This document shows positions 1 to 57,322 of a DNA stretch of 57,322 bases, one piece after another; position 1 is the first letter of the stretch, and each line of letters begins with the position of its first letter. The stretch is taken from IMG/VR virus record IMGVR_UViG_3300046028_008890, positions 1-57,322 of that record, one strand, 5' to 3'. This DNA is from a virus (lineage: Duplodnaviria; Caudoviricetes). The position numbers were made by a program, and so were the translations under genes. The notes under the pieces were generated by a model that saw nothing but the letters and a program-made list of their open reading frames with translations, did no database searches and had not been told where the DNA came from.

Positions 1-135
1 GGAGATATAATAACAACAAAGGTGGGTGGTCCATATAAAGTTATTAGCGTTAAGGATAATTTAATAACATTTGAAATGAAAAACGGAATTGGAATGACCA
101 TAACACAACACGTGACGGAATTGATTAAATCCTAA
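1..135 (+). CDS. 3' end of a hypothetical protein, truncated by the window edge
   Basis: Frame 1 is open from base 1 (GDIITTKVGGPYKV...) to TAA at 133-135. Confidence 0.6.
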   Translation, partial: GDIITTKVGGPYKVISVKDNLITFEMKNGIGMTITQHVTELIKS

Positions 136-150
136 CTATTAAAATAAATT

Positions 151-342
151 ATGGAACCAAAAGCATATTTAGCATTAGATTGGGATGATATTAATGAATT
201 AGAGAAAACAGCTAAAGAGTTATTTGATGCCGACACTAATGATGTGGATTGGCTTAGAGGTAGTGTTACCTTGAGTGTAATAGATTGGATGAAAGAAAAC
301 AATGTATATACACGTCCATTCAAAACAGAAATAAATAAATAA
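151..342 (+). CDS. hypothetical protein
   Basis: ORF with A-rich leader, tightly packed with neighbours. Confidence 0.75.
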   Translation: MEPKAYLALDWDDINELEKTAKELFDADTNDVDWLRGSVTLSVIDWMKENNVYTRPFKTEINK

Positions 343-345
343 TAT

Positions 346-531
346 ATGACAGAACAAGAAGCAATTGATAGAATCAACGCAGCGTTGGATAGAATAGAAG
401 CCAAATTAGATAGCGTAGATGAAGTACTAAATAAAATAAACGGGGAGATAGATAAACATAAAGATACACCCAGCAAAACTATTACAGTGGAATATGACGG
501 GGAAATAATGACACGTTATAAATCAAAATAA
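346..531 (+). CDS. hypothetical protein (short coiled coil)
   Basis: ORF 3 nt after the previous stop; heptad-like N-terminus. Confidence 0.75.
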   Translation: MTEQEAIDRINAALDRIEAKLDSVDEVLNKINGEIDKHKDTPSKTITVEYDGEIMTRYKSK

Positions 532-534
532 CAA

Positions 535-651
535 ATGAGAAATAAACGACTACATCAAATTGAAGATATAGGTTTTTATGTAACAATGTGTTTTGTGTCG
601 ATAGTAATTGGTTTAAATATATTAAGTTTAATTATAAAAATTATATTATGA
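535..651 (+). CDS. small membrane protein (38 aa, not in ORF track)
   Basis: MRNKRLHQIEDIGFYVTMCFVSIVIGLNILSLIIKIIL; its TGA overlaps the next ATG (ATGA). Confidence 0.55.
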   Translation: MRNKRLHQIEDIGFYVTMCFVSIVIGLNILSLIIKIIL

Positions 652-815
652 GTAATGGAACATTAATTGTATTTGCGTTAGGATGGATTTGTTTGTTAGC
701 AGCTTGGTTGATAAATGATAGAATGGAAGAGAAACGAGTGACAATAAAATTAATGCTTGCAACGGCGAGTTGCGCTTTTTTTGCTGCTAATGCAATATAC
801 ACTTTTGTTAAGTAA
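648..815 (+). CDS. small two-TM membrane protein
   Basis: Start moved from 588 to the ATG at 648 (MSNGTLIVF); two hydrophobic segments. Confidence 0.65.
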   Translation: MSNGTLIVFALGWICLLAAWLINDRMEEKRVTIKLMLATASCAFFAANAIYTFVK

Positions 816-1014
816 CGCGTTTTTTTGCACTTATTTTGCGCCTATACGCGCCGTTTTTTTGCTGCTAACGTGTGGAAAACAAATATAACATGAATGGATG
901 TGGTTTTTTACCACGTCTGTTTTTGTTATGTTGCGTTGCGTATATGGAATGTTGTTGTGTATGTGGATGATGGTGTCGCGCAGAGTTTTAATTTCTCCTC
1001 GCCACTCCACACAT

Positions 1015-1080
1015 TTTTTATCGACAAGCAATACTTTTTTATTGGTAAGCAATAAACTTTTATTGATTAGCAGTTTTTTT
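1015..1080. repeat. three degenerate 21-bp tandem repeats (TTTATyGryWAGCA) in a T-tract-rich non-coding gap
   Basis: ttttatcgacaagcaata / ttttattggtaagcaata / ttttattgattagcag; equivalent A at 1020, 1041, 1062. Confidence 0.65.
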
Positions 1081-1190
1081 GCTAAACCAAATTTGTTTTT
1101 GTCAAGATTTTTTTGTAACTTCACCCCAATTTTAATTTTTTTTACCTAAATTTTTTTTGTTATGTCAAGGTTTTGTCGTACATTCACATC

Positions 1191-1358
1191 ATGATAAGTA
1201 AATCCACAGCAATTCTCATCATAATATTATTAGTGTTATATTCACTACGAAAACACTTCCCCTTCAACGTAGTGTGGAAAGTCATACAGTTTTTTTTTAT
1301 AATATGGCTGTGTTTTTTTCTATGGGATTTTTTTGTTAGGGCAGGAATTATTTATTAG
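1191..1358 (+). CDS. small membrane protein
   Basis: ATG at 1191 directly follows the promoter motif; hydrophobic. Confidence 0.6.
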   Translation: MISKSTAILIIILLVLYSLRKHFPFNVVWKVIQFFFIIWLCFFLWDFFVRAGIIY

Positions 1359-1378
1359 ATTCATTAAAATTAATAGTT

Positions 1379-2008
1379 ATGAAAGTAATAGAAAAACAAT
1401 GGAATTACGGAACATACCTCGCATACGACGAGATTGATGAGGAGTTTTTAGCAACCGAGAAGGGTATCCGTGTATTACCAGCGCCTTTTTTTTATGAAAA
1501 GAAATTATATTTTGAGCTATGGAAGCGTTATGAGCCGGGTGATAAAGCAACATTCCCCAACGGCGGATATGAAGTTGTTGACGTAAGTGGAGGAATCCGT
1601 TCATACGACCTGGATCAGATCATCATTCATCCCCAGGTACTCCAGCACAAGAAAATGTTGGATAAGATGGCTCGTCGTGCGGAAAAGGAAGCACGCAAAC
1701 GCGAACGCAAACGTGATAAGGTATATAAAGCGGTTACTAAAGGTGGACGACGTGGTAGACCAGCAATTGATCCAGCACTTAAAGCCGCTAGAGCAGCACT
1801 TAAGGTAGAAGCTGGAGTGCGTAGTGGAGGAAAGCGCGGACGACCTAAGAGTACCGAACCTAAAGTAGTACCTACACCGAAAACAACCGGTGGAAGAAGA
1901 GGTCGTCCGGCGCTCTCAGCAGAAGTGATTGACCAGCGAGCAGCAGATAAAGCAGCTGTACAGAAACGTTCGAGAGGTAAACGCGGACGACCTAAATCAA
2001 ACCGTTGA
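1379..2008 (+). CDS. basic DNA-binding protein with four AT-hook-like (G-R/K-RGRP) motifs
   Basis: GRRGRP, GKRGRP, GRRGRP, GKRGRP in the C-terminal half. Confidence 0.75.
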   Translation: MKVIEKQWNYGTYLAYDEIDEEFLATEKGIRVLPAPFFYEKKLYFELWKRYEPGDKATFPNGGYEVVDVSGGIRSYDLDQIIIHPQVLQHKKMLDKMARRAEKEARKRERKRDKVYKAVTKGGRRGRPAIDPALKAARAALKVEAGVRSGGKRGRPKSTEPKVVPTPKTTGGRRGRPALSAEVIDQRAADKAAVQKRSRGKRGRPKSNR

Positions 2009-2050
2009 TTGTCATAATTATTTTACGTATATTTATCGAAATTAAAAATT

Positions 2051-2272
2051 ATGATTACAATTACAGAATTAGAAAACGTAGATGCTAATTATTTTGAATT
2101 ATCTGATAACAATAAAACATTGTATGTTTTTAAAGTAGATGATCATTATGAGTTTTCTATTAATGAAGGTTATGATGATGATCAGGTATTAATTGATGAA
2201 TGTATTGAATTTTGTAAACAGAATAATTTAAATTATGAAGTTACAGACTCTAATATATTAATTAGACTATAG
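2051..2272 (+). CDS. acidic hypothetical early protein
   Basis: ORF with own promoter. Confidence 0.8.
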   Translation: MITITELENVDANYFELSDNNKTLYVFKVDDHYEFSINEGYDDDQVLIDECIEFCKQNNLNYEVTDSNILIRL

Positions 2273-2332
2273 TTGAAATAATATACGAGATCGGTCAAAA
2301 CCGGTCTCGTATATTTATCGAAATTAAAAATT

Positions 2333-2536
2333 ATGAATTTAAAAACTATTAATCAAAAACAATGTTTGTCATTTCAAAATTGTGAAGATGATACTCATAT
2401 TTTTGATATTGAAGCTAAAAATGAAGATAATAAAGTTGAATTTACTATGAATTTAGATGTTGATGGTTTTAACATGACATTAAATCAAGTAGAATTAAAA
2501 ACACTAATTGATTATCTTCAACAACAACTAGATTAA
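2333..2536 (+). CDS. hypothetical early protein
   Basis: ORF with own promoter/hairpin. Confidence 0.8.
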   Translation: MNLKTINQKQCLSFQNCEDDTHIFDIEAKNEDNKVEFTMNLDVDGFNMTLNQVELKTLIDYLQQQLD

Positions 2537-2585
2537 TTCTGTCGTAGTTTTTTTACGTACATTTATCGAAATAAAATTAAAAATT

Positions 2586-2762
2586 ATGACTGTAGAAGAA
2601 ATTATTGCCGCATTAAAAGAACTAGATGTTGATGGAGAAACGACTCAATACATTCTAGAGCGAATTGGAATGGACGAGCAAATGGCCGTTCAGTTGACCA
2701 CTAAATACCCTAGTGTTGTACAGGAACACATCAACGAATTAAAATCTGAAGGATTAATTTAG
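2586..2762 (+). CDS. hypothetical early protein (58 aa, not in ORF track)
   Basis: MTVEEIIAALKELDVDG...; promoter at 2541. Confidence 0.75.
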   Translation: MTVEEIIAALKELDVDGETTQYILERIGMDEQMAVQLTTKYPSVVQEHINELKSEGLI

Positions 2763-2809
2763 CCGGGCGAAGCTTAGTTATTATATTCATCCAAATAAAA
2801 ATTAAACGT

Positions 2810-3001
2810 ATGGCTAACATGTCTTATTGCAGATTCGAAAACACACTTAGAGACCTTAGAGATTGTTTTGCTAACATGGATAGTGATGATTTGAGTCAAT
2901 CAGAGTTTTATGCACGTAAACAAATGATTGAGTTATGTTGGGATATTTACCAAGAATATTGTAATATAATCGATGATGAATTTGAAGACGAATCAGAATA
3001 G
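2810..3001 (+). CDS. hypothetical phage protein (MANMSYCRFENT type)
   Basis: ORF with own promoter; N-terminal motif recalled from phage hypotheticals. Confidence 0.8.
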   Translation: MANMSYCRFENTLRDLRDCFANMDSDDLSQSEFYARKQMIELCWDIYQEYCNIIDDEFEDESE

Positions 3002-3071
3002 GTTTTGTCCGGTCCGAATTTTTTTAGTACATTCATATCACAAATATAAATAAATAATAAAAACAAAGGTT

Positions 3072-3413
3072 ATGGCAAAGAAAATCACAACTCCAGTAGT
3101 AATCGAATTTAACGACGAAATTGAAACTGTAGAAACAGTAAAAGCACCTAGCACAGTAGGTAAAGAAGCAGGTAAAGGTTCAAAAGGTCGTCCAACAGTA
3201 GCAGGTTCGGCTCGTCAGATGCGTCTAGCAGCTAGAGAAGCTCGTGTAGCAGCAGGTGGTAAAGTACAAAGAGGTCGTCCATCAGTTCAAACAAGCGCTC
3301 GCCAAGCCAAACTAGCAGCACAAGCAGCTAGGGTTGCAACAGGTGGGGTTATTAAGCGTGGTCGTCCAGCAACTAAAAAGGTAGATGAAGTAGCAGCCGA
3401 AGTGGCTGCTTAA
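3072..3413 (+). CDS. basic Ala-rich protein with three (K/R)GRP AT-hook-like repeats
   Basis: KGRP..SARQ, RGRP..SARQ, RGRP internal repeats. Confidence 0.75.
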   Translation: MAKKITTPVVIEFNDEIETVETVKAPSTVGKEAGKGSKGRPTVAGSARQMRLAAREARVAAGGKVQRGRPSVQTSARQAKLAAQAARVATGGVIKRGRPATKKVDEVAAEVAA

Positions 3414-3490
3414 TCAATAATGCCTAAGGTCCGCCATCCCGATGGGTGGGTGGCGGAACTTTTTTCGTATATTCATCCAAATTAAAACAT

Positions 3491-3667
3491 ATGAATTTAC
3501 TTATTAATTACATGATTGATTTTTTACACGGCGTTAGAGTAGAGGGTGAACCAGCTAATTACCCGCAGACTAGTCCTTCAAATGTGAGGGGAGAAGATGG
3601 TTTTTTTGAGTGGAGCCGTGAATATAGAGTGGGGTGTCAAGCAAAAAGTGGAGCTTGTTTTTATTAG
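3491..3667 (+). CDS. hypothetical early protein
   Basis: Start moved to 3491, after the promoter motif. Confidence 0.65.
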   Translation: MNLLINYMIDFLHGVRVEGEPANYPQTSPSNVRGEDGFFEWSREYRVGCQAKSGACFY

Positions 3668-3710
3668 GCGAGATTTTTTACATACATTTATCGAAATAAA
3701 AATTAAATAT

Positions 3711-4109
3711 ATGGCTACAAGATCTTACATCGGAGTTAGAAACACAGATGCTTCAGTTGATTATATTTACTGCCACTTTGATGGCTACCCAGAGCACAAC
3801 GGACAGATCCTAACGGAGCATTATAATAATCCTAACCGAGTAAATGAATTAATGAAGCTGGGTGATTTGAGTGTGTTGGGAAAATTTATTGGTGAAAAAC
3901 AGGATTTCGATAAGCGAATTAAAGATAATTGTTTAGCATACGGTAGAGATAGGGGTGAATCGAATGTGGGAGTGAAAAATACCAGCTATGATAAATTGAT
4001 TGTCGATCAAAGTGTTGATTATGTTTATATTTTCGACGGTGATTATTGGGAGTGCCACAGCACATATACTCCAGAATTAATTAATTTATATGATAAAGCA
4101 GACGCTTAA
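3711..4109 (+). CDS. conserved phage hypothetical protein (MATRS..YCHxDGYP family)
   Basis: Start moved to 3711 after the promoter; YCHFDGYPEHNG motif. Confidence 0.8.
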   Translation: MATRSYIGVRNTDASVDYIYCHFDGYPEHNGQILTEHYNNPNRVNELMKLGDLSVLGKFIGEKQDFDKRIKDNCLAYGRDRGESNVGVKNTSYDKLIVDQSVDYVYIFDGDYWECHSTYTPELINLYDKADA

Positions 4110-4142
4110 AGATAGTTCATACTTTTAATTTTTAATGATTAC

Positions 4143-4170
4143 GCCCTGGGTTTCTACCCGGGGCTTTTTT
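4143..4170 (+). terminator. rho-independent terminator
   Basis: GCCCTGGG-tttcta-CCCGGGGC followed by T6. Confidence 0.85.
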
Positions 4171-4214
4171 ACATGGGCAAAATTAAACACGTATATTTAT
4201 CAAAATTAAAACAT

Positions 4215-4478
4215 ATGACAATAAAAGATTTGATTGAACAATTAAGTAAATTTAATCCAGAAACAGAAGTATTAGGTATGTGTACTGACCCTACAGATTA
4301 CACCTACAAAGTACCTATTAAGTCAATTATACTAGATGACCCTTATGATTCAAATGGTTATTCAGGTGTAGATGGTTCTGAAGTAGATTGGGTAGAGTGT
4401 TATAATGAAGATGAAGAAACAGGTGAAGAAACTTATATTGGTCCTAAGGTTGTATTATTAAATTTAGGTGATGTATAA
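4215..4478 (+). CDS. hypothetical early protein, paralog of 5698-5889
   Basis: MTIKDLIEQLSKFNPETEVLG; start after the promoter. Confidence 0.8.
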   Translation: MTIKDLIEQLSKFNPETEVLGMCTDPTDYTYKVPIKSIILDDPYDSNGYSGVDGSEVDWVECYNEDEETGEETYIGPKVVLLNLGDV

Positions 4479-4534
4479 AAACATCACTTTTTTTTGTCAC
4501 AATTATTTATATATATTTAATCAAATTAAAAATT

Positions 4535-4705
4535 ATGAGTGATAAATTAACATTAGAACAAAACGAACGTTTAAATGAATTAGAATCTGTGTTAAAAGTT
4601 TTTTTATATGATGTAGATTATTTGAGAGAATTTGGTGAAGATGAAGAAACAGATGTTAATTCTTTGTTTGATGATGTGTTTGATAGAATTAGAGAATTAA
4701 ATTGA
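4535..4705 (+). CDS. acidic hypothetical protein (56 aa, not in ORF track)
   Basis: MSDKLTLEQNERLNELES...; promoter at 4496. Confidence 0.75.
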   Translation: MSDKLTLEQNERLNELESVLKVFLYDVDYLREFGEDEETDVNSLFDDVFDRIRELN

Positions 4706-4751
4706 TTTTTTTGTCACAACTATTTACGTACATTTATCAAAATTAAAACAT

Positions 4752-4940
4752 ATGAAATATTTAGTAATTGAATTTTTTGGAAATGATAATTATTTTACTA
4801 CAAATGGTTGTACAATTGATGAATTAGTAGAGGAAATGTATGGCGGTAGAGAAGAATTTAATTTAGAAGAAGCTAAGAAATCATTTTTTGAAAATTATGA
4901 TGTATTTGAGATTAGAGGTGAGTTGGTAAAGATAAATTAG
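4752..4940 (+). CDS. acidic hypothetical early protein
   Basis: ORF with own promoter. Confidence 0.8.
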   Translation: MKYLVIEFFGNDNYFTTNGCTIDELVEEMYGGREEFNLEEAKKSFFENYDVFEIRGELVKIN

Positions 4941-4957
4941 TTTTTTTATATCAGGTG

Positions 4958-4986
4958 AATGTGGGTGGTCAGAAATGATCACCCAT
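4958..4986 (+). repeat. left copy of 29-bp hairpin direct repeat; terminator-like
   Basis: aatgTGGGTGGTCA-gaaa-TGATCACCCAt followed by a T run; 27/29 identical to 6954-6982. Confidence 0.9.
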
Positions 4987-5072
4987 TTTTTTAATATTAT
5001 CTTAACATAATTAATTTAAAATATATTTGTTTTGTTATAATTAATTTATTATATTTATATAAATTAATAATT

Positions 5073-5315
5073 ATGATTAAAATTTATTGTATTGATGATG
5101 ATGGTGATTTAGTTAGAGATTATAAGGTTAGTAGTGATTTGTTGATGGAGAGATTTGTATTAAGTGAGGGTGATGTAAGTGAGATAATGAGTGAGATAGG
5201 AATTTATAGTGTAGAGGATGATGTGGAGATGTTTAGAGTGGATAGTGTGGAGGATATTGATTTGGATATGTGGTTAAATAGGGTAGGTATTGATTTTGAG
5301 TTGAGGAGGAGGTGA
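5073..5315 (+). CDS. acidic hypothetical protein, C-less gene
   Basis: Intact ORF with promoter; no Ala/Pro/Thr/His/Gln. Confidence 0.8.
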   Translation: MIKIYCIDDDGDLVRDYKVSSDLLMERFVLSEGDVSEIMSEIGIYSVEDDVEMFRVDSVEDIDLDMWLNRVGIDFELRRR

Positions 5316-5382
5316 TGGATAAAAAAATAAATTAGTTTAATTGTGATTAATGATGTATATTTGTATAAATAAATTATTAATT

Positions 5383-5637
5383 ATGAGTATAGAATTAAAA
5401 TTGAATGAATTAGATGAAATGTTTAGTAAGTGTGGAAATGGAGTGTTTATTATGTGTATGAGTAATAGAGGGGATAAAAAGGATAGATTTAGGATTTGTA
5501 GAGAGAGTTGGAAATTAGGTAGTAGAGTGAATTGGGTGAAGTGTAAAAAAATATTGAGTTTAGAAGGTATTGAATTTGTGGAGGGTGAAAGTGGATGGGG
5601 AATGAGAATGAGTAGATGTATTGATTTTAATTATTAA
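5383..5637 (+). CDS. hypothetical protein, C-less gene
   Basis: Start moved to 5383 after the promoter; no A/P/T/H/Q. Confidence 0.8.
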   Translation: MSIELKLNELDEMFSKCGNGVFIMCMSNRGDKKDRFRICRESWKLGSRVNWVKCKKILSLEGIEFVEGESGWGMRMSRCIDFNY

Positions 5638-5697
5638 AGTAAATTAGTTTAATTAAAATTAATTATGTATATTTAGTTATAATTAAAAAATTAAAGT

Positions 5698-5889
5698 ATG
5701 AAAGTAAAAGAATTAATTAGTTTATTAAGTAAATTTAATGGTGAATTAGATGTATTAGGTGAATTTGATAGTGATGGTGATGAATTTATGGTTAAAATAG
5801 ATGTTAATAAAGTATATAAAGGTAATAATATTGATGATAGTAATTGGGATGATGATGGTAAAGAATATTGTATAATATTATTAAAATAA
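5698..5889 (+). CDS. hypothetical protein, C-less paralog of 4215-4478
   Basis: MKVKELISLLSKFNGELDVLG versus MTIKDLIEQLSKFNPETEVLG. Confidence 0.8.
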   Translation: MKVKELISLLSKFNGELDVLGEFDSDGDEFMVKIDVNKVYKGNNIDDSNWDDDGKEYCIILLK

Positions 5890-5944
5890 ATTTGTATTGT
5901 TAGAATTAATTGTGTATATTTAATTATAATTAAAAATTAAAAAT

Positions 5945-6244
5945 ATGAAATTAAATTTAAAAGATTTAAAAGAATGGATGTGGATTGAAGTATGTGAAGG
6001 TGATGATAAGATAAAGATTAGTAATAAGTATAAAAAAGTATGTGATGGAATTGGAGATGAAGAAGTAAGTGGTGGAAATTATATTTGGTATTTTTATTTG
6101 ATATTAGATAGATTAGTTGAAAAAGAAATGATAGAGTTTGAAGGTGGTGATTTTGATTGGATATATGAATTTTTAAAGGAATATAATGAGGAGAATAATT
6201 TTAATAAGTATATGGATGAATATAATTTATTAGTTATTAAATAA
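5945..6244 (+). CDS. acidic hypothetical protein, C-less gene
   Basis: Intact 99-aa ORF with promoter. Confidence 0.8.
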   Translation: MKLNLKDLKEWMWIEVCEGDDKIKISNKYKKVCDGIGDEEVSGGNYIWYFYLILDRLVEKEMIEFEGGDFDWIYEFLKEYNEENNFNKYMDEYNLLVIK

Positions 6245-6297
6245 ATTAGTTTAGTTAGAATTAATATTGTATATTTAATTAATTAAAAAATATAATT

Positions 6298-6582
6298 ATG
6301 ATTATTGAAAATTATTTAGAAAGTATGATTTATGATTTTAATTGTGGAAATGATAATGAGTATGATGAAGGAGAATTAGTAGAGTTTAGATATGAAGAAA
6401 TTGAAAAAGGAGATTTAGATAATTATGATGAAGAAGATGTAAATATGTTTTATGAAATGAGAGATTATATTAATGAAGTGAAAGAAATAAAATATAAAAA
6501 TGATGATGATGGAATAGAATATATTTTTAGTGTAGAAGAAAATGATATAGTTTGTAGATTTAAAGAAGTAATTAGGTATTAA
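6298..6582 (+). CDS. highly acidic hypothetical protein, C-less gene
   Basis: Intact 94-aa D/E-rich ORF with promoter. Confidence 0.8.
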   Translation: MIIENYLESMIYDFNCGNDNEYDEGELVEFRYEEIEKGDLDNYDEEDVNMFYEMRDYINEVKEIKYKNDDDGIEYIFSVEENDIVCRFKEVIRY

Positions 6583-6640
6583 ATAAATTAGTTTAGTTAG
6601 AATTAATAGTGTATATTTATTTAAATTAAAAATTATTATT

Positions 6641-6739
6641 ATGAATTTAATTAATTATGTTATTTTATTTACTATTTTATTTAATGTTATTTTTATTAGT
6701 ATTAGTTATAAAGTAGAATTAGATAGAAGAAAAAATTAA
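6641..6739 (+). CDS. 32-aa membrane peptide containing the island's only C (Thr11, ACT)
   Basis: MNLINYVILFTILFNVIFISISYKVELDRRKN; promoter at 6596. Confidence 0.6.
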   Translation: MNLINYVILFTILFNVIFISISYKVELDRRKN

Positions 6740-6792
6740 ATTTGTTTTGTTAGAATTAATATTGTATATTTAATTAATTAAAAAATATAATT

Positions 6793-6951
6793 ATGAATTT
6801 AAGTTTAAAGGAATTAAATGATTTGTATTATTGTGTAGGTAAGATGAGATGGTATAGTGAAGGAAGTAAAATGATAAGTAATGAAGAGTGTGAATTATTA
6901 TTAGATAGGTTAAGGGATGAAATAAATAAAGTAGTAAAAGAAGAAGAATAA
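6793..6951 (+). CDS. 52-aa hypothetical protein, C-less gene (not in ORF track)
   Basis: MNLSLKELNDLYYCVGKMRW...; promoter at 6749. Confidence 0.7.
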   Translation: MNLSLKELNDLYYCVGKMRWYSEGSKMISNEECELLLDRLRDEINKVVKEEE

Positions 6952-6953
6952 TA

Positions 6954-6982
6954 AATGTGGGTGGTCAGGAATGATCACCTAT
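6954..6982 (+). repeat. right copy of 29-bp hairpin direct repeat; overlaps the promoter of the next gene
   Basis: aatgtgggtggtcaggaatgatcacctat; GTCA-N12-TATCTTCA. Confidence 0.9.
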
Positions 6983-7011
6983 CTTCATCTAAACAATATA
7001 AATCAATTAAT

Positions 7012-7110
7012 ATGAGTATGTATTCAATTAACGTAGCTGCCTTAGTAACAATCTTAGTGAACACAGTAATACTAGTAGGTGTCTGGAGACATCAGCGCAG
7101 GCAAAAATAA
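7012..7110 (+). CDS. small membrane peptide
   Basis: 32-aa hydrophobic ORF after the promoter. Confidence 0.5.
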   Translation: MSMYSINVAALVTILVNTVILVGVWRHQRRQK

Positions 7111-7148
7111 GGTCATATATTCAGGACACAATTAAAAATTAAAACAAT

Positions 7149-7328
7149 ATGGAAAATTTAATTATTAGAACCAAGTATTTAAATGTATCATTAATTCCAG
7201 GTGTATTATTCGGAGCAATATATACCGACCAGGAAATAGGTATAGTAATAGGGCCACTAGCACTAACGATTAAACTGTATGCCTTCAACCGTAAACGTAA
7301 AGCGACACCCAATACAAATGAATTATAG
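7149..7328 (+). CDS. 59-aa hypothetical protein (not in ORF track)
   Basis: MENLIIRTKYLNVSLIPG...; promoter at 7100. Confidence 0.65.
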   Translation: MENLIIRTKYLNVSLIPGVLFGAIYTDQEIGIVIGPLALTIKLYAFNRKRKATPNTNEL

Positions 7329-7381
7329 GTGGACGGGGCAAAGCCCCGTTCATATATTCATCACATAATAAAATTAAACAT

Positions 7382-7564
7382 ATGAAACAATTTATCATTT
7401 CACTTCTAGTATCATTAATCGTATTGTATCTAGTAGTATCATTCATCAGCCTCACTCCCAATATAGCTGAATGGGGTTCGGGTGGACGTGGTGCTTATCT
7501 ATTCTTCGGAGCGTTATTTGGAGGTATAGCTTACGTTATCTATTACGAAACAAATAATAAATAG
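7382..7564 (+). CDS. small two-TM membrane protein
   Basis: Two hydrophobic helices; own promoter. Confidence 0.75.
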   Translation: MKQFIISLLVSLIVLYLVVSFISLTPNIAEWGSGGRGAYLFFGALFGGIAYVIYYETNNK

Positions 7565-7608
7565 ATGATGGGGCGAAGGCTCCACCTTACATTCACACTA
7601 TAAAATTA

Positions 7609-7869
7609 ATGAATATGAATTACATGATTAATGATCTAGCAAGTAAAGAAGTAGCAATCGCATTCGCTCAATGGACTATCCTTAACGGTATGTGGAACTC
7701 AGACCTCACATTCGATGAACAGTATGAGTGCTGGATGAAGGTACTGGATGACCAGGCGCACGATGCTAGATTGGCACATGACAGTGTGGATGATGAGGAT
7801 TATGAGGATTTCGGGGCATATATTATGGCGAGGAGGAAAATGGAAAGTGTGTTGATGTCGGGGCGCTAG
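7609..7869 (+). CDS. hypothetical protein
   Basis: ORF with own promoter. Confidence 0.7.
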   Translation: MNMNYMINDLASKEVAIAFAQWTILNGMWNSDLTFDEQYECWMKVLDDQAHDARLAHDSVDDEDYEDFGAYIMARRKMESVLMSGR

Positions 7870-8066
7870 CGATTGTTAGCGGCCCGATAGCGGTCTGATT
7901 GCGATCTGCTCCCACGCTAGCCGCGGTCCATCGACGGGGCGGGGGCGGCGTAAAAAAGGATAGGCACATTCTCAACACGCATACACCTCTACACCCCCGA
8001 CAATATATACGCATATACTAACTAATAAATCACATACTACACTATATTTATTAAAAACACACACGT

Positions 8067-8330
8067 ATGAGAATATTGTCTATTATCCTTATTATGTTAT
8101 TAATGTCTAGTTGTAGTAAGTATAGAGTTCAAGTAGTTAACCCAAGAGGATCATTTCATGATGGTGAATACCATAATGGACATTTTTACCCCTATCCTCC
8201 AAATACAAATACAATAATACCCAGTACTCCACTACCTCGTCGAGTAATTAAATCTTCTATAAAAAAGAATAGCAAAAGTGGTTTAAACCAAGTTCCGAGT
8301 AGGTTGCAACATTTCAAAGATCTCCTTTAA
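8067..8330 (+). CDS. putative lipoprotein
   Basis: Signal peptide ending in lipobox-like LMSSC. Confidence 0.6.
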   Translation: MRILSIILIMLLMSSCSKYRVQVVNPRGSFHDGEYHNGHFYPYPPNTNTIIPSTPLPRRVIKSSIKKNSKSGLNQVPSRLQHFKDLL

Positions 8331-8379
8331 CACACCTTTTTATGTCGACAAAGTATATATCACCATCAATAAATCTTTT

Positions 8380-8556
8380 ATGAATAAAAAATATATTGAG
8401 AGTACACTCATGCTAACTAAAGAGGCGTTTAACGATTATATATTAAAACAACAATCAACCCAAGCAACATCGTTTGGGTTAACGTTGGAACAGTATCAAC
8501 AAGCTATTATTGAGGGGTCTGTTGTTCAATCTTCTCCACAATCAGGCAGTTTGTAA
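8380..8556 (+). CDS. 58-aa hypothetical protein (not in ORF track)
   Basis: MNKKYIESTLMLTKEAF...; overlaps the convergent gene by 50 nt. Confidence 0.4.
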   Translation: MNKKYIESTLMLTKEAFNDYILKQQSTQATSFGLTLEQYQQAIIEGSVVQSSPQSGSL

Positions 8557-9025
8557 AATCCTTACCCAAATCCTCAATCACACGTTGCGCCGTCACCGAA
8601 TCGATGCTAAACATTTCCCTATTCTCAGCTACCCTATATTGACTCAGATGTTCATGTACTCGTTGCTCTAATATGTGTGAAGCATAACATTTAAGCGCCC
8701 AAACAGGTACCCATGGCGTTGGAACACCGGTCGCTCTATTAATATCGCGCGCACGTTTTACTGGTGTGTCGGTAGTCATCCCTATCTTCACCATACCAGG
8801 CATCGATCTATTTACTAACACATACACATATTCCATCGCACGCACACCACCCGATGAATCTATTACGGGTTCTTTTAAATAAATTATATCTTCCCATCCC
8901 TCTTTAAATCCAGGATCTGTTGTAGGCATTAATGCATAGTGAGTAGCCATATTACCCTCACCCGGCTTTAGCCGTATATAATATTGTATATCCTTAGCGG
9001 GAATGCGTATAAAATTTCCTTTCAT
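8507..9025 (-). CDS. T5orf172-like (GIY-YIG superfamily) protein
   Basis: YVYVLVN..MPGMVKIGMT..P..RA..I..ATGVPTP motif; early-type promoter on the minus strand at ~9030-9060. Confidence 0.85.
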   Translation of the reverse strand: MKGNFIRIPAKDIQYYIRLKPGEGNMATHYALMPTTDPGFKEGWEDIIYLKEPVIDSSGGVRAMEYVYVLVNRSMPGMVKIGMTTDTPVKRARDINRATGVPTPWVPVWALKCYASHILEQRVHEHLSQYRVAENREMFSIDSVTAQRVIEDLGKDFTNCLIVEKIEQQTPQ

Positions 9026-9165
9026 CTACAATAATATAAACTAGATATTTTGACAGTCAAAGTGCTTTTAATATGTTTAATAGTATATACGGATTAAGAT
9101 GGTGGTGGTGGGAGCCATATGCTGCATACATTATTATTTTAACATATTTATGGAAAATATAGGAA

Positions 9166-9426
9166 ATGGTATTTAAGATAAATTCTGGAGATAAAGCTGC
9201 CTTTTTAAATCGTATGGAAAAACAAGGCGAAACCATCAGCAGTAAGCAAATTAAAGACGTTAAACTCGAAGATTATTTTGAAGTAGAAATTACTAATCCT
9301 GAGCAGTTAGAAATTACAAAAGCAATTCTAAAACAGTCTCCAAAAATAAACACATTAAATGAAAGACTTACTAAAAGTTCACTTAAAGAAATGGTGCGTC
9401 GGGAATTGTATAGAATCCATAATTAA
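9166..9426 (+). CDS. hypothetical protein
   Basis: ORF after ATATTTAT motif. Confidence 0.75.
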   Translation: MVFKINSGDKAAFLNRMEKQGETISSKQIKDVKLEDYFEVEITNPEQLEITKAILKQSPKINTLNERLTKSSLKEMVRRELYRIHN

Positions 9427-9445
9427 TAAATAATATTATAAAGAT

Positions 9446-9473
9446 AGGGTGTCTTAAAAAAGACGCTCTTTTT
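9446..9473 (+). terminator. rho-independent terminator
   Basis: AGGGTGTCT/AGACGCTCT stem with G-U pairs, then Ts. Confidence 0.6.
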
Positions 9474-9600
9474 CTTTGGAGGTATAAAATTTCTTCGGTA
9501 ACTTCGCCCTACGAGGGTTAGGGAAATGAGGGAATGAGAGATAGTAGCATGGGTTGGGAAAACGGAGGAAATCGTATATTTATATATATAAACAAACATT

Positions 9601-9798
9601 ATGAAGTATAAAAACAACGTTGCGGAAAAATTAGGACAATTAGATGCGACAGCAAACAGAATTAAGTTTCAAGTAAATAGGGCTGCGGATCAAGATTTGA
9701 CTTTAGAATCGATTGAAGATTTAAAAGAACAAATTGAAAAATTACAAGAAATGATTTCTTTGGAGCAAGACGATTTTGCACAACAATTTAGAGGGTAA
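9601..9798 (+). CDS. hypothetical coiled-coil protein
   Basis: ORF after the promoter motif. Confidence 0.75.
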   Translation: MKYKNNVAEKLGQLDATANRIKFQVNRAADQDLTLESIEDLKEQIEKLQEMISLEQDDFAQQFRG

Positions 9799-9803
9799 TA
9801 ACT

Positions 9804-10076
9804 ATGGTATGGTTTTGGGTAATAATAATTCATTTAATTGAAGTTGTAGCAATAGGAGTATTTCTACTTATTAGACGTAACGGTGCACTTGAAAAAGCAG
9901 TTAACGATCAACAGCAATACATTGATGCTATTAGTATAGTAATTAGTGATTCTGATAGACGTTTACGTGAATTAGATACTATGGGTGCTTTTGAAGCGGA
10001 TGATGAAGTAGGTACTTTCTTCCAAAATTTAAGAGAAATACAAACTTCCATTAGTCAGTTTAATAATAGAAAGTAA
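9804..10076 (+). CDS. membrane-anchored hypothetical protein
   Basis: N-terminal TM helix plus coiled coil. Confidence 0.75.
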   Translation: MVWFWVIIIHLIEVVAIGVFLLIRRNGALEKAVNDQQQYIDAISIVISDSDRRLRELDTMGAFEADDEVGTFFQNLREIQTSISQFNNRK

Positions 10077-10127
10077 CTTGGTTATGTAACTTATTTCCCG
10101 TATATTGATATTAAAATAGGGAATTAC

Positions 10128-10901
10128 ATGTCATATTATGAAAATTATGGAGCTGATATATTTGCTGATGAGAAGGTATCCTTGACTAAACGTGGCTTAC
10201 CACGCAAGCGAAAACCAAAGGAACCTCGTATTTACTTTACTCAGGATACTGAAGATGCTATTGTAGAATATCTTATTACTGTAGATACTACTGAACGTAA
10301 TCGCATTTATAATGATCGTATTGAATATGGTTTTTATAAGTTAGCCGAAAATATAATTCATACGTTTAAATTTTATTATACTGATACGGATACAATTGAA
10401 GAACTCAAGCATGAGGTTATTACCTTCTTGCTTGAGAAACTTCATTTATATAAGCCAGAAAAAGGTAAAGCATTTTCTTATTTTGGTACTATTGCTAAAC
10501 GCTATCTTATAGTTTATAATGAAAATAACTATAAGAAACTTCAGGAAAGAGCTGATGTAGATGCATCGGATGAAGATCAGATGCAGTTATATGAAAATGA
10601 TAAAAATTTAGAGAATATATTTAATGAAAATAATTTTATGGATCAGTATATTCGATATATTGATAAACATATATATAAATTATTTCCTAAAAAACAAGAC
10701 GCTCAAACAGCAGATGCTATTGTTGAATTATTTCGTAAACGTGAAACATTAGAAATATTTAATAAGAAAGCACTATACATTTATATTCGTGAAATAACAG
10801 ACGTATCTACACCTCAAATAACTAAGATAATTAAAAAATTAAAGATAATATACGTTCAATTGTATAATGACTATTATCAACACGGATATATAAAGATTTA
10901 A
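10128..10901 (+). CDS. phage RNA polymerase sigma factor (T4 gp55-like late sigma)
   Basis: Region-2-like segment KLAENII...ELKHEVITFLLEKLHLYKPEKGKAFSYFGTIAKRY. Confidence 0.75.
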   Translation: MSYYENYGADIFADEKVSLTKRGLPRKRKPKEPRIYFTQDTEDAIVEYLITVDTTERNRIYNDRIEYGFYKLAENIIHTFKFYYTDTDTIEELKHEVITFLLEKLHLYKPEKGKAFSYFGTIAKRYLIVYNENNYKKLQERADVDASDEDQMQLYENDKNLENIFNENNFMDQYIRYIDKHIYKLFPKKQDAQTADAIVELFRKRETLEIFNKKALYIYIREITDVSTPQITKIIKKLKIIYVQLYNDYYQHGYIKI

Positions 10902-10907
10902 TTACTT

Positions 10908-10916
10908 ATATTTATA
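10908..10916 (+). promoter_or_regulatory. putative late promoter ATATTTATA (representative copy)
   Basis: The ATATTTAT core also precedes genes near 9144, 13738, 17241, 23191, 28267, 31217, 32799, 37235, 38406, 43497, 48772, 50515, 52632, 54551. Confidence 0.7.
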
Positions 10917-10930
10917 CGTAAACATAATTT

Positions 10931-11314
10931 ATGACTAATTTTGATGATGTTACTATATTTGGTAATACATCACTATCAGACTTGTTTAAACAAATACATA
11001 GGAATAATAAAGATATTGATAAACAAATCAATGAATTTATTGATACTCTTAAACCTATTGCTACGTCTAATGCAGGTTCCGCAGTGATGTTAATGCCTAC
11101 TGTTAAAGATTTAATTGATGTTAACGTTAAGAATAACGAACAATTAATTAAAATAGCAGGTATAGCGCAGCGTGCTTCAACTGTCAACGCTAATGCTGGG
11201 CAGGAACTAATTAATATGGATGAAATTACGGCTTTAATTGAAGAACAAAAAGCAGTGCAAGAGCAAGGTCAAAAACTATTAGAACAAACCCCGGTAATAC
11301 AAATAGGACAATAA
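10931..11314 (+). CDS. hypothetical protein
   Basis: First ORF of the structural operon. Confidence 0.8.
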   Translation: MTNFDDVTIFGNTSLSDLFKQIHRNNKDIDKQINEFIDTLKPIATSNAGSAVMLMPTVKDLIDVNVKNNEQLIKIAGIAQRASTVNANAGQELINMDEITALIEEQKAVQEQGQKLLEQTPVIQIGQ

Positions 11315-12483
11315 TGAGAGTAAAAGAAAATCTATCATCTGTTGTTGCTTCTATAGGTAAAAATAATTTTTCACCTGCTAAAAAGGCTCAGGTAGGTAGA
11401 GTATATGGTGTTGTTACTACTGAAAATACTCCTACTAAAGAGATGTTTGAAAAAGTAGGTGGATACAGTGGTATAGGTACTATATTTTATCTTGATTATG
11501 AACAATCTAAAAATATTATTGGAACAATAGATAATAGTTTTTTAAATACATGTAAAACAGCTAAATCTCTTTACCCACAATTCCAGTATTATCCTATATT
11601 AGGAGAGTTAGTTTTTTTAGAGGATTTACCATCACCCGTTTCTCAAATATCAAATACTTCTTCTCAAAAATATTATATAAGCTCTATTAATTTATGGAAT
11701 AACCAACAACAAAATTCCCAACCAGCAAATGATAATGCTAGCTTAGGAGTTACATTTGTTGAAAATCCAAAGATTAAGGCATTATTATCTTTTGAAGGAG
11801 ATCATATATTACAAGGTAGACAAGGAAACGCTTTAAGATTTAGTACTACTACTACGTTATATAAGAATTTAAATGAATGGAGTGATATAGGTAAAGATGA
11901 TGATCCTATTACTATATTATCAAATGGATTTGCATATGATCCTAATGAAAAATTTCATGTAGAGAAAATAAATAAAGATTTATCTTCTATCTATTTAACC
12001 TCAGCTCAAAAAATTCCTTTACAAACAGATAAAACAGGTATATTAAATAATTTAACTAATCCTTTAAATGTACCTGACTATTTCAGTGCTCAAGCTATTA
12101 TTAATAGTGATAGAGTTACTATAAATTCTAAAAAGGATGAAGTAATGATATTTGCTAAAACAAATATTGAATTAAATACCAAAAATATTATTAATTTAAA
12201 CGCAGATGAACGTGTACATTTAAATTCTAATGCTGTATTTTTAGGACCTTATACTAATGTAGCTCCTCAACCAGTATTATTAGGATATGAAACAATAAGA
12301 TTATTTCAACACCTACAAGAAACATTAACTAGACTAGCTTCATATCTATCTAGTGCTGTTAGTACTCCTGAAGGCGCTCCTATATTAGGATTAACATCCG
12401 CTGGTAGAGATTTAATGGGAGATATGAAAAGGGTATGTGATTTATTAGAAAAAATTCCTTCACAAAAAGTATTCACAGCATAA
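11314..12483 (+). CDS. putative baseplate hub/spike protein (gp5/gpV-like)
   Basis: C-terminal short beta repeats (IINSDRVTINSKKDEVMIFAKTNIELN); upstream of gp25-like gene. Confidence 0.55.
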   Translation: MRVKENLSSVVASIGKNNFSPAKKAQVGRVYGVVTTENTPTKEMFEKVGGYSGIGTIFYLDYEQSKNIIGTIDNSFLNTCKTAKSLYPQFQYYPILGELVFLEDLPSPVSQISNTSSQKYYISSINLWNNQQQNSQPANDNASLGVTFVENPKIKALLSFEGDHILQGRQGNALRFSTTTTLYKNLNEWSDIGKDDDPITILSNGFAYDPNEKFHVEKINKDLSSIYLTSAQKIPLQTDKTGILNNLTNPLNVPDYFSAQAIINSDRVTINSKKDEVMIFAKTNIELNTKNIINLNADERVHLNSNAVFLGPYTNVAPQPVLLGYETIRLFQHLQETLTRLASYLSSAVSTPEGAPILGLTSAGRDLMGDMKRVCDLLEKIPSQKVFTA

Positions 12484-13736
12484 TGTCTAATACAACTAAC
12501 ATATCACCCGTAATATCTCCTGATATTTTAAAAACAATATCATCATCTACTGCTATTAAAACTTTTGGTTCACAGTTAAAAGATAAAAATAAAGAAACTG
12601 TAATTATAGGGAATCAATCTAAGACAGCAAATATAGATACTGAATTAGATGATTTAACGAAAAAAGAAATCCAAGCCGGAATAAATAAGGATAATACAAT
12701 TCAAAAGGCTCAATCTGATTTTAATACAAACCAGATCACTCAGGATCAATACAATGATATCATTATTAGTGCTAATTTTACTTATGAAACTGAGATAGCT
12801 ACTATTAGTATTCAAAGGCAAAAATTAGAACAAGATAAACAAAATATAAATAATAATCCAAACGATAAAATAAAAAACCAACAAAAATCTTTTAAAGCAA
12901 GTATTAAAAATTTAAAGAAAAAAACTCAAGAATCCGAAACTAAATCAAAACAAGATTTAACTAAACAGGTTGTTTCTAATGTAACAAAAACACTAGTTCC
13001 TATTATTGCGTTGCAATTAGCAAATAGTTTTTCGACATTAATTACACAAAGAAAAAAATTAGAAGAATTAGTTGATCAAGTAAATAATTATATAGATACT
13101 AAAGTTAAAGATCAAACTACTGTTATTATAGCAACTAATTTAAGGAATAATGCTATTACTTTAATTAATAATAATATTAAAAAATTAGAAAATTTAAAGA
13201 AAAATATTGAACGTATAAATAAAATAGTAACTACAATTGTCGTAGTAGTAACTATAATTGAACGTATACTTAGTTTACCTATTCCCGTTTTATTACCTAT
13301 AAAAGTTCAATTTCAACCTAAACTACAAAAATTACTAAGATTAATATCGGGACTAAGTGCATTATTAGTTATAGCTATTATGTTATTATCAAATGAAATA
13401 ATAAGATTAAACGAATTAAGAGATCGCTTAAAAGAAGTTAGTTTAAAATTAGATGGAAAAACGTTAGAAAATTTAAATGACAAACAATTATCTGAATTAT
13501 CAAATGAATTCCTCCCAGCAGGTGGGAATTATGGATCTTACAAAGGATTTAAATTTGCGATTAAAGAAGAACAAAATGCAAAGTTTGTTGTTAAAGGTAA
13601 TAAACGTCGCTATGCAGTAGCTATTGATCGTTATGGTGTTGAAATTATTAAAAGTGAATATTCGTTCACATTAGACCCTAACGATCTAATAGAACAATTA
13701 AAATTAGTTATTGATCAACAAAATTTACAAGGATAA
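12483..13736 (+). CDS. hypothetical coiled-coil protein with hydrophobic segments
   Basis: Long ORF in the baseplate operon. Confidence 0.7.
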   Translation: MSNTTNISPVISPDILKTISSSTAIKTFGSQLKDKNKETVIIGNQSKTANIDTELDDLTKKEIQAGINKDNTIQKAQSDFNTNQITQDQYNDIIISANFTYETEIATISIQRQKLEQDKQNINNNPNDKIKNQQKSFKASIKNLKKKTQESETKSKQDLTKQVVSNVTKTLVPIIALQLANSFSTLITQRKKLEELVDQVNNYIDTKVKDQTTVIIATNLRNNAITLINNNIKKLENLKKNIERINKIVTTIVVVVTIIERILSLPIPVLLPIKVQFQPKLQKLLRLISGLSALLVIAIMLLSNEIIRLNELRDRLKEVSLKLDGKTLENLNDKQLSELSNEFLPAGGNYGSYKGFKFAIKEEQNAKFVVKGNKRRYAVAIDRYGVEIIKSEYSFTLDPNDLIEQLKLVIDQQNLQG

Positions 13737-13749
13737 AATATTTATAATT

Positions 13750-14109
13750 ATGAATACTAAGGCATTTAAAAGATTAATTAAGGAAGCAGTAATTGATGCT
13801 ATTCATGAAGAATTACCATTCATTCTTGAAGAGCACATGGCTAAACAAGAAAAAAAGGCATTACGTGAAAATAGAACAATGAGTTTTAATAGTAGCGATG
13901 TGATAGCAGGAAATCCTGATGTTAGATCATCATTGCGTGCTAAAATGGGTGAACAATTTGGTTTTCAACAACCTCAACCTAAACTAGAAGTAATAGATGC
14001 TATTGACGACCTAACAGGAGAACGTGTAAATCCATTTGCCGCTTTTATAGCAGACTCAGCAGCTAATATGACTGCTCAAGATATATCAGGATTAAGAAAT
14101 TTAGGATAA
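13750..14109 (+). CDS. hypothetical virion protein
   Basis: Start moved to 13750 after ATATTTATA; FKRLIKEAV leader. Confidence 0.75.
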   Translation: MNTKAFKRLIKEAVIDAIHEELPFILEEHMAKQEKKALRENRTMSFNSSDVIAGNPDVRSSLRAKMGEQFGFQQPQPKLEVIDAIDDLTGERVNPFAAFIADSAANMTAQDISGLRNLG

Positions 14110-14110
14110 T

Positions 14111-14521
14111 ATGCCAATACCTCAAACAATACGTGTAAATCCGTTAGATTTACAAAAGAATATTGCTATTGGGGTATCTTTACCTTTTAATGGCCCTGGA
14201 GTATTCAACAGTACTTATACTACTAAAGATCAAATTAAATCAAATCTAGTTAATTTATTATTGACTAGTACTGGTGAGCGAATAATGAATCCTAATTTTG
14301 GAACGTTATTAAAACGATTCTTGTTTGAAGGAATTACAGATAGTAACTTAGAATCTTTAAAAGATAATTTATTAAACAGTATATCAATATACATACCAGA
14401 TATTACTGTAACTAGTATTATTATTACCCCCAATACTGATTACAATTCTATAGATTTAAATATAGATTATGTAGTTAATATTTCACAATCTCCTGATCAA
14501 GTAACAGTACAATTTACATAA
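14111..14521 (+). CDS. baseplate wedge subunit, gp25/GPW family
   Basis: QIKSNLVNLLLTSTGERIMNPNFG motif. Confidence 0.9.
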   Translation: MPIPQTIRVNPLDLQKNIAIGVSLPFNGPGVFNSTYTTKDQIKSNLVNLLLTSTGERIMNPNFGTLLKRFLFEGITDSNLESLKDNLLNSISIYIPDITVTSIIITPNTDYNSIDLNIDYVVNISQSPDQVTVQFT

Positions 14522-14523
14522 TA

Positions 14524-16371
14524 ATGACTAACGAAGATAAAAATATATCATATTTAAATAAAGACTTTGGAGCCTTTAAAGCGGCATTGCAACAATATGC
14601 TAAAACATATTTTCCTTCAACATATAATGATTTTTCAGAAGCTACTCCGGGTAATATGTTTATCGAAATATCATCATATGTTGGTGATGTTATGTCATTT
14701 TATTTAGATACTCAAACACAAGAGAATTTTCTTATATATGCTAAAGAAAAAGAAAATTTATATGCTTTATCTTATGTGATGGGATATCGTCCTAAAGCAT
14801 CATATGCTTCTAATACTACTGTAGATGTATACCAATTAATGCCTGCTACCTCCTCAGACGGAGGCACAACATTCTTTCCAAATTATAATATATACGGTCT
14901 AATAATTCCAGCTAATACTACTATTACTTCGGCTGCTACTGGTATTAAGTTTTTAACCACGCAACAAATAGATTTTACAGATACAGGTAGTACTGAAATT
15001 AGTTTTGTAGATAATAATTATTTTCTATTTAAAAAATCTACTGAAGCTATATCAGCTGAATTAAAAGAAACAACTATATCATTCCCAGGAAATCAAAAAT
15101 TTGCTACTACAACTATTACTGATACTAATATTTTACAAATATTAAGAGTTACAGGTAGCGATAGTAATACATGGTATGAAGTTCCATATTTAGCCCAAGC
15201 ATCAATATTTCAAAAAGTAGCTAACCCTTCATATTCTACAGATCAAGTTCCTTATTTATTACAATTACAGAAAGTACCTAGAAGGTTTACCTCTAGAATA
15301 CTATCAGATAATACCTTACAATTAGAGTTTGGAGCCGGTTTATCTTCAAATAAAACAGATAGCCAAATCCTCCCAACCCCAGATAATATTCAACTAGGAT
15401 TAGTACCGGGTATTTCATTATTAACAAATAACTATAATGAAGCTTCTGTATTCTTTACTCAAGAATATGGATTAGCCCCTTCTGGAAATTATAATGTAAA
15501 ATATCTAGTTGGTGGTGGTATTACATCAAATATAGCTGCTAATGATTTGACTACTATAGATACATCTGGACTTTATTTTAAAAATGGTAATCCTGGAGGT
15601 GGAATAGCGGCTACTGTATTATCAAGTGTAGTATCTTCTAATCCCAATCCTTCATCTGGAGGTAGGAATGGAGATACAATTGATGAAATAAGACAAAATG
15701 CTTTATATTCATATTCAACTCAATTAAGAGCTGTAACAAAAGATGATTATATTATTAGAGCATTATCAATGCCTTCTAATTACGGAACCTTAGCTAAAGC
15801 TTATATTTCACAAGACTTTACTCGAGATGATCTTCAACAAACAGTAGCCAATACTCAACCTGGTAATTCTCTTGCTTTAGATTTATATATTTTATCTTAT
15901 AATAATAATAAACAATTAACTACTGCTTCTACTACATTAAAGCAAAATCTAGTAACATATCTTAATGAATATAGAATGGTTACGGATGCTATTAATATTA
16001 GGGATGCCTACTATATTAATATAGGAATTAATTTTGATATAGTAATATTGAGTGGATATTCAAATAAAGACGTACTAACTAATTGTATTTCAACTATACA
16101 AGACCACTTCAATATAGATAAATGGCAAATAAATCAACCAATCATACTTTCAGATATTCAATCTAAACTTTTACAAGTTAAAGGAGTACAATCTGTAATT
16201 AAAATGGAAATAGTAAACAAACAAGACTCTACTAATACTACATATTCTCAATATGGATATGACATAGCTGGTGCTACTAGACAAGGAAATATATATCCTT
16301 CCCTAGACCCAGCAATATTTGAAGTTAGATATCCTAACACAGATATACAGGGTAGAGTTGTTGTTATGTAA
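14524..16371 (+). CDS. baseplate wedge subunit (T4 gp6 / baseplate J-like)
   Basis: YLNKDF, GNMFIEISSYVGDVMSFYLD, RAVTKDDY motifs; follows gp25. Confidence 0.85.
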   Translation: MTNEDKNISYLNKDFGAFKAALQQYAKTYFPSTYNDFSEATPGNMFIEISSYVGDVMSFYLDTQTQENFLIYAKEKENLYALSYVMGYRPKASYASNTTVDVYQLMPATSSDGGTTFFPNYNIYGLIIPANTTITSAATGIKFLTTQQIDFTDTGSTEISFVDNNYFLFKKSTEAISAELKETTISFPGNQKFATTTITDTNILQILRVTGSDSNTWYEVPYLAQASIFQKVANPSYSTDQVPYLLQLQKVPRRFTSRILSDNTLQLEFGAGLSSNKTDSQILPTPDNIQLGLVPGISLLTNNYNEASVFFTQEYGLAPSGNYNVKYLVGGGITSNIAANDLTTIDTSGLYFKNGNPGGGIAATVLSSVVSSNPNPSSGGRNGDTIDEIRQNALYSYSTQLRAVTKDDYIIRALSMPSNYGTLAKAYISQDFTRDDLQQTVANTQPGNSLALDLYILSYNNNKQLTTASTTLKQNLVTYLNEYRMVTDAINIRDAYYINIGINFDIVILSGYSNKDVLTNCISTIQDHFNIDKWQINQPIILSDIQSKLLQVKGVQSVIKMEIVNKQDSTNTTYSQYGYDIAGATRQGNIYPSLDPAIFEVRYPNTDIQGRVVVM

Positions 16372-16382
16372 AAGTTTAAGAT

Positions 16383-17222
16383 ATGAAATTAGAAAGAGGT
16401 GATAATAATATAAATGTAAAATTACTACAAGAAAAATTAGGATTAGAACCCATTGGAAATTTCGGTCCTAAAACTGAAAAAGCAGTAAAGGAATTTCAAA
16501 AAAAATATGGATTATCTGTTGATGGAGTTGTTAATGATAAAACGTGGCAGATGATTATGGGAATTGCTTTAAGTAAACCTTTAACCCCACCTCCCCCTCC
16601 TCCTCCTCCACTTCCTAATACTACTAATTTAAAGATAGACAAATTAAAAGGACATATACCTGATAGTGTAATAGTTCAAATACCTACTGTTATTACTAAA
16701 TTTCAAATTAATACACCTTTACGTTTAGCTCATTTCCTATCACAGTGTGGGCATGAAAGTGGAGGATTTAAAATAGTAAATGAAAACTTAAATTATAGTG
16801 CTAAAGGATTAACAAAAATATTTAAAAAATATTTCCCAACAGAAATTAAAGCTAAAGAATACGAACGTAAACCAGAAAAAATTGCTAATTTAGTCTATGG
16901 CAGCCGCATGGGTAATGGCGCAGAAACAACAGGTGAAGGCTATAAATTTCGCGGACGTGGTTATATTCAATTGACTGGCAAAGACAACTATAAAGCGTTT
17001 GATGCAGTTGTTACTGAATCGATTGTTGATAATCCTGATTTAGTAGCAACTATATATCCACTAGCGTCAGCCGCTTGGTTTTTTACTAGATGTTTATCCA
17101 AATGTGATTTAGGTAATTCGGATGATGTTGTTACTCTTGTTACAAAATGTGTTAATGGGGGTACTATTGGTTTAGCAGATCGTATTAAGCATTTTAAAGA
17201 ATATTATACGTTGTTAGCATAA
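16383..17222 (+). CDS. endolysin: peptidoglycan-binding domain, poly-Pro linker, GH19 chitinase-like lysozyme
   Basis: FGPKTEKAVKEFQ..GL.VDGVV; HFLSQCGHES, FRGRGYIQLTG, VNGG motifs. Confidence 0.9.
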   Translation: MKLERGDNNINVKLLQEKLGLEPIGNFGPKTEKAVKEFQKKYGLSVDGVVNDKTWQMIMGIALSKPLTPPPPPPPPLPNTTNLKIDKLKGHIPDSVIVQIPTVITKFQINTPLRLAHFLSQCGHESGGFKIVNENLNYSAKGLTKIFKKYFPTEIKAKEYERKPEKIANLVYGSRMGNGAETTGEGYKFRGRGYIQLTGKDNYKAFDAVVTESIVDNPDLVATIYPLASAAWFFTRCLSKCDLGNSDDVVTLVTKCVNGGTIGLADRIKHFKEYYTLLA

Positions 17223-17266
17223 AACAAATTTGTAATTGCTATATTTATATGTAGTAACTACTAATT

Positions 17267-18367
17267 ATGGCTGTTTATAAAATATTTCCTGAAAAGAGCG
17301 CTACTCTTTATTCATACTATCCAACCCTCAATGCGGGTATAGATGAAATACTAGAAGTTAGTACCTATTATTCAATACAGGGTACTAATGAAGTATCCCG
17401 TCCTATTATTAAATTCCCATCTGATCAAATATCAGATATAATTACTAATAAAATCAGTAGTAGTGCTTTTGATGTTTACTTAAAATTGTATTTAGCTAAC
17501 GCTTCTGAAATTCCTACAAACTATACATTATTTATTCATCCTTTATCTAAGGATTGGAATGTAGGAACTGGTAGATTAGGTAATTCTCCTATTACTACAG
17601 ATGGTGTTAGTTGGCAATATACAATAGAATCAGGTAGTGTTGTATGGACTACTGGTATATTTCCAACAGGAACAACAGGTTCATATAGTGCAACCGGAAC
17701 TGTAGGTGGTGGTGCGTGGTGGACAAGTTCTCTATATCAGTCAACACAATCATTTACTTTTATTTCTTCAAAAGATATTGAAACTAAAGTAACTAATACT
17801 GTATTAGCATGGAATAGTAGCTCAATAGCTAACTATGGATTCATCTTAAAACATTCATCATCTTTAGAATTTACTAATGTTGATAAGTTTGAAACTAAAT
17901 ATTTTTCAGGCAATACTCACACTATTTATCCTCCTGCTCTTGAATTTAGATGGAATGATTCAGTATATAATACAGGTTCATTAACCGTAGTAACTTCAAG
18001 TTTATTTGCCCTTACATTAGGAAATAATAAAGCAGAATATCAACAAGACTCAGTTCAACGTTTTAGAGTAAATGTAAGAGATCAATATCCTTCAACAACA
18101 TTTAGAACTACATTAAGCTATACTAATTCAAAAGCTTTACCTTCTTCTTCATATTGGTCAATAAAAGATTTGGACACTGAAGAAATTGTCGTAGATTATG
18201 ATACATCATATACTAAAATAAGTTGTGGAACTGCGGGTAATTATTTTGATATTTATATGAATGGATTAGAACCTGAACGTTACTATAAGGTTTTAATTAA
18301 ATCTGTTTTTTCAAACGGTGAAACAACAGTGTTTGATGAAAATTACATTTTTAAAGTTATAAGATAA
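17267..18367 (+). CDS. putative virion structural protein
   Basis: Beta-rich S/T-rich protein in the tail operon. Confidence 0.7.
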   Translation: MAVYKIFPEKSATLYSYYPTLNAGIDEILEVSTYYSIQGTNEVSRPIIKFPSDQISDIITNKISSSAFDVYLKLYLANASEIPTNYTLFIHPLSKDWNVGTGRLGNSPITTDGVSWQYTIESGSVVWTTGIFPTGTTGSYSATGTVGGGAWWTSSLYQSTQSFTFISSKDIETKVTNTVLAWNSSSIANYGFILKHSSSLEFTNVDKFETKYFSGNTHTIYPPALEFRWNDSVYNTGSLTVVTSSLFALTLGNNKAEYQQDSVQRFRVNVRDQYPSTTFRTTLSYTNSKALPSSSYWSIKDLDTEEIVVDYDTSYTKISCGTAGNYFDIYMNGLEPERYYKVLIKSVFSNGETTVFDENYIFKVIR

Positions 18368-18696
18368 TGTCCCAAATCCCAGTTCAAAAAACTGTATTTA
18401 GTAAAGACTCATATAATAGAGTAATTGATACTCAATTTAGTCAACTAATAACTCAAGAAGATGAACCCTTATCTTTTTCAGTTGATGACTTTTTTGAATT
18501 ATATGATCAACTATTTTATCAAATTCCTCGAGAGGGAGAAACAAATTCTCATCAATATATTTTACAGAGGGAAGCAGATTATCTAAGTATTAGTATTAGT
18601 CAAGAAGATGTACAAGCATTATTAGATGAAATAACATCTTTAAGACAACAAGTATTAGATACTCAAACAATAATAAACGATTTGACTAAACAATAA
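18367..18696 (+). CDS. hypothetical structural protein
   Basis: Translationally coupled ORF. Confidence 0.75.
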   Translation: MSQIPVQKTVFSKDSYNRVIDTQFSQLITQEDEPLSFSVDDFFELYDQLFYQIPREGETNSHQYILQREADYLSISISQEDVQALLDEITSLRQQVLDTQTIINDLTKQ

Positions 18697-21600
18697 TGGC
18701 GGATAATATTAAAATAATAGGTGAAATTTTAAATACTCAACAGGTATCTCGTTATGATGAGGCTGACCTTAATTTATTTTTACCACAAATATTAAAAGAA
18801 GATTTTGGTCAACAAAATGATTATATTGAATATTTTGTTTATGATGCGGGTAATAATCTTTTAAATATTAATTATAGTTATAAAGATTTTAAATCTCCTA
18901 GTACCTCCTTTGTAGACCCAAATACAAATGCTTTACCTATTATTGAAATAGATCCTGTTAAGGATTTACAAACTTTAGGATATTCATCTGGTGAATTTAT
19001 AGTTCAATATAATATATTTAACAATAGAATTTCAAATCCAAGTGCTGAATTATTCTTAAAAGAAATATCAGCAGATAGAACTGAATTAAGAGTAGGATCT
19101 ACAATCTTAACAAATCAACAAATAGAAGATGCTGCTTTATCCCTTATAAACGAAGCAACTGGATCTTCTTATTTTATTGATCATCTTATAAATTTTGGTG
19201 ACAACATACAAGCAGTAGCTATAAATGTTGCTCTTAATAAAGTAGATTCTGGTTATGAAATTTTATTTAAGTTATATCAACCCCTACCTGATAATATACA
19301 GGAAAAATCTACCTTATGGGTTGTTAATGAAAAGGCAAACCCATATGTTTTTGATATTAACCTGGATAAATTAATTACCCCAGCTCCGGGTCCACAATTA
19401 AGAGGTCCTAACTTTGCTATCGATATACCTAATCAAAATAACATTGCTACTTCTTATCAAACATATAATAGTTTAGTAAGTAGTTTACAAAATATTTCAT
19501 CATCATATCAACAACTTTTAAATTTAATAAATTCACAAAGTACTGATATTAATACCAACTACACTAATTTTAATAACTTTATATTTTTTAGTTCGGCTAA
19601 ACAGAGAGTTATTAATTTTTATAATAAAGTAAAGCAAATTGAAGATTATAGAAATACTATAACAACATATACTCCTTTAACATCTAGTTATCCCAATTTA
19701 ATTTATGATTTAAATTCAGCTACAGCTAGCATAAACGATACTATAGTTAATTTTGATGGATTTGAATATTATTTATATTTTGAAAGTGGTTCTACTTTAA
19801 CATCATCTTTAGAATTTGAAATTACTCCTTATCCTAAATCTAGCTCATTAAAACCATTTACTTTATATTCAACTGGATCTAATTTAGTTAATACTTGGTA
19901 TGGTGCTACTACTGCTAGTGCATATGATTATGATGATTATAATCAAAATAATCTAACAAATACTGTTCCTTCATTTATTAAAGATGATGGAAATAATGAT
20001 CAATATATAACCTTCCTTAATATGGTAGGTCATTATTTTGATAATATTTGGATTTTCCTAAATGCTATTACTGATATAAACTTAGCAAATAACAACCTAG
20101 AACAAGGTATTTCTAAAGATTTAGTATACACTACACTACAATCACTAGGAATAAAATTATATAACAAATATGGAGATTCAGATAATATTCCTTTTCTAAT
20201 AGGAAATAATGGTAGTTCTAGTTTTGATAACAATTTTACCCCTACAGGTTCCTATTTAAATTCAATTCCTCAAAAAGATTTACTTGTTGAATCTTATAAA
20301 CGTATTTATCATAATTTACCTTTACTATTAAAAACTAAAGGAACAACTTATGGATTACAAACATTAATATCTGCATTTGGTATTACTAGTAGTATATTGA
20401 ATGTTAAAGAATACGGTGGTGATTTAAAAAATAGTACTTTAGACGAATATAATACTGATAAAGTAAGGATAGTTACTAATGATATAGTAACTGGGAGTGT
20501 ATTGTCACCCTATATTAGTTTACAACAGCAACCAACATTACCTGCGCTATTTAGGACCGATGATCTACATTACGTTGATGTTTCATTCTCTCCTGAGACT
20601 CAAATAGATACATATGCAGCATCGCGTATTGCTTCTACTGACCCCTCATGGGCTTTAGACAACTATATTGGAGATCCAAGACAATTATATAGTAGTTCTT
20701 ATAGTGACTTAAATACTCAACGTAATATTTATTATAACTTTACAGCATCTAATATGGATTACTCTGGATTTATCCGATTAATTCAATTTTTTGATAATTC
20801 ATTATTTAAAATGGTAAAAGATTTTGTTCCTGCAAGAGCAAATCTTTCAACCGGTGTTACTATTAATTCTCCTGTATTAGAGAGAAATAAATGGTCTTAT
20901 TCTAATCCTAGTTCTACTTCTGAAATAGAAGTAATGGATGCTATTTTAGAAGGTCCTTCAATTAGTACGGAATATACAAACATATATCAAGGATTAACAG
21001 GTAGCAGAGGTTCATATTATACCGGAGAATTTAGTGGTAGTGTAATTAGATATGGTAATGATTGGATAGAAAGAAACTTTAATCCATATTTAAATTCTAC
21101 TGCTAGTTTAACTAATAGCATATATGCATTCGAACATTCTGAATTTAATATTTTATTAAATAATGTATCTGCAAGTAGATTATCTAATACTAGGCAAGAT
21201 ATAGAATATATCTTTGGCACTACAGGAAGCATATTAACACCTGCTTATTTGCAAGATTCAAATGAATCTCTTACTTCTTATAACAGATCAAGATATGAAG
21301 GTGTTAAAATAAGTAGTTTATTATACAGTAACTATACTAGTGCTTCCTCTACCTATGCTGGTGATAATTCATATGGTAAAACAGCAACGATTGATAAAAA
21401 TGTAAGAAAAATAGGATTATTTACAGACATAATAGAATCAGTATTCTTGCCTGGTAGAAATAAAGCTAGTTTAAAATATCTTGTAGATGAATATGGTGGG
21501 TTGACAGAATTAAACCAACGTAATAAACATTGGGAAGAAGTACAACGAACATTTATTGCAGGTGATTATCTAAATGTATCTCAATTTGATAATCAAAAAT

Positions 21601-22439
21601 CAAGTAATCAAAAAACAACAGACGGTAATAAGATTATATTTGATAGTGGTTATTCATATAATCCTATATTATATTTTTCTACATGTAGTGTAGATCCTAC
21701 ATTATATTTTGAAAATTTAAGTGGAGCCAGTTCTTATCTAGCAACCGCCCTTAATTCAAGTTCTTCTCTATATATAAGTGGTTCACCTGTACTTGGATTT
21801 CCTTTAAGTGCAAGTTATGTTCCTAGTATTTTTAATGTAGTACAAGAAGGAGCAGCTTATTTTAAATCTGGTGATTTTACTTCACACCCTTCATATTCGG
21901 TACAAGAATTTGGAAATCATAAAATACAAGCATCTTTTGATCTTTCATTAGAATTATCCGGAAGTAGTCAAAGTGCTACTTGGTCTTTACAAGTGTTTAA
22001 AAATGGATCTACATTATTATATGAATCTGAACAAGTATTTTACACTGCTGCCCCTCCGGGAACTGCAGGTTCATTAACAGCTTCAATAAACACCAGTACA
22101 TATTCTAAATATAGTGTTTATTTCTCAGCAATAACAGCAGCTACTCTTGAAGTTAGTGGTAGTGTCCCTACTAGCAATGAACAGTCTAGTATTGGACCCT
22201 TAGGAATAACAGTTCCAACATCATTAGGAGTAGAGATTAAAAAAATGAATAATGGTGGGCTTCTTGTAGATCCTTTAGTAGTAGAAATAAAAGTTAACGG
22301 TACTACTAAATCGGGAACTTATAGTAGACCAGCAGATGATACTATACCTTCTTATGTTAATATAATAGGAGGAGGAGGAATTGACTATATAACAATCCAA
22401 CCAGGTGATAATATAGAAGTATTAATATTAGAAGCATAA
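18696..22439 (+). CDS. large baseplate/tail protein
   Basis: 1247 aa; LLLKTKGT..GLQTLIS.FG resembles a baseplate wedge/tail-I motif. Confidence 0.7.
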   Translation: MADNIKIIGEILNTQQVSRYDEADLNLFLPQILKEDFGQQNDYIEYFVYDAGNNLLNINYSYKDFKSPSTSFVDPNTNALPIIEIDPVKDLQTLGYSSGEFIVQYNIFNNRISNPSAELFLKEISADRTELRVGSTILTNQQIEDAALSLINEATGSSYFIDHLINFGDNIQAVAINVALNKVDSGYEILFKLYQPLPDNIQEKSTLWVVNEKANPYVFDINLDKLITPAPGPQLRGPNFAIDIPNQNNIATSYQTYNSLVSSLQNISSSYQQLLNLINSQSTDINTNYTNFNNFIFFSSAKQRVINFYNKVKQIEDYRNTITTYTPLTSSYPNLIYDLNSATASINDTIVNFDGFEYYLYFESGSTLTSSLEFEITPYPKSSSLKPFTLYSTGSNLVNTWYGATTASAYDYDDYNQNNLTNTVPSFIKDDGNNDQYITFLNMVGHYFDNIWIFLNAITDINLANNNLEQGISKDLVYTTLQSLGIKLYNKYGDSDNIPFLIGNNGSSSFDNNFTPTGSYLNSIPQKDLLVESYKRIYHNLPLLLKTKGTTYGLQTLISAFGITSSILNVKEYGGDLKNSTLDEYNTDKVRIVTNDIVTGSVLSPYISLQQQPTLPALFRTDDLHYVDVSFSPETQIDTYAASRIASTDPSWALDNYIGDPRQLYSSSYSDLNTQRNIYYNFTASNMDYSGFIRLIQFFDNSLFKMVKDFVPARANLSTGVTINSPVLERNKWSYSNPSSTSEIEVMDAILEGPSISTEYTNIYQGLTGSRGSYYTGEFSGSVIRYGNDWIERNFNPYLNSTASLTNSIYAFEHSEFNILLNNVSASRLSNTRQDIEYIFGTTGSILTPAYLQDSNESLTSYNRSRYEGVKISSLLYSNYTSASSTYAGDNSYGKTATIDKNVRKIGLFTDIIESVFLPGRNKASLKYLVDEYGGLTELNQRNKHWEEVQRTFIAGDYLNVSQFDNQKSSNQKTTDGNKIIFDSGYSYNPILYFSTCSVDPTLYFENLSGASSYLATALNSSSSLYISGSPVLGFPLSASYVPSIFNVVQEGAAYFKSGDFTSHPSYSVQEFGNHKIQASFDLSLELSGSSQSATWSLQVFKNGSTLLYESEQVFYTAAPPGTAGSLTASINTSTYSKYSVYFSAITAATLEVSGSVPTSNEQSSIGPLGITVPTSLGVEIKKMNNGGLLVDPLVVEIKVNGTTKSGTYSRPADDTIPSYVNIIGGGGIDYITIQPGDNIEVLILEA

Positions 22440-22441
22440 TT

Positions 22442-23173
22442 ATGGCATCCGAAACAAAAACATTTAGTATAAATCAAGCATCTGTTCCTTTAGAAAAAGG
22501 AGATACACTAACATTTAAATTTGTAGTAAAAAATACATCTACTAATAATTTTACTGCATCTCTATCAGCAGGGTCATTAAATGTATCTTCATTATCTGTA
22601 GCTACAGGGTATGCTTCCCTTAATTGTCCCTACTTTAATTCAGCTTCGCTTTCAAGTTCTGCTGAAAATACTTTATACAGTGATGAAATTGTATTTGGTT
22701 CTGGTATAAGTAATTTTCATGATAGAAATTATTTATTTGTTCCTAATCCTCTTACAGGATCCTTAAATAGTTTATATTCAACCTATGGAGATGTAGATTA
22801 TAAATTTGTTATTAAACCATATGATATAGTATTGACTTATTTATCTGATGGTACTTATGTTGAATCTAGCATAACACGTGTTTTTATTGATGGTAATAAC
22901 TTATTAAGATTAAAATTAACTTCTCCTTTATCTACATTATATCGTAATAATTTAATGTCTGGCTCTTTTCAGAGATTTTTATTACTTTCCAGATTAGAAG
23001 ATGAAAACAATGCTTTTTTAACCTTTAGAAAACGTGAAGGTGCCACATCGTATGGATTTTTAATTCCTCAAAACATAGCACCTGATGTACTAGATAATAT
23101 AGATACTATTACTAAAGAGGTAAAATTAAAACTCCTATCAGATCAATCAGCAATAACAATAAATACTTTTTAA
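22442..23173 (+). CDS. tail/baseplate-associated protein
   Basis: Coupled ORF, beta-rich. Confidence 0.7.
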   Translation: MASETKTFSINQASVPLEKGDTLTFKFVVKNTSTNNFTASLSAGSLNVSSLSVATGYASLNCPYFNSASLSSSAENTLYSDEIVFGSGISNFHDRNYLFVPNPLTGSLNSLYSTYGDVDYKFVIKPYDIVLTYLSDGTYVESSITRVFIDGNNLLRLKLTSPLSTLYRNNLMSGSFQRFLLLSRLEDENNAFLTFRKREGATSYGFLIPQNIAPDVLDNIDTITKEVKLKLLSDQSAITINTF

Positions 23174-23218
23174 AAAATTTATAACTTAATATATTTATAT
23201 CATATACAATAGAAACTT

Positions 23219-23881
23219 ATGGCAATTTTAAATCCTACAACAATAACTGTAGACGCAATATTAACCACAAAAGGTCGCGAATTATTAGCTCGAAATGATG
23301 GGTCTTTTCAAATAACACAGTTTGCATTAGCAGATGATGAAATTGATTATACATTATATAATCCAACACATCCTTCTGGTTCTGCATTTTATGGTCAAGC
23401 AATTGAAAATACTCCTGTATTAGAAGCATTTCCTGAAGATTCACAAACGATGCGTTATAAACTAGTAACATTACCTCGTGGTACTTCACGTTTACCTGTT
23501 ATTAATATAGGATATACTAGTGTTACTCTTAAACAAGGGGCTTCATTAACTATCACTCCACAAACTCTTAATTATTTAGGAGCCACAAGTACATTTGAAT
23601 CAAACGGATATATAGCTACAATTGCTGATTCTCGTTTAGTATCTACCTTTAGTGGTACTGGTATAACAACTACTACTCCTATTTCAGGACTAAATACAAC
23701 TACAGGTACTGTACTATCAGTAACACAAGTTGGAACTTCATTTACATTAACAGGAACAACTATTAATACATTATTTGGATCTACTTTGTCTACCCTAACA
23801 ACTACACTTACCGTGATTGGTAGAGACAGTGGTGCTAGAATTACTATACCTTTGAATATTCAAAAAGTATCAACAAACTAA
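23219..23881 (+). CDS. tail-collar/baseplate structural protein
   Basis: AILTTKGRELLA...ITQFALADDE motif. Confidence 0.65.
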   Translation: MAILNPTTITVDAILTTKGRELLARNDGSFQITQFALADDEIDYTLYNPTHPSGSAFYGQAIENTPVLEAFPEDSQTMRYKLVTLPRGTSRLPVINIGYTSVTLKQGASLTITPQTLNYLGATSTFESNGYIATIADSRLVSTFSGTGITTTTPISGLNTTTGTVLSVTQVGTSFTLTGTTINTLFGSTLSTLTTTLTVIGRDSGARITIPLNIQKVSTN

Positions 23882-23889
23882 TATAAACT

Positions 23890-24822
23890 ATGTCATTTTC
23901 AAGATATAATACAGAAGATCAAGTAATAAGTTCAGAAACCGTAGTACGGGGGTTATGGAGTGGTGATCAATATCAATTAGCACCTCCCTTTACTACTCAA
24001 AGTAATGCTACTGAATATTACATAGATGTATATGACTCAACCCCGGCAGTACAATTTAGTATTCAATATGGTAATTTATATGGATCTGGATCTATTGCAA
24101 TAAATGCTTTAGTTACTGGTAGTTCTCCATCTCGTATTGTGTATGGACAATATAGAAATTTAGTATATGGCACTGAAAACACTAATTTTTCATTTAATAA
24201 TTCTGTAACAGCAAGTAGTATTTATGTAATTAATGTTGCTCGCTCACGTTATAAAGAAAGTTTACTTCCTGGCTCTTTTGAATTAAAGCTATCAGCAGCA
24301 TCAGGAATTACATTAATAGATGATAGTACAACTACTAATTTATCTCGTTTTCTTGGTGAAAATAGGTATTATAATGTAATTAGTGGTAGTATAGCTAGTG
24401 GTTCTTTTAGTACAGCTACAAATTATGGTTTTTTCTTTCCGGATTTAGGAGTAATAATTTTAGATTCTGGAAGTCTATCAGGCAAAATAGCAGCTCCTGG
24501 AGTATCATATAATGCAAGTAAATTATATGATTCTATTATAGCTGGAGGTAGTTTTAAATTAAAATCATCTGAAACTGTATCATCAACATATTTCTTTACT
24601 CGTGTAAAAAATAGTGAATTTAATTATACTACTAACCCATCTATTATAGATGATAATGGTAATTTATTATATACAACATTAATTAATAGTCCTCAAACGT
24701 TTCCAACAACTGTAGGATTATATAATGATAATAATGAATTATTAGCAGTAGCTAAAATGAGTAGACCTCTAACAAAAGATTTTACTAAAGAAGCATTAAT
24801 AAGAATTAAGATAGATTACTAA
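23890..24822 (+). CDS. tail/baseplate structural protein
   Basis: C-terminal TTVGLYNDNNELLAVAK motif. Confidence 0.7.
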   Translation: MSFSRYNTEDQVISSETVVRGLWSGDQYQLAPPFTTQSNATEYYIDVYDSTPAVQFSIQYGNLYGSGSIAINALVTGSSPSRIVYGQYRNLVYGTENTNFSFNNSVTASSIYVINVARSRYKESLLPGSFELKLSAASGITLIDDSTTTNLSRFLGENRYYNVISGSIASGSFSTATNYGFFFPDLGVIILDSGSLSGKIAAPGVSYNASKLYDSIIAGGSFKLKSSETVSSTYFFTRVKNSEFNYTTNPSIIDDNGNLLYTTLINSPQTFPTTVGLYNDNNELLAVAKMSRPLTKDFTKEALIRIKIDY

Positions 24823-24827
24823 TATGT

Positions 24828-26069
24828 ATGGCATCATTCAAAAAGTTAAGCAAATCAGACGTTACATTTGTACCTTACTATGCTAATAAGCAATGGACTA
24901 TTTCTATTGATTGCTTTCCAACATCTAATGAATATTTAACCATATATAAAGGAACTAATTTTACTGGTAGTTTTTCCTCAGGCAGCGATCCAAAAAGTGA
25001 AGGACAATATGAGCGTTTATTGTATAGTCAAATAAATCAACTATTCTATCAAAAGTATACAACTTTATTAAATACATCTTCACTAGTTAATTCAATTTAT
25101 TACGAATCAGCTTCACAACAAAGACCTACACAATCATATTTTATATATAATGATAGTGCTAGATTAGTTGAAAACTTCCCTACAGGCGCTATGGAAGGTA
25201 TTCGAGTATTAGCAATTAATCAAGGTGTATTTGGTGATAAAATATTACCAAACACATTTATATTATCTTCTTCTGCTTATAGAGTAGTAGATGATGGATA
25301 TGGTAATCTATATGATTCACAATCTAGTAATACTCATATAGGAAATATATTTTATGCTCATGGATTAGGAATAATTACTAATCAGGATTATCAATTAATG
25401 TTTCCTACATCATCTGATGATTGTCTCCCTACTACTACAACAACTAGTACAACCACAACATCAACAACTGCGCCACCAACAACTACAACAACTACAACAA
25501 CAACTGCAGCTCCAACTACTACTACTAGTACTACAACTAGTACAACTACGGCACCAACAACTACTAGCACAACAACTAGTACAACTACGGCACCAACAAC
25601 TACTAGTACAACAACTACTACTACCACGGCTGCACCTACAACGACAACTAGTACAACAACAACGACTACAACTGCGGAGCCTACTACTACAACCACAACA
25701 ACAACTACATCAACAACTACTAGCACTACAACGGAGGCTCCTGAAACAATAACAATTACGGCATGTGCCGGTGTTCAAGCTAATGGCTCAGGCAATGTTG
25801 TAGCATATGCGTATGCTAGTGCTCCTGTAGATACTAACGTTACAGTTGATCTTACTTGGACAGCTGCTGATACAAGTACTATTAGTGGAACTGCTACAAT
25901 ACTAGCAGGAGAAACATGTGGAACAATAACATTAACAGGGGCTGATCCTAATGAGACTGGATCTAATTTGGAAATTACATCAATCACCCCAGGAACGTTT
26001 GGTAATCAAACGTATGTTGAAGGTACAGAAACCTTATCTTCATCTTGCATAACATGTCCTATACCGTAA
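24828..26069 (+). CDS. tail protein: N-half paralogous to 23890, Thr-rich stalk, Cys-bounded beta domain
   Basis: About 100-aa T/S/A/P tract between globular parts. Confidence 0.8.
   Translation: MASFKKLSKSDVTFVPYYANKQWTISIDCFPTSNEYLTIYKGTNFTGSFSSGSDPKSEGQYERLLYSQINQLFYQKYTTLLNTSSLVNSIYYESASQQRPTQSYFIYNDSARLVENFPTGAMEGIRVLAINQGVFGDKILPNTFILSSSAYRVVDDGYGNLYDSQSSNTHIGNIFYAHGLGIITNQDYQLMFPTSSDDCLPTTTTTSTTTTSTTAPPTTTTTTTTTAAPTTTTSTTTSTTTAPTTTSTTTSTTTAPTTTSTTTTTTTAAPTTTTSTTTTTTTAEPTTTTTTTTTSTTTSTTTEAPETITITACAGVQANGSGNVVAYAYASAPVDTNVTVDLTWTAADTSTISGTATILAGETCGTITLTGADPNETGSNLEITSITPGTFGNQTYVEGTETLSSSCITCPIP
25428..25745 (+). repeat. Thr-codon (ACN) low-complexity repeat with a 39-bp tandem duplication
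   Basis: acaactagtacaactacggcaccaacaactactag at 25533 and 25572. Confidence 0.9.
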
Positions 26070-26086
26070 ATAAATAAAAATTTGTT

Positions 26087-27028
26087 ATGAAAAATTTGCA
26101 TTACATTTGTGTTCAACCAAGAATACTTTATTATGCTTGGCAAGTTGAAGTTATGATTAATAACTTTGTTAAGCATGGGGTTAGTGGTAATGACATTGAT
26201 ATTTTAGTTGCTTGGAATCCTAATGATTTAACCTCAACTCCTGAAAATATAGAGATGTGGGATAAGTTAGTTAATAAGTATAATTATGTTCGTTTTTTCT
26301 TCTATCAAGATACTAGAGAGGATATGTCTTATATTCCATCAATTTATTTTAATATATTAAAACAACATATTCAAGCATACCCTGAATTATCTACTCAATC
26401 CCTATTTTTACATGATTCAGATATATTATTTACTAAACCAGTAGATTTTAGTTTTGCTTTGAATGATAATATATGGTATTTAAGTGATACCGTAGGTTAT
26501 ATAGGTACACAATATATTTTAACTAAAGGAGAGGATATTTATAGAGGTATGTGCAATCAAATAGGAATAGATCCTTTAATACCTAAACTACTCAACTCTA
26601 ATTCAGGGGGGGCTCAACATATTGTTAAAAATTCTACTTATGAATATTGGGATAAAGTAGAAAAAGACTCTATAAAATTATATAAATGGTTTTGTGAACA
26701 AGAACCATTATGGAAAGGTGAAGGATACCCAATACAAAAATGGACAGCAGGAATGTGGTCATTATTATGGAATGCTTGGTTATTTGAACATGAAACTAAA
26801 GTAGACAAACGATTAGATTTTTGTTGGGCAACTGATCCTATTTCTAAATGGGATGAAGTTTGTATATTCCATAATGCTGGTGTAACTGAGCATGGTAGAT
26901 TATTTATGAAAGGAAATTATACTAATTCATTACCTTATAATATAGAAAATACATTTGATTCCAATTTCTGCTCATATAATTATGTTAATGAAATAATAGA
27001 AACAACTCAAAAATCATGTCTACTATAA
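26087..27028 (+). CDS. putative glycosyltransferase (GT-A fold, resembling peptidyl-Ser/Hyp O-glycosyltransferases)
   Basis: YYAWQVEVMINNF, DSD (DxD), WTAGMW, FHNAG. Confidence 0.55.
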   Translation: MKNLHYICVQPRILYYAWQVEVMINNFVKHGVSGNDIDILVAWNPNDLTSTPENIEMWDKLVNKYNYVRFFFYQDTREDMSYIPSIYFNILKQHIQAYPELSTQSLFLHDSDILFTKPVDFSFALNDNIWYLSDTVGYIGTQYILTKGEDIYRGMCNQIGIDPLIPKLLNSNSGGAQHIVKNSTYEYWDKVEKDSIKLYKWFCEQEPLWKGEGYPIQKWTAGMWSLLWNAWLFEHETKVDKRLDFCWATDPISKWDEVCIFHNAGVTEHGRLFMKGNYTNSLPYNIENTFDSNFCSYNYVNEIIETTQKSCLL

Positions 27029-27765
27029 ATCTCCCTAAAGTATCCTGCATATGTCCTACATTTTCTAGAGCATATCTTCTAGAAGAAGCTCTTGAATCTT
27101 TTTTGAAACAAGACTATCAAGGAGAAAAAGAATTAATAATATATAATGATTTCTCCCAACAAGAATTTATATTTGAACACCCAGAAGTAAAAATAATTAA
27201 TTCCTCAGAAAGATCTCCTAATCTTGGACATAAATGGAATACAACTTATAAATATGCTACTGGAGAATATCTATTAACATGGGGAGATGATGACATTTAT
27301 CTACCAGGTAGAATAAGTAGAATGGTTAATAATTTAAATCAATCTGATTTTGTATATGAAGGTCCATTCTATATATTATATGGAGATGTTCTTTACAAAA
27401 AGACAGATCAAACTCAAGGAGCAAATATAGTTTCAAGAAAATTATTTGATGCTGTAGGAGGAATACCAGAAAAAAATACAGGAGAAGATGCTGCTTTTAA
27501 TAATAGAATAGCAGAATATTTACATAAATCTCTTGATGTTTGTAAAGATGAACCACAATTTTTATATAGGTGGTCATCACCAAGAAACCATATATCTCAA
27601 TTTGGAGAAGATAAAGAAGGTGAGACTACTAGCTATCAAAAAATGTTAGAAGCAGCAAATATATACATTGAATCTGGCAAAGAACCTAAGGGTGTTTATC
27701 ATTTAAATCCTCATTGGAAGTTAAATTGGATAGAAGAAGTAAAAACTGCTATTATAGAACCCTAA
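27016..27765 (+). CDS. glycosyltransferase family 2
   Basis: VSCICPTF.R...ELIIYND...GDDD...GED. Confidence 0.85.
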   Translation: MSTINLPKVSCICPTFSRAYLLEEALESFLKQDYQGEKELIIYNDFSQQEFIFEHPEVKIINSSERSPNLGHKWNTTYKYATGEYLLTWGDDDIYLPGRISRMVNNLNQSDFVYEGPFYILYGDVLYKKTDQTQGANIVSRKLFDAVGGIPEKNTGEDAAFNNRIAEYLHKSLDVCKDEPQFLYRWSSPRNHISQFGEDKEGETTSYQKMLEAANIYIESGKEPKGVYHLNPHWKLNWIEEVKTAIIEP

Positions 27766-27773
27766 CTAAAAAT

Positions 27774-28256
27774 ATGACTTATATTCACCCTACAGCTCTA
27801 ATTGAACCTAATGTAATAATCGAAGAAGATGTTTACATTGGACCTTATTGTATAATAGGATTTCCACCTGAATGGAAAAAAAGAGAAGAAGAAGGAAAGG
27901 GTGTAATAATTAAAAAAGGGACTAGATTAACTGGATTTGTAACAATAGATGCTGGAGCAGAAAGAAGAACAGAAATAGGTGAAAATTGTTATATAATGAA
28001 ATATGGTTATATTGCTCATGATTGTGTAATAGAAAATAATGTAACAATGAGTGCTGGTTCAAAACTAGCAGGTTTCTGTCACATTTCTGAAAATGTAAAT
28101 TTAGGAATGGGGGTAGCTATTCATCAAAAATCAACAATACCCCCAGGGGTAATGATAGGAATGAATGGAGTAGTAACTAAACAAAGTAAATTATTACCTA
28201 ATCAAAAATATGCAGGTATACCTGTTAAACATATAGGAAGCAATGAAAGACATTAA
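27774..28256 (+). CDS. hexapeptide-repeat (LbH) acyl/acetyltransferase, LpxA-like
   Basis: IHPTALIEPNVIIEEDVYIGPYCIIG, IAHDCVI; start moved to 27774. Confidence 0.85.
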   Translation: MTYIHPTALIEPNVIIEEDVYIGPYCIIGFPPEWKKREEEGKGVIIKKGTRLTGFVTIDAGAERRTEIGENCYIMKYGYIAHDCVIENNVTMSAGSKLAGFCHISENVNLGMGVAIHQKSTIPPGVMIGMNGVVTKQSKLLPNQKYAGIPVKHIGSNERH

Positions 28257-28277
28257 AATTTTCTAATATTTATATCC

Positions 28278-28586
28278 ATGCCAGCAATAACATATACAGG
28301 ATCATTTTCAGTTTCATTTAAAAATGAACAACCAATATACGAACATGAGGTTCGTTGTTTGGTAAAGGAAAGTGATTTTAATTTATCTTACAATCCAACA
28401 CTAGTAACTAATTACGCTAGTGGATCTGTAAAAGATTTTGCTACTGGCTCTGATTTTTACACCTATGCTACTGCGTTAGGATTATATAATGATAATAATG
28501 AATTATTAGCTGTTGCTAAATTTGGTAAACCAATGTTAATGTCACCTGATACAGATATGACGTTTGTTGTTAAATACGATACATAA
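28278..28586 (+). CDS. tail protein C-terminal module, paralogous to the C-half of 23890
   Basis: GLYNDNNELLAVAK; 34-bp identity between 24713-24746 and 28477-28510. Confidence 0.8.
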   Translation: MPAITYTGSFSVSFKNEQPIYEHEVRCLVKESDFNLSYNPTLVTNYASGSVKDFATGSDFYTYATALGLYNDNNELLAVAKFGKPMLMSPDTDMTFVVKYDT

Positions 28587-29002
28587 TGATTAAATTATTA
28601 GACTTAATAGAAGCTAAACAAGTAGGTATATTATATCATTTTACAAATAGTTCTTTTATTAATAGTATAAAAGAAAAAGGTATAAAATTTGAACCTGATA
28701 ACTCAGGACTTTATCCAAATCAATTTTATATTGCTGCTACTAGAGATAAAAGTGGAAAAGGTTTATTTAAATATTTAGATTATAAAGATTTAAATGTTAG
28801 GATTACATTAGATGGAAATAAAATATCTGAAAGATATAAAATTGAACCAATTAATGTAGAGAATATATGGAATAAAGATGAGTTTGAAGAAGAAGGAACA
28901 CCTATTATTTCTAAATTTACTGAATTTTTTGAAGAAAGAATATTATCTAATAGAGAAGGTTACTTAGATCCTAAATATTTCATTAATATTGAAAGTGTTT
29001 AA
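28586..29002 (+). CDS. hypothetical protein, possible ADP-ribosyltransferase-like fold, with MIKLL leader
   Basis: LYHFT...SI...G and a late EER motif; functional call is weak. Confidence 0.5.
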   Translation: MIKLLDLIEAKQVGILYHFTNSSFINSIKEKGIKFEPDNSGLYPNQFYIAATRDKSGKGLFKYLDYKDLNVRITLDGNKISERYKIEPINVENIWNKDEFEEEGTPIISKFTEFFEERILSNREGYLDPKYFINIESV

Positions 29003-29011
29003 ATAAATTTT

Positions 29012-29464
29012 ATGAATAATTGGTTATGGCATCTCGATGACGGAAGTTTAGATGAATTTCCTGAAGAACACACTGAAGGTTATTATGGTTTTACTTATAT
29101 AATTACTAATTTGGAAACAAATAAATTTTATATAGGTAAAAAAGCATTCTTACATAATAAAAAGAAAAAACTCACTAAAAAAGAAATTGCTGAACATACA
29201 GGTGTTGGTCGTAAACCAACAACCCGAGTTGATAAAGTAGATAGTGGGTGGAAATCATATTATGGTTCATCTAAAGAACTATTAGCTGATGTTAAATTAT
29301 TAGGTGAAGATAAGTTTCAACGTGTTATATTAAATTTTGCTAAAAATAAAAAACAACTTACATTTCTTGAATTAAGAGAACAAATAGTACATAATGTATT
29401 GTTTATTGATAATAGTTACAACGACAATATAGCAGGTAAGTACTTTCGCAAAGATTTTGCTTAG
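29012..29464 (+). CDS. GIY-YIG endonuclease
   Basis: GFTYIITN...FYIGKK...W.SYYGSS...YNDNI. Confidence 0.8.
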   Translation: MNNWLWHLDDGSLDEFPEEHTEGYYGFTYIITNLETNKFYIGKKAFLHNKKKKLTKKEIAEHTGVGRKPTTRVDKVDSGWKSYYGSSKELLADVKLLGEDKFQRVILNFAKNKKQLTFLELREQIVHNVLFIDNSYNDNIAGKYFRKDFA

Positions 29465-29490
29465 GCAAAATTATTTCATATATTGAGAGT

Positions 29491-30432
29491 ATGGATAATA
29501 CAGCTCTACTATTCTTAATTGAATCAGTACTAGGTAAAGGACAATCAACAAGTAAAGGCAATTATGCTTTTAAGTGTCCATTCTGTACACATCATAAACT
29601 AAAATTAGAAATTAATTTACGTACAACAGCTAAACGTGAAAATTTTTGGCATTGTTGGATTTGTAGTGCTAAGGGTAAAACATTACTTTCATTATTTAAA
29701 AAGATGAAAGCCCCAGATAATAAAATAGGAGAACTTAACATCCTAATAATCCCAGATAATACTAAAAATATTGAATTAGGTGCTGTACAATTACCTAAAG
29801 AATTTATTTCATTAATTGATATAACTAAATTAGATAAAATATTACAAATTGAAGTAAAGCACGTTTTGAAATTTCTTAAGTCACGTGGTTTAACTCAAGA
29901 CGATATAATTAAATACAATATTGGTTTTTGTAAAGATGGTAAATATGGAGGTCGTGTTATTATCCCTTCATATGATAATGATAAAAAATTAAATTATTTT
30001 ATAGCTAGAGATTATAAAGGTGAAACACCTCAAAAATACAAAAATCCACCAGTGGCGGCTAAAGACGTTATTGGTTTTGAACTATATATAAATTGGGATG
30101 CACCAATCATACTTGTTGAAGGTATGTTTGATGCATTAACAATTAAACGTAATGTTATTCCTTTATTTGGAAAGGTAATACATGGTAAATTAATGGAAAA
30201 ATTAGTTAAATCTTCTGTTGATAGAATTTATATTGCTTTGGATCAAGACGCTAGACGTGATGCTTTAAAACAAGCTGAAATGTTAATGTCATACGGTAAA
30301 GAAATATATTTGGTAGAAATGGAAGGTAAAGATGCTAATGAAATAGGTTTCGAAAATTTTTTAAACAATATTGAGCAAACACAACCACTGAATTTTCAGA
30401 GTTTGCTTGAAAAAAAATTACAATTATTATGA
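29491..30432 (+). CDS. DNA primase (Zn finger plus TOPRIM)
   Basis: CPFC..CWIC; VEGMFDA; DQD. Confidence 0.9.
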   Translation: MDNTALLFLIESVLGKGQSTSKGNYAFKCPFCTHHKLKLEINLRTTAKRENFWHCWICSAKGKTLLSLFKKMKAPDNKIGELNILIIPDNTKNIELGAVQLPKEFISLIDITKLDKILQIEVKHVLKFLKSRGLTQDDIIKYNIGFCKDGKYGGRVIIPSYDNDKKLNYFIARDYKGETPQKYKNPPVAAKDVIGFELYINWDAPIILVEGMFDALTIKRNVIPLFGKVIHGKLMEKLVKSSVDRIYIALDQDARRDALKQAEMLMSYGKEIYLVEMEGKDANEIGFENFLNNIEQTQPLNFQSLLEKKLQLL

Positions 30433-31214
30433 TTATTGACAGAAATGTAAACATTATTAAAGACCCTAAAATTAAGCGTCTTGTAGAATATAGCGAAGGT
30501 GATAAACAAGTAAATGTTTTAGATAGTAGATTTTATAAACGCAACGATAAATATTACCCTTCAGTTACATCAGTATTAAATTATTTTCCTAAAAACCAAT
30601 TTTTTCATGCTTGGCTTAAAGATGTAGGACATAATTCCGATATTATTGCTTCTAAAGCAGCAAACGAAGGTACACAAGTACATAATGCTATTGATCGTTA
30701 TTTAAATGGAGAAGAAATTCAATGGATAGATGAATATGGTAAAGCACAATATTCACTTGATGTTTGGAGAATGATTCTTAAATTTGCCGATTTCTGGACA
30801 ACACATAAACCCGAACTAATAGTAACTGAATATCATTTATTTTCAGATAATCATGAATACGCTGGTACAGCGGATTTAATTGTTAAAATTAATGGTAAAG
30901 TATGGTTACTTGATATTAAAACATCTAATTCACTTCATACATCTTATGGTTTACAATTAGCAGCATATGCTGTTGCCTGGAATGAAACCCATAATCAATT
31001 AGTTGAAGATACAGGAGTATTGTGGTTAAAAGCATCTACTCGTGGTGAAGGTAAAGGAGATACAATTCAAGGTAAAGGATGGCAATTAAAACAATATGGT
31101 GGAATTGCTACTAATTTTAAGATGTTCCAAAACATATATGAAATATACAAAATGGAAAATCCTGATTTTAAGCCTATGACTTTACTATTACCCACATCAG
31201 TAAAATTAAATTAA
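30429..31214 (+). CDS. PD-(D/E)XK exonuclease
   Basis: PSVTSVL, GTQVH, GTADL, DIKTS, QLAAY. Confidence 0.85.
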   Translation: MIIDRNVNIIKDPKIKRLVEYSEGDKQVNVLDSRFYKRNDKYYPSVTSVLNYFPKNQFFHAWLKDVGHNSDIIASKAANEGTQVHNAIDRYLNGEEIQWIDEYGKAQYSLDVWRMILKFADFWTTHKPELIVTEYHLFSDNHEYAGTADLIVKINGKVWLLDIKTSNSLHTSYGLQLAAYAVAWNETHNQLVEDTGVLWLKASTRGEGKGDTIQGKGWQLKQYGGIATNFKMFQNIYEIYKMENPDFKPMTLLLPTSVKLN

Positions 31215-31227
31215 GATATTTATCTGT

Positions 31228-31914
31228 GTGAATCAACAATTAACCATAGTAATTCCTTGCAAAAATGAAGGTAAAGGAATAATTGATTTATTAAAAATAA
31301 TATTATCTCAAATTGATTGTAAAATAATAATAGCGGATTCCTCAACTGAGGAATCTTCTATTTTGTTATTAAAAAAATATAAATCAATATATAAAAATAT
31401 AGAAGTAATTGAAGGTGGATTACCTGCCATAGCCCGCAATAATGGAGCTAAATTAGTAACAACACCCTATATTTTATTTCTAGATGCTGATATTTTTCCA
31501 GAACAAAATACAATTAAAGGATGTATCAGACGTGCTATTAAGGGTAAATATGATCTAGTTACTTGCAAATATAAAACAGATAAAAAATATAACTGGCTAT
31601 ATAGAGTATTTGATCTGTTCCAGTGGTATAGTTCAAAAACAAAACCATTTGCTTTAGGTGGTTTTATGTTATTTAAAACAGAAACCTTTAATAATTTAAA
31701 AGGATTCAATGAAGAAGATAAAATTGCCGAGGATTATCACCTCAGTTCCAAAATTAAACCTAATCGTTTTAAAATCACAAACAATTACGTTTATACTTCA
31801 AGTAGAAGATTTGATAAAAAAGGTGTATGGTATATGATTGTGCTGGCTTGGAAATCATGGTTAAACAGAAATAATGATGAATTTTTTAAACAAGACTTTA
31901 ATTATTGGGAATGA
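31228..31914 (+). CDS. glycosyltransferase family 2
   Basis: IVIPCKNE, ARNNGA, FLDAD, AED. Confidence 0.9.
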   Translation: MNQQLTIVIPCKNEGKGIIDLLKIILSQIDCKIIIADSSTEESSILLLKKYKSIYKNIEVIEGGLPAIARNNGAKLVTTPYILFLDADIFPEQNTIKGCIRRAIKGKYDLVTCKYKTDKKYNWLYRVFDLFQWYSSKTKPFALGGFMLFKTETFNNLKGFNEEDKIAEDYHLSSKIKPNRFKITNNYVYTSSRRFDKKGVWYMIVLAWKSWLNRNNDEFFKQDFNYWE

Positions 31915-32657
31915 AAAATTACAAGGCAATAATAGTTTCTGATTTACATTTAGGTACTAAAGATTCTAAAGCTGAAGAGTTTTTAGAGTTTTTAGATAAT
32001 CACCCCACTGATCTTTTAATATTAAACGGCGATATTATTGATGGTTGGGCTTTAAATAGAGGAAGCAAATGGAAAAAACAACATACTAAAGTATTAGGTA
32101 AAATATTGAAACTATCTAATAAAATACAAGTAATCTGGATTAGAGGTAACCATGATGAATTCTTACAAGAATTTATAGGTAATCATTTTGGTGGTATTGA
32201 ATTTAGAGAAGATTATAAAATTGAATACGCAGAACATATTGAGTATGATAATTGGGAGAGAAAATGTTACTATGTTTTTCATGGTGATATAATTGATGTG
32301 TTTATAACAAAATATACATGGTTATCTAAAATTGGTGCTGTTGGATATGATATAGCATTAACTTTAAATCGTTGGTATAACAAATATCGTAAATGGCGTA
32401 AATTACCATATCAATCAATATCTCAAAAAATAAAAAATAGTGTTAAAACTGCTACTAATTATGTTAATGATTTTGAAACTACAGCATTAAAAATGGCAGA
32501 AAAGAAAGGGTGCGATGGGGTTATGTGTGGTCATATACATCAACCTGAAGATAGAATAATTAATGGTAAGAGGTATCTTAATAGTGGAGATTGGGTGGAA
32601 AATATGAGTGCTATACTTATTGATACACACGGAAAAATTCACATTTATAATAATTAA
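31911..32657 (+). CDS. calcineurin-like metallophosphoesterase, LpxH-like
   Basis: SDLHLG, GDIID, GNHD, HGD, GHIH, NSGDW. Confidence 0.85.
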   Translation: MKNYKAIIVSDLHLGTKDSKAEEFLEFLDNHPTDLLILNGDIIDGWALNRGSKWKKQHTKVLGKILKLSNKIQVIWIRGNHDEFLQEFIGNHFGGIEFREDYKIEYAEHIEYDNWERKCYYVFHGDIIDVFITKYTWLSKIGAVGYDIALTLNRWYNKYRKWRKLPYQSISQKIKNSVKTATNYVNDFETTALKMAEKKGCDGVMCGHIHQPEDRIINGKRYLNSGDWVENMSAILIDTHGKIHIYNN

Positions 32658-32660
32658 ATT

Positions 32661-32786
32661 ATGCACAAAATTGTAGATTTGTTATTTAATTTTAACACAG
32701 GTAAAAAAATTAACCTTGAAAGAGATATAGCATGGGGTTTTATTACGTTTTTTTTAATTTTTACTTTAATTAAATTAATTGCATAA
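32661..32786 (+). CDS. 41-aa membrane peptide (not in ORF track)
   Basis: MHKIVDLL...WGFITFFLIFTLIKLIA. Confidence 0.45.
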   Translation: MHKIVDLLFNFNTGKKINLERDIAWGFITFFLIFTLIKLIA

Positions 32787-32847
32787 TTAAAATAATCAAT
32801 ATTTATAGGTAGCTTGGATTGTCCATGCTACCTATTTATGTTTAATT

Positions 32848-33819
32848 ATGATCAAATTACTTAACCTAGCTAAGCAAATACTAAAAGAAGGTGGTAACGT
32901 ATTCGGTACTACAGACTCAATTGAAAAAGATAATATTGAACCTACAATTGAAAAATTTGTAGAGCAATTATCCCAAGTATTCCCAGCTAAAGCATCAACA
33001 TTTACTGCATTTGAAAAACTAGGTTCAGCAGGTAAAAAAGCAGTATCCGGTGATATTGATTTATCATACGATATTAAAAATATATTTCCTGGTGGTAAAC
33101 CTGATTTTAAAGGTTGGGGTGTAGATGAAAATAAATACAACGAATTATTAGCTCAATTTACTAAGAAAGCTAGAACAGCATCTCCTGAAAAACTTCAATT
33201 ACGCGCTATGATTGTGTTAATTGGGGATAAAATTAATGATACTTTACCTGATGTTGAAGTAGATCTTAAAGCATCAGGTGCCGGATCATTATTCTGCGCC
33301 ATACCTCAGTATGGCCCTGATGGTGAACAAGTAGGTAAAGCCGTTCAGACTGACATTAATGTAGGTAATCCTGAATGGTTACGTTTTAGTTATTATTCCC
33401 AATCATATGAGGGAAATGTTAAAGGTTTGCATCGCACACAATTAATGTTGGCTTTATTCTCTAATAAAGGTAAATCATTTGGTCATACTACAGGTGTTGT
33501 TGATAAAGAAAGTGGTAAACAAGAAGCATCTAATCCTAAAGAAGCTATCGATTTATTAAATCAACTATATGGCTTTAATTTAACTCAAGATATTCTAGAT
33601 GATTATTTTAAGTTAGAAGATTTTATGAGGAAAAATATATCTAAAGAAGAATATAATTCTATTATAGATAGATACCTTAAAATACTTGATTCAACTCGAG
33701 CAGATATACCAAATAATTTACAAAAATATTGGATTGAAAATCAAGACAGATTAGGATTAAAAGGTAAATTTTTACCGGATAATTCAAATTTAATTCCTTA
33801 CCAAAAAGAAAAAGCCTAA
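32848..33819 (+). CDS. pol-beta-fold nucleotidyltransferase-like protein with MIKLL leader
   Basis: LGSAGKK..SGDIDL and a downstream QTD aspartate. Confidence 0.65.
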   Translation: MIKLLNLAKQILKEGGNVFGTTDSIEKDNIEPTIEKFVEQLSQVFPAKASTFTAFEKLGSAGKKAVSGDIDLSYDIKNIFPGGKPDFKGWGVDENKYNELLAQFTKKARTASPEKLQLRAMIVLIGDKINDTLPDVEVDLKASGAGSLFCAIPQYGPDGEQVGKAVQTDINVGNPEWLRFSYYSQSYEGNVKGLHRTQLMLALFSNKGKSFGHTTGVVDKESGKQEASNPKEAIDLLNQLYGFNLTQDILDDYFKLEDFMRKNISKEEYNSIIDRYLKILDSTRADIPNNLQKYWIENQDRLGLKGKFLPDNSNLIPYQKEKA

Positions 33820-36800
33820 TGTCTGGAAGTGCCGGTGGAAATAGAATTACTAGAGCTTCTGTTGCTAAAACAGTAGATAATTATATCAACAGGATATTAA
33901 AGAAATTTCCTGCTTTTAAAAGTGCTAAAGTATCAGGCTCATATAATACAAGCGCTAAAGAAGACTTTGGTGATATTGATTTAATTGTTAATTTAGAAGC
34001 AACTGATAAGAAAAATATTAAAGTAGAATTAGCTAAATTCCTATCTGCTCTACCAGATAATATTATTGTTCCTTTTAAAAGTGAAAAATATAAAGGTAAA
34101 AAATATCTAAACACAGGAGAAATAATCACTATACTATATCCTATAGAAGGACAACCAGGTGAATATGTTCAAATAGATAATATTGTTTCTATTAGTGATG
34201 ATGAAGCTGAATTTAAAAAAGAATTTTTAGATTATCCTGCTGAAATACAAGGATTATTATTAGGATTATCTAAAGTAATATGTTTGGAAGAAGATCCTAA
34301 AGCAATATTTGCTCGTATGGGTATTAAAAATATACCTGAACTTGAAGCGAATCAAGAATACGAATTCAATTTATCAAGCGCCGGATTAACACTACGTATC
34401 GTAACATTAGATAATTTTAAAGAAGTTGACCGCACTGAAGTATGGAAAACTAGTAATTGGTCCAATATCAAGCGGTTATTTACCAACTACAAAATAGATG
34501 GTAGCTTTGAAGATCTATTAAATGATATATCATCTAAGACAAAAAACATACGCTCAAAAAATCGCATTAAAGGTATTTTTAATTCGATGGTGTCTATTAA
34601 AAGTGGTGAAGTAGGTACACCTAAAGGCGATAATAAACAAAAATCATTAGATAAAGTGAATAACACATTAACTGAAACTAATTTAGGTAGGTATCTCGCC
34701 TCATTATTATTAGAGCAAGACCAACCAACAATAGCCCTATACCCAGGTAAATTCAAACCTCCACATAAAGGTCATTTTGAAGTAGTAAAGAAATTACTAC
34801 AGAATGCTGATCAAGTAGTTGTTTTAATTTCTCCTAAAACACATGAAGGTATTACTGCAGATGAAAGTGCTGCTATATGGGAATTATATAAGCAAAAATT
34901 AGATGGTAACGTTGAAGTAAGAATATCTGGTATTACTCCTGTTAAAGATGTATATGATTTTGTAGAAAATAATCCTGAGTTGACAGTATATGCTGCTTAT
35001 GGTAAAGGTGATGAGGGTAGATATGAGAGATTAAAGAAATACCCTAACGCTAAAATATTCAATGCTGGGTCAGTAACTGAAGATGGTGAAGATATAAGTG
35101 CTACTAATCTTAGAAAAGCAATACGTGATGAAAATGAAGGTGATATAAGAAAATATTTACCTGATGGAATTGAAGTAAATGACTTTTTAAGAGCCATAGG
35201 TAAAGAAACAAAAGAAGAACCACAACCTACACCTGCTCCTACCGCTCCTGTAGCCCCAGTAACTGAGAGGAAATATCAGAATCAAGATGATATGTTTGCT
35301 GATTATGTTTTATCTAGAGAGGCAGATGTTGAAGATACCGCTCAAGCATTCAATATACCAATCCCAGACGTAAGATATGCTTTTACAGTAGGTAATATGG
35401 TAGTAATGTCTGACGATATGTGGGATAAGTTAGAAAATAAAAATCATGAAGACGAAAATAGTGAAATTAGTGGTCCTCCTATGATTTTAAATTATGATCA
35501 AGATAGATATTATTTAACATATGGTAGTCGTATATTAGCTGATTATAAAAAATTAAATAAAATACCTAAAGTATTGTTGGGTGTTTTAGATTTAAAAGGT
35601 CCTAAACCTTGGCCTTTAAAAGAATACTCTCAAGGCACCATTAATGATCTAGTAACTAAATTTAAACAAGAAAAACCTAATTTAGGAGCAGATATTATCA
35701 AAGCATATATTAATCGTTTTGATCAAATTAAAAGCAAACCAGAAGTAGCTAATAAAGATATCACAACATATAGTTGGAAAGAATTAGAAACTATAGTTGA
35801 TGCTAATCAACCTAAGCGTATTAAGGCAGGTAAAATAAATGATGGTGAACCTAGCAAAGATGCTAATCTAGTCTATAACCAAAATGGATTAAGAATATAT
35901 GTTGGTAAAACTAAAAATGCCTGTATTAAATACGGTAATGGATACTCATTCTGCATCTCAGCTCGTGGAGAAGATAATTTATATCATGATTATAGAATAG
36001 AAAATAATGGAACACCATACTTTGTGTTTGATGATACAAAATCATCTGAACAAGATGAAAATGGAAAATTTATAGATCCAACTCATTTGTTAGTAGTATT
36101 TATACATGAATATCCTGAATTAGCCGATGACTATAATGATGATGAAGAAACCAATTACATCAGATATAATGAACCTAAAGTATATTACACTGTAACTACT
36201 GCAGACAATCAAGGAGAAGAAGAATATGGGGCTTTTGAAGATGACAGTAAAGTATTTGACCCAGTAGTGGGTGATTATCCTGAACTTAAAGGGCTAAAAG
36301 ATGTATTTAAGCCTATAAAAATAGATCCAAAAGAAAAAGCAGAATATAATCTTGAGAGAAAATATAATGATAAATTTGATAAAATTTATAATAGATATGG
36401 CAGTCAGTGGAGAGGTGATCATATTTATAATAATTATAATTTTTCCGGCATTATACAGGCTAATAAACTTATTGATGAATTTATAAATAATAAAATAGAA
36501 TCATATAATTTTATTGGAATTCTTAAAACTGAAGCGGTTAATGACTATCGTACTGAATCAATAAGACAATCTAGAATTGTAAAAACAGGAAGTCAAACAA
36601 GTTTAGAACATCAAAAGAAAAAATTTATAGAACAAATAATTATACCTCAGTATAATGGATCTGATAAGAACCATAATATTGAAGATGATTGGATTATAAA
36701 GTATCAAAAGGAAGATTTTTCAAATCCTATGTATAAAGATTATTTTAAAGATATTAAACAATTAGTTGACGAATATAGAAATGAATTATCTAAACTAAGA

Positions 36801-37196
36801 TTAATGAAAGAAGGTTTAGAACGTAAAACCAAATTAACTGAAAGCGAAACTGGTACTATAGGTGAATTTGTAAAGTATGCAATCAAAAACTTGGAAATAC
36901 AAAAACCTCCACGTAACTTAACCTTCTCATACGATAATGCGGCTGCTAAGGAGAAAAGGAGTTTTGGTTATTTTGATCCGAATGCTAATAAGATATGGGT
37001 GTACTGCGGGAATAGAAATATGGCTGATATATTAAGAACATTAGCACATGAATTAGTACATCGTAAGCAAGACGAAGACGGACGTATTAATTACGAAAGC
37101 GGAAAAACAGGAAGTGAAATAGAAAACGAAGCAAATGCTCAAGCAGGAGTCTTATTAAGAGATTTCGGCAAACAACACGAAGAAATATATCAATAA
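33819..37196 (+). CDS. multidomain protein: nucleotidyltransferase, HxGH cytidylyltransferase-like, domain shared with 39574, HExxH zincin
   Basis: GSY..DFGDIDL; PGKFKPPHKGH..ISATNLR; LAHELVH. Confidence 0.75.
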   Translation: MSGSAGGNRITRASVAKTVDNYINRILKKFPAFKSAKVSGSYNTSAKEDFGDIDLIVNLEATDKKNIKVELAKFLSALPDNIIVPFKSEKYKGKKYLNTGEIITILYPIEGQPGEYVQIDNIVSISDDEAEFKKEFLDYPAEIQGLLLGLSKVICLEEDPKAIFARMGIKNIPELEANQEYEFNLSSAGLTLRIVTLDNFKEVDRTEVWKTSNWSNIKRLFTNYKIDGSFEDLLNDISSKTKNIRSKNRIKGIFNSMVSIKSGEVGTPKGDNKQKSLDKVNNTLTETNLGRYLASLLLEQDQPTIALYPGKFKPPHKGHFEVVKKLLQNADQVVVLISPKTHEGITADESAAIWELYKQKLDGNVEVRISGITPVKDVYDFVENNPELTVYAAYGKGDEGRYERLKKYPNAKIFNAGSVTEDGEDISATNLRKAIRDENEGDIRKYLPDGIEVNDFLRAIGKETKEEPQPTPAPTAPVAPVTERKYQNQDDMFADYVLSREADVEDTAQAFNIPIPDVRYAFTVGNMVVMSDDMWDKLENKNHEDENSEISGPPMILNYDQDRYYLTYGSRILADYKKLNKIPKVLLGVLDLKGPKPWPLKEYSQGTINDLVTKFKQEKPNLGADIIKAYINRFDQIKSKPEVANKDITTYSWKELETIVDANQPKRIKAGKINDGEPSKDANLVYNQNGLRIYVGKTKNACIKYGNGYSFCISARGEDNLYHDYRIENNGTPYFVFDDTKSSEQDENGKFIDPTHLLVVFIHEYPELADDYNDDEETNYIRYNEPKVYYTVTTADNQGEEEYGAFEDDSKVFDPVVGDYPELKGLKDVFKPIKIDPKEKAEYNLERKYNDKFDKIYNRYGSQWRGDHIYNNYNFSGIIQANKLIDEFINNKIESYNFIGILKTEAVNDYRTESIRQSRIVKTGSQTSLEHQKKKFIEQIIIPQYNGSDKNHNIEDDWIIKYQKEDFSNPMYKDYFKDIKQLVDEYRNELSKLRLMKEGLERKTKLTESETGTIGEFVKYAIKNLEIQKPPRNLTFSYDNAAAKEKRSFGYFDPNANKIWVYCGNRNMADILRTLAHELVHRKQDEDGRINYESGKTGSEIENEANAQAGVLLRDFGKQHEEIYQ

Positions 37197-37246
37197 GTTA
37201 TGGAGCAGCACATCATGTTCTTTAAATATTTTACATATTTATTGAT

Positions 37247-37843
37247 ATGATAGGAATATATAAAATAATAAATCCAAATAATAAAGTTTATATTGGTCAA
37301 TCTACAAATATAGAAAGAAGATTTAAACAATATAAAAGTTTAGATTGTAAACGTCAACCTAAAATATATAATTCATTTTTAAAATATAATGTTGATAACC
37401 ATCAATTTGAAATAATAGAAGAATGTACTATAGAGCAACTTAATGAACGTGAAGTTTATTGGAAACAACATTACAATGCTATCAATGACGGTTTAAATTG
37501 TGAATTATTTGATAATAGTGAAGGCCCTAAATCTGAAGAAACAAAGCAAAAATTAAAAAAACCTAAACCTGAAGGATTTGGCGAACGAGTAAGTAAAAGT
37601 AAAATAGGTCATGTTTGTTATCAAAACAGTGAACGAGGAGAAAAAATTAGTAAAACATCTAAAGGTAAACCTAAACCTGAAGGGTTTGGAAAAGAACAAA
37701 GTATACGCCTTAAAGGAATATCTCGATCTGAAGAGACTAAATTAAAAATGAAAAAACGTTATAAAGCCTACAAAAAAAGAGTAGGAAAACCTAGAGGAAA
37801 ATATAAAAAAACACAGTTATGGGAAACGAATCAAAACTTATAA
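37247..37843 (+). CDS. free-standing GIY-YIG homing endonuclease (Seg-like, NUMOD3-type tail)
   Basis: GIYKI...YIGQS..IERR...E..W; SEETKQK repeats. Confidence 0.9.
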   Translation: MIGIYKIINPNNKVYIGQSTNIERRFKQYKSLDCKRQPKIYNSFLKYNVDNHQFEIIEECTIEQLNEREVYWKQHYNAINDGLNCELFDNSEGPKSEETKQKLKKPKPEGFGERVSKSKIGHVCYQNSERGEKISKTSKGKPKPEGFGKEQSIRLKGISRSEETKLKMKKRYKAYKKRVGKPRGKYKKTQLWETNQNL

Positions 37844-38406
37844 AAGATTGGAAGGAAAAGGATGTGCAACGAATGCGCAATATCATTACTAAAGACTATA
37901 CAGCCAAAACAACTACTCAAATCGGTTATTCTAAAGCTCAAATTGACCATAAAGAGGGTGATATATGGGATGAGAATGGTAAACAATGGACCATTAAAAA
38001 CGGCATTAAACAAACGGTTACGCGCTTCGATAAATTAAAAGAATCTATCCATCTACCATTAATCTGCCCCAAATGTAGTAAAGCAATGCGTGGTGATAGA
38101 TTAAATAAAAAAATGTGGCCTATCCATAAAATGTGTTTTGATTGTGTTATATCAATGGAAACCCAACTTAAAACTACAGGCCATTATGAAGAATACGCCC
38201 GTGGTTTAATAACAGGTGGTGTTAAAGCTCATATTAAAGATTTAGAAGATGTTATGTTAGAGTTAGCATTAAACGATAATAATGAAAGTTTCATTACTGA
38301 AGCTGGTGATATTGAGAAATGGGCTGGTAAGGGTGTAGATAAGCAAAAAATCACCACAGAACTACAAGAATACATACAGAAACTCAAAGAACATATTGAG
38401 TCTTGA
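37819..38406 (+). CDS. hypothetical Zn-finger protein
   Basis: CPKC...HKMCFDC. Confidence 0.75.
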   Translation: MGNESKLIKDWKEKDVQRMRNIITKDYTAKTTTQIGYSKAQIDHKEGDIWDENGKQWTIKNGIKQTVTRFDKLKESIHLPLICPKCSKAMRGDRLNKKMWPIHKMCFDCVISMETQLKTTGHYEEYARGLITGGVKAHIKDLEDVMLELALNDNNESFITEAGDIEKWAGKGVDKQKITTELQEYIQKLKEHIES

Positions 38407-38452
38407 TATTTATAGGTAATGATTTACTAATCGAATCAATCTATTAAATACG

Positions 38453-38746
38453 ATGGAGAATAGCAACTTATGGACAGTGTTAATCACTGCAATAACGGTT
38501 TTGGGAAGTACATCAGCTTTTCGCTATTATGAAAAAAGGGCACTACATAAAGAAAGGGATGATGATTTTATTCGTCATGATTGCAAAGATCGTATTTCTA
38601 AACTAGAAGCACTACTTGAAGAATCATCTCGAGAAAAAGATGACTTACGAAATTTAATTTTAAAGTTAACATCTGAAGTAGCTGAGTTACGTACTAAGGT
38701 TGAATTTCTTTCTAATGAAAATGGTAAATTAAAAAACCTAAACTAA
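38453..38746 (+). CDS. N-terminal TM plus coiled-coil protein
   Basis: Hydrophobic N-terminus, heptad C-terminus. Confidence 0.7.
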   Translation: MENSNLWTVLITAITVLGSTSAFRYYEKRALHKERDDDFIRHDCKDRISKLEALLEESSREKDDLRNLILKLTSEVAELRTKVEFLSNENGKLKNLN

Positions 38747-38979
38747 TGTATAGTCTACTCGAATTACTTAAACTCCAAGAAGGTAAAATAGAATATCCCT
38801 CAGACCATAAACCAGGTATGCGTGTAACCAAAGGTGGTTCAATGTGTGCTAACTGTGAGTATTGGACTGAAAAGGGTAATTTATGTAATAACAAATATTG
38901 GCTACAGTGGCATAATGGTGATGCTAAAATTCCCGCTCCTGCAGATGAGTATTGTTGTAATTGGTGGCACGCAAAATAA
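38746..38979 (+). CDS. small Cys-rich protein
   Basis: CANC...C...CC. Confidence 0.7.
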   Translation: MYSLLELLKLQEGKIEYPSDHKPGMRVTKGGSMCANCEYWTEKGNLCNNKYWLQWHNGDAKIPAPADEYCCNWWHAK

Positions 38980-38984
38980 ACAAT

Positions 38985-39563
38985 ATGATTAAATTATTAG
39001 AATTATTATCTGAAAAATCCCCATGTTGGAAAGGTTATAAGCAAATAGGAATGAAAGATAAAGATGGTAGACAAGTACCTAACTGTGTTCCTATTAATGA
39101 AGATATTATAGATGGAGAGATTGAATGTGAAAAGTGTGGTTGGAAATGGAAATTAGCAGATGGAGGACAAGAACCTTATCTTTGTCATAAGTGTGATCAC
39201 GACAATAGTAATCAAATAAATGAGTATGATGTTGAAAGTGAAGAAGATATAAAAGAATTTATTGAATTCATGCGTGAATATCAACAACAATTAAATGAAG
39301 CTACTTGTGATTGTTTGTTAGAAGCTAAATATCAAGGTCGTACGGTTCCATTAGGTAAACCGATGAGAGGTGATAGTAAAAAATTTAAGGTATATGTTAA
39401 AAATCCCAAAACAGGCAAAGTTGTAAAAGTAAACTTTGGTGCTAAAGGAATGAATATAAAGAAAAATAATCCCGTAAGGCGTAAAGCCTTTAGAGCAAGA
39501 CACAATTGTATTAACCCAGGACCACGTACTAAAGCAAGATATTGGAGCTGCCGTAAATGGTAA
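38985..39563 (+). CDS. modular T4-like phage protein (CWKGY, Zn-ribbon and ARYWSC modules)
   Basis: Start moved to 38985 (MIKLLELLSE). Confidence 0.8.
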   Translation: MIKLLELLSEKSPCWKGYKQIGMKDKDGRQVPNCVPINEDIIDGEIECEKCGWKWKLADGGQEPYLCHKCDHDNSNQINEYDVESEEDIKEFIEFMREYQQQLNEATCDCLLEAKYQGRTVPLGKPMRGDSKKFKVYVKNPKTGKVVKVNFGAKGMNIKKNNPVRRKAFRARHNCINPGPRTKARYWSCRKW

Positions 39564-39573
39564 AAATAAGAAT

Positions 39574-42243
39574 ATGAAAGCAATAGATAAATTTATATTA
39601 CATGTAGTCCATAATTTATTTCCTTTAAATGAATATTCTCAAGGAATATTAAATACAATCATGCAACATTATCGTGATGAAGCTGATGATTTAAATATTT
39701 CTATTACTGATGATCAATTAAAAAAATATATTGAACGTTTTGATCGAATAAAATCAGGAATAATTAAAAAGGGGGGAACTGATTTAGTAAAAATAGGAGC
39801 TGGTGGTAAAGCTGAAGTTATAGTTTCTTTATCTAAACTGATTCGTATAATTACTTCTTCTAAAGGTGCTGAAGAAGCTCCTGAAGAAGCTGATATTACA
39901 CCTGATGTTGTTTATAACCAAGATGGTTTAATTATATATAATGGTTCTAAAGAGGATAATTGTTTAAACTATGGTAGAGGTGAAAGCTGGTGTATAACAA
40001 GAGGATCATTTGGTAATTATCGTTACGATACTAATAGAAAAAATCCAACATTTTATTTAGTAAAAGATAATAATTTATCTGATAGTGATCGTAAAAGCTT
40101 TTTTGTTGTTGTAGTAGGTAGTGATAATACCTATAAAGCATCAGATAGATCAAATAACGATGTTGGTGGTAGAGCTACTGAGTGGGATAGATGGGAACCC
40201 TGGTCATTTGTTGAACAAAACTTCCCATCAATTACAGGATTAAAAAATGTATTTAAATATATCCCCTTATCATCATCAGAAAAATTAAATCAATCGTATA
40301 AAAATAATCCTACTAGTATTAGGGATTTTATAAAATTTCCTTATTCTGTTAAAGAACAATATTTAGTTGTTAGAAAAGGTAAAGAACTATTTACAGATAT
40401 TAGCACAGACCAATTTGTTGAAAAATATCTTTCAAAATATCCTCAATTAGCTTCGTTTATTTCAACTAACTATGGTATTATACCTAGTGAAATTTTAGTA
40501 AAACATTTAGATAAATTTTCTAATCAAGATACAAGGTCTATTATAGCTAATATGAGGGATAAAATTAAATCTTCCCTTTTATCATCTGAAACCATTCCAT
40601 TTGAAGTTAAAAAATTCTTAGTAAAATTTGATAAATGGTCTTTAGATCCAAGTGAACGTTTGTATGTTACTAAAGATGGTAATGCTATTGTAAAATTAAT
40701 AATGGAAGAGGATATTAAATTAGGTGTATATACCGAAGAAGATGACTATCCAAATGTTAAATTAAATAAACGTACATCAAAGTACCTACTAGACTACCCA
40801 GAACTAGATAAAATTCCTTTAAATAACTTATTAAAATTATCTAAAGACGAAATAATTGATAAAAATCTAATTACAAAAGTATTAGATCAAGCTAAAGAAG
40901 ACCCAAACTCAGCTATTATAGTTAAAGAAACAGAAAATGGTGATATTATATTAGATTCAAATTCATTTTCCTCATATAAAATAGGAACAGATGGTAAAAT
41001 AACATCTATACCATTTGACAATGAAGAAGTACAACAGGCATTTGCGAGTGCTAGAGATAATAAAGGATTTCAACAAAACGCTTTAAATATATTTAAAACA
41101 GAAAGAGATATTCCTGTCACAATAGATAAAAAAGCACTAGTAGATGTTGTTAATTCAATACCATACAACCAAAGAGTAGTAACCCCCACTAACTCATCTA
41201 ACCCTAGATCAGTAGTAGTATTAACCTCTACTGATGAAAATATGTCTCTTTTCACTATGTATGTTAACCCAACTATGGCATCTGAGTATATCAGACCCGC
41301 AACTGCATATAGTGCTAGAGGAACAATTACTAGTGGATATGATAGATTTACGGATGAAGTAGCGTCATCTTATTTTACCTATTTAAGACAAGCAAATAAA
41401 TCATTTGATGATAATGAATTAAAAGGAATTTTAAGTAACTCTAGTAATAATATATCTACTAAGAAAGCATTTGTAAGAAATAACCCACCAGTTAATGCAG
41501 ATAATGTATTTAAAGCTGTTATAGATGATAATGGTGATGTTTATCTTATTAACACTCAAAATACTAGAGAAAGTTTTATGCTGTCTACTGCTAGAAATAA
41601 CTTAAGAGGAGCAAGTATATCTACACCAACAGCAAGACAATTATTAGGTCAAGCATTACCTGCTCCTGCAGCGGGCGCTGCACAACCAGCAGCTGGCGGT
41701 GATGTAGCAGGACCAAGAAGAGGCAGACCCGCTGGTGTACCTAATGCTCCTCGTCCTCAACAACCAGCAGCACCGGCCGCTGCGGGTAATCAAAATGTAG
41801 GAGCCTTTATGCAAGCAGCAGGAATAATGAATGGATTTATGGATTTACCTCGTCCTATTCTTCGTAGATTAAATGTTAATGATGCTAGGGGTGTTTCTGT
41901 AGCAAATAATAGAGGGGCGTCTCGTCGTCAAAATATATTGGGGGATGCTGGACGAGTTATAAGCTCGTTAGAAGTAGGGCCTAGCACAATATATCTTATA
42001 CGCCTACCAAATGGATCTTCAATTGCTTCAGTTGTAATACAACCAGGTAATAACCATTATCTTATTACTTCTCAATCAGCATACCAATTAGAATCCCCAT
42101 CTCAGCTACTATCTGCATTACAACAACGTAATTTGGCAGAGATCCATCAGTATCTTGTAAATGAATACATGGAGCGCAATCCTAAACACTTAACAGAATT
42201 TAAAGAATTATTACGCAAACACATAAACGAAAAAAAGAAATAA
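39574..42243 (+). CDS. large hypothetical (probable head) protein
   Basis: 889 aa; N-domain paralogous to an internal domain of 33819. Confidence 0.8.
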   Translation: MKAIDKFILHVVHNLFPLNEYSQGILNTIMQHYRDEADDLNISITDDQLKKYIERFDRIKSGIIKKGGTDLVKIGAGGKAEVIVSLSKLIRIITSSKGAEEAPEEADITPDVVYNQDGLIIYNGSKEDNCLNYGRGESWCITRGSFGNYRYDTNRKNPTFYLVKDNNLSDSDRKSFFVVVVGSDNTYKASDRSNNDVGGRATEWDRWEPWSFVEQNFPSITGLKNVFKYIPLSSSEKLNQSYKNNPTSIRDFIKFPYSVKEQYLVVRKGKELFTDISTDQFVEKYLSKYPQLASFISTNYGIIPSEILVKHLDKFSNQDTRSIIANMRDKIKSSLLSSETIPFEVKKFLVKFDKWSLDPSERLYVTKDGNAIVKLIMEEDIKLGVYTEEDDYPNVKLNKRTSKYLLDYPELDKIPLNNLLKLSKDEIIDKNLITKVLDQAKEDPNSAIIVKETENGDIILDSNSFSSYKIGTDGKITSIPFDNEEVQQAFASARDNKGFQQNALNIFKTERDIPVTIDKKALVDVVNSIPYNQRVVTPTNSSNPRSVVVLTSTDENMSLFTMYVNPTMASEYIRPATAYSARGTITSGYDRFTDEVASSYFTYLRQANKSFDDNELKGILSNSSNNISTKKAFVRNNPPVNADNVFKAVIDDNGDVYLINTQNTRESFMLSTARNNLRGASISTPTARQLLGQALPAPAAGAAQPAAGGDVAGPRRGRPAGVPNAPRPQQPAAPAAAGNQNVGAFMQAAGIMNGFMDLPRPILRRLNVNDARGVSVANNRGASRRQNILGDAGRVISSLEVGPSTIYLIRLPNGSSIASVVIQPGNNHYLITSQSAYQLESPSQLLSALQQRNLAEIHQYLVNEYMERNPKHLTEFKELLRKHINEKKK

Positions 42244-42244
42244 A

Positions 42245-42481
42245 ATGAAAGCACAAGATTTTAAAAAACTAATCCGTGAAATTGTAGATAAAGTATTAGC
42301 TGAAAACGCTCCTGCTGTAAAAGAACCAGTTGTTAAACCAGCTAAACCAACTACAAAGCCGGGTCCTTTTAGCCCTGATAAAGATAAAAATAATATTCCT
42401 AAAAAAATACCTGCTAAAGCTGGGTTGAAAGAAGAGGAAATGCTTAAAAAAATAGTAGCACGCTTTAAATCTAAAAAATAA
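42245..42481 (+). CDS. small Pro/Lys-rich hypothetical protein
   Basis: FKKLIREIV..VLAE leader. Confidence 0.75.
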   Translation: MKAQDFKKLIREIVDKVLAENAPAVKEPVVKPAKPTTKPGPFSPDKDKNNIPKKIPAKAGLKEEEMLKKIVARFKSKK

Positions 42482-43497
42482 TGGGACGTTTATTAGAAGT
42501 AGATTACGAGAAAATATTCTCACCTAAAACAATGACTGCCTTAAAAGGCAAGTCAGGACAATCATTACGTCAAATGCTTGGTGATAAAAACCTAATGCAA
42601 GCTCTAGTAAAATCTAAAGCTGTATTAGATGAAATTATTGAAGCTGAAGATGGATATCGTGATGAACTTGAAATGGTGGCTGCTCAAATGGTAACTGATG
42701 CTTACCCAATTATTGATTATGCAAACATTAGAATTGATGCTAAAATAGTTGGATTAGGTGACCTAAACATTCAACCAGGAGATGGTGAAGTAAGCATGGA
42801 TAATACACCAGCTGAAGCTGAAAAAGCAAAACGCCGTATCATTAATGGTATTACACAAGGAGCTTCAATTAGAGGCGCTTTTGGATTTATGTTATTTAGA
42901 GAATACCTTGACGATATCAATCCTGCACTAGTAGACAAATATAGTGAAATATTAAAATTAGCATTTGGTATTTACGATGATGAAAACGCCATCGCAATGA
43001 TGTTAGCTGCATTAGCACAAGGTCAAAAAATGCAAGGTGGTGAGAGTGAAATGGAATATGATGAGGAAAATGATCAATTTGTAATTAAAGCTAAAGCAAT
43101 TTGTTATCCAATGTTAGTACATGAGATTGTAAAAGGATTGTACGAAATTGTCGGAACTAAAGGATTTGGCCCAGACAGAGAAAAAAATCAAGCTGTTGTT
43201 AATGCTGTAGATAAATTATCAAATGAACCACGTGATTTACAATATGGTAAATTTATTTATGATGCCATCAGTAAAATATATAATGAAAGCAATATAGACG
43301 ATGCACGCGTTCGTGAATTATTCCTTGCTGAAGTATATAAATTGATTGATGATGAATTTTTCCCATTCATTGAAAATGCAATTAATGATGAATTAAAACC
43401 ACTACAACGTAAATGGGCAATGGATACAATGCGTGATATCAAACGCGATTTAATGAAAGACGACACTGGTTTATCTGATCTAGATGAAACCTTATAA
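42481..43497 (+). CDS. hypothetical protein
   Basis: Coupled ORF; LVHEIVKG degenerate zincin-like motif. Confidence 0.8.
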   Translation: MGRLLEVDYEKIFSPKTMTALKGKSGQSLRQMLGDKNLMQALVKSKAVLDEIIEAEDGYRDELEMVAAQMVTDAYPIIDYANIRIDAKIVGLGDLNIQPGDGEVSMDNTPAEAEKAKRRIINGITQGASIRGAFGFMLFREYLDDINPALVDKYSEILKLAFGIYDDENAIAMMLAALAQGQKMQGGESEMEYDEENDQFVIKAKAICYPMLVHEIVKGLYEIVGTKGFGPDREKNQAVVNAVDKLSNEPRDLQYGKFIYDAISKIYNESNIDDARVRELFLAEVYKLIDDEFFPFIENAINDELKPLQRKWAMDTMRDIKRDLMKDDTGLSDLDETL

Positions 43498-43532
43498 TAT
43501 TTATACACACAAACACGACAAAAAATAAAATA

Positions 43533-44108
43533 ATGAATATTACAGAAGTACGTAACGTTATCCGCCAAGTAATTGCGGAAGCAATGGAAAAAGGCACAAT
43601 GCCTGAAAAAAGCGGTGGAAAATTAGTACACCTTAAGAAAGAATTAGCTGGTTTAAAGAAAATGAAAGAATCTTTAGGCGAGTATACAATTAACGAAGGC
43701 GGTGACGGTTCATTCGTAGCCGAATATGCTCATATGCAAAAGTTTGTTAATGAATTAGACAAAATTAAAGGATTGCATGCTAAATTAGCTGAAATGCTTG
43801 ATAATCAAATTAGCGAAGTTGAAGGTAGAGTATCATCTGAAACTCAAAAGGTTAAAGAAATGATGGGACTTATCGAAAAAGCTAAAGCTCCTAAGAAAGC
43901 TGCTGCTAAAAAAGACGGTAAAAAAACTCCGGCTAAAAAAGACGATAAGAAAGAAGAACCTAAGGAAGAACCTAAAGTTGAAAAACCTGCTGCTAAAAAA
44001 GAAGATTTAAATGAATCTGAATTCACATATCGTAAAATAAATGGTGTGTGTTATAAGATTGATGATGAAAATAACAGAACAAAAGTATCTAGTCAATATT
44101 GTAATTAA
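43533..44108 (+). CDS. hypothetical coiled-coil head-associated protein
   Basis: Late promoter; K/A/E-rich tail. Confidence 0.75.
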   Translation: MNITEVRNVIRQVIAEAMEKGTMPEKSGGKLVHLKKELAGLKKMKESLGEYTINEGGDGSFVAEYAHMQKFVNELDKIKGLHAKLAEMLDNQISEVEGRVSSETQKVKEMMGLIEKAKAPKKAAAKKDGKKTPAKKDDKKEEPKEEPKVEKPAAKKEDLNESEFTYRKINGVCYKIDDENNRTKVSSQYCN

Positions 44109-44117
44109 TATATAATA

Positions 44118-44600
44118 ATGATTAAATTAATTGATATATTAACTGAAAGGGATTTATCCGCTAAAGAAGAAAAAATAGTCAAAGCATTAAAGAAAACAGG
44201 TAAATTCAAAAAGAATGATCCTGCAATGTATGCTATTGCTGCTTCTAAAGCTGAAGGACTAGATCCCGTAGGAAAAGAAGATGATGATATCAATAACGAT
44301 GGTAAAGTAGATAAGACTGATGATTACTTATCTAAGCGTCGTAAAGCAGTAGCTGCTAATATTAAGGAAAGTCATTTAAGTTGGCCTCCAACTCAAGATC
44401 ACGAAGCAACAATGGCTAAAGGTGAGTTAAGAGACATGATTACCAATGCGGCTAAAGTGTATCAAACAATCCAACCTAACCAACAATTACCAGGTTGGAT
44501 ATCAGCATATATTACCTTAGCTTCAGATTATATGCATAGTATAGCTGAATATTTAACTGAAGAAGAAATTCAATATAGCCAACAACCTGAGGATGAATAA
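44118..44600 (+). CDS. hypothetical head protein with EF-hand/dockerin-like motif
   Basis: [10 protein letters not shown] leader; [20 protein letters not shown]. Confidence 0.75.
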
Positions 44601-45120
44601 ACAACTCTTATTAGAGAAATATATTAAAGTGGCAGTGCGTAAAGCACTTAAAGAGGAAGAAGCCAAACAACAAAAAGCTACGAAAGCGATGTATTTAATA
44701 TATCGCTTTCCTGGCTTAAAGAAGATGATGGTGGATTTAATGTCACCTTCATTTGGTCGTTTTATCCAAAATGTTAGTTTAGTAGCTCCAAAACCAACTA
44801 CATTTAATATTAAATTGATCAATGATCAAGAATTTTATGTTATATATGATGGTAGAAAAAATTGGACCTCAAAAATATCTGGTAAAAGATATAACATGCA
44901 GGAATTAAGTGAAATTGAAAGAGCATCTCAAAGTGTAGCTGATTTATTAGAATTAAGTTATGCTTTAGATGAAAAAATAAATGGTGCTGAAATGCCTAAA
45001 CCGGATGTTGGGGCAGAAGCATTTACAGCAGCCGCAGCTCCTGAAGTATCTCCTGAAGCCCCACCAACTGAAGAACCAGCAGCAGCGCCTGAAGAAGAAA
45101 CCCCACCAGCAGAAGCATAA
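44593..45120 (+). CDS. hypothetical protein with acidic A/P/E tail
   Basis: Coupled ORF. Confidence 0.75.
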
Positions 45121-45121
45121 T

Positions 45122-46150
45122 ATGGAAGTTATAGATAAAATATTAAGTGAGTGGTCATTTCGTTGCCACGATGGGATTGTTGATATGAACGATCCTAAAA
45201 AAAAGATTATATTAGAGGAAATATTAAAGGAATTTAATATAGATGAAACGAATATTATTAATGAAGGTGATGAAAAATATGATCAAGTTATAAAAAATGC
45301 CTTAGGTAAAGCAAATCTCCTTCTTCCTAATGGTGATATACCTCCTGTAAAAAAAGAATATGTATTGGGAGATAATACAAATGTTAATGGAGATGATGCT
45401 AAAATATTTAAAGCATTATATCCTGTAGCTCCCCCTAAAAAAGACCAAGATATAGAATCAGCAGGATCAAAAGGATCAGGCCATGGAGAAATAGCAATAT
45501 ACTGGTTATTTGCATATCAAAATCCCCCCATACCGGCTACTGGTAATCCGGGCCGTGGAAAAGCAGATTTAATTATTAATGGAAAATATGTTGAAGTAAA
45601 AGCATATGATTCTAAAAGTATGACATTTGGTAGAATAGGATCTGATAAAGAAAATATTGAATTATTAAATACTTTATTCGGACTAAATTCATTATTATCT
45701 TCTATAGATCCTACAGCAAGTAAGGATAAACAGGCTAGTTCATTAAGATTTTCTAAAAAAGACATAACACAAGCTTTTAAAACATTTAATATTATTAACA
45801 ATAATAAAAAGCTTAAAGAATTATCTGAAGATTATCCTTTAATAGCTCTTATATATAAAAAAGTAGATGATCTTATAACTAAAATTAAAGATAAATTACC
45901 TAATACTAATATTGATGATGCTGAAGATGCTGCTGGTGCTTTAATGAAACTTATTCTACTTAAAAAAGTAAGTGAAAAGATGGATTCTGAAAAAGGAGGA
46001 TACATAGTTAATGTTAGTCCTGATGGGGATTTAAAATATTTAAAAATAGATAAAACCTTAATAGACAAAATCCCAAATAAAGATATACTAGAAAGTGTAT
46101 ATATTAACCAAGGAGCCCTAGTTATAAACCCAGAAGAATTATTTAAATAA
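45122..46150 (+). CDS. hypothetical protein, possible PD-(D/E)XK nuclease fold
   Basis: Start moved to 45122; GHGEIA...ADL...VEVK. Confidence 0.6.
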   Translation: MEVIDKILSEWSFRCHDGIVDMNDPKKKIILEEILKEFNIDETNIINEGDEKYDQVIKNALGKANLLLPNGDIPPVKKEYVLGDNTNVNGDDAKIFKALYPVAPPKKDQDIESAGSKGSGHGEIAIYWLFAYQNPPIPATGNPGRGKADLIINGKYVEVKAYDSKSMTFGRIGSDKENIELLNTLFGLNSLLSSIDPTASKDKQASSLRFSKKDITQAFKTFNIINNNKKLKELSEDYPLIALIYKKVDDLITKIKDKLPNTNIDDAEDAAGALMKLILLKKVSEKMDSEKGGYIVNVSPDGDLKYLKIDKTLIDKIPNKDILESVYINQGALVINPEELFK

Positions 46151-46210
46151 CTAACATATAGAACAGATTTATAGCCTGTTCGCTCGTAAGAGATAAAATA
46201 TTGGAGCTGT

Positions 46211-46242
46211 AGCCCACCCTAAAGGTGGGCTTTCTCTATTTT
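46211..46242 (+). terminator. rho-independent terminator
   Basis: AGCCCACC-ctaaa-GGTGGGCT followed by a T-rich tail. Confidence 0.75.
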
Positions 46243-46288
46243 AGGCAAAATAAATTTATTATATTTACATATTCAATTTAATTTAATT

Positions 46289-47776
46289 ATGAGAGATTAT
46301 CAAAATGCAATTAGAGGATGGCATAACATGGTTAATAATGCTGCTCCTGCCGAGAGTAGAATTAAAACTGCTGTTATATCAACATCAACAACAACTGAAA
46401 CTACTACTATTCCCGAAGAACATGTTAACACACTTTTAGAAATTAACCCACACAGTAAAATTGTTATTGTTGGTGCTGGTGTAGCTGGTATTAACGCTGC
46501 AACTAAATTAGTAGATAGTGGTTATCCTGGAGAATATATTACCCTTATAGATAAAGGTAATGATCCCCACAACCGCTTACCTGAAGAAGTAATGACAGGT
46601 ATGCTAGGAGCTGGTGGTTGGTCTGACGGTAAATTAACTTATCACACTGAAATTGGGGGTCAGTTATCTAAATATTGTGGTGATGAGAAAGCAATGGAGT
46701 TAATGGATCAAGTTATTAACAATTTTAGACGCTTTCACCCTAAACCAGACGAAATATTTATGTCTGATCCTAAAAAGGAACCTAAATGGATTAAACCATA
46801 CTTTGGTTTGAGAATGTTTCCTGTTTGGCATATTGGAAGTAATTTCTTACATGAAATTGCTAAAGCATGGTATCAATATTTAATTGATAAAGGTGTTAAA
46901 TTTGAATGGAATACTGAAATCAATTTTATTGATTTTAAAAGTAATTACATAGTAGGAGTATATGATAATAAAAATTGTGATTATAATTATGATAAATTAA
47001 TTTTTGCAGTAGGTAAATCAGGTATTGATTTTGCTCAAAAACTGGCAAATGATTATCAATTACCTAATGAACCTAAATCAGTACAGATTGGTGTTCGATT
47101 TGAAGCACCACAGAAATATTTTCAAAAATTAATAGATGTATCATATGATTTTAAATTATATCAACGATTTGATAATGTTTCTTTGCGTAGCTTCTGCACT
47201 AATAATAATGCTGCTTATGTTGCCGTTGAAGAAACTTATGGTGATATTTCGTATAACGGCCACGCGAAGAAAGGAGAAGAATTCAGAAACGACATGACCA
47301 ATTTTGGTATATTAATGGAAATTAAAGGTATTGATAATCCATTTGAATGGTCAAGATATGTAGTAGGAAATACACAAATTGATAATACTGGGTTATATTA
47401 TTCACCTAATAAAACTCGTAAACCTGGTTTGACATCTGAAGGTACAACTGTTAAAGCCGTACAAATAGATGATTTAGAACAGTTTGATGGTGCTTTTGGT
47501 CAATATGCTGATTATATTCATAATTTCATTGATGATATGAATAAAGTATTTAACTTTGGTGATGATTATGGAATATATATTCCTGAGGTAAAATACCTAT
47601 CACCTGAACCATTAGTAAATTATACAGATTTATCATTAAATGAATATTCAAATGTACACTTTGTGGGTGATGCATTATCAGCTAGGGGTATTACAGTATC
47701 AGGTGCACATGGTATTTATGTAGCTGAAAAATTAATTAGGAAAGAAGCACTTATTGAATTAACAAATTTAAAATAA
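46289..47776 (+). CDS. FAD-dependent oxidoreductase
   Basis: IVGAGVAG; GAGGWSDGKL; FCTN; VGDA...GI. Confidence 0.85.
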   Translation: MRDYQNAIRGWHNMVNNAAPAESRIKTAVISTSTTTETTTIPEEHVNTLLEINPHSKIVIVGAGVAGINAATKLVDSGYPGEYITLIDKGNDPHNRLPEEVMTGMLGAGGWSDGKLTYHTEIGGQLSKYCGDEKAMELMDQVINNFRRFHPKPDEIFMSDPKKEPKWIKPYFGLRMFPVWHIGSNFLHEIAKAWYQYLIDKGVKFEWNTEINFIDFKSNYIVGVYDNKNCDYNYDKLIFAVGKSGIDFAQKLANDYQLPNEPKSVQIGVRFEAPQKYFQKLIDVSYDFKLYQRFDNVSLRSFCTNNNAAYVAVEETYGDISYNGHAKKGEEFRNDMTNFGILMEIKGIDNPFEWSRYVVGNTQIDNTGLYYSPNKTRKPGLTSEGTTVKAVQIDDLEQFDGAFGQYADYIHNFIDDMNKVFNFGDDYGIYIPEVKYLSPEPLVNYTDLSLNEYSNVHFVGDALSARGITVSGAHGIYVAEKLIRKEALIELTNLK

Positions 47777-47783
47777 AAACTAT

Positions 47784-48020
47784 ATGTCAGAAGTAAGAAA
47801 AATGAAAACAGGAGATAAAACTATAATTTACTATTTAGATGGTAAAATGCATAATTGGGAAGGACCAGCTTTAATACCACAAGGCAATAAACGTTTAGCT
47901 GAATATTATTTATTTGGTATTAAACATACTAAGGAACAATGGGAAGAAAAGAAAAAAGACGTTAACGGGCAGCCCTTTTATAAATCAGCTGCTGGTAAAG
48001 CTTCTGGTGCTAGGGTTTAA
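47784..48020 (+). CDS. hypothetical protein
   Basis: DGKMHNWEGPA motif. Confidence 0.75.
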   Translation: MSEVRKMKTGDKTIIYYLDGKMHNWEGPALIPQGNKRLAEYYLFGIKHTKEQWEEKKKDVNGQPFYKSAAGKASGARV

Positions 48021-48047
48021 GCAGAATTAATATTATATATTTAGTGT

Positions 48048-48263
48048 ATGAAATTTACTCGTGTATATGAAGATGATGAAACTATAGAAACATGGACTTT
48101 TGATTTAGATAAATTTAAACGAGGTCCTGTTTCTGTAGATATTAAATATAAAGCAGGAGCAGATAAAGCAATTAAAGCACGTGCTAACGAAGCCACACAA
48201 ATTAAAAAAACAGCACGTCAAATGAAAAAAATAAATAATAAAAATAAAAAATGGCACGAATAG
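48048..48263 (+). CDS. hypothetical protein
   Basis: ORF after the promoter motif. Confidence 0.7.
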   Translation: MKFTRVYEDDETIETWTFDLDKFKRGPVSVDIKYKAGADKAIKARANEATQIKKTARQMKKINNKNKKWHE

Positions 48264-48772
48264 GATTGACAGGAACAGTCTCGGTTGGGAAAACTACATT
48301 AGCAAAAGCACTAGGTGAACTAGAGCAATTTAAGGATTATATTATACAAACTGAACGTAGTAAGTATCTTAGTAATTTAGGTATTCCATTGAATACTGAC
48401 TCTACACTACCAGGACAATTTGTATTTTTAGCTGAACGTGCTAGCGAATTATTACAACCTAATATTATCACAGATCGTACAATTTGGGATGTTTGCTCAT
48501 TTACATTATCGGCAAAATCTATTAGCGATTATGAAAAACGTACGTTTGTTGAATCGGCAATGAATCTTAAAGATTATTATGATTTAATTATTTATGTATC
48601 ACCTCTTGGAGTTCCTATAGAAGATAATGGTCTTAGAACTACTGATCTAGGTTATCGTGTTAAAATAGATACTGCTATTCAAATGGCATTAGAAGAATAT
48701 AAACCAAAACGCTTAATTAAGGTTGAAGGTACAACTGAAGAACGTATTGCTACTATTCTACAAAATTTATAA
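48251..48772 (+). CDS. P-loop kinase (NadR/AAA_28-like)
   Basis: GTVSVGKTT Walker A; ITDRT; EDNGLR. Confidence 0.8.
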   Translation: MARIGLTGTVSVGKTTLAKALGELEQFKDYIIQTERSKYLSNLGIPLNTDSTLPGQFVFLAERASELLQPNIITDRTIWDVCSFTLSAKSISDYEKRTFVESAMNLKDYYDLIIYVSPLGVPIEDNGLRTTDLGYRVKIDTAIQMALEEYKPKRLIKVEGTTEERIATILQNL

Positions 48773-48796
48773 TATTTATACACATAATAAACAGAA

Positions 48797-49741
48797 ATGA
48801 AAAAATCAGATTTACATAGAATTGTTCGTGAAGCTATTAAAGAAGTAATAAATGAAGCCGATATATCATCTACTGAAAAAGCAGCTAAAGACGCTGAATT
48901 AAATGCTATTAATAAAAAAATTGCTGCTTTAAATGTTAAAAAAGGCGATTTAGCTTCTGGTAGAGAAGAAGTTGCAGAAGGTGAAATTGATGAAATGGCT
49001 AACGTAGCAGTACGTTATGAGTTAGCTCCGGGTACTAATGCTGGTAGTTTTAGTGGTAAGAAAAATCGTATTATTGCGGCAATGCAAGCTACAGGCGAAC
49101 CAATGTCTAAAATAGATGTAGCAGGTGAATTGGGATATGATAAACAAAATCCAATCAACGCTGATTTTATGGCTCTTGTTGCTGCTGGGGCAATTAACCA
49201 AGCAGGTGGGCAAACAGCACCACGTTTAAATCGTCCACAACCAGCAGCTGCTGAAGTAGGAGATGAAGATGGTGAAGACGCACCAGCAGGATATGAAGGA
49301 CCTGAAGGTGGTATTGAAGGTGATATGAGCGATGAAGAAATTGAAGCATCATTTGCTAAAATGATGGGTGGAGATGAAGAAGAACCAGAAGCAGGTGAAA
49401 TTGAAACCTCTAATGTTTCAGCAGGCGGTATGTCAGATGATGATTATGAAGCATTTATGCAATATTCAGATTTAGAAAATCGTTTATCTAAAGTAAAAAG
49501 CGACATATTAAAAGCAAAACGCTCTAGACCATCTATGGGTGATCTTACAGATACACCATCGAATGAATTACAAAATTTACGTGATCTTAAAGCTAGATTA
49601 CAAACTAAAATGGATGGTTTATTAGCAGGTAGTGAATATTTACAAAAGCGTCAATCTAAAATGACTAAAAAAGCGGAGCCCGAAGAATTAAGTGAGTGGA
49701 CTAAAAATAGAATGCAGTTTTATGCAGGAATTATAAAATAA
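48797..49741 (+). CDS. acidic hypothetical head protein
   Basis: LHRIVREAIKEVINE leader; RMQFYAGIIK end. Confidence 0.8.
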   Translation: MKKSDLHRIVREAIKEVINEADISSTEKAAKDAELNAINKKIAALNVKKGDLASGREEVAEGEIDEMANVAVRYELAPGTNAGSFSGKKNRIIAAMQATGEPMSKIDVAGELGYDKQNPINADFMALVAAGAINQAGGQTAPRLNRPQPAAAEVGDEDGEDAPAGYEGPEGGIEGDMSDEEIEASFAKMMGGDEEEPEAGEIETSNVSAGGMSDDDYEAFMQYSDLENRLSKVKSDILKAKRSRPSMGDLTDTPSNELQNLRDLKARLQTKMDGLLAGSEYLQKRQSKMTKKAEPEELSEWTKNRMQFYAGIIK

Positions 49742-49745
49742 AAAC

Positions 49746-50432
49746 ATGAAAAAATTAGTTTTACCTTTAGTTATTATTGTTTTATTATTTTGGGTCATTA
49801 ATGATAAATGTAATAATAGCAATAATAACAGTAAATTAACAAAAGAATTTAAACTTAAACAAGATAGTTTAGATCATGTTATTGATTCTTTAAAATTTGA
49901 TATAACAAAAAAAGATTCTACAATTTATGAACTATATAAAAAAGATCTTGAATTAAATTATTTATTAATGCATCAAGAAGAAAAAATTAAATATATTACC
50001 AAATATGTTGATTCTTCAAAAGATAAAATTGATAAATACTCGGCTCCCGAATTAGTGTCTTCACTTAATCAGCGATATCCAAAAGATACTACTAATACGC
50101 CCCTATTAATAGCAAAACCTGTACTACAAGCTTCGGCTAAAGATTTAGCTGAATTAGATGGTGCTAGAGAAACAATGATATTAAAAGATAGTATTATTAG
50201 TTTAACTCAAACAAAAGTAGTTATTAGAGATAGTGTTATAACTGAATTTAAAAATAAAGAAGTTAATTATAAAATAGCAGATTCTATAAAAACTACTCAA
50301 ATTGGAGATTGGAAAGTTCAATATAAAGTAGTTCAAACAGAAAATAAAAAATTAAAATTTCAAAAGCAATTTTCTAAAGTAATGGGCAGTATTATTGCTG
50401 CGGTATTAGCATTTTTATATATATCCAAATAG
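49746..50432 (+). CDS. membrane-anchored coiled-coil protein (spanin-like?)
   Basis: Hydrophobic N- and C-termini flanking a coiled coil. Confidence 0.6.
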   Translation: MKKLVLPLVIIVLLFWVINDKCNNSNNNSKLTKEFKLKQDSLDHVIDSLKFDITKKDSTIYELYKKDLELNYLLMHQEEKIKYITKYVDSSKDKIDKYSAPELVSSLNQRYPKDTTNTPLLIAKPVLQASAKDLAELDGARETMILKDSIISLTQTKVVIRDSVITEFKNKEVNYKIADSIKTTQIGDWKVQYKVVQTENKKLKFQKQFSKVMGSIIAAVLAFLYISK

Positions 50433-50483
50433 TTCTACCTTAGGAACACTCCGTTTAGCATTTTAGACCGATGCGAAAACAAT

Positions 50484-50512
50484 AAGCCTGACCCGTAAGT
50501 CAGGCTTTTTTT
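50484..50512 (+). terminator. rho-independent terminator
   Basis: AAGCCTGAC-ccgtaa-GTCAGGCTT followed by a T run. Confidence 0.85.
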
Positions 50513-50526
50513 GTATATTTATATAT

Positions 50527-51051
50527 ATGAGTACATCAACTAAAATATATCTAGTAGAAAATATAAAACCAGGTACTAATAAGGTTTATATTGGTAAAAC
50601 CAAAAATGATGACCGGTTTTATGGACATCAAACTAAATATGGTCTACAGATACAGTATACTATAATAGATGAAATAAATTCACTAAATCATAATGATTGG
50701 GAACCTTTAGAAACATATTGGATTGAGCAATTTAGGCAATGGGGGTTTGAAGTAGTAAATAAACGAAAAAAAGGAGGAAGTGGTCCTATTTCACATACTG
50801 AAGAAACAAAACAAAAAATCCGTAAAGGTAAAATAGGTCATGAATGTTATAACAACATAGAAAGAAATAATAAAATTAGTAAAGCATTACAAAATCATTC
50901 AAAACATTATACTGAAGATATAATTCAAAAAATGAAAAAACCAAAACCTGAAGGCTTTGGAGAATTATTGAGTCAAATAAAAAAAGGTAAACCTAGACCT
51001 GATTTAAAAGGTAGAGTAAGCCCTAATAAAGGTAAAACAAAACAAAAATGA
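50527..51051 (+). CDS. GIY-YIG-like homing endonuclease
   Basis: KIYLV...VYIGKT...E.YWI...N; HTEETKQKI. Confidence 0.8.
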   Translation: MSTSTKIYLVENIKPGTNKVYIGKTKNDDRFYGHQTKYGLQIQYTIIDEINSLNHNDWEPLETYWIEQFRQWGFEVVNKRKKGGSGPISHTEETKQKIRKGKIGHECYNNIERNNKISKALQNHSKHYTEDIIQKMKKPKPEGFGELLSQIKKGKPRPDLKGRVSPNKGKTKQK

Positions 51052-52628
51052 ATCAGACAAATATTAAAGAAATAATTAAACAAGAATATATAAAATGTTA
51101 TTCTGATCCAATTCATTTTTTCCGCAAATACTGTTACATTACACACCCTATTAAAGGAAGAGTATTGTTTCATCTATACCCATTCCAGGAAGAGGTATTA
51201 AATGAGTTTAGAAATAATCGTTTTAGTATTATTAATAAATCAAGACAGCTAGGTATATCAACACTGTCTGCAGGATATTCATTGTGGACAATGCTATTTA
51301 ACAAAGATAAAACAGTACTTTGTATAGCAACTAAACAAGAAACTGCTAAAGGGATGGTTGAAAAGGTACAATTTATGTACAATAATTTACCCTCTTGGCT
51401 AAAAGGCAATCAAAAACCTGTATCAGATAATAAATTATCATTAAAATTAGCTAATAATTCTCAAATTGTAGCTACATCAGCCGCATCAGATGCTGGTCGA
51501 TCTTACGCAGTATCTTTATTATTAATAGATGAGGCTGCGTTTATTGAAGGTATTGATAAAATATATACAAGTATTAAACCTACAATTGCTACTGGTGGAG
51601 GTATCATTGCATTATCTTCTCCAAATGGAGTTGGTAACTGGTTTCATAGAATGTATACTGAGGCTGAAATAAGTAAAAATGATTTCAAAGCAATTAAATT
51701 AAGATGGAATTTACACCCCGATAGAGATGAGGCCTGGGAGCAAAGAGAAAGAACAAATATGTCACCTCGTGAATTTGCTCAAGAGTATGACTGTGACTTT
51801 TTAGGCTCTGGAAACTCAGTAGTTGAACCTGATTTATTATCATTTTATGAAGAAACATTTATACAAGATCCTATCGAGCGCCGCTTTATGGGTGGTGATT
51901 TTTGGGTTTGGCAGTACCCTAATTATAGTAAGCAGTATATTGTATGTGCTGATGTGGCTCGCGGTGACAGTAGTGACTATTCTGCATTCCATATCATCGA
52001 TGCGACAACGTGTGAGCAAGTGGCTGAATATAAATCGCAAATTGATACCCGCACTTTTGGAAATATGCTTGTTTCTGTTGCTACTGAGTATAACAATGCT
52101 TTACTGGTGGTCGAGAATGCAAATATCGGATGGGATGTAATTAATACAATTATAGAAAAAGGATATCAAAAATTATATTATTCACCTCGTACTTATGGTG
52201 AGGTAAATATAGATAAATGGATGGATAAAATGGAAAAGGAACAAACCGTTCCTGGTTTTACTACATCCGCTAAAACAAGACCACTTGTTGTAGCAAAAAT
52301 GGAGTCGTATATTCGTGAAAAGGCTTTTATTTTTCGTTCTAAACGTTTATTAGAAGAATTACGTGTGTTTATTTGGCAACATGGTAAGGCTCAAGCACAA
52401 AACGGATATAATGACGACTTAGTAATGTCACTAGGAATAGGATTATTTGTAAGAGATACAGCAATGAAATTTTACGAACAAGGAATGGATTTAAATCGAG
52501 CAATGGTATCTAATATTACTAGAACAAGCTATGAGATGGGTCCATTATTACCTACTGGACAACCAAACCCATTTGCGATGAATGACGGCCGCGGGGGATT
52601 TGAAGACGTATCATGGATATTAAGCTAA
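51048..52628 (+). CDS. terL: terminase large subunit (T4 gp17-like)
   Basis: KSRQLGIST, LLIDEAAF, SSPNG, DVARG..D.S, NDDLVM. Confidence 0.95.
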   Translation: MNQTNIKEIIKQEYIKCYSDPIHFFRKYCYITHPIKGRVLFHLYPFQEEVLNEFRNNRFSIINKSRQLGISTLSAGYSLWTMLFNKDKTVLCIATKQETAKGMVEKVQFMYNNLPSWLKGNQKPVSDNKLSLKLANNSQIVATSAASDAGRSYAVSLLLIDEAAFIEGIDKIYTSIKPTIATGGGIIALSSPNGVGNWFHRMYTEAEISKNDFKAIKLRWNLHPDRDEAWEQRERTNMSPREFAQEYDCDFLGSGNSVVEPDLLSFYEETFIQDPIERRFMGGDFWVWQYPNYSKQYIVCADVARGDSSDYSAFHIIDATTCEQVAEYKSQIDTRTFGNMLVSVATEYNNALLVVENANIGWDVINTIIEKGYQKLYYSPRTYGEVNIDKWMDKMEKEQTVPGFTTSAKTRPLVVAKMESYIREKAFIFRSKRLLEELRVFIWQHGKAQAQNGYNDDLVMSLGIGLFVRDTAMKFYEQGMDLNRAMVSNITRTSYEMGPLLPTGQPNPFAMNDGRGGFEDVSWILS

Positions 52629-52656
52629 TAAATATTTATACATATAAAACAACATA

Positions 52657-54546
52657 ATGGCAGATAACCAACCAGGTTTATTTAATAGATTGACACGCTT
52701 ATTTAGTACTGATGTAATCATACGAAATGTAGGCGGTACTCAATTAAAGGTAATGGATGTAGATAAAATCCAAGCCTTCGGTAACGTAAAAACTAACGCA
52801 CTTATAGATAGATTTACTAAACTTCATCGTTATGGCGCTAATATGCCTTATAACCCAACGATGAACTACCAGACACTTCGTATTCAGTTGTATACTGATT
52901 ATGAAGCAATGGATACTGATTCTATTATCGCTTCAACCCTAGACATTATCTCAGATGAATCTACTCTTAAAAACGAAATGGGAGAAGTATTACAAATTAG
53001 AAGTGCAGACGAAAATATTCAAAGAATATTATATAATTTATTCTACGATATTTTAAATATTGAATTTAATTTATGGTTGTGGGTTAGAAACATGTGTAAG
53101 TATGGTGATTTTTATCTACATATGGAGGTTGCTGAACAATTTGGTATTTACAACGTAACACCATTATCAGTATATGATATGGTTCGTGAAGAAGGGCAAA
53201 ATCCTGAAAATCCATCTTATGTATGTTTTAGAATTGATCCAATGGTAATTGCTGCTGGTGGTATTAGTTCACGTGTTAAAGATAGAGATGGTAAAATTAA
53301 ATTTGAAAACTACGAAATAGCTCACTTTAGACTATTAACTGATGCTAACTATTTACCTTATGGTCGTTCATATATTGAACCTGCTCGTAAGACTTATAAG
53401 CAATATGTACTAATGAAAGATGCGATGTTGCTACATCGTATTACTCGTGCCCCAGAAAAACGTGTATTTACTGTAAATGTTGGTAATATACCACCACATG
53501 AAGTAGATGCATACATGCAGAAGATAATACAGAAGATGAAGAAAACTCCGTACATGGATCATCAAACGGGTGATTATAATCTTCGCTATAATTTACAAAA
53601 CATGATGGAGGATTTTTATCTTCCAACTCGTGGAAATGATACAGCAACTAAAATTGATACTCTTAAAGGGTTAGAGTATGGTGGAATTGAAGACGTAGTA
53701 TTCCTACGTGATGAAATGTTAGCTGCTCTTAAAGTTCCAAAAGCATATTTTGGATTTGAAAAAGATCTACAAGGTAAAGCTACATTAGCTGCTGAAGATA
53801 TTAGATTTGCTCGTACAGTTGAACGCATCCAACGTGTAGCAATATCTGAACTATATAAAATGGCATTGGTACATTTATATGTTCAAGGGTATGAAGGTGA
53901 ATCGTTAGCTAATTTTGAACTGTCATTAACTGTTCCCTCAATTATATATGAACAAGAAAAGGTTGCACTATGGAAAGAAAAAGTTGACCTAGCCAAATCA
54001 ATTCAAGATACTAATCTATTACCTTCAGATTGGATTTACGATAATGTATTCCAATTTAGTGAAGATGAATTTGATGAATATCGTGATTTAGTACTTGAAG
54101 ATAAGAAACGTGTATTTAGAATGGCTCAGATTGAAAATGAAGGTAATGATCCGGCTAAAACGGGTAGATCATTCGGTACACCACATGATCTAGCTTCATT
54201 ATATGGTAAAGGTAGAGCTGGAATGAATGTTGATGGTCCTGTACCTCCGGGATATGATGAAAAACGCCCTATTGGTCGTCCTCAAGAAAAAGCATCAATG
54301 ATTAATACACAAGATGATCCATTAGGTAAAGATAGATTGGGTAGAAAAGATAACAATACAATATATACTGCTAATATACCTAGTGAAGATGGTACACCAA
54401 AAGGTGGATCACCTGTTGGGTTATCTGAATTAAATAAACATAAAGCATTATTTGAAGGAATGAATATAGCTCGCAAAAAGTTAGTATTTGAACCAGAACC
54501 GGAATCATCACTATTAGATGAAAAAAATATTAGAAATATACAATAA
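52657..54546 (+). CDS. portal protein (T4 gp20-like)
   Basis: RITRAPEKRVF.V.VGN.P, MMEDFYLP.RG, ALKVPK. Confidence 0.95.
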   Translation: MADNQPGLFNRLTRLFSTDVIIRNVGGTQLKVMDVDKIQAFGNVKTNALIDRFTKLHRYGANMPYNPTMNYQTLRIQLYTDYEAMDTDSIIASTLDIISDESTLKNEMGEVLQIRSADENIQRILYNLFYDILNIEFNLWLWVRNMCKYGDFYLHMEVAEQFGIYNVTPLSVYDMVREEGQNPENPSYVCFRIDPMVIAAGGISSRVKDRDGKIKFENYEIAHFRLLTDANYLPYGRSYIEPARKTYKQYVLMKDAMLLHRITRAPEKRVFTVNVGNIPPHEVDAYMQKIIQKMKKTPYMDHQTGDYNLRYNLQNMMEDFYLPTRGNDTATKIDTLKGLEYGGIEDVVFLRDEMLAALKVPKAYFGFEKDLQGKATLAAEDIRFARTVERIQRVAISELYKMALVHLYVQGYEGESLANFELSLTVPSIIYEQEKVALWKEKVDLAKSIQDTNLLPSDWIYDNVFQFSEDEFDEYRDLVLEDKKRVFRMAQIENEGNDPAKTGRSFGTPHDLASLYGKGRAGMNVDGPVPPGYDEKRPIGRPQEKASMINTQDDPLGKDRLGRKDNNTIYTANIPSEDGTPKGGSPVGLSELNKHKALFEGMNIARKKLVFEPEPESSLLDEKNIRNIQ

Positions 54547-54579
54547 ATACATATTTATCGGTAGTGCATACTTTCTATT

Positions 54580-55434
54580 ATGAAAATAAAACATTCAAAG
54601 TTTAAAAATTCAGGTATACTATTCGAACTATTGGTTCGACAAATAGCATCTGATACAGTGTCTAATAAAGATTCTGCAGCTATTGGAATTGTTAAAAACC
54701 ATTTTAACAAATCTGAATTAGCTAAGGAATATAAATTATATCAAGCGTTAATTACCCCTAGATCTCTTAGCGAAGCTAAAGCTGAAACGTTTATTAATTC
54801 AACGTTAGAGGCTTCTTTGCGTTTGAACAAAACAGCTTTACGTAAAGAGAAATACAATATCATTAAAGAAATTCGTGATCATTATGATATTGAGGAATTT
54901 TTTAAAGCTAAAATCAGTCATTATAAAGAATATGCTGCTGTTTATAATCTAATAGAAGCACACAATTCATTAGAATTTACAGAACCACAACATATTATTG
55001 ATAATAAAGTAACTTTACTTGAACATATTACACGTAAAGAAATCAATAAAGAAAGTGTTAGAGATCGTGTAATGGAAGAATTTACTAATATGGATAAGGG
55101 ATCTCGTATATTAGCTTACCGTATGTTGTTAGAGAAATTTAATAGTAAATATGTTACATTATCTGATCGTCAGAAATTAATATTGAAAGAATTTATTAAT
55201 AATATCACCAATACAACTAAATTACGTGATTTTGTTAATAATAACTTTACTATTATAATCAACGAAATTAATAAAATTATACCTACAGTATCTGACAAAA
55301 CAACTCAGATTAAATTAACTGAGGTAATTACATTATTACATCCACTAGACAAATCACAAAGTGTAAAAGATGAAAATATTATTTCACTTTTACAATATTA
55401 TCAATTAATTGAAGAATTAAAAACTGTTAAATAG
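54580..55434 (+). CDS. hypothetical head morphogenesis protein
   Basis: ORF after the portal with a late promoter. Confidence 0.8.
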   Translation: MKIKHSKFKNSGILFELLVRQIASDTVSNKDSAAIGIVKNHFNKSELAKEYKLYQALITPRSLSEAKAETFINSTLEASLRLNKTALRKEKYNIIKEIRDHYDIEEFFKAKISHYKEYAAVYNLIEAHNSLEFTEPQHIIDNKVTLLEHITRKEINKESVRDRVMEEFTNMDKGSRILAYRMLLEKFNSKYVTLSDRQKLILKEFINNITNTTKLRDFVNNNFTIIINEINKIIPTVSDKTTQIKLTEVITLLHPLDKSQSVKDENIISLLQYYQLIEELKTVK

Positions 55435-55964
55435 TGGATATTAAAGAATATATTAAATCACTTGTACGCGAAATGCTAGACGAAATGTCTGTTTCTGGCG
55501 ACGCTGGTGGTTATTTAACTCCTCAAGCATTTGCTAAAAAAGGTCAAGGACCAAACGCCGCTACTAAACAAGCACAAAGATCAGGATGGAAACTAGCACC
55601 AGGAATGCCTAAAAATTCTAAAGTGCTTGATTATAAAGAATTATGGAAAGGTAAAAAATCTGCTATGAACGAATCACTAATAGATATTATTGAAAAAGAA
55701 TTACTTAATGAAGTAACATATTCTAAATTTAAAAATGATGTTAAATTTCGCACTAAAAACGAACAATTACACAAAGCAATTCGTGAAGTAAAACGCAAAT
55801 TATCTGAAATTGATCGTATTGTAGAATATACATCTCGTATGAAGCAAGAATTAAGTGAAGGTGAAGAAGGTGTAAAATACTGGAAAGCAACACAAAAGAA
55901 TGTTGCTACTATTTCCGAAATGGTAAACCAACTTAACAATAAAATTAAAAATCTACAGCAGTAA
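55434..55964 (+). CDS. hypothetical head protein
   Basis: GTG start; IKSLVREMLDE leader. Confidence 0.75.
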   Translation: MDIKEYIKSLVREMLDEMSVSGDAGGYLTPQAFAKKGQGPNAATKQAQRSGWKLAPGMPKNSKVLDYKELWKGKKSAMNESLIDIIEKELLNEVTYSKFKNDVKFRTKNEQLHKAIREVKRKLSEIDRIVEYTSRMKQELSEGEEGVKYWKATQKNVATISEMVNQLNNKIKNLQQ

Positions 55965-56095
55965 TGGCAAAGGTTAAAGGTGGTGGAACATCACATAAAT
56001 TATCATTCGGTAAACGTAAAAAAGGTAAGGCAAAAAAATCATTTAACAAGCACGATAGAAAATCTCGTGTATATAGAGGACAAGGAAAAGCATAA
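55964..56095 (+). CDS. 43-aa basic protein ending YRGQGKA (not in ORF track)
   Basis: Coupled start (TAATG); the YRGQG ending is recalled from small T4-like phage proteins. Confidence 0.7.
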   Translation: MAKVKGGGTSHKLSFGKRKKGKAKKSFNKHDRKSRVYRGQGKA

Positions 56096-56100
56096 TAACT

Positions 56101-57322
56101 ATGAAAAGTATAAAAACACAGTACATTGACTTAATGGAAGGTAGAATGTCACAATATAACTTCATGAGAAGTTTACGTATGTCATTACCTCAATACATTA
56201 CTAATGTAACTTCATTTAAAGATTCAGTTAAAATCCTTAAAAATAAGGGTATATTAAGTGAAAATATGGATATAAAAGATGAAGATGAAGAATTCATTGA
56301 TATGATTGCTAAAGCTGAAGATGAAGAAGCAGGTAAATATACTAAATTTGATGACTTTGAAGGTGGGCTTAGTGAAAAAGCTTTCGATGGTCTTAAAATT
56401 GAGTGGGACTGGGATAATGCTGATGTTGATTATGATACCGATGAAGAAGGTAATGAAGGAGCTTTTGGCACTGTATTTGGAAGAGATGAAAACGGTAATG
56501 CTTATTCAGCTAGATTCGATGCTCCAGTTATAGGTGGTGATGCTGATTTTGATAGTGCAGGTGTTTCAGACATCGAAAAAACAGAAGACGCTAGTGAATT
56601 ATATGAAGGTAAAAAGAAAAGAGAACCTAAAAAAGAATTACATCCAAATCAAATCCATCCACAAGAATTAAGGATGGGTATTAAAGTTGAATTGGAACAT
56701 ACAGATGATATAGATAAAGCTAAAAAAATTGCTTTAGACCATTTAGCTGAAAATCCATTCTATTACACCGCACTTAAACTTTCAGGAATTGAATCACCTT
56801 CAGCTCCTAAAGCTAAACCTCCTGTAGCATTTAAAAAAGAAGTAGCAGCTGAAACTGAATTAGTTGATAAAGTAAATGCAATGAAACCTGTTAAAGGCTT
56901 TGAAAAAGCTAAAGCATCATCAAACAAAGCTAAAAAAGAAACTAACAGCGGTGTTAAAGGTGTTAGTGAATTAACTCATAACGCTAAATCAGTTCGTGGT
57001 TTACAAAAGTTTAAACCTACTGGTGGTAAAATGAAAACTATTAAATCACTACAAGAAGCTAAACTAAATATAAGAGGTGAACCTAATGAAATTGTAAAAA
57101 AAGCTATGGGATATGTTGATGGTCCTAATGCCAACCCAACATTAAAAGCTTTATCTGATAAAATTGAATTTCAACAAAACCCAAATAACCCAGATGAAGC
57201 TATTCTAAGATATGATTATTGGAATATTTTACCTAAAGAAGCAATTGAAAAACTAGCATTACAGTTTAATGTCATGGCTGATTCTGATGAAATGGATGAT
57301 CAACTTCCAATTCATTATTCCT
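56101..57322 (+). CDS. 5' part of a large head-associated protein, running off the window
   Basis: Open from ATG 56101; contains ELRMGIKVELEH...IALDHLAENPFYY module. Confidence 0.8.
   Translation, partial: MKSIKTQYIDLMEGRMSQYNFMRSLRMSLPQYITNVTSFKDSVKILKNKGILSENMDIKDEDEEFIDMIAKAEDEEAGKYTKFDDFEGGLSEKAFDGLKIEWDWDNADVDYDTDEEGNEGAFGTVFGRDENGNAYSARFDAPVIGGDADFDSAGVSDIEKTEDASELYEGKKKREPKKELHPNQIHPQELRMGIKVELEHTDDIDKAKKIALDHLAENPFYYTALKLSGIESPSAPKAKPPVAFKKEVAAETELVDKVNAMKPVKGFEKAKASSNKAKKETNSGVKGVSELTHNAKSVRGLQKFKPTGGKMKTIKSLQEAKLNIRGEPNEIVKKAMGYVDGPNANPTLKALSDKIEFQQNPNNPDEAILRYDYWNILPKEAIEKLALQFNVMADSDEMDDQLPIHYS

What the first reader, a model, noticed from the sequence alone, without database searches (positions are those of the whole stretch)
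4215..5889. A paralog pair across the boundary suggests long-term adaptation to C-less coding
Seen: 4215 MTIKDLIEQLSKFNPETEVLG aligns with 5698 MKVKELISLLSKFNGELDVLG. Residues needing C are replaced (T to K, Q to L, P to G, T to L) in ways simple C-to-T conversion cannot produce: CCA would give Leu, CAA a stop. No island ORF is broken. Inference: the proteins have been under purifying selection while restricted to about 15 amino acids, which argues against a bisulfite-type artefact.
Basis: partly seen in the sequence, partly recalled or inferred. Interest (0 to 1): 0.7.

Follow-up and report, generated by a model that had tools for sequence, protein, structure and literature searches.

The report
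Cytosine-free early operon in a phage
A freshwater phage carries a two-kilobase block of seven small early genes whose coding strand has almost no cytosine, so its proteins use only 15 amino acids; relatives show this state is real, old and kept by selection, and I found no published report of it.

Summary
ORF 4215-4478 and ORF 5698-5889 are homologs (BLASTP E 1e-7; profile-profile 98% probability, E 1e-13; both match the same two PHROG families).

ORF 5698-5889 lies in a 1959-base stretch (5007-6965) with a single C on the + strand. The stretch holds seven intact ORFs and seven early-promoter boxes. It runs from just after an intrinsic terminator to the 5' arm of a conserved hairpin, so it looks like one transcription unit.

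Cytosine-free islands recur at the same genomic place in related viral and metagenome contigs, and independent lake-water runs reproduce the sequence exactly. It is not an artefact.

Among 48 homolog clusters, 15 lack Ala, Pro, Thr, His and Gln, and they form one well-supported clade. A Pro codon present in 8 of 9 C-containing homologs became GGT or AGT, never the TTA that deamination would give. Since the split from the nearest relative, 1 of 69 island substitutions involves C, against 171 of 413 in the flanks.

Why the island exists is unresolved. I favour a transcript that can be made without CTP and carries no C, protecting early genes against a C-directed host attack. The main rival is a template strand free of the hypermodified 7-deazaguanine used by close relatives. 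Four literature searches found no report.

The parts
4143..4164 (+). Intrinsic-terminator-like hairpin plus T run, closing the preceding early unit
4191..4199 (+). Early promoter box GTATATTTA, C-containing version (followed by tC)
   Evidence: The same box class is at 2027, 2309, 2557, 3682, 4511 and 4728.
4215..4478 (+). Long-form paralog, 87 aa, 28 C, with Pro, Thr and Gln
   Evidence: Orthologs are in L006, L007, L008 and L010.
4535..4940 (+). Two C-poor early genes (4535-4705 with 7 C; 4752-4940 with 6 C), each behind its own promoter box
4958..4989 (+). Copy 1 of a 32-nt direct repeat: a hairpin with a GAAA loop followed by a T run. It terminates the upstream unit and marks the island's 5' border.
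   Evidence: D10, 91% identical to copy 2; (-18.0 kcal/mol)
5007..6965 (+). Cytosine-free island: 1959 nt with one C (at 6672), A 40.9%, G 21.1%, T 37.9%. It has no terminator-like site inside.
5049..5057 (+). First island promoter box. Further boxes are at 5355-5363, 5667-5675, 5914-5922, 6269-6277, 6611-6619 and 6764-6772. They are C-less versions of the early box, and the upstream element reads TTGTTAGAA in place of TTGTCACAA.
   Evidence: (D1-D3)
5073..5315 (+). Island ORF, 80 aa, acidic, 0 C
   Evidence: Ortholog in L006: 84% aa identity, dN/dS 0.29.
5383..5637 (+). Island ORF, 84 aa, Cys-rich, 0 C
   Evidence: Relatives are in L006, L056 and L073.
5698..5889 (+). Short-form paralog, 63 aa, 0 C
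5945..6244 (+). Island ORF, 99 aa, 0 C
   Evidence: No family match.
6298..6582 (+). Island ORF, 94 aa, 0 C
6641..6739 (+). 32-aa hydrophobic ORF that holds the single C (codon ACT at 6671-6673). It lies in a 153-nt extra promoter unit, part of which found no match in L006.
6793..6951 (+). Last island ORF, 52 aa, 0 C. This family is in most islands examined.
6954..6985 (+). Copy 2 of the repeat: a conserved hairpin without a clear T run. The island ends at the first C of its stem (6966).
   Evidence: The same hairpin is at the island end in L006, L009 and L010; different stems sit at the same place in L056 and L067.

Best explanation
SHOWN
The island is one early transcription unit of a large, low-GC freshwater myovirus-type phage of the Flavobacterium-phage kind.
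- It has seven promoters of the same class that drives the neighbouring C-containing early genes.
- It has no internal terminator.
- It starts near the first promoter and ends at the first C of a terminal hairpin.
- Selection removes every C from the sense strand, in coding and intergenic DNA alike.
- Genes that sit in the unit have been rebuilt with 15 amino acids. The 5698 gene is such a rebuilt homolog of the ordinary 4215 gene.

INFERRED (about 0.4)
The constraint acts on RNA synthesis or on the RNA itself.
- C is the only base a translatable message can do without, because AUG and the stop codons need A, U and G.
- Such a unit can be transcribed in full without CTP.
- It cannot take up a cytidine chain terminator such as viperin-made ddhCTP.
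- It offers no site to a C-requiring ribonuclease.

I read the island as a hardened cassette for small, fast-changing early proteins, probably counter-defence proteins. They must be made even when the host, or the infection itself, makes C-containing transcription fail. Within this reading I put CTP-free transcription (chain terminator or CTP shortage) at about 0.25, ahead of ribonuclease evasion.
For: The island is real and recurs.

The constraint covers the whole unit:
- 0 C in 426 intergenic nt, against 113 C in 835 nt (13.5%) of neighbouring early intergenic DNA.
- 1 C in 1533 coding nt.

The borders match a transcript:
- A terminator lies upstream and a conserved hairpin downstream.
- In L056 the untranscribed upstream box of the first promoter keeps its C's (TTGTCAC). 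In L073 the C-free run starts at the promoter box itself.
- Internal promoters, which upstream polymerases read through, carry the C-less box.

Selection is ongoing: 1 of 69 island substitutions between the window and L006 involves C, against 171 of 413 in the flanks (Fisher p 1.9e-13).

Only part of the co-regulated early genes is C-free. Neighbours with the same promoter class have 9-20% C. A conditional cost explains this better than a constant one.

Gene content differs between islands, and the short-form gene sits inside some islands and outside others. Counter-defence regions typically behave this way; that comparison is my own knowledge.

Against: - No host, no RNA data and no defence system is linked to these phages. 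No RNA run was listed.
- The same preprint says some bacterial viperins make several ddh-nucleotides. C-freedom alone would not defeat those.
- Recalled, not checked here: ddhCTP was proposed to act mainly on single-subunit phage polymerases. These early genes have host-type promoters.
- A ribonuclease model does not need C-free intergenic DNA.
- No island protein has a known function.
- Relatives hold graded C-poor genes (1-5% C). In them, amino-acid-forced and avoidable C's are reduced alike (avoidable share 41% against 43% in normal genes). That fits a quantitative cost as well as an all-or-none one.
- The close relative carries a guanine-modification system, which gives the template-strand rival a specific reason to exist.
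Confidence: 0.4

Rival explanations
1. Modification-free template. The phage replaces guanine in its DNA with a 7-deazaguanine derivative. A C-free sense strand means a G-free template strand. Host polymerase would then read only ordinary bases when it transcribes these genes from the injected, fully modified DNA.
For: - The complete close relative G001 (terminase 85%, portal 82%, primase 90% aa identity to the window) encodes a DpdA homolog, QueC, QueD and FolE.
- Its DpdA resembles those of immuto and CP220 (34-36% identity).
- In immuto and CP220 all guanine is replaced (PMC10516641, passages read).
- Bulkier 7-substituents on 7-deazaguanine nearly abolished transcription by two bacterial polymerases in vitro (PMC4838386, passages read).
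- G is the only base a template strand can lack.
Against: - CP220 has no run of 158 nt or more free of C or G on either strand. Immuto has exactly one, in one gene.
- Neighbouring early genes with the same promoter class carry 9-20% C. Modified template G therefore cannot be a strong block.
- The in vitro study saw no shortened transcripts and placed the effect at initiation.
- DpdA was not found in the window itself, which is only 35% of a genome.
Confidence: 0.25
2. Escape from Rho and from RNA structure. Rho loads on C-rich, G-poor RNA (my own knowledge). A C-free, G-containing transcript offers it nothing and forms no G-C pairs. A long multi-gene message without Shine-Dalgarno sites would stay unterminated and open for ribosomes.
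For: - There is no terminator-like site in 1959 nt.
- Predicted folding is weaker: -13.7 kcal/mol per 150 nt in the island, against -21.1 in GC-matched windows.
- GC skew reaches 0.98.
- Graded C-poor genes in relatives fit a quantitative benefit.
Against: A few C's would not make a Rho loading site. This model does not predict an exact zero, nor the loss of a Pro present in nearly all C-containing relatives. Nothing here tests Rho.
Confidence: 0.12
3. Deaminase avoidance. A host cytosine deaminase acts on the displaced sense DNA strand of a very heavily transcribed region, or on RNA. Every C becomes a mutation target, so lineages settle on C-free sequence.
For: - The effect is strand-specific and confined to a unit with seven promoters.
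- T rises most among the bases that replace C: +5.6 points, against A +4.4 and G +1.9.
Against: - Replacements are not mainly C-to-T. They read T 12, A 15, G 12 in orthologs and T 55, A 37, G 40 in paralogs.
- Neighbouring units with the same promoters keep their C's.
Confidence: 0.08
4. R-loop origin. Extreme G-over-C skew on the sense strand favours stable RNA-DNA hybrids that prime replication.
For: GC skew is near 1 with many promoters. There is one island per complete genome.
Against: The ORFs are conserved as proteins. Skew does not need an exact zero. No origin feature was found.
Confidence: 0.04
5. Artefact of sequencing, assembly or base conversion.
For: None beyond the oddity itself.
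Against: Islands with different sequences occur in many assemblies. Four other runs recover the sequence exactly. The ORFs are intact and the codon changes are not C-to-T.
Confidence: 0.01

Closest known systems
C-less and G-less cassettes used to study transcription in vitro
   Same: A template whose transcript lacks one base, so that polymerase runs to the first occurrence of that base when the matching NTP is withheld. This use is seen in the search listing and abstracts, for example PMC8969151.
   Different: Those cassettes are man-made, short and non-coding. This one is natural, 2 kb long, encodes seven proteins and is kept by selection.
Motif avoidance by phages and toxin-resistant messages (restriction-site avoidance; ACA-free messages that survive MazF). 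Recalled, not searched here.
   Same: Sequence is purged of what an attacker recognises, while coding is kept.
   Different: Those cases remove a motif by synonymous change. Here a whole base is removed and five amino acids are given up.
7-deazaguanine DNA modification in phages (DpdA with the preQ0 pathway); Flavobacterium phage immuto, Campylobacter phage CP220
   Same: The close relative G001 has the signature genes. Immuto is the nearest cultured relative: terminase 52.6% identity, all G replaced.
   Different: The modification is genome-wide and not strand-specific. CP220 has no island, and immuto has only one nearly C-free gene (5 C in 357 nt).
Cytosine-deaminase footprints in viral genomes (APOBEC-type depletion). 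Recalled.
   Same: Strand-biased loss of C in a virus.
   Different: Those footprints are partial and motif-bound and leave excess T or A. Here the loss is total, local, and replaced by all three other bases.
phrog_5861 and phrog_22847 (phage protein families of unknown function)
   Same: Both paralogs match them.
   Different: The families carry no function and no note of a reduced alphabet.

Membership tests
One protein family for ORF 4215 and ORF 5698 | Significant sequence similarity, pairwise and between profiles | tested here: met
   BLASTP E 1e-7. hhalign 98.1% probability, E 1.1e-13. Both match phrog_5861 and phrog_22847.
Base-conversion (bisulfite or deamination) artefact | Every former C reads T; ORFs broken by CAA, CAG or CGA turning into stops; seen in one data set only | tested here: not met
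   CCN became GGT or AGT. Replacements read T 12, A 15, G 12. Seven ORFs are intact. Many assemblies and four other runs hold it.
Single transcription unit (operon) | Promoter at the start, no internal terminator, terminator or hairpin at the end | tested here: met
   Sequence-level only. No RNA data.
Phage with 7-deazaguanine DNA (DpdA signature) | DpdA plus preQ0-pathway genes in the genome | tested here: inconclusive
   Met in close relative G001. Not found in the window, which is 35% of a genome.
Phage with 7-deazaguanine DNA (DpdA signature) | Modified base present in virion DNA | not testable with these tools
   Needs mass spectrometry. Shown only for immuto and CP220.
Counter-defence (anti-defence) early region | Small early genes with variable content between close relatives | tested here: met
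Counter-defence (anti-defence) early region | A product that inhibits a named defence system | not tested
   No match in Pfam or PHROGs beyond unknown families. Foldseek found nothing at E 0.001 or better.
Viperin (ddhCTP) evasion | Host carries a ddhCTP-making viperin and the island gives an advantage against it | not testable with these tools
   The host is unknown. Only general passages were read.

The most novel reading that the evidence does not exclude
Some phages keep an emergency operon written without cytosine. It can be transcribed when CTP is missing or poisoned, and it yields 15-amino-acid-alphabet proteins that disarm the host. This would be a new principle of counter-defence, working at the level of nucleotide composition. 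It would also be a natural experiment showing that folded, selected proteins can be built and maintained without Ala, Pro, Thr, His and Gln.
Probability: 0.3. Interest if true: 0.95.

Novelty: categorically new. Interest (0 to 1): 0.85.

Why it matters
A multi-gene unit that lacks one of the four bases on its sense strand, kept so by selection across a clade, is not a feature I could find described. They cover open-access papers and bioRxiv only.

If the cause lies on the RNA side, it points to a C-directed antiviral pressure in freshwater Bacteroidota-type hosts and to a new way for phages to resist it. If the cause lies on the template side, it is the first sign that 7-deazaguanine DNA carries a transcriptional cost that phages pay to avoid.

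Either way, the island proteins are natural reduced-alphabet proteins with ordinary homologs for comparison. That is useful for protein evolution and design. The nearly C-free gene of the cultured phage immuto offers a starting point at the bench.

Tried and rejected
- blastn of 4100-7400 against cultured phages: no match.
- Pfam: 0 families for 17 of 18 early proteins.
- PHROGs: only unknown-function families for the island.
- AlphaFold2 of the short form with 43 sequences: mean pLDDT 71.2, one helix and two strands. Foldseek against the PDB: 0 matches at E 0.001 or better. No function can be read from this.
- Rfam at gathering score: 0 matches. ARAGORN: 0 tRNA genes.
- No RNA holder was listed for the island, so expression could not be examined.
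- Scan of viral contigs with the island-type promoter pattern: only 3 contigs, all already known.
- I looked for a hierarchy in which synonymous C's are lost before amino-acid-forced C's. There is none: the avoidable share is 41% in 20 C-poor genes and 43% in 10 normal genes.
- I tested whether guanine modification predicts islands. CP220 has none and immuto has one 158-nt run. The link is not general.
- A collection-wide scan for base-free runs was not possible, because collection scans need 14 specified bases. I did not try a pattern of ambiguity letters there.
- The dN/dS values use plain Nei-Gojobori site counts, which allow changes to C. I did not recompute them with C forbidden. By my inference dS is therefore understated and the ratios overstated.

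Full report
WHAT IS THERE

The window is a viral contig of 57,322 bases, estimated 35% complete. Matches to terminase, portal, baseplate wedge, endolysin and primase families mark it as a large tailed phage. Its nearest cultured relative by terminase is Flavobacterium phage vB_FspM_immuto, at 52.6% amino-acid identity.

Bases 1 to about 8000 hold many small ORFs on the + strand.
- Thirteen carry one promoter-like box, GTA[T/C]ATTTA, 15-25 nt before the ATG. Seven of these lie at 2027-4728 and six at 5049-6764.
- A fourteenth box reads GTATATTTG at 5355-5363.
- Terminator-like hairpins with T runs lie at 3430, 4143, 4466 and 4961.

THE ISLAND

From 5007 to 6965 the + strand has one C, at 6672.
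- The two C-free runs are 1665 and 293 nt. The next longest in the window is 76 nt.
- Outside the island C is 13.9%. log10 P of at most one C in 1959 nt is -125.
- No comparable run lacks G, A or T.
- Intergenic DNA is as clean as coding DNA: 0 C in 426 nt, against 113 in 835 nt of neighbouring early intergenic DNA.
- Seven ORFs are intact. Their 504 residues hold one Thr and no Ala, Pro, His or Gln. These five make up 18.8% of the other early proteins.
- The lost C is made up by T (+5.6 points), A (+4.4) and G (+1.9).

BORDERS

A 32-nt direct repeat flanks the island at 4958-4989 and 6954-6985, 91% identical.
- Each copy folds into an 11-pair hairpin.
- The first copy has a T run and scores as a terminator.
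- The island ends at the first C of the second copy's stem.
- The same hairpin closes the island in L006, L009 and L010. Different stems at the same place close it in L056 and L067.
- In L056 the C-free run begins after the C-containing upstream box of the first promoter. In L073 it begins at the promoter box itself.
- Internal promoters carry a C-less upstream element, TTGTTAGAA, where outside promoters have TTGTCACAA.

The island therefore coincides with what should be transcribed from the first promoter to the end hairpin. This is a reading of sequence. I have no RNA data.

THE PARALOG PAIR

ORF 4215-4478 (87 aa, 28 C) and ORF 5698-5889 (63 aa, 0 C) are homologous.
- BLASTP: E 1e-7, 15/39 identities.
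- Both match the same two PHROG families.
- Profile against profile: 98.1% probability, E 1.1e-13, over 43 columns.

The pair is an old duplication at 38% identity, so orthologs are the better evidence.

ORTHOLOGS

- Long-form orthologs with 21-37 C are in 4 other loci.
- Short-form orthologs are fully C-free in L009, L010 and L032, have 3 C in L012-L014, and 7 C in L011. More distant homologs have 29 C.
- At alignment column 15, Pro (CCN) is present in 8 of the 9 C-containing members shown. The four C-free members have GGT (two) or AGT (two). C-to-T conversion would give TTA.
- In the large protein collection, 48 clusters match the short form. Of these, 15 lack A, P, T, H and Q, and the other 33 hold 1-9 such residues.
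- In a tree of 45 of these (three rows dropped: P0036, P0039 and P0040, which are truncated or N-terminally extended), the 15 lie in one clade of 16 with support 97/92. The sixteenth, P0016, has regained one Thr and one Gln. With 64 columns the tree is weakly resolved elsewhere.

SELECTION

dN/dS by plain Nei-Gojobori:

| Gene or family | Pairs compared | dN/dS |
|---|---|---|
| Short form (5698), C-free orthologs | six pairs | 0.33-0.46 |
| 5073 | window vs L006 | 0.29 |
| 5383 | window vs L006 | 0.77 |
| 6793 family | all pairs | 0.24-0.92 |
| 6298 family | four divergent pairs | 0.86-1.17 |
| 6298 family | one close pair | 0.37 |
| Long form (4215) | all pairs | 0.20-0.49 |

Purifying selection on the island proteins is present but moderate and uneven.

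Selection against C is much clearer. Between the window and its closest relative L006, 69 substitutions separate the aligned island blocks and 1 involves C. In the flanks 171 of 413 do (Fisher p 1.9e-13). Under a gains-only null of 26%, P of at most 1 in 69 is 2.4e-8.

NOT AN ARTEFACT, AND HOW WIDE

- C-free or C-poor stretches occur in 7 of 11 viral loci found with the two paralogs.
- They occur in L032 but not in L034 or L035.
- Runs of 200 nt or more occur in 8 of 28 metagenome loci.
- The complete relative G001 (173,246 bases, terminal repeats) has exactly one island, at about 73.6-74.3 kb. It has no G-free island, and all 178 ORFs of 90 aa or more are on one strand.
- Fifteen sequencing runs labelled lake water hold at least half of the island's sampled words.
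- Contigs from four runs not flagged as possible sources cover the island in pieces with 0 differences. Other contigs there carry a Pro-bearing ortholog of the short form.
- Gene content differs between islands. The short-form gene lies inside the island in the window, L009, L010, L032 and L056. It lies outside, with 7-16 C, in L011/L062, L067 and L073.
- Relatives also show graded C-poor genes with 1-5% C. In these, amino-acid-forced and avoidable C's are reduced alike.

CLUES TO THE CAUSE

(a) Guanine modification.
- G001 is a close relative: terminase 85%, portal 82%, primase 90% identity.
- It encodes a DpdA homolog, QueC, QueD, FolE, a dCTP-deaminase-like protein, a cytidylyltransferase and a sugar-nucleotide cluster.
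- Its DpdA is 34-36% identical to those of immuto and CP220.
- In immuto and CP220 all guanine is replaced by a 7-deazaguanine derivative (PMC10516641, passages read).
- A C-free sense strand is a G-free template strand. Bulky 7-substituents on 7-deazaguanine nearly abolished transcription by two bacterial polymerases in vitro (PMC4838386, passages read).

(b) Against that link.
- CP220 has no run of 158 nt free of C or G. Immuto has one, inside gp143, which has 5 C in 357 nt.
- The in vitro study saw no shortened transcripts and placed the effect at initiation.
- Neighbouring early genes behind the same promoter class have 9-20% C.

(c) C is the only base an ORF can lack, since AUG and the stop codons need the other three. 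This follows from the genetic code.

(d) The island RNA is predicted to be weakly folded: -13.7 against -21.1 kcal/mol per 150 nt.

VERDICT ON MECHANISM

| Reading | Odds |
|---|---|
| Transcript that needs no CTP and holds no C, hardened against a C-directed attack (chain-terminating ddhCTP, CTP shortage or a C-requiring RNase) | 0.4 |
| Modification-free template strand | 0.25 |
| Rho evasion or unstructured RNA | 0.12 |
| Deaminase avoidance | 0.08 |
| R-loop origin | 0.04 |
| Artefact | 0.01 |
| Something else | remainder |

- a zero count across coding and intergenic DNA;
- borders that fit a transcript;
- why only some of the co-regulated early genes are affected.

It rests on no direct evidence of such an attack in these hosts.

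NOVELTY

Four full-text searches found C-less cassettes only as laboratory tools and no natural phage case. Subscription journals are largely outside that library. Supplements of bioRxiv preprints were not open.

Noticed in passing
window 1379-2008 and 3072-3413: Two early proteins rich in Lys, Arg and Ala, with repeated K/RGRP motifs that look like AT-hooks. They probably bind DNA. Homologs sit beside the island in L006, L010, L011, L067 and L073.
   Followed up: no
window 8507-9025 (- strand): The only clear minus-strand gene in the early region. It encodes a T5orf172/MUG113-domain protein (E 3e-15). Immuto has one at the matching place (gp123).
   Followed up: partly
L018 18330-18686 (NC_055915.1 68330-68686, gp143): The cultured phage immuto has one nearly C-free early gene (5 C in 357 nt, with a 158-nt C-free run). 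It offers a bench handle on the phenomenon.
   Followed up: partly
window 6986-7000; L006, L009, L056, L067 just after the end hairpin: A conserved motif, CCTAYCTTCAY, follows the island's end hairpin even where the hairpin stem differs. In some loci it pairs with an upstream GAAG. Its role is unknown.
   Followed up: partly
window 6955-7110: A 51-aa ORF begins inside the end hairpin and encodes a small hydrophobic protein conserved in L006. Either the hairpin or the ORF, or both, may be under selection.
   Followed up: no
window 6581-6791: The window has an extra 153-nt promoter unit with a 32-aa hydrophobic ORF, part of which found no match in L006. The island's only C (6672) lies in it.
   Followed up: partly
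window 4990-6781 and other joints: Contigs from other runs join across parts of the island at the repeated promoter units. This fits gene gain and loss by recombination between these near-identical 50-nt units. Depths are low and some joints may come from other phages.
   Followed up: no
window 33819-37196; G001 about 26-52 kb: A large sugar-nucleotide biosynthesis cluster with cytidylyltransferase domains, in the window, G001 and immuto. Infection may draw on CTP, which bears on the CTP-shortage idea.
   Followed up: no
protein P0016: One member inside the clade that lacks A, P, T, H and Q has regained Thr and Gln at its N-terminus. This may be a gene that left an island.
   Followed up: no
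L013 5506-7619: A more AT-rich relative (27.8% GC) has a 2-kb run of genes with only 2-5 C each rather than none. It is an intermediate or relaxed state of the island.
   Followed up: partly

Follow-up and report, generated by a model that had tools for sequence, protein, structure and literature searches.

Promoter-early stem-loops (PeSLs) of T4-type phages, as outlined in PMC2839356 and PMC4122927, consist of an early promoter combined with a stem-loop and lie upstream of ORFans. For phi1 and RB49, the same outlines describe promoter and terminator activities and mini-circles that were shown experimentally (PMC2839356; PMC4122927). The Bacteroidota -33/-7 promoter consensus is given in outline as TTTG/TANNTTTG, the -33 element being weak (PMC6847099; PMC9723704).

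We analysed a 57,322-nt stretch of viral DNA (the window), in which a 29-nt hairpin repeat stands at both ends of a block almost free of C. The phage is of the T4 type (Portal_T4, E 1.6e-66, and a T4-type terminase). With Flavobacterium phage immuto, a T4-like myophage and the closest cultured relative, it shares 59.8% identity in the portal protein; at the nucleotide level, the window matched none of the named phages searched. The hosts of these T4-like, immuto-related lake phages are probably Flavobacteriia.

The locus resembles PeSLs in several respects. The hairpin belongs to an intergenic cassette that is repeated in variable small-gene regions of a T4-like phage immediately upstream of ORFans, and the genes between cassettes vary among close relatives. 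A predicted host-type early promoter is combined with a stem-loop between or next to its boxes (-17 to -18 kcal/mol), which from its sequence could terminate upstream transcription. In contrast to PeSLs, which have sigma-70 promoters, the predicted promoter is of the Bacteroidota -33/-7 type, a single 21-nt stem-loop sequence recurs almost unchanged from copy to copy and from phage to phage, and there is also a derivative of the cassette without any C and without a stem. The activities and mini-circles of phi1 and RB49 are experimental; promoter and terminator activity at the present cassettes is predicted from sequence. We consider it likely that the 29-nt repeat serves as the stem-loop part of a PeSL-like composite intergenic regulatory cassette, and that its bracketing of the C-free block is a by-product.

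The hairpin pair and the ends of the C-free block

The two hairpin copies (Table 1) are identical at 27/29 positions and start 1996 nt apart, so that the direct repeat reported in the initial annotation is borne out. A search of the window allowing up to 3 mismatches found these two copies and no third, and none arose in 100 dinucleotide-preserving shuffles of the window. The left and right + strand RNAs were predicted to fold at -18.0 and -17.1 kcal/mol (z -3.58 and -3.70), with 0/200 shuffles as stable. The complementary strand gave weaker folds (-11.8 and -9.7 kcal/mol), which were equalled by 4/200 and 18/200 shuffles. The stem comprises 10-11 pairs, G-U pairs included, closed by GAAA and GGAA loops, as had been proposed.

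A T7 run follows the left copy, which was scored as an intrinsic terminator (11 pairs), in agreement with the terminator-like appearance first ascribed to it. The right copy has no canonical T-run, its tail reading UAUCUUCAU, and was not scored as a terminator. With intrinsic terminators the element shares a GC-containing stem, a 4-nt loop and, at the left copy and in unrelated contigs, a T-run, but most phage-type copies are followed by a mixed A/U -7 box instead of a pure U-tract. The T-run of the left copy occupies the box position of the other copies, and its -7 box therefore appears to have decayed. At the right copy, the abutting box is likely the promoter of a downstream small membrane-protein ORF (ATG 7012, end 7110), and in this sense the earlier view that this copy doubles as a promoter agrees with the sequence. 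Variants of the form TAYCTTYAT recur at right-hand copies. A near-palindrome pointed out after the left copy proved not to be conserved: it differs in one related genome (G003) and is absent from G001, G002 and L105.

The last C's before the block lie at 5001 and 5006, the latter 20 nt past the end of the left copy. C-free runs extend over 5007-6671 and 6673-6965, and C returns at 6966, in the 5' arm of the right copy. The limits originally given for the block are therefore correct, except that the single C at 6672 had gone unmentioned. The next longest C-free run in the window, which is 13.4% C overall, measures 76 nt.

Both island junctions are bridged, with no differences, by independent lake-metagenome contigs (X10 records 4200-5792 and 6767-7798; also X13, X14 and X15), so the arrangement of hairpins and island is not an assembly artefact. 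No hairpin-to-hairpin joint, indicative of a deletion or circle, was seen in the assembled contigs of four lake runs, a type of data from which rare variants are dropped. Other apparent joints (4258->5751, 4990->6781 and others) were rejected as low-likeness or short-sided cross-matches to paralogs or related phages. An Rfam 15 scan of positions 4000-8000 at E <= 1 found nothing at the hairpins; a MicX match at 4070-4171 was discarded as sub-threshold (21.3 bits vs a gathering score of 75), and a tRNA scan found none. The exact 21-mer core had 0 matches in the genomes of 185,579 species and so provides neither a host lead nor a sign of cellular origin.

Table 1. Positions of the hairpin copies, promoter cassettes and island ORFs in the window
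Feature	Position	Strand	Details
Cassette of the same type with a different strong stem-loop	2283..2317	+	stem-loop (-19 kcal/mol) in spacer before box at 2310
Two hairpin-less cassette copies	4489..4755	+	boxes at 4512 and 4729; the ORFs that follow, 4535-4705 (4.2% C) and 4752-4940 (3.2% C), are C-poor; family D1
Left hairpin copy	4958..4986 (core 4963-4983)	+	predicted terminator stem-loop after ORF 4752-4940; from repeat, fold and terminator scoring
T-run directly 3' of left stem	4987..4995	+	aligned against consensus TAYMTTTAT
C-free block	5007..6965	+	one C (6672) in 1959 nt; seven promoter-ORF cassettes; no stable stem-loop
First C-purged promoter cassette	5023..5058	+	27-nt element and putative -7 box TATATTTAT at 5050-5058; ahead of ORF 5073-5315; family D1
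Island ORF A	5073..5315	+	80 aa; 0 C; dN/dS 0.29-0.94 vs orthologs
Island ORF B	5383..5637	+	84 aa from the ATG shared with homologs (longest ORF starts 5350); 0 C; Cys-rich; -7 box at 5356; AF2 pLDDT 84.1
Island ORF C	5698..5889	+	63 aa; 0 C; -7 box at 5668; ortholog in G007
Island ORF D	5945..6244	+	99 aa; 0 C; -7 box at 5915
Island ORF E	6298..6582	+	94 aa; 0 C; very acidic; -7 box at 6270; AF2 pLDDT 79.6
Island ORF F	6641..6739	+	32 aa; hydrophobic; the island's only C (6672, Thr codon); -7 box at 6612
Island ORF G	6793..6951	+	52 aa; 0 C; last gene before right hairpin; -7 box at 6765
Right hairpin copy	6954..6982 (core 6959-6979)	+	sole stable stem-loop downstream of the seven island promoters
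-7-type box TATCTTCAT	6980..6988	+	abuts right stem; ORF starts 32 nt after core

Cassette architecture in related phages

We collected 55 distinct hairpin-like 39-mers from the window, three related records and 33 AT-rich metagenome loci. Nine of them (L034 twice, L039, L041, L043, L053, L079, L083 and L097) were left out as generic terminator contexts without a box, and the remaining 46 distinct copies were aligned. The search for further copies suggested in the initial annotation thus extends well beyond the pair in the window, and most copies in related lake phage contigs adjoin ordinary C-containing genes. Stem pairing was kept in 98.0% of 460 cells (46 copies x 10 pairs), compared with 19-53% in slid controls. 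Compensatory (double) changes were found at 2/10 pairs (5 cells), which 0/500 shuffles reached. An upstream ORF stop was located for 40/46 copies at a median of 13.5 nt before the stem, and a downstream ORF for 46/46 at a median of 28 nt after it. The conserved and compensated stem, the T-run after the left copy and the nearby upstream stop codon together give the element the look of a transcriptional insulator, one of the roles originally suggested.

A box of the form [TC]AnnTTnA abuts the core in 43/46 copies, with TA at positions 1-2 and TT(T) at positions 5-7 invariant or nearly so. It resembles TANNTTTG, the consensus of the presumed host group, but ends in A/T and not in the consensus G, and the -33 position reads TGTG-like or falls inside the stem. 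Besides the TA and TT(T) positions, A-rich ORF leaders without a Shine-Dalgarno sequence are shared with Bacteroidota sigma-A promoters. Promoters of the sigma-70 type were not enriched (15 found vs 31.3 expected). In the window, the promoter cassette is confined to 2.0-6.8 kb, bar one likely spurious match at 34.5 kb, and hairpin-less promoters have the form TTTG-N15-box. The left copy of G002 likewise lies between TTTG and a -7 box, with 16 nt besides the hairpin. Right-hand copies have a distinct 3' flank of their own, TAYCTTCAT or CACCTTCAA.

Copies from different phages have almost the same 21-nt core, including the loop, which is GAAA in most; GGAA, GGGA, AAAA and AATT are tolerated. The genes flanking these 46 cores differ by 10-40%, and the equivalent stem-loops of immuto and G004 vary from cassette to cassette. 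A plain terminator would not need such invariance, which may reflect sequence-specific recognition, gene conversion or recent spread. The small-gene array of immuto follows this cassette layout, its stem-loops being varied; no stem is present in the cassette ahead of the C-poor gene gp143. Multiple copies flank ordinary genes in nine contigs (L074, L091, L050, L037, L060, L031, L038, L048 and G001): L074 has four, next to genes that contain 55-68 C per ~500 nt, L091 four, L050 and L037 three each, and G001 three extra variant copies. In unrelated, GC-richer contigs (L004/L006/L009, L005, L079, L083, L093 and L097), the exact 21-mer occurs with a T-run as a plain terminator form.

Elements inside the island fold at -2.2 to -4.3 kcal/mol, compared with -15.1 and -18.0 for hairpins. 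Aligned to hairpin cassettes in a fixed register, they match at 14-15/27 positions (window mean 8.6), and 1.1-2.8% of the window 27-mers match hairpin cassettes as well as they do; in this low-complexity, AT-rich DNA, the apparent homology is statistically modest. An island cassette of G001 keeps TGGTCAGAATTAAT, as does a degenerate hairpin at G001:8098. We infer that the internal elements descend from hairpin cassettes. Stable stem-loops stand only at the island ends, as would follow if the internal cassettes survive with every C removed and the stem destroyed.

In the cassette that we propose, the stop codon of an upstream small gene is followed after ~13 nt by a 10-bp hairpin with a GNRA-type loop, the abutting putative -7 box TAnnTTTA, an A-rich leader and an ATG ~28 nt after the stem. 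The hairpin thereby takes up what would be the promoter spacer, ~20 nt ahead of the box. Its RNA would end transcripts arriving from upstream, with the U-rich -7 box doubling as the terminator tail, and the same box would initiate transcription of the next gene. Within the block, each gene would keep its cassette with every C gone and the stem lost, so that the right copy, as the next intact cassette, would be the only place where transcripts of the seven internal promoters could end. Transcription from upstream would be kept out of the block by the left copy. Since such a hairpin cannot be written without C, hairpins would come to frame a C-free block. The terminator and promoter activities are predicted from the cassette sequences, and recombination at the cassettes is suggested by analogy with PeSLs.

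Island genes and the maintenance of C avoidance

Related phages carry different sets of island genes: A B C D E F G in the present genome (G000), A B H E G in G003, I B J K G in G002 and J only in G001. Gene J has two flanking hairpins in G001 and is internal in G002, L081 and G007. The cassette ahead of gene G is C-purged in G000, G003 and L105 and contains the hairpin in G007, L060 and L102. This pattern corresponds to the modular shuffling known for PeSLs. The protein of ORF E is identical in G003, and no relative of protein D was found in viral contigs. The island proteins are small and mostly acidic. They use 15 amino acids and are predicted to form compact domains. A PHROGs search of ten small ORFs gave weak matches only, to families of unknown function, and Foldseek searches of the B and E models against PDB gave 0 matches at E <= 0.001.

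Between G000 and G003, C is involved in 1/221 substitutions in the island and in 45% of those in the flanks. By these comparisons, the island is real, protein-coding, old and maintained by selection, and C avoidance is clearly upheld by selection in one cassette after another. C content is graded among homologs (0-5% for gene G, 5.6-8.6% for gene K), which fits selection on individual genes but not a process that acts on the whole stretch from one signal to the other. ORF C is a paralog of the C-containing ORF 4173-4478 (both phrog_5861/22847; 72% nucleotide identity, family D5), and the C's of the latter correspond to T (3), G (3) or A (1) in the island copy. The GC content of the island is kept, with G in place of C. 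As G and A stand in for C as well as T, with no loss of GC content, deamination is not the cause of the C loss; deamination or a bisulfite-like artefact was also rejected because ORFs are intact, dN/dS is below 1 and independent contigs agree. Literature searches found no description of C-free phage genes.

Alternative explanations and a possible link to modified guanine

The initial annotation had proposed that the repeats define the island as a unit, as recombination ends, as insulators or as start and stop signals for a process that removes C. Dedicated ends of this kind, either excision sites of a mobile 2-kb unit or signals of a C-removing process, are in our view very improbable. They would explain why copies mark the ends of a C-free or C-poor block both here (G000) and in five other contigs (G001, G002, G003, L055 and L105), with copy-to-copy distances of 346, 1243, 1346, 1352, 1507 and 1996 nt, and why G001 has a single C-free gene between two exact copies in a different gene neighbourhood, as expected of a moved cassette. 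Against them, the observations that the initial annotation had named as refuting were largely made: the element is common in related phage DNA whatever the composition, as seen from the copies around ordinary genes in L074, L091, L050, L037 and G001; L081 has a C-rich gene (19.4% C) inside a hairpin pair and L072 a nearly C-free gene outside one. Related C-free or C-poor genes also lack it: the C-free gene of G004 and the left end of the G007 island are bounded by other stem-loops, and gp143 of immuto (1.4% C) has no copy of the hairpin. The other stem-loops at C-free blocks of relatives and the C-rich gene inside the L081 pair indicate that the hairpins are not C-removal signals, and the graded C content and the replacement of C by T, G and A point the same way. 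Neither a recombinase nor a transposase is encoded among the ORFs neighbouring the island, and the direct repeats belong to a generic intergenic cassette that also occurs at ordinary genes, unlike the ends of a transposon or site-specific element. Of the proposed recombination role, what stands is a plausible part in exchange, by analogy with PeSLs and from the shuffling of cassettes among relatives. The hairpins are thus probably insulators and recombination substrates and not signals for C removal.

Near-invariance of the core could also mean that a small REP/MITE-like repeat, selfish or subject to gene conversion, spread as the 21-nt stem-loop into the promoter spacers of this phage group, its terminator effect being secondary. 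We regard this as unlikely, even though flanking genes and the stem-loops of immuto and G004 diverge around the constant core, the left copy of G002 looks like an insertion between TTTG and the -7 box, and the exact 21-mer stands as a plain terminator in unrelated contigs. Neither a target-site duplication nor a transposase is evident, placement relative to the stop codon and the -7 box is too regular for random insertion, and the compensatory changes that maintain the stem argue for function. The exact 21-mer is, moreover, absent from the cellular species searched, and spread of this kind is compatible with a PeSL-like cassette. That the hairpin is primarily a protein- or RNase-binding site (an operator, an RNA-processing site or a 3'-end stability element of C-free mRNAs) and not a terminator seems quite unlikely. 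The invariant sequence, loop included, and the 3' flank common to right-hand copies would suit such a site, as would C-free mRNAs that lack G-C pairs and whose 3' ends would otherwise be unprotected; but no candidate binding protein or Rfam family was found, the same element precedes ordinary structured genes, and loop variants are tolerated.

As for the absence of C itself, the PeSL-like cassette may be joined to a tentative and rather doubtful proposal, namely that the phage carries a 7-deazaguanine derivative in place of guanine and that the template strand of the block has no guanine at all. DpdA-like, QueC, QueD and FolE proteins of the 7-deazaguanine pathway are encoded in 4/4 complete genomes of the group, and in immuto dG is reportedly replaced completely. 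If the proposal is true, the template would be safe from nicking by defence glycosylases that excise modified guanines, an unadapted host RNA polymerase would read it as ordinary DNA, and a few small early proteins, possibly counter-defence factors, would still be made in the first minutes. The hairpin cassettes would be the only places that tolerate template guanines because a terminator needs G-C pairs, and they would mark the block ends for that reason. Ugi of the uracil-DNA phage PBS2 is an early-expressed inhibitor in a phage with an unusual base; here, in contrast, the pathway is for guanine modification and the base missing from the template would be the modified one.

Three genomes count against the generality of this proposal. 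CP220, in which dADG substitution is reportedly complete, shows no depletion of C or G in any window of 200 or 300 nt, and its longest C-free run is 78 nt vs about 76 expected. The lake genomes G005 and G008 have the pathway and no C-free block. Two negative searches are uninformative in this respect. A PF01702 (TGT) search of G000-G003 gave 0/4, but the DpdA-like protein of the group gets no Pfam match at all. No match to the six pathway proteins of immuto was found by tblastn in G000-G003 and L031-L106, but these records stop short of the region upstream of GroEL in which the pathway genes lie.

That a whole set of genes, promoters and leaders included, has stayed without one nucleotide while the sequences diverged by more than 10% represents a strong natural constraint, to which selection would have sacrificed even the terminator stems between island genes. 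The link to guanine modification makes one cause of C avoidance testable in cultured immuto, through gp143. The combination of stem-loop, TAnnTTTA and A-rich leader provides a sequence handle for putative early genes in uncultured relatives. The PeSL principle, in which a terminator within a promoter insulates small early genes and allows their shuffling, may thus hold for Bacteroidota-type promoters of lake phages as well as for the T4-type phages of enterobacteria and Vibrio.

The hairpin pair and its cassette family

The IMG/VR record, which the window spans in full (57,322 nt), has an estimated completeness of about 35%. It encodes a T4-type portal and terminase, and its large ORFs all lie on the + strand with one exception. 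The 29-nt repeat was found just as the initial annotation had described it, its two copies agreeing at 27/29 positions. A search of the window allowing up to 3 mismatches returned 2 copies in total, and none in 100 shuffles. The + strand RNAs of the two copies fold at -18.0 and -17.1 kcal/mol (z -3.6 and -3.7; 0/200 shuffles equally stable) and the complementary strand folds clearly more weakly, which fits a role in the + strand transcript. Both hairpin/block junctions were spanned, with zero differences, by contigs of independent lake-water runs.

Two side observations concern neighbouring ORFs. An ATG lies inside the hairpin (in-frame reading MWVVRNDH...), as it does at many related loci (e.g. 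L007:1204, L081, L064, L072), so ORF callers carry the small genes that follow it back through the hairpin, and ORF lists hold the extended forms; translation probably begins at the ATG about 28 nt past the stem. The sole large minus-strand ORF, 1.5 kb downstream of the island, carries a T5orf172/MUG113 domain (E 3e-15), which is frequent in mobile nuclease-like genes.

The exact core was found in 7 viral contigs, and a slightly looser metagenome scan gave 76 loci. The looser pattern specifies 18 bases and some chance matches are expected in so large a collection; 43/76 loci exceed 40% GC and are apparently unrelated. In 22 of the 33/76 loci that form the AT-rich remainder, and in 3 related virus records, TAYMTTTAT directly follows the stem, with an A-rich leader and an ATG after it. 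We collected 55 distinct copies and aligned 46, leaving out 9 that lay in generic terminator contexts without this promoter box. The 10-bp stem was paired in 98.0% of 460 cells, against 19-53% at most in slid-register controls, and compensatory double changes at two stem pairs (5 cells) were matched by 0/500 shuffles. The box abuts the stem in 43/46 copies; the upstream ORF ends a median of 13.5 nt 5' of the stem (detected in 40/46 copies) and the downstream ORF starts a median of 28 nt 3' of it (46/46).

In sequence the box is similar to TANNTTTG, the -7 element of Bacteroidota sigma-A promoters, which is described as having a weak -33 partner (PMC6847099, PMC9723704). No enrichment of sigma-70 promoters was found in this region and no Shine-Dalgarno sequences were found in the leaders. 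The closest cultured relative, Flavobacterium phage immuto, arranges its small-gene array alike, GTTG being followed by a spacer with a short GC stem-loop, then by TATATTTAG, an A-rich leader and ATG; the stem-loops vary between cassettes. The architecture of the hairpin cassettes is that described for the promoter-early stem-loops (PeSLs) of T4-type phages, which are reported to combine an early promoter with a stem-loop terminator between or beside the promoter boxes, to lie upstream of ORFans and to mediate modular shuffling (PMC2839356, PMC4122927). The hairpins are likely to represent a new, Bacteroidota-type kind of PeSL-like terminator/promoter cassette.

The 21-nt core is nearly invariant across the 46 copies; the equivalent stem-loops are variable in immuto and in G004, a complete lake-phage genome of the same group. 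This near-invariance may stem from gene conversion, from recent spread or from a sequence-specific partner. The exact core was also seen, followed by a T-run, as a plain terminator in viral contigs L004, L006, L009 and L005 and metagenome contigs L079, L083, L093 and L097. These contigs have a higher GC content (about 35-39% for the metagenome loci), and their flanks are unrelated, with at least 2 different contexts. A second cassette family, in which CATATATTCA and an A-rich leader come after a stem-loop of the GGGGC-AAAG/AAAA-GCCCC type, precedes C-containing small genes and may represent a different promoter class.

Coordinates of the hairpin copies and associated features
Feature	Record	Position	Strand	Length (nt)
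Left hairpin copy	window	4958-4986	+	29
Right hairpin copy	window	6954-6982	+	29
C-free block	window	5007-6965		1,959
Paralog with C	window	4173-4478		
Paralog without C	window	5698-5889		
Family B gene	window	5383-5637		
Region of the ATG inside the hairpin and its in-frame reading	window	6955-7110		
T5orf172/MUG113 ORF	window	8507-9025	-	
Second cassette family	window	7330-7380		
Second cassette family	window	7570-7610		
Second cassette family	G004	57500-58400		
Second cassette family	G007	74800-74990		
C-free block	G007	73538-74349		811
gp143	immuto (NC_055915.1)	68330-68686		357

The C-free block

The C-free block, rather than the hairpins, is the unusual object. It holds one C (6672), compared with 13.4% C in the window and a next longest C-free run of 76 nt, and is tiled by seven small ORFs whose 515 residues lack Ala, His, Pro and Gln altogether and include one Thr. 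Between the window and the related record G003, C was involved in 1/221 differences inside the block and 2,014/4,434 outside; the corresponding values were 0/28 and 1,042/2,449 for G002, 2/142 and 136/281 for contig L055, and 2/135 and 163/353 for contig L105. Every ortholog pair that could be measured had a dN/dS below 1 (range 0-0.97 for standard site counts and 0-0.71 when synonymous sites were counted in an A/G/T alphabet). Two island protein families were represented by 47 and 22 metagenomic clusters, down to about 55% identity; the five C-requiring amino acids were absent from 19/47 and 19/22 representatives and never exceeded 5.2%. Predicted structures of both families are compact alpha/beta domains (pLDDT 84.1 and 79.6), and a PDB search with the two models gave no significant match. 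We conclude that the block is real, protein-coding, old and maintained. In a paralog pair C was replaced by T, G and A alike, and G rises in the block so that GC content is kept; this points to selection and rules out deamination as the cause of C loss.

Family B (P0001-P0047) has four conserved Cys and the motif EG[H/E/D]SGWG. Many distant members retain its single His, which is Glu or Asp in fully C-free ones.

Relation of the hairpins to the block

Six contigs have such a block between the two copies of the same hairpin pair (the window, G001, G002, G003, and L055 and L105, which are nearly the same phage), with 346 to 1,996 nt from copy to copy. The initial annotation had held that the repeats define the island; the pair does border a C-free or C-poor block, but it neither defines nor creates it. 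Many copies surround ordinary genes: contig L074 has 4 around genes of 55-68 C per ~500 nt, L091, L050 and L037 carry 4, 3 and 3, and G001 has 3 extra variant copies distant from its C-free gene. Inside the pair of L081 a gene of 19.4% C lies immediately upstream of one with 1 C in 279 nt, the last two genes inside the G002 pair contain sparse C, and L072 has, outside the pair and upstream of its left hairpin, a gene whose 150 nt include 1 C. Nor do related blocks always carry the element: a G004 gene with 1 C in 219 nt sits between stem-loops of another type, and in the complete genome G007 a copy of this hairpin closes the block, whose left end follows a different terminator. Gene C content in the window steps down toward the block (16.1, 13.6, 10.7, 4.2, 3.2, then 0%), and the C content of one gene's homologs varies between 0 and ~5%. 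C-lessness tracks individual promoter-plus-ORF cassettes and not the bracket, and the link between hairpins and block is indirect.

Island genes keep the promoter part of the cassette, but the 27 nt 5' of the box are C-free and only weakly folded (-2.2 to -4.3 kcal/mol). In fixed register this internal element matches hairpin cassettes at 14-15/27 positions (window mean 8.6), a match equalled by 1.1-2.8% of window 27-mers. The internal version in G001 retains TGGTCAGAATTAAT, and gene G has a C-purged cassette upstream in the window, G003 and L105 and a hairpin cassette upstream in G007, L060 and L102. Since a G-C stem is impossible without C, a run of C-free cassettes would have no internal terminators; on the simplest reading, the nearest intact cassettes on either side would frame the run. 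So placed, the hairpins would insulate the block, and they may help to shuffle it. Island gene sets differ between phages, and gene J has two exact flanking hairpins in G001 and is internal in G002, L081 and G007, which fits exchange between repeated cassettes, stem-less internal ones included. No hairpin-to-hairpin junction was found among assembled lake-run contigs, which cannot show rare forms.

Possible causes of C avoidance

Immuto encodes FolE, QueD, QueE, QueC, QueF and DpdA, and its DNA is reported to contain fdPreQ1 without any dG, DpdA3 modifying the genome completely (PMC10516641). The four island-bearing records stop short of the corresponding region, G002 starting at GroEL, just downstream of the genes' place in immuto. 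Among close GroEL relatives, L114 (92% identity) has QueC and FolE and L115 (86%) has QueD, DpdA, QueC and FolE; at least one pathway match was found in 31/80 GroEL loci, many of which lack the upstream flank. All complete genomes examined (4/4; G004, G005, G007, G008) encode QueC, QueD, FolE and a DpdA-like protein 33-36% identical to that of immuto, and in G007 the pathway occurs together with hairpin cassettes and a C-free block. Where the coding strand has no C the template strand has no G, so in such phages these genes would be read from a template without any modified base. Defence glycosylases are reported in a preprint to excise and nick 7-deazaguanine-type bases, with cleavage scaling with modification density (bioRxiv 10.1101/2025.10.29.685425). 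That the block is a template free of modified guanine is nevertheless a rather unlikely reading: CP220, reported to be fully substituted, has no C- or G-depleted window, G005 and G008 have the pathway and no block, and QueF was not found in the lake-group genomes searched for the pathway.

Beside the QueD/DpdA/QueC/FolE cluster of G007 (L205) lie an ART-PolyVal ADP-ribosyltransferase gene and a dCTP-deaminase-like gene (4514-4900 and 11703-12239). A large sugar-nucleotide/glycosyltransferase cluster (DegT aminotransferase, dehydratases, C-methyltransferase, TPP enzyme, HMGL-like) is conserved in position between G002 (L021-L022, 6.7-24 kb) and immuto (49-60 kb); its products may act on DNA, the virion or the host surface.

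The cause may also act on RNA. A C-free mRNA may escape C-requiring RNases, or C-directed chain terminators such as ddhCTP, which is made by viperin-type defences. It may likewise escape Rho, reported to load on unstructured RNA with a C>G bias (PMC12360218). C avoidance may also serve to keep the mRNA as free of structure as possible, in a host whose translation starts without Shine-Dalgarno pairing (PMC6847099). From sequence alone, these RNA-level causes are inseparable from the modified-guanine template.

The paralogs with and without C belong to the same PHROG families, and where the former has Pro or Thr the latter has Gly, Leu, Asp or Phe; the pair is a natural example of a protein recoded into a 15-letter alphabet. 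In immuto, C makes up 1.4% of the early gene gp143 (5 of 357 nt), and the cassette before it is without the usual GC stem-loop. Being in a cultured phage, gp143 is a tractable model for the cause of C avoidance.

What the first reader, a model, noticed from the sequence alone, without database searches (positions are those of the whole stretch)
5007..6965. A 2-kb cytosine-free gene island: seven intact genes written almost entirely in A, G and T
Seen: 1959 nt of the coding strand contain a single C (6672), while G is plentiful and the flanks contain C. The seven ORFs are intact and each has a promoter. The proteins lack Ala, Pro, His and Gln, with one Thr in total; these are exactly the amino acids whose codons need C. 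Ser, Leu and Arg use only AGT, TTR and AGR. Inference, competing explanations: (a) C-less mRNA needs no CTP and would resist ddhCTP chain termination (prokaryotic viperins), CTP depletion or C-containing RNase sites such as MazF ACA; (b) a C-free strand cannot contain any palindromic restriction site with a G:C pair, useful for first-injected unmodified DNA; (c) a G-free template strand avoids a modified or ADP-ribosylated guanine; (d) chronic strand-specific C deamination of an exposed single strand. I know of no described system like this.
Basis: partly seen in the sequence, partly recalled or inferred. Interest (0 to 1): 0.97.

Follow-up and report, generated by a model that had tools for sequence, protein, structure and literature searches.

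The report
Phage early genes written without cytosine
An uncultured lake phage of the T4 type carries seven small early genes, with their promoters and spacers, whose coding strand holds one cytosine in about 2 kb; natural selection keeps it so, and the reason is still open.

Summary
Window 5007-6965 has 1 C in 1959 nt, against 13.4% C in the window. It holds seven intact ORFs, each behind an early-type promoter box. It is not an artefact: contigs of four other lake metagenome runs carry the same sequence.

It is not C-to-T hypermutation. There are no stops, acidic residues rise, and a C-containing paralog differs by Pro-to-Gly and Thr-to-Ser(AGT) recoding. Selection maintains it: 104 differences in five orthologous gene pairs never involve C, against 469 of 965 in the flanks.

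The block is a swappable cassette set with a patchy distribution among relatives. The lineage is immuto-like. All 5 complete genomes encode DpdA3, and cultured immuto replaces every G by formyl-preQ1.

My best guess (0.38) is a template strand free of modified G. However, 3 of 4 complete DpdA3 metagenomic relatives, CP220 and five other QueC viruses have no such genes. A cost of C in the nascent RNA remains a close rival.

Five paper searches found no description. This scan has found the same thing before on other DNA.

The parts
4961..4993 (+). Intrinsic terminator that closes the preceding early gene and marks the left border of the island: an 11-pair hairpin followed by a T run. It is the left copy of a hairpin direct repeat of about 29 nt.
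   Evidence: The terminator scan finds it. Fold -18 kcal/mol, z -3.9. The repeat was found.
5007..6965 (+). Cytosine-free tract: promoters, leaders, seven ORFs and spacers, with 1 C in 1959 nt. The template strand is therefore G-free.
5050..5057 (+). Early-type promoter box (TATATTTA) of ORF1, with TTTG 15 nt upstream at 5031. This first promoter lies behind a terminator and is still C-free.
5073..5315 (+). ORF1: 80 aa, net charge -13, 0 C. Its ortholog in G001 is 84% identical and also has 0 C.
5356..5363 (+). Promoter box of ORF2.
5383..5637 (+). ORF2: 84 aa (alternative start at 5350), Cys-rich, 0 C. It has an ortholog in G001.
5668..5675 (+). Promoter box of ORF3.
5698..5889 (+). ORF3: 63 aa, 0 C. 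It is a paralog of the C-containing gene at 4215-4478. Orthologs carry 0 C (G002), 2.6% C (L021) and 6.6% C (L022).
5915..5922 (+). Promoter box of ORF4.
5945..6244 (+). ORF4: 99 aa, 0 C. The predicted fold is helical (pLDDT 84.5). Ten homologs down to 58% identity almost lack Ala, Pro, Thr, His and Gln.
6270..6277 (+). Promoter box of ORF5.
6298..6582 (+). ORF5: 94 aa, net charge -21, 0 C. The protein is identical in G001, with 2 synonymous differences.
6612..6619 (+). Promoter box of ORF6.
6641..6739 (+). ORF6: 32 aa, hydrophobic. It holds the only C of the island (6672, second base of the Thr codon ACT). It is absent from G001.
6765..6772 (+). Promoter box of ORF7.
6793..6951 (+). ORF7: 52 aa, 0 C, predicted helical hairpin (pLDDT 94.3). 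It is the last gene of the island in all four islands seen. Its family occurs in a C-free state and in a normal-C state.
6957..6982 (+). Right copy of the hairpin repeat. It holds the first Cs after the island and has no T run, so it may not terminate.
   Evidence: Fold -15.1 kcal/mol. The terminator scan does not call it.
4535..4940 (+). Two C-poor early genes just upstream (4535-4705 with 7 C, 4752-4940 with 6 C). Nearly all their Cs sit at codon positions 1-2.
4215..4478 (+). C-containing paralog of ORF3, for comparison. The longer ORF call 4173-4478 that contains it has 10.8% C.

Best explanation
Shown or strongly supported (about 0.9). The island is a swappable block of small early genes that the host RNA polymerase probably reads from host-type promoters. 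Purifying selection keeps the whole unit (promoters, leaders, ORFs and spacers) free of C on the sense strand. The proteins are real: they are mostly acidic, and two of them fold with confidence. They are written with 15 amino acids.

Inferred mechanism (about 0.38). The phage belongs to the immuto-like lineage, whose DpdA3 system replaces every G of virion DNA by a 7-deazaguanine derivative. A sense strand without C gives a template strand without a single modified base. This unit could then be read at full efficiency, or unnoticed by a host factor that reacts to modified G met by the polymerase, directly from the injected and fully modified DNA. Its products, probably host-takeover or anti-defence proteins, would appear first.

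The cost would be paid per template G. That would explain why synonymous C is purged completely and why only Cs needed for amino acids survive in neighbouring genes. The trait is optional, so some further condition, probably on the host side, decides which phages carry it.
For: 1. Selection, not chance or mutation.
- 104 nucleotide differences in five orthologous pairs never involve C. In the flanks 469 of 965 differences do.
- Per-gene C content is bimodal. Of 83 ORFs, 6 are at 0%, none lie between 0.5% and 3%, and the median is 13.5%.
- In eight C-poor genes, 34 of the 37 remaining Cs are at codon positions 1-2.

2. Link to G modification.
- All 5 complete genomes of the lineage encode DpdA3, QueC and FolE: G002, G004, G005 and G006 by tblastn, and immuto by annotation.
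- In immuto the dG peak is gone and fdPreQ1 takes its place. DpdA3 is described as completely modifying (PMC10516641, passages).
- QueC is rare: 165 of 50,697 phage records. It is therefore unlikely to be a coincidence that a lineage that replaces G is also the one that avoids G on a template.
- Cultured immuto has one such gene, gp128 (3 C in 360 nt).

3. Published in-vitro work. In that study, ethynyl and vinyl groups on 7-deazaguanine inhibited E. coli and B. subtilis RNA polymerase more than the same groups on A or C (PMC4838386, section 24 and passages).

4. The first promoter lies behind a terminator with a T run, so read-through into it is likely reduced. It is C-free all the same.
Against: - DpdA3 is not sufficient. 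Three of 4 complete DpdA3 metagenomic relatives (G004-G006) have no ORF under 6.3% C. The same holds for CP220, which is 100% dADG-modified, and no ORF of five other QueC viruses falls below 8.2% C.
- Most early genes of this phage contain C behind the same promoter type.
- In PMC4838386 the modified templates inhibited initiation, not elongation. No pausing was seen on the vinyl-7-deazaG template.
- The island promoters keep G on the non-template strand.
- The window itself shows no modification genes. It covers only 35% of the genome, so the modification is inferred from relatives.
- The same gene family (ORF7) occurs in a C-free and a normal-C state. That looks more like a pressure that differs between hosts.
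Confidence: 0.38

Rival explanations
1. C-less RNA. The pressure acts on the nascent or finished message, or on CTP use, and not on the DNA. Each C costs expression because of a host-linked agent: a C-dependent endoribonuclease, a CTP analogue or CTP shortage, or some C-recognising RNA factor other than Rho. Phages that meet such hosts keep their first anti-defence genes C-free.
For: - The whole transcription unit, leaders and spacers included, is C-free.
- Synonymous C is purged in C-poor neighbours.
- The distribution among close relatives that all have DpdA3 is patchy, and the ORF7 family exists in two states. This pattern is typical of arms-race cargo.
- The products are small and mostly acidic (net charge -4 to -21 in 5 of 7).
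- Contigs in other samples may skip or swap the block (weak, short sides).
Against: - No agent with the needed properties is known for transcripts made by host RNA polymerase.
- ACA is not specially avoided. It is the joint commonest context of the remaining Cs, 9 of 37.
- Archaeal MazF motifs are mostly UG-rich (PMC13107127, passages). That matters only if earlier scan notes on archaeal-type viruses hold.
- The first promoter is also C-free although it lies behind a terminator.
- This reading leaves the co-occurrence with a rare G-replacing lineage as a coincidence.
Confidence: 0.3
2. Rho avoidance. Rho loads on C-rich, G-poor naked RNA. Early phage messages made before any phage antiterminator exists are kept invisible to Rho by removing all C.
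For: - Rho targets long stretches with C in excess of G, and sense strands avoid them (PMC13323073, abstract and section 7).
- The island has G at 21% and essentially no C, and it is 62% purine, against 55% in the window.
Against: - Ordinary genes here already have G above C (17.1% against 13.4%), so zero C is far more than avoidance needs.
- A mechanism that depends on C density should leave a few Cs. Instead no ORF lies between 0.5% and 3% C.
- T richness raises the Rho target score in B. subtilis, yet T rises to 38% in the island.
- To my knowledge Rho is present in nearly all bacterial hosts, yet 3 of 4 complete relatives lack the trait.
Confidence: 0.1
3. Restriction or first-entry protection. 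A C-free strand cannot carry any palindrome that contains G:C, so the first DNA to enter the cell is uncuttable.
For: It follows from the composition that the island has no G:C palindromes.
Against: - The phage is T4-like (T4-type terminase and portal).
- The complete relative G002 has its single island at 73.5 kb of 173 kb, and its ends only overlap by 58 nt. There is no sign of a fixed entry end.
- Only 2 kb would be protected.
Confidence: 0.03
4. Mutational origin. Strand-specific C-to-U deamination or another hypermutation produced the tract, either in one event or continuously.
For: T is somewhat raised (38% against 31%).
Against: - The lost C is shared among T (+6.7 points), G (+4.0) and A (+2.6).
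- Flank genes have 4 CAA/CAG/CGA codons per 100. Conversion would therefore give about 20 stops in 504 codons, and there are none.
- Asp plus Glu rise from 15% to 23%.
- The paralog differs by CCA-to-GGT and ACT-to-AGT.
- The state persists through 104 substitutions.
Confidence: 0.02

Closest known systems
PeSL (promoter-early stem-loop) cassettes in hyperplastic regions of T4-type phages RB49 and phi1 (Arbiol et al. 2010, PMC2839356; abstract and outline seen)
   Same: Arrays of small non-essential ORFs, each behind its own strong host-type early promoter. Gene content differs between close relatives through recombination at the repeated regulatory sequences.
   Different: Stem-loops stand only at the island's two borders, and the inner spacers have no structure. 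The PeSL abstract and outline that I saw report no exclusion of a base.
[quoted passage not shown]
   Same: The phage lineage is the same: structural genes are 69% identical in DNA to immuto, and all 5 complete genomes have DpdA3. The avoided template base is the modified one.
   Different: That system is a DNA chemistry, not a rule for writing genes. In the passages I read, the paper does not mention base-free genes. CP220 has none.
Purine bias of sense strands as avoidance of the terminator Rho (Dierksheide et al. 2026, PMC13323073; abstract and section 7 seen)
   Same: A strand-specific shortage of C relative to G in transcribed sequence, under selection on expression.
   Different: That bias is a genome-wide and modest skew. 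Here a discrete gene class sits at exactly 0% C, with raised T.
ACA-less mRNAs in the MazF single-protein-production system (PMC9102682 in a search listing; PMC13107127, passages), and synthetic C-less or G-less cassettes for in-vitro transcription (recalled, from no call)
   Same: Messages are made immune to an agent by removing a letter or a motif from the sequence.
   Different: Those are engineered. Here the state is natural, covers the whole unit, and concerns C itself rather than ACA.

Membership tests
PeSL-type early cassette array (T4-type hyperplastic region) | Small ORFs, each behind its own host-type early promoter | tested here: met
   All 7 island ORFs and 4 upstream genes have the TA(T/C)ATTT(A/G) box 15-28 nt before the ATG. 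That this box matches the Bacteroidota promoter consensus is recalled, not tested here.
PeSL-type early cassette array (T4-type hyperplastic region) | A stem-loop terminator joined to each promoter | tested here: not met
   Terminators stand before the upstream genes and at the left border of the island (4143, 4466 and 4961). There are none inside the island, and the inner spacers fold no better than shuffles.
PeSL-type early cassette array (T4-type hyperplastic region) | Gene content shuffled between close relatives | tested here: met
   The window has 7 genes, G001 5, G002 4 and L021 2. ORF5 is identical in G001 while its neighbours are 84-92% identical.
DpdA3 7-deazaguanine DNA modification | dpdA3 together with preQ0 pathway genes in the same genome | tested here: inconclusive
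   Not found in the window, which is only 35% of a genome. Present in all 5 complete genomes of the lineage.
DpdA3 7-deazaguanine DNA modification | G chemically replaced in virion DNA | not testable with these tools
   Known only for cultured immuto (PMC10516641).
Rho-avoiding purine bias | G in excess of C and a low pyrimidine content on the sense strand | tested here: inconclusive
   G in excess of C is met to the extreme, but T rises to 38%. T richness raises the Rho target score in B. subtilis.
First-injected restriction-avoiding region (T5 FST type) | Position at a fixed entry end of the genome | tested here: not met
   T4-type packaging genes. In complete G002 the island is at 73.5 of 173 kb, and the ends only overlap by 58 nt.
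Cytosine deamination hypermutation | C replaced by T, with new stops and Val, Ile, Tyr and Phe gains | tested here: not met
Motif-free mRNA against MazF-type toxins | Avoidance of the motif (ACA) rather than of C itself | tested here: not met
   ACA is the joint commonest context of the remaining Cs in C-poor genes, 9 of 37.

The most novel reading that the evidence does not exclude
DNA hypermodification dictates how a virus must write its first genes. Viruses that replace a base completely keep a 'clean-template' set of immediate-early genes whose sense strand lacks the complement of the modified base. Here that means no C because every G is a 7-deazaguanine. The missing letter of such tracts would then predict the modified base of an uncultured virus, and it would reveal a so far unknown sensitivity of host transcription, or of a transcription-coupled defence, to modified template bases.
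Probability: 0.3. Interest if true: 0.95.

Novelty: categorically new. Interest (0 to 1): 0.85.

Why it matters
Natural protein genes written with three of the four bases, and so with 15 amino acids, and kept that way by selection, are not part of textbook knowledge. I found no description in five full-text searches.

They show that some step of early phage gene expression charges a price for every single C in the message, or every G in the template. If the cause is the phage's own modified guanine, this links DNA hypermodification to gene design and gives a sequence-only marker for it. If the cause is a host factor, it points to an undescribed defence or regulator that reads cytosine.

The cultured pair immuto 2-6A and Flavobacterium sp. 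LMO8 has one such gene, so the question can be tested at the bench. The proteins are also natural examples of compact folds built from a reduced alphabet.

Tried and rejected
Function of the proteins.
- PHROGs gave only unknown-function families: ORF3 matched phrog_22847 at 5.5e-5, and the other ORFs were above 0.006.
- Pfam gave nothing above its cut-offs. PADLOC gave nothing for the seven window ORFs.
- Foldseek against the PDB gave no match at E <= 0.001 for ORF4 or ORF7 (best E 1.5 and 2.7).
- The protein atlas gave no usable lead.

Relatives among cultured phages.
- blastn of the island found no match.
- tblastn of ORF3 and ORF7 found no match.
- The search for related loci with ORF4 found none.

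Association test.
- QueC was sought in the 8 further IMG/VR records that carry an ORF7 homolog. The result was 0 of 8, but all are fragments of 5-52% completeness, so it says nothing.
- Pfam TGT does not detect DpdA3: 0 of 5 and 0 of 5 records. DpdA3 was therefore found by tblastn with the immuto protein.

Expression. No RNA holder was listed for the stretch.

Joints in metagenome contigs that skip the island (for example 4980 to 7119) have short sides of 20-57 letters. I use them only as a hint.

The first island HSP (190 substitutions) probably aligns some non-orthologous cassettes. For the count I therefore rely on the five orthologous gene pairs.

dN/dS values (0 to 0.9) are inflated, because synonymous changes to C are counted as possible although they are forbidden here.

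Supplementary files of the papers were not opened. Supplementary Data S1 of PMC10516641 may list further DpdA3 phages.
Full report
What is there. The window is a whole IMG/VR record of 57,322 nt. It is linear and estimated at 35% of a genome. Almost all large ORFs lie on the + strand. It encodes a T4-type large terminase, a T4 gp20-like portal, a primase and a T5orf172 protein. Its structural genes are 69% identical in DNA to the 160-kb Flavobacterium phage vB_FspM_immuto. It is thus a fragment of an immuto-like, T4-type phage. Runs that hold it are labelled lake-water metagenomes.

The observation. Positions 5007-6965 contain A 801, T 743, G 414 and one C, at 6672. The two C-free runs measure 1665 and 293 nt. 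The next longest in the window is 76 nt, and no other base is missing for more than 61 nt. By chance this has a probability of 10^-120 at the window's C content, and 10^-42 even at 5% C. Seven ORFs are open. Their 504 codons hold no Ala, Pro, His or Gln and one Thr. Ser, Leu and Arg use only AGT, TTR and AGR.

Anatomy.
- A hairpin with a T run at 4961-4993 is a predicted intrinsic terminator.
- The C-free tract begins 14 nt after it.
- Each of the seven ORFs has a TA(T/C)ATTT(A/G) box 15-28 nt before its ATG. Where the strict pattern fits, TTTG or TTAG lies 15 nt further upstream.
- The same box precedes the four early-type genes upstream (3714, 4215, 4535, 4752) and does not occur in 7000-8000. 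The island is therefore the last stretch of an array with one promoter per gene.
- That this box resembles the Bacteroidota housekeeping promoter is my recollection, not a call.
- The upstream genes carry stem-loop terminators. Inside the island the spacers have no structure, as expected for RNA that cannot form G-C pairs.
- At the right border a near copy of the left hairpin (6957-6982) holds the first Cs, but it lacks a T run.

It is real. The stretch is held by 24 listed runs, 15 of them with at least half of its sampled words. Seven are flagged as a possible source. I laid contigs of four runs that are not flagged. The main strain is identical, for example 4500-6264 and 4500-5864 with 0 differences. 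Of 28 variant rows inside the island, one is to C (G>C at 5840, in one diverged contig). Of 8 rows outside, 3 involve C. These are contigs, so rare variants are not visible.

It is selected, not mutated. I found relatives with the neighbouring gene 3714-4109 (18 loci).
- Three have a C-free tract at the same place: L006/G001 with 1475 nt and 0 C, L007/G002 with 790 nt and 2 C, and L021/G003 with 828 nt and 0 C.
- Five orthologous gene pairs differ at 104 nucleotide positions without one C on either side: ORF1, 2, 5 and 7 against G001, and ORF3 against G002.
- In the flanks of the same two phages, 469 of 965 differences involve C.
- Deamination fails as an explanation. The lost C is spread over T, G and A. 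Flank genes have 4 CAA/CAG/CGA codons per 100, which would give about 20 stops, and there are none. Asp plus Glu rise from 15% to 23%.
- ORF3 has a paralog with ordinary C content just outside the island. The two differ by CCA(Pro) to GGT(Gly) twice, ACT(Thr) to AGT(Ser), and CAA(Gln) to TTA(Leu). This is conservative recoding.

A discrete class with a fringe. Among 83 ORFs of at least 40 codons in the window, 6 have 0% C, none lie between 0.5% and 3%, and 2 have 3-5% (the two genes just upstream). The rest have 5-30%, with a median of 13.5%. In eight C-poor genes of the window, G001, G002 and immuto, 34 of 37 remaining Cs sit at codon positions 1-2 and only 3 at position 3. In flank genes 11% of third positions are C. 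So C is removed wherever the protein allows. ACA is the joint commonest context of the survivors (9 of 37), so ACA is not the target.

The proteins.
- Five of seven are acidic, with net charge -4 to -21.
- ORF4, folded with 9 homologs, gives pLDDT 84.5, though the five models range from 45.6 to 84.5. ORF7, folded with 28 homologs, gives a helical hairpin at pLDDT 94.3.
- No family or fold match gives a function.
- ORF4's ten homologs go down to 58% identity. By eye they hold at most one Ala or Thr each, apart from one with an unrelated tail.
- ORF7 closes the island in all four phages. Its family has 40 clusters at 50% identity. Twelve have no Ala, Pro, Thr, His or Gln at all, and 14 have five or more, up to 17% of residues.
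- At the DNA level, 8 further IMG/VR homologs split cleanly. Three have 0, 0 and 1 C. Five have 15-23 C in 126-147 nt.
- One gene family thus exists in two states.

Distribution. Gene content differs: 7 genes here, 5 in G001, 4 in G002 and 2 in L021. ORF5 is identical in protein in G001 while its neighbours are 84-92% identical. This fits cassette exchange at the repeated promoters, as described for PeSL cassettes of T4-type phages (PMC2839356, abstract). Complete G002 has exactly one such tract in 173 kb, in mid-record, and its ends merely overlap by 58 nt. Complete G004, G005 and G006 have no ORF under 6.3% C on either strand. The more distant G003 and cultured immuto do have such genes: immuto gp128 has 3 C in 360 nt. 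The trait is patchy.

The guanine link. In immuto the dG peak is absent and 7-(formylamino)methyl-7-deazaguanine takes its place. DpdA3 is described as completely modifying in immuto, CP220 and phiST (PMC10516641, passages). DpdA3, QueC and FolE are present in all 5 complete genomes of the lineage. The window and G001 do not reach that region. QueC occurs in only 165 of 50,697 phage records. A lineage that replaces G and also avoids G on a template strand is unlikely to be a coincidence. In one in-vitro study, ethynyl and vinyl groups on 7-deazaguanine inhibited bacterial RNA polymerases more than the same groups on A or C (PMC4838386).

Against this link:
- That study located the effect at initiation and saw no pausing in elongation.
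- CP220 (DpdA3, fully modified) and five other QueC-bearing viruses (HCTV-16, phi38:2, Seurat, Ssp-JY38 and MD-2021a) have no tract beyond chance and no ORF under 6.4% C.
- Three of four complete DpdA3 metagenomic relatives lack the trait.
- So modification may be necessary, but it is not sufficient.

Rivals. A cost of C in the RNA (nuclease, analogue or shortage) fits the patchy, arms-race-like distribution and the two-state family, but it lacks a known agent. Rho avoidance (PMC13323073) fits the direction of the bias, but it does not fit a discrete class at exactly zero, the raised T, or the patchiness. First-entry restriction avoidance and hypermutation are poorly supported.

Earlier notes of this scan report the same phenomenon on other DNA, including G002 itself, and in archaeal-type viruses that carry G-modification genes. 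I could not check the archaeal-type viruses of those notes. The one archaeal QueC virus I scanned was negative.

Verdict. This is a real, selection-maintained set of three-letter early genes. As far as five searches show, it is unpublished. I put the clean-template reading at 0.38 and the C-less RNA reading at 0.30.

Noticed in passing
window 4957-4985 and 6945-6973: The island is bracketed by a direct repeat of a hairpin of about 29 nt. The left copy has a T run and the right copy does not. Some metagenome contigs seem to join across the island (for example 4980 to 7119), which would fit excision or swapping of the whole block, but the joined sides are short.
   Followed up: partly
window 6298-6582 and L006 7885-8169: ORF5 is identical in protein, with only 2 synonymous differences, between the window and G001. 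Neighbouring island genes are 84-92% identical. This suggests a recent exchange of one cassette.
   Followed up: partly
L088 9051-9570: This 88-kb IMG/VR fragment has an ORF7 homolog with normal C content (17 C in 126 nt). It also has a separate low-C tract of 520 nt with 4 C elsewhere in the locus.
   Followed up: no
L082 151-500 and 851-2230: A 12.9-kb IMG/VR fragment holds two low-C tracts (350 nt with 2 C, 1380 nt with 3 C), including a C-free ORF7 homolog.
   Followed up: no
G002 (L029) 5471-10833: The complete relative G002 has QueD, DpdA3, QueC, FolE and a phosphoribosyltransferase, but gave no tblastn match to immuto QueE, QueF or the formyltransferase DpdN. Its 7-deazaguanine derivative may therefore differ from fdPreQ1.
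   Followed up: partly
window 8507-9025 (- strand): A T5orf172/MUG113 domain protein is the only large ORF on the minus strand. It lies just after the early cassette array, and immuto has a T5orf172 gene at the matching place.
   Followed up: no
window 7000-8000: After the island the upstream sequences change to a different conserved motif (ATATATTCA- or TACATTCA-like) and the genes have 16-17% C. This looks like another promoter class.
   Followed up: no

Follow-up and report, generated by a model that had tools for sequence, protein, structure and literature searches.

T-for-C cassette promoters in a cytosine-free gene island of a phage genome fragment

The promoters inside a cytosine-free gene island of a phage are T-for-C forms of the promoters that the same lineage uses for its surrounding gene cassettes. 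The DNA analysed here, called the window throughout, is a genome fragment of 57,322 nt (35% complete), and the island occupies 5007..6965 on its + strand: 1959 nt with one sense-strand C, seven genes, seven promoters and no terminator. The explanation that we favour, with moderate confidence, is that these are the lineage's own cassette promoters, and that they are C-free since the unit is read through and C in its sense strand is selected against.

For natural genes that do without one of the four DNA letters, promoters are the best ruler available. Classes of cause can be told apart by where the ban on C starts and ends: tRNA effects are ruled out, and the extent of the ban argues against a deamination scar and against plain avoidance of sites in duplex DNA, and links the cost of C with the unit being transcribed. 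From the promoters it can further be seen which Cs matter to a promoter, the C at -14 being retained in several first promoters and once inside an island. A literature search for cytosine-free phage genes or promoters found no published description.

Composition and genes of the island

A base count of the + strand gives zero C in both 5007-6671 and 6673-6965, the sole C of the island being that at 6672; the longest C-free run elsewhere in the window is 76 nt. The GC skew of the island is +1, and the flanking genes likewise have more G than C. The sequence is real: contigs from three other lake metagenome runs (X11, X12 and X14) match it over long stretches with 0 differences, and among the 12 in-island variants listed for strain X16 none changes to C. 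A blastn search with 4400-7600 found no match in isolated phages.

All seven genes lie on the + strand. The first two belong to family A (5073..5315, 80 aa; orthologue in the related locus L006) and family B (5383..5637, 84 aa, Cys-rich; orthologues in L006 and L022). The family C gene (5698..5889, 63 aa) is a paralogue of a C-containing gene outside the island, at 4215-4478 (38% over 39 aa, E 1e-7, same PHROGs). It is followed by genes at 5945..6244 (99 aa), 6298..6582 (94 aa, acidic, the L006 protein being identical) and 6641..6739 (32 aa, hydrophobic), the last containing the only C of the island in an ACT codon. The seventh, of family G (6793..6951, 52 aa), has homologues in other contigs with 0 to 9 or more C. 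Searches of the island proteins against Pfam and PHROGs matched nothing but families of unknown function, family B had no usable match in the protein atlas, and a tRNA search of the window found none.

The island proteins have no Pro, His, Gln or Ala and only one Thr in 504 codons, as expected if certain tRNAs or codons were avoided, perhaps in response to a defence system that cleaves tRNAs. However, NNC codons are absent inside the island (0 versus 240 NNT; 101 versus 387 outside), although the same tRNAs read NNT. The leaders and intergenic DNA are also C-free, with intergenic C at 0/346 inside the island and 81/553 (14.6%) outside. A translation-level cause, already disfavoured in the preliminary description of this DNA, therefore deserves practically no weight.

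Promoters inside and outside the island

The island motif that had been proposed, GTTA-N12-TATATTTA, was recovered at exactly its five positions and nowhere else. Over both strands of the 57,322 bases its matches are 5034..5057, 5899..5922, 6254..6277, 6596..6619 and 6749..6772, all on the + strand of the island. By comparison, 100 dinucleotide-preserving shuffles averaged 0.20 matches, and none reached five. The first of these promoters stands in DNA from which C is absent from 5007 onward. Two further island promoters fall outside the GTTA pattern and were identified by core alignment: ATTG-N12-TATATTTG at 5340..5363 on the + strand (core 5356), before the gene that starts at 5383, and ATTA-N12-TATATTTA at 5652..5675 (+; core 5668), before the gene at 5698. 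This gives seven promoters for seven genes. In 7/7 the core TAYATTYA, which in one case ends in G, is followed within about 18-27 nt by an ATG-led ORF.

The corresponding motif of C-containing DNA, GKCR-N12-TAYATTYA, has 11 matches in the window where 0.22 are expected; ten lie in the flanking cassette array and none in the island. They comprise, on the + strand, GTCA-N12-TATATTTA at 2294..2317 and 4496..4519, GGCA-N12-TATATTTA at 4176..4199 (before the paralogue gene 4215), GTCA-N12-TACATTTA at 4713..4736, GGCA-N12-TATATTCA at 7337..7360, and further cassette promoters at 2766, 3452, 3667, 7100 and 7572; the remaining match is at 46244. The four outside positions named earlier (2294, 4496, 4713 and 7337) are all among them.

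Inside and outside promoters share their core, the 16-nt offset and their A/T leader, and the island promoter and leader stretches are 74-92% identical in DNA to outside ones. What differs was read from an alignment on the core of 13 outside and 7 inside promoters, chosen by eye with 1179, 1237, 3762 and 8043 excluded. Outside promoters carry C at -14 (11/13), -2 (10/13) and +9 (9/13); in island promoters the same three positions carry T (7/7, 6/7 and 5/7, respectively). All seven island promoters also have T at both Ys of the core; none has C at -14, and G at -16 is found in 5/7. The CG before outside cores and TG before island cores of the preliminary description hold roughly: the second letter is less regular outside, with G at -1 in 7/13 there and in 6/7 inside. 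The island promoters are related by duplication, so promoter counts are not counts of independent events. The intergenic regions of the island repeat one another almost exactly, as seen around 6254 and 6749.

A survey of 15 related loci gave 230 matches, or 228 after removal of identical 50-mers, an ORF-internal match (L007:10548) being dropped. The GTTA box is found in 2/205 outside candidate promoters versus 9/22 inside islands, so it is not equally frequent in DNA of normal C content. The commonest outside 4-mers (n=205) are GGCA (49), GTCA (41) and GGCG (18); at -14, 140 of the 205 have C and 23 have T. Among 16 internal island promoters, -14 is T in 13, A in 2 and C in 1, -2 is T in 15/16, and +9 is A in 6/16. 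The island boxes vary across lineages as GTTA, ATTA, ATTG and GTAA, and one of the two Cs remaining in the L007 island is the -14 of an internal promoter (GTCG). The view that island promoters are T-for-C forms of the lineage's own promoter is thus borne out.

Such a preponderance of T might be a scar. Deamination, enzymatic on single strands or spontaneous, of the displaced non-template strand of highly transcribed cassettes would leave T, and the replacement in promoters is indeed mostly T (at -14 in 13 of the 15 internal promoters without C, at -2 in 15/16). The loss is also strand-specific, and the ban begins close to where the non-template strand opens, at the promoter core. The coding sequence tells against it: at 17 coding C positions aligned between the paralogues, the island has T at only 6 and A or G at 11. 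A also occurs at some promoter positions (-14 in 2/16, +9 in 6/16), neighbouring cassettes with the same promoter type retain 8-15% C, and all seven reading frames are intact, although C-to-T changes would yield stop codons. Furthermore, the same protein families carry from 0 to 15 C depending on the lineage, a spread better explained by selection that can be tuned than by mutation pressure that is fixed. Deamination, one of the DNA-level causes put forward earlier, is therefore improbable; as far as sequence can tell, it is selection that excludes C.

Borders of the island

On its left the island is preceded by a terminator hairpin at 4961..4996 of the + strand, GTGGGTGGTCAGAAATGATCACCCA followed by a T run, with an 11-pair stem and a T-rich tail; the predicted folding energies of 60 nt taken at 4940 and at 4960 are -18.0 and -17.4 kcal/mol. 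This hairpin, the left copy of a bracketing repeat, would insulate the island from upstream transcription. The right copy is the closing hairpin at 6957..6985 (+), which has GTCA at promoter offset before a degenerate core (TATCTTCA) and whose Cs, on a reading by eye, are located in the stem. The repeat pair recurs in three other contigs. Terminator-like sites at 3430, 4143, 4466 and 4961 all lie outside the island, each directly before a promoter, and within the island a terminator scan and 60-nt folding found neither terminator-like sites nor stable hairpins (mean MFE -3.5 and minimum -8.9 inside, mean -7.4 outside, -18 at both borders).

Because the island has no terminator, promoters two to seven probably lie in read-through RNA. 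The earlier inference that C is missing from untranscribed promoter DNA, and hence that the cause acts on DNA, loses its footing here, since six of the seven promoters are probably parts of transcripts. The first, insulated promoter is more informative, and it retains C at -14 in 4/7 lineages (L007, L017, L021 and L022), which again speaks against that inference. In the order window, L006, L007, L017, L018, L021, L022, the first promoters have 0, 1, 7, 6, 2, 4 and 2 C at -43..-17 (outside mean 3.8), 0, 0, 2, 1, 0, 1 and 4 at -16..-1 (outside mean 3.2, minimum 2), and 0, 0, 0, 0, 0, 0 and 1 over the core and on to +12 (outside mean 2.2, minimum 1). This last interval, with one C in total over all seven, is probably still upstream of the transcription start site. 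This suggests that the ban extends some 10-25 nt into DNA that is probably untranscribed, so an effect on the open complex or on single strands fits as well as an effect on RNA. Islands of a single cassette span from promoter position -13 to the hairpin (137 nt in L017, 307 nt in L021).

These borders also bear on a cause in duplex DNA, whereby the island would dodge restriction, modification or other protein-binding sites whether transcribed or not. A strand without C does exclude every palindromic site having G or C, and the first promoter region of L006, L018 and the window lacks C over 31-48 nt upstream of the core as well. However, site avoidance requires neither strand asymmetry nor a ban on every C, and islands of 137 and 307 nt that match one cassette would be pointless as site-free zones. 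In one complete relative the island is just one 790-nt patch in a 173-kb genome (see below). Where the first promoter keeps its C at -14, the upstream C density is normal, and the closing hairpin retains its Cs. We regard this cause as very improbable.

Islands in related phages

The islands of relatives occur in the same cassette array and share gene families. They measure from 137 to 1959 nt, with differing gene sets, and the same bracketing hairpin is present in four contigs. At least 13 protein families are C-free. Family H, present in nine contigs at 53-72% identity, has C counts of 0, 0, 0, 0, 1, 3, 4, 14 and 15; its fold, confidently predicted from the nine-sequence alignment, consists of five helices (pLDDT 87.2). 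Comparison of this fold with the PDB gave no significant match (best Foldseek E 4.4; VIA best Z 4.8, 0 chains at Z >= 5), and in BFVD it matched one uncharacterised phage protein (E 9.9e-4). In the complete relative G001 the island is a single 790-nt patch at 73.5 kb of 173 kb, a position that depends on a possibly arbitrary contig start. For comparison, site-free regions of the T5 pre-early or T7 early type are located at whichever end of the genome enters first. For G003, the scan for islands covered 20 kb of L013/L014. The long-term maintenance of the C-free state is seen in lineages whose island promoters stay C-free while their cassette proteins are only 50-65% identical. The earlier description of the island as native to this phage lineage finds support in the common core, spacing and leader, in the paralogue pair, and in the islands with shared families in relatives.

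The nearest cultured relative is the Flavobacterium phage immuto (TerL 52.6% identity), which was scanned for C-free runs over 1-160,000, that is, all but its last 410 bases. One early gene is near-C-free, with 5 C in 357 nt, and its promoter flank and leader show T where sister promoters show C. The immuto promoters, with TTG about 20 nt upstream, form a different family from those of the island lineage, yet the T-for-C rewriting is alike. Cs persist at -2 and within the promoter core of this gene, a further point against the DNA-level inference. Comparison of this gene, immuto gene 128, with the island families gave no clear relationship (best E 0.3).

A founder effect needs to be considered here: the island promoters may be copies of one C-free ancestral cassette, with no C-specific pressure on their letters. 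The near-identity of intergenic regions within the island agrees with this, and promoter-early stem-loop (PeSL) modules, which these cassettes resemble, are described as shuffling (PMC4122927). Contigs from other samples join across cassettes at repeated promoters, weak evidence because the sides measure 21-44 nt; for the same reason these cassette-skipping joints were rejected as recombination events. Against a founder effect, several box variants coexist, promoters are C-free across lineages with such divergent cassette proteins, and the distant immuto, with its other promoter family, has undergone equal rewriting. The gulf in intergenic C between inside and outside points the same way. A founder effect alone is unlikely.

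Immuto also draws attention to the state of G. Its dG peak is reported to be gone, with fdPreQ1 in place, and DpdA3 is said to modify its genome completely (10.1101/2023.04.13.536721). A DpdA homologue (E about 1e-40) and QueC are present in 4/4 complete relatives, the former found with immuto DpdA as query, Pfam TGT (PF01702) being too insensitive (it found none). Because both are present in all four, the G of these relatives is probably a 7-deazaguanine. Complete replacement of G was rejected as a sufficient cause of islands. Campylobacter phage CP220, cited as completely modified in the same report (10.1101/2023.04.13.536721), has neither a C-poor nor a G-poor stretch, any 300 nt of it having at least 14 C and 16 G, and the relative G002 has DpdA and no island.

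The cost of a sense-strand C

Under the explanation preferred here, the seven promoters in 5007-6965 would be working members of the lineage's cassette promoter family, made up of G-K-C-R, 12 nt, TAYATTYA, an A/T leader and an ATG about 18-27 nt past the core, and often fused to the hairpin that terminates the preceding gene, as in PeSL cassettes. In the island T, rarely A, takes the place of the conserved Cs (-14, -2 and here +9) and fills both Y positions of the core. The island would be one terminator-less unit in which the transcript of each promoter crosses the following promoters, and selection would act against each transcribed sense-strand C, equivalent to a template-strand G. The ban would track the transcription unit; its onset, in the first promoter, lies between -13 and the core, and it stops at the closing hairpin, where Cs are base-paired. 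T at promoter positions would be a pyrimidine that still serves the promoter, not a deamination scar. The motifs, their counts, the T-for-C pattern, the borders, the long-term maintenance and the indifference of the cost to neighbouring bases are shown by the sequence; the start sites, the read-through and the agent are inferred from it.

The eight residual coding Cs of the islands (window 1, L007 1, L022 1, immuto 5) all stand in purine-C-T, as ACT or GCT codons; elsewhere NCT makes up 35-49% of Thr and Ala codons. A dinucleotide rule for residual Cs was rejected on the YC fractions of C-poor islands (0.26, 0.35, 0.38, 0.50 and 0.55, versus 0.38-0.44 in normal DNA) and on the base after C, which is most commonly A, not T. 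For 153 Cs from two such islands, those of L078 and L080, the neighbouring bases on either side have much the same distribution as in the flanks. The cost per C is context-free and tied to transcription, through either C in RNA or G in the template. Because it is context-free, the cost is placed at the nucleotide itself.

Two versions of this cost can be distinguished. Firstly, the cost may be that of G in the template: with G probably replaced in full by a 7-deazaguanine in this lineage, a G-free template would be free of modifications and lesions. This version is possible though doubtful, and it is the only one with evidence in these genomes; through it one DNA-level reading, avoidance of (modified) G in the template strand, survives on other grounds than those first given. 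CP220 without a C- or G-poor stretch and G002 with DpdA and no island stand against it, as do all the remaining genes of these phages, which are read from G-containing templates. Secondly, the cost may be that of C in nascent or finished RNA, whether through the supply of CTP, chain termination (for instance by ddhCTP), an RNase or Rho; taken together, these are a tentative but serious possibility. Rho alone is down-weighted: the flanking genes already have G > C, and the C-poor islands show no consistent YC avoidance. The two versions are inseparable by sequence alone.

A bolder reading, to which we give only tentative credence, is that the island is a modification-free template strand in a phage whose every G is a bulky 7-deazaguanine. 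If true, a few early genes and their internal promoters would be spelled to spare RNA polymerase any encounter with a (modified) G, and they could be expressed regardless of whether the DNA is unmodified (after replication), modified (in the virion) or full of abasic sites left by a host glycosylase that cuts out the modified base. This would make the island a bootstrapping or counter-defence module guarded by its own spelling, and the T-for-C promoters would be the price of having promoters inside it. The wider question is testable at the bench because the cultured immuto combines a near-C-free gene with promoter rewriting of this same kind. It may expose a new constraint on transcription imposed by hypermodified DNA, or a new C-directed activity of Bacteroidota hosts.

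Comparison with known systems

Composite promoter-terminator cassettes are known from T4-type phages, where PeSL cassettes were reportedly described by Arbiol and colleagues in 2010, and the promoters described here are a variant of that arrangement. The likeness is one of architecture only, by analogy. As in PeSLs, small genes of unknown function occupy a variable region of a T4-like myovirus, each flanked by a composite of terminator hairpin and early-type promoter, and gene content varies among close relatives while the junction motif is constant. The hairpin GGTGGTCAGAAATGATCACC itself gives the GTCA box at the right offset for the next TAYATTYA. The differences are a Bacteroidota-like TAnnTTT core with a box at 12-nt spacing, a host of another phylum, and a subset of cassettes that is C-free, promoters included, in which the stem-loop half is absent. 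To our knowledge, C-free writing of cassettes has not been described for PeSLs, which are presented as shuffling composite terminator-promoter modules in the account of Comeau et al. 2014 (PMC4122927).

All these promoters have a core that fits the TAnnTTT of Bacteroidota, and their leaders are A/T-rich without a Shine-Dalgarno sequence. The housekeeping promoter of this phylum is said, after work by Bayley and colleagues in 2000, to consist of -33 TTTG and -7 TAnnTTTG. One island promoter has the full TATATTTG; otherwise the final core base is A rather than G, and the final G of the consensus occurs in 1/7 island promoters and 4/205 outside candidates. The GKCR box lies 12 nt before the core, about 4-5 nt closer than in this consensus. 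TTTG or TTAG at -20..-17 occurs in island promoters; the TTTG of the consensus would lie about 19-21 nt before the -7 box.

A purine bias of the sense strand is described as avoiding Rho, with C below G over about 150 nt being sufficient (Dierksheide et al. 2026, PMC13323073). The island resembles such a bias in its excess of sense-strand G over C, which here too may be shaped by the fate of the nascent transcript. It differs in that the flanks already have C < G, that C in the island goes to zero, and that C-poor relatives show no consistent YC-specific loss.

In phage T4, Alc and hydroxymethyl-C DNA allow transcription to tell a modified from an unmodified template. Together with the glycosylases Brig1-3, reported to excise modified bases from phage DNA (10.64898/2026.02.25.707755), Alc is a precedent for a cost tied to the (modified) base in the transcribed DNA of a fully base-substituted phage. 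We know of no Alc- or Brig-like factor for 7-deazaguanine, nor of a described gene set that evades such a factor by dropping the base from its template strand.

A last parallel is offered by the C-less and G-less cassettes of in-vitro transcription, in which a unit is copied without CTP. As on a C-less cassette, RNA polymerase would stop once it reached the first G of the template, here a G of the closing hairpin. Unlike these laboratory constructs, the island consists of natural protein-coding genes with internal promoters.

The early gene array and its promoters

At 57 kb, the window is part of the genome of an uncultured virus (estimated completeness 35%) and encodes a T4-like baseplate, terminase and portal; relatives with terminal repeats, found in a search with the early protein 3711-4109, measure 169-183 kb. 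Small + strand genes form an array at 2000-7900; each is preceded by a promoter-like motif, about 20 nt upstream of the ATG, and many have a terminator hairpin. Within this array, C is absent from the + strand at 5007-6671 and 6673-6965; after these, the longest C-free run of the window is 76 nt. Another class of promoter-like motif, in which TATATTTA precedes TATAT or TACxT, stands ahead of larger genes 3' of the early array (9575, 10907, 17240, 23190, 46260 and 50514) and in relatives (e.g., contigs L007:14817 and L021:5909); it is probably a late or middle promoter type. Residues 299-342 of a 1125-aa protein (33819-37196) match PHROGs labelled cytidyltransferase and nicotinamide-nucleotide adenylyltransferase, with no evident tie to C metabolism.

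The preliminary description distinguished GTTA promoters inside this C-free island from GTCA or GGCA promoters outside it, and counts, coordinates and a core alignment all confirm and extend the distinction. GTTA-N12-TATATTTA has five matches on both strands of the window (5034, 5899, 6254, 6596 and 6749), where 0.20 are expected in shuffled sequence and none of 100 shuffles reached five. GKCR-N12-TAYATTYA has 11 (0.22 expected from shuffling): ten in the array to the left and right of the island, one at 46244 and none inside. With two additional promoters, ATTG at core 5356 and ATTA at core 5668, each of the seven island genes has one. When 13 outside and seven inside promoters, picked by eye (1179, 1237, 3762 and 8043 excluded), were aligned on the core, the outside set had C at -14 in 11, at -2 in ten and at +9 in nine, while the inside set had T there in seven, six and five, respectively, and T at both core Y positions.

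A broader survey drew on the window and 14 related contigs, 15 loci in all (L009, L014, L015 and L023, near-duplicates of L011, L013, L016 and L006, were left out), and picked out each TAYATTYR with an ATG-led ORF of at least 25 codons after it. Removal of identical 50-mers reduced 230 matches to 228, and the ORF-internal L007:10548 was dropped. Outside the islands (n = 205, a set that takes in late-type promoters and chance matches), positions -16 to -13 read GGCA 49 times, GTCA 41, GGCG 18 and GTTA twice, with C at -14 in 140 and T in 23. The 16 internal island promoters read GTTA (7), ATTA (4), ATTG (2), GTAA (2) and GTCG (1); position -14 is T in 13, A in two and C in one, and -2 is T in 15 and A in one. 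The six first island promoters caught by the script read GTCA (3), GTTA (2) and GCCA (1), and that of L018 reads ATTA by eye. GTTA is thus not equally common outside the islands, a result that had been named at the outset as one that would refute the description. That the island promoters are C-to-T versions holds as a majority rule.

Native origin of the island

Promoter and leader segments of the island share 74-92% DNA identity with their outside counterparts, and gene 5698-5889 inside is a paralogue of gene 4215-4478 outside (38% over 39 aa, E 1e-7), both matching phrog_5861 and phrog_22847. Relatives carry comparable stretches in the same array, C-free in L006 (1475 nt), L018 (828 nt), L021 (307 nt) and L017 (137 nt), and nearly so in L022 (925 nt, one C) and L007 (790 nt, two C); the retrieved parts of L008-L016, L019 and L020 have no stretch of either kind. 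In four contigs, the island is bracketed by one and the same hairpin. On these sequence comparisons, the island is, as first proposed, native to the phage lineage and not foreign.

Two other contigs have C-poor, but not C-free, islands of about 2 kb (L078:3900-6050 and L080:3900-5950), with homologues of the same families and 3-4% C versus 9-16% in the flanks; they resemble a relaxed or early form of the trait. In L018, the first island promoter is separated from the first island ORF by an A/T leader or spacer of unusual length, a 152-nt G-free run (6295-6446) that also lacks C from 6354.

Boundaries of the C ban

A DNA-level cause had been argued from the lack of C in untranscribed promoter DNA. 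However, terminator-like sites occur at 3430, 4143, 4466 and 4961 and nowhere within the island, and 60-nt windows inside it fold weakly (mean -3.5, minimum -8.9 kcal/mol, versus about -18 at both borders); G-C stems are impossible in RNA without C. Six of the seven island promoters therefore most probably lie within transcripts begun upstream, the second situation named at the outset as one that would refute the inference. Only the first promoter is informative about untranscribed DNA, because it lies behind the terminator at 4961.

First promoters were compared in seven lineages (window, L006, L007, L017, L018, L021 and L022, in that order), with the 13 outside promoters as control. They hold 0, 1, 7, 6, 2, 4 and 2 Cs at -43 to -17 (outside mean 3.8); 0, 0, 2, 1, 0, 1 and 4 at -16 to -1 (outside mean 3.2, minimum 2); and 0, 0, 0, 0, 0, 0 and 1 from the core to +12 (outside mean 2.2, minimum 1). 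The -14 C is retained in four of the seven. The argument for a DNA-level cause finds no support in the promoter evidence, although a cause in the template strand (modified G) is one of the two live versions discussed below. The single-cassette islands of L017 and L021 are C-free from -13 through to the closing hairpin and only there. This hairpin, all of whose Cs lie in the stem by eye, is the 3' limit of the ban. The L007 island has only two Cs; one stands at -14 of an internal promoter, and its survival shows that this C has value for the promoter.

The C ban thus appears to follow the cassette, or transcription unit. It extends 10-25 nt into promoter DNA that is probably still untranscribed, given a TSS predicted from Bacteroidota promoter geometry. 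Such a boundary would fit an effect on RNA and an effect on opened or transcribed DNA strands alike, and cannot tell the two apart.

A C-poor gene in a cultured phage

The nearest cultured relative, the Flavobacterium phage immuto (MW353175.1), was scanned over 1-160,000. Its early gene 68330-68686 (L059:18330-18686) has five C in 357 nt (1.4%; neighbours 5.5-33%), and no second comparable C-poor gene was found in this range. This gene has the common promoter of the phage, but T replaces C in the flank of the TTG box (TTGCC to TTGTT) and in the leader (TATCAAT to TATTAAT); Cs stay at -2 and within the core. Immuto represents another promoter family and phage branch, but rewriting and boundary are the same. 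Its early promoters (L059:17600-26300; 67.6-76.3 kb) have GTTGC about 20 nt upstream of TATATTTA and a near-invariant leader, GGTATCAATAATTAAAAC; the box of the window lineage lies 12 nt upstream, giving two upstream architectures with the same core. With immuto and its host, the question of the C ban becomes testable.

Selection against C

The 504 island codons include 240 NNT and no NNC, versus 387 and 101 in thirteen flanking early genes, and intergenic C amounts to 0 of 346 nt in the island versus 81 of 553 nt outside. Island proteins lack Pro, His, Gln and Ala and contain Thr once. At least 13 protein families exist in C-free form. In nine contigs, members of family H (53-72% identity) contain 0, 0, 0, 0, 1, 3, 4, 14 and 15 C; counts in family G homologues start at 0 and, through 1 and 4, reach 9 or more. 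The pattern is not that of a deamination scar: where the outside paralogue has C at 17 aligned positions, the island has T at six and A or G at 11. At -14 and -2 of internal island promoters, by contrast, T makes up 28 of 31 non-C letters; T at these sites thus mirrors promoter tolerance. Independent lake metagenome contigs (X11, X12 and X14) match long parts of the island without change, and none of the 12 in-island differences listed for the diverged strain X16 is to C. Among the differences listed, which are all but 25, the two to C, at 5840-5841, belong to contigs that differ at 13-16 sites in about 100 nt. These comparisons indicate that C is kept out by selection.

All eight Cs remaining in island coding parts (window 6672; L007:10628; L022:1928; L059:18397, 18429, 18520, 18679 and 18682) occupy the second position of ACT or GCT codons. 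This purine-C-T context is not seen in the C-poor islands and may reflect only recent T-to-C changes in ATT/GTT codons.

What a C could cost

We somewhat favour a cost borne by the transcribed unit. In the C-poor islands, the bases that adjoin remaining Cs have much the same distribution as in the flanks; a ban on YC as the rule was looked for there and not found. The cost thus looks context-free, which argues against RNases that recognise a motif and also, to the extent that the rules of E. coli and B. subtilis hold, against Rho alone. Flanking genes already have G > C, the feature associated with Rho in PMC13323073, which also speaks against Rho alone.

Two nucleotide-level versions are live, nearly equal in our estimate and each less likely than not. 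One, put slightly ahead with all its candidate agents taken together, would be a costly C in the RNA; these agents are the supply of CTP, chain termination (for instance by the ddhCTP of prokaryotic viperins), an RNase or Rho. The other places the cost on G in the template strand: a C-free sense strand means a template without modified G. T4 Alc illustrates that transcription can be made dependent on the modification state of the template. The gene set of immuto includes FolE, QueD, QueE, QueC, QueF and DpdA. A DpdA-type DNA guanine transglycosylase homologue (33-36% identity, E ~1e-40) lies beside QueC in all four complete relatives, G001-G004 (e.g., G001:C1:6101-7625; loci L025-L030), where a Pfam TGT (PF01702) search missed it; neither DpdA nor QueC is present in the window or in G005, both of which are fragments. 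The lineage thus probably carries a 7-deazaguanine in place of G. According to 10.1101/2023.04.13.536721, the dG peak of immuto is gone and replaced by fdPreQ1, and DpdA3 enzymes modify genomes completely. For other modifications, Brig1-3 defences cut the modified bases out of DNA, which creates abasic sites (10.64898/2026.02.25.707755). Against a costly template G, no comparable stretch occurs in CP220, a phage cited for complete modification; G002 lacks an island despite its DpdA, and G001 has a single 790-nt island.

Comparison with known cassettes

Literature searches found no published counterpart of the C-free island. The bracketing hairpin (window 4961-4986 and 6957-6985; L007:9734 and 11258; L022:1206 and 2449) reads by eye with every C in the stem and a GAAA or GGAA loop. 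It has GTCA at the exact promoter-box offset, so that one element is both terminator stem and upstream half of the next promoter; with TAYATTYA it is a promoter by itself, as in L022, L007 and L017. The PeSL cassettes of T4-type phages (PMC4122927; PMC2839356) have the matching architecture of a hairpin fused to a promoter. The island promoters are a previously undescribed variant of this known cassette type.
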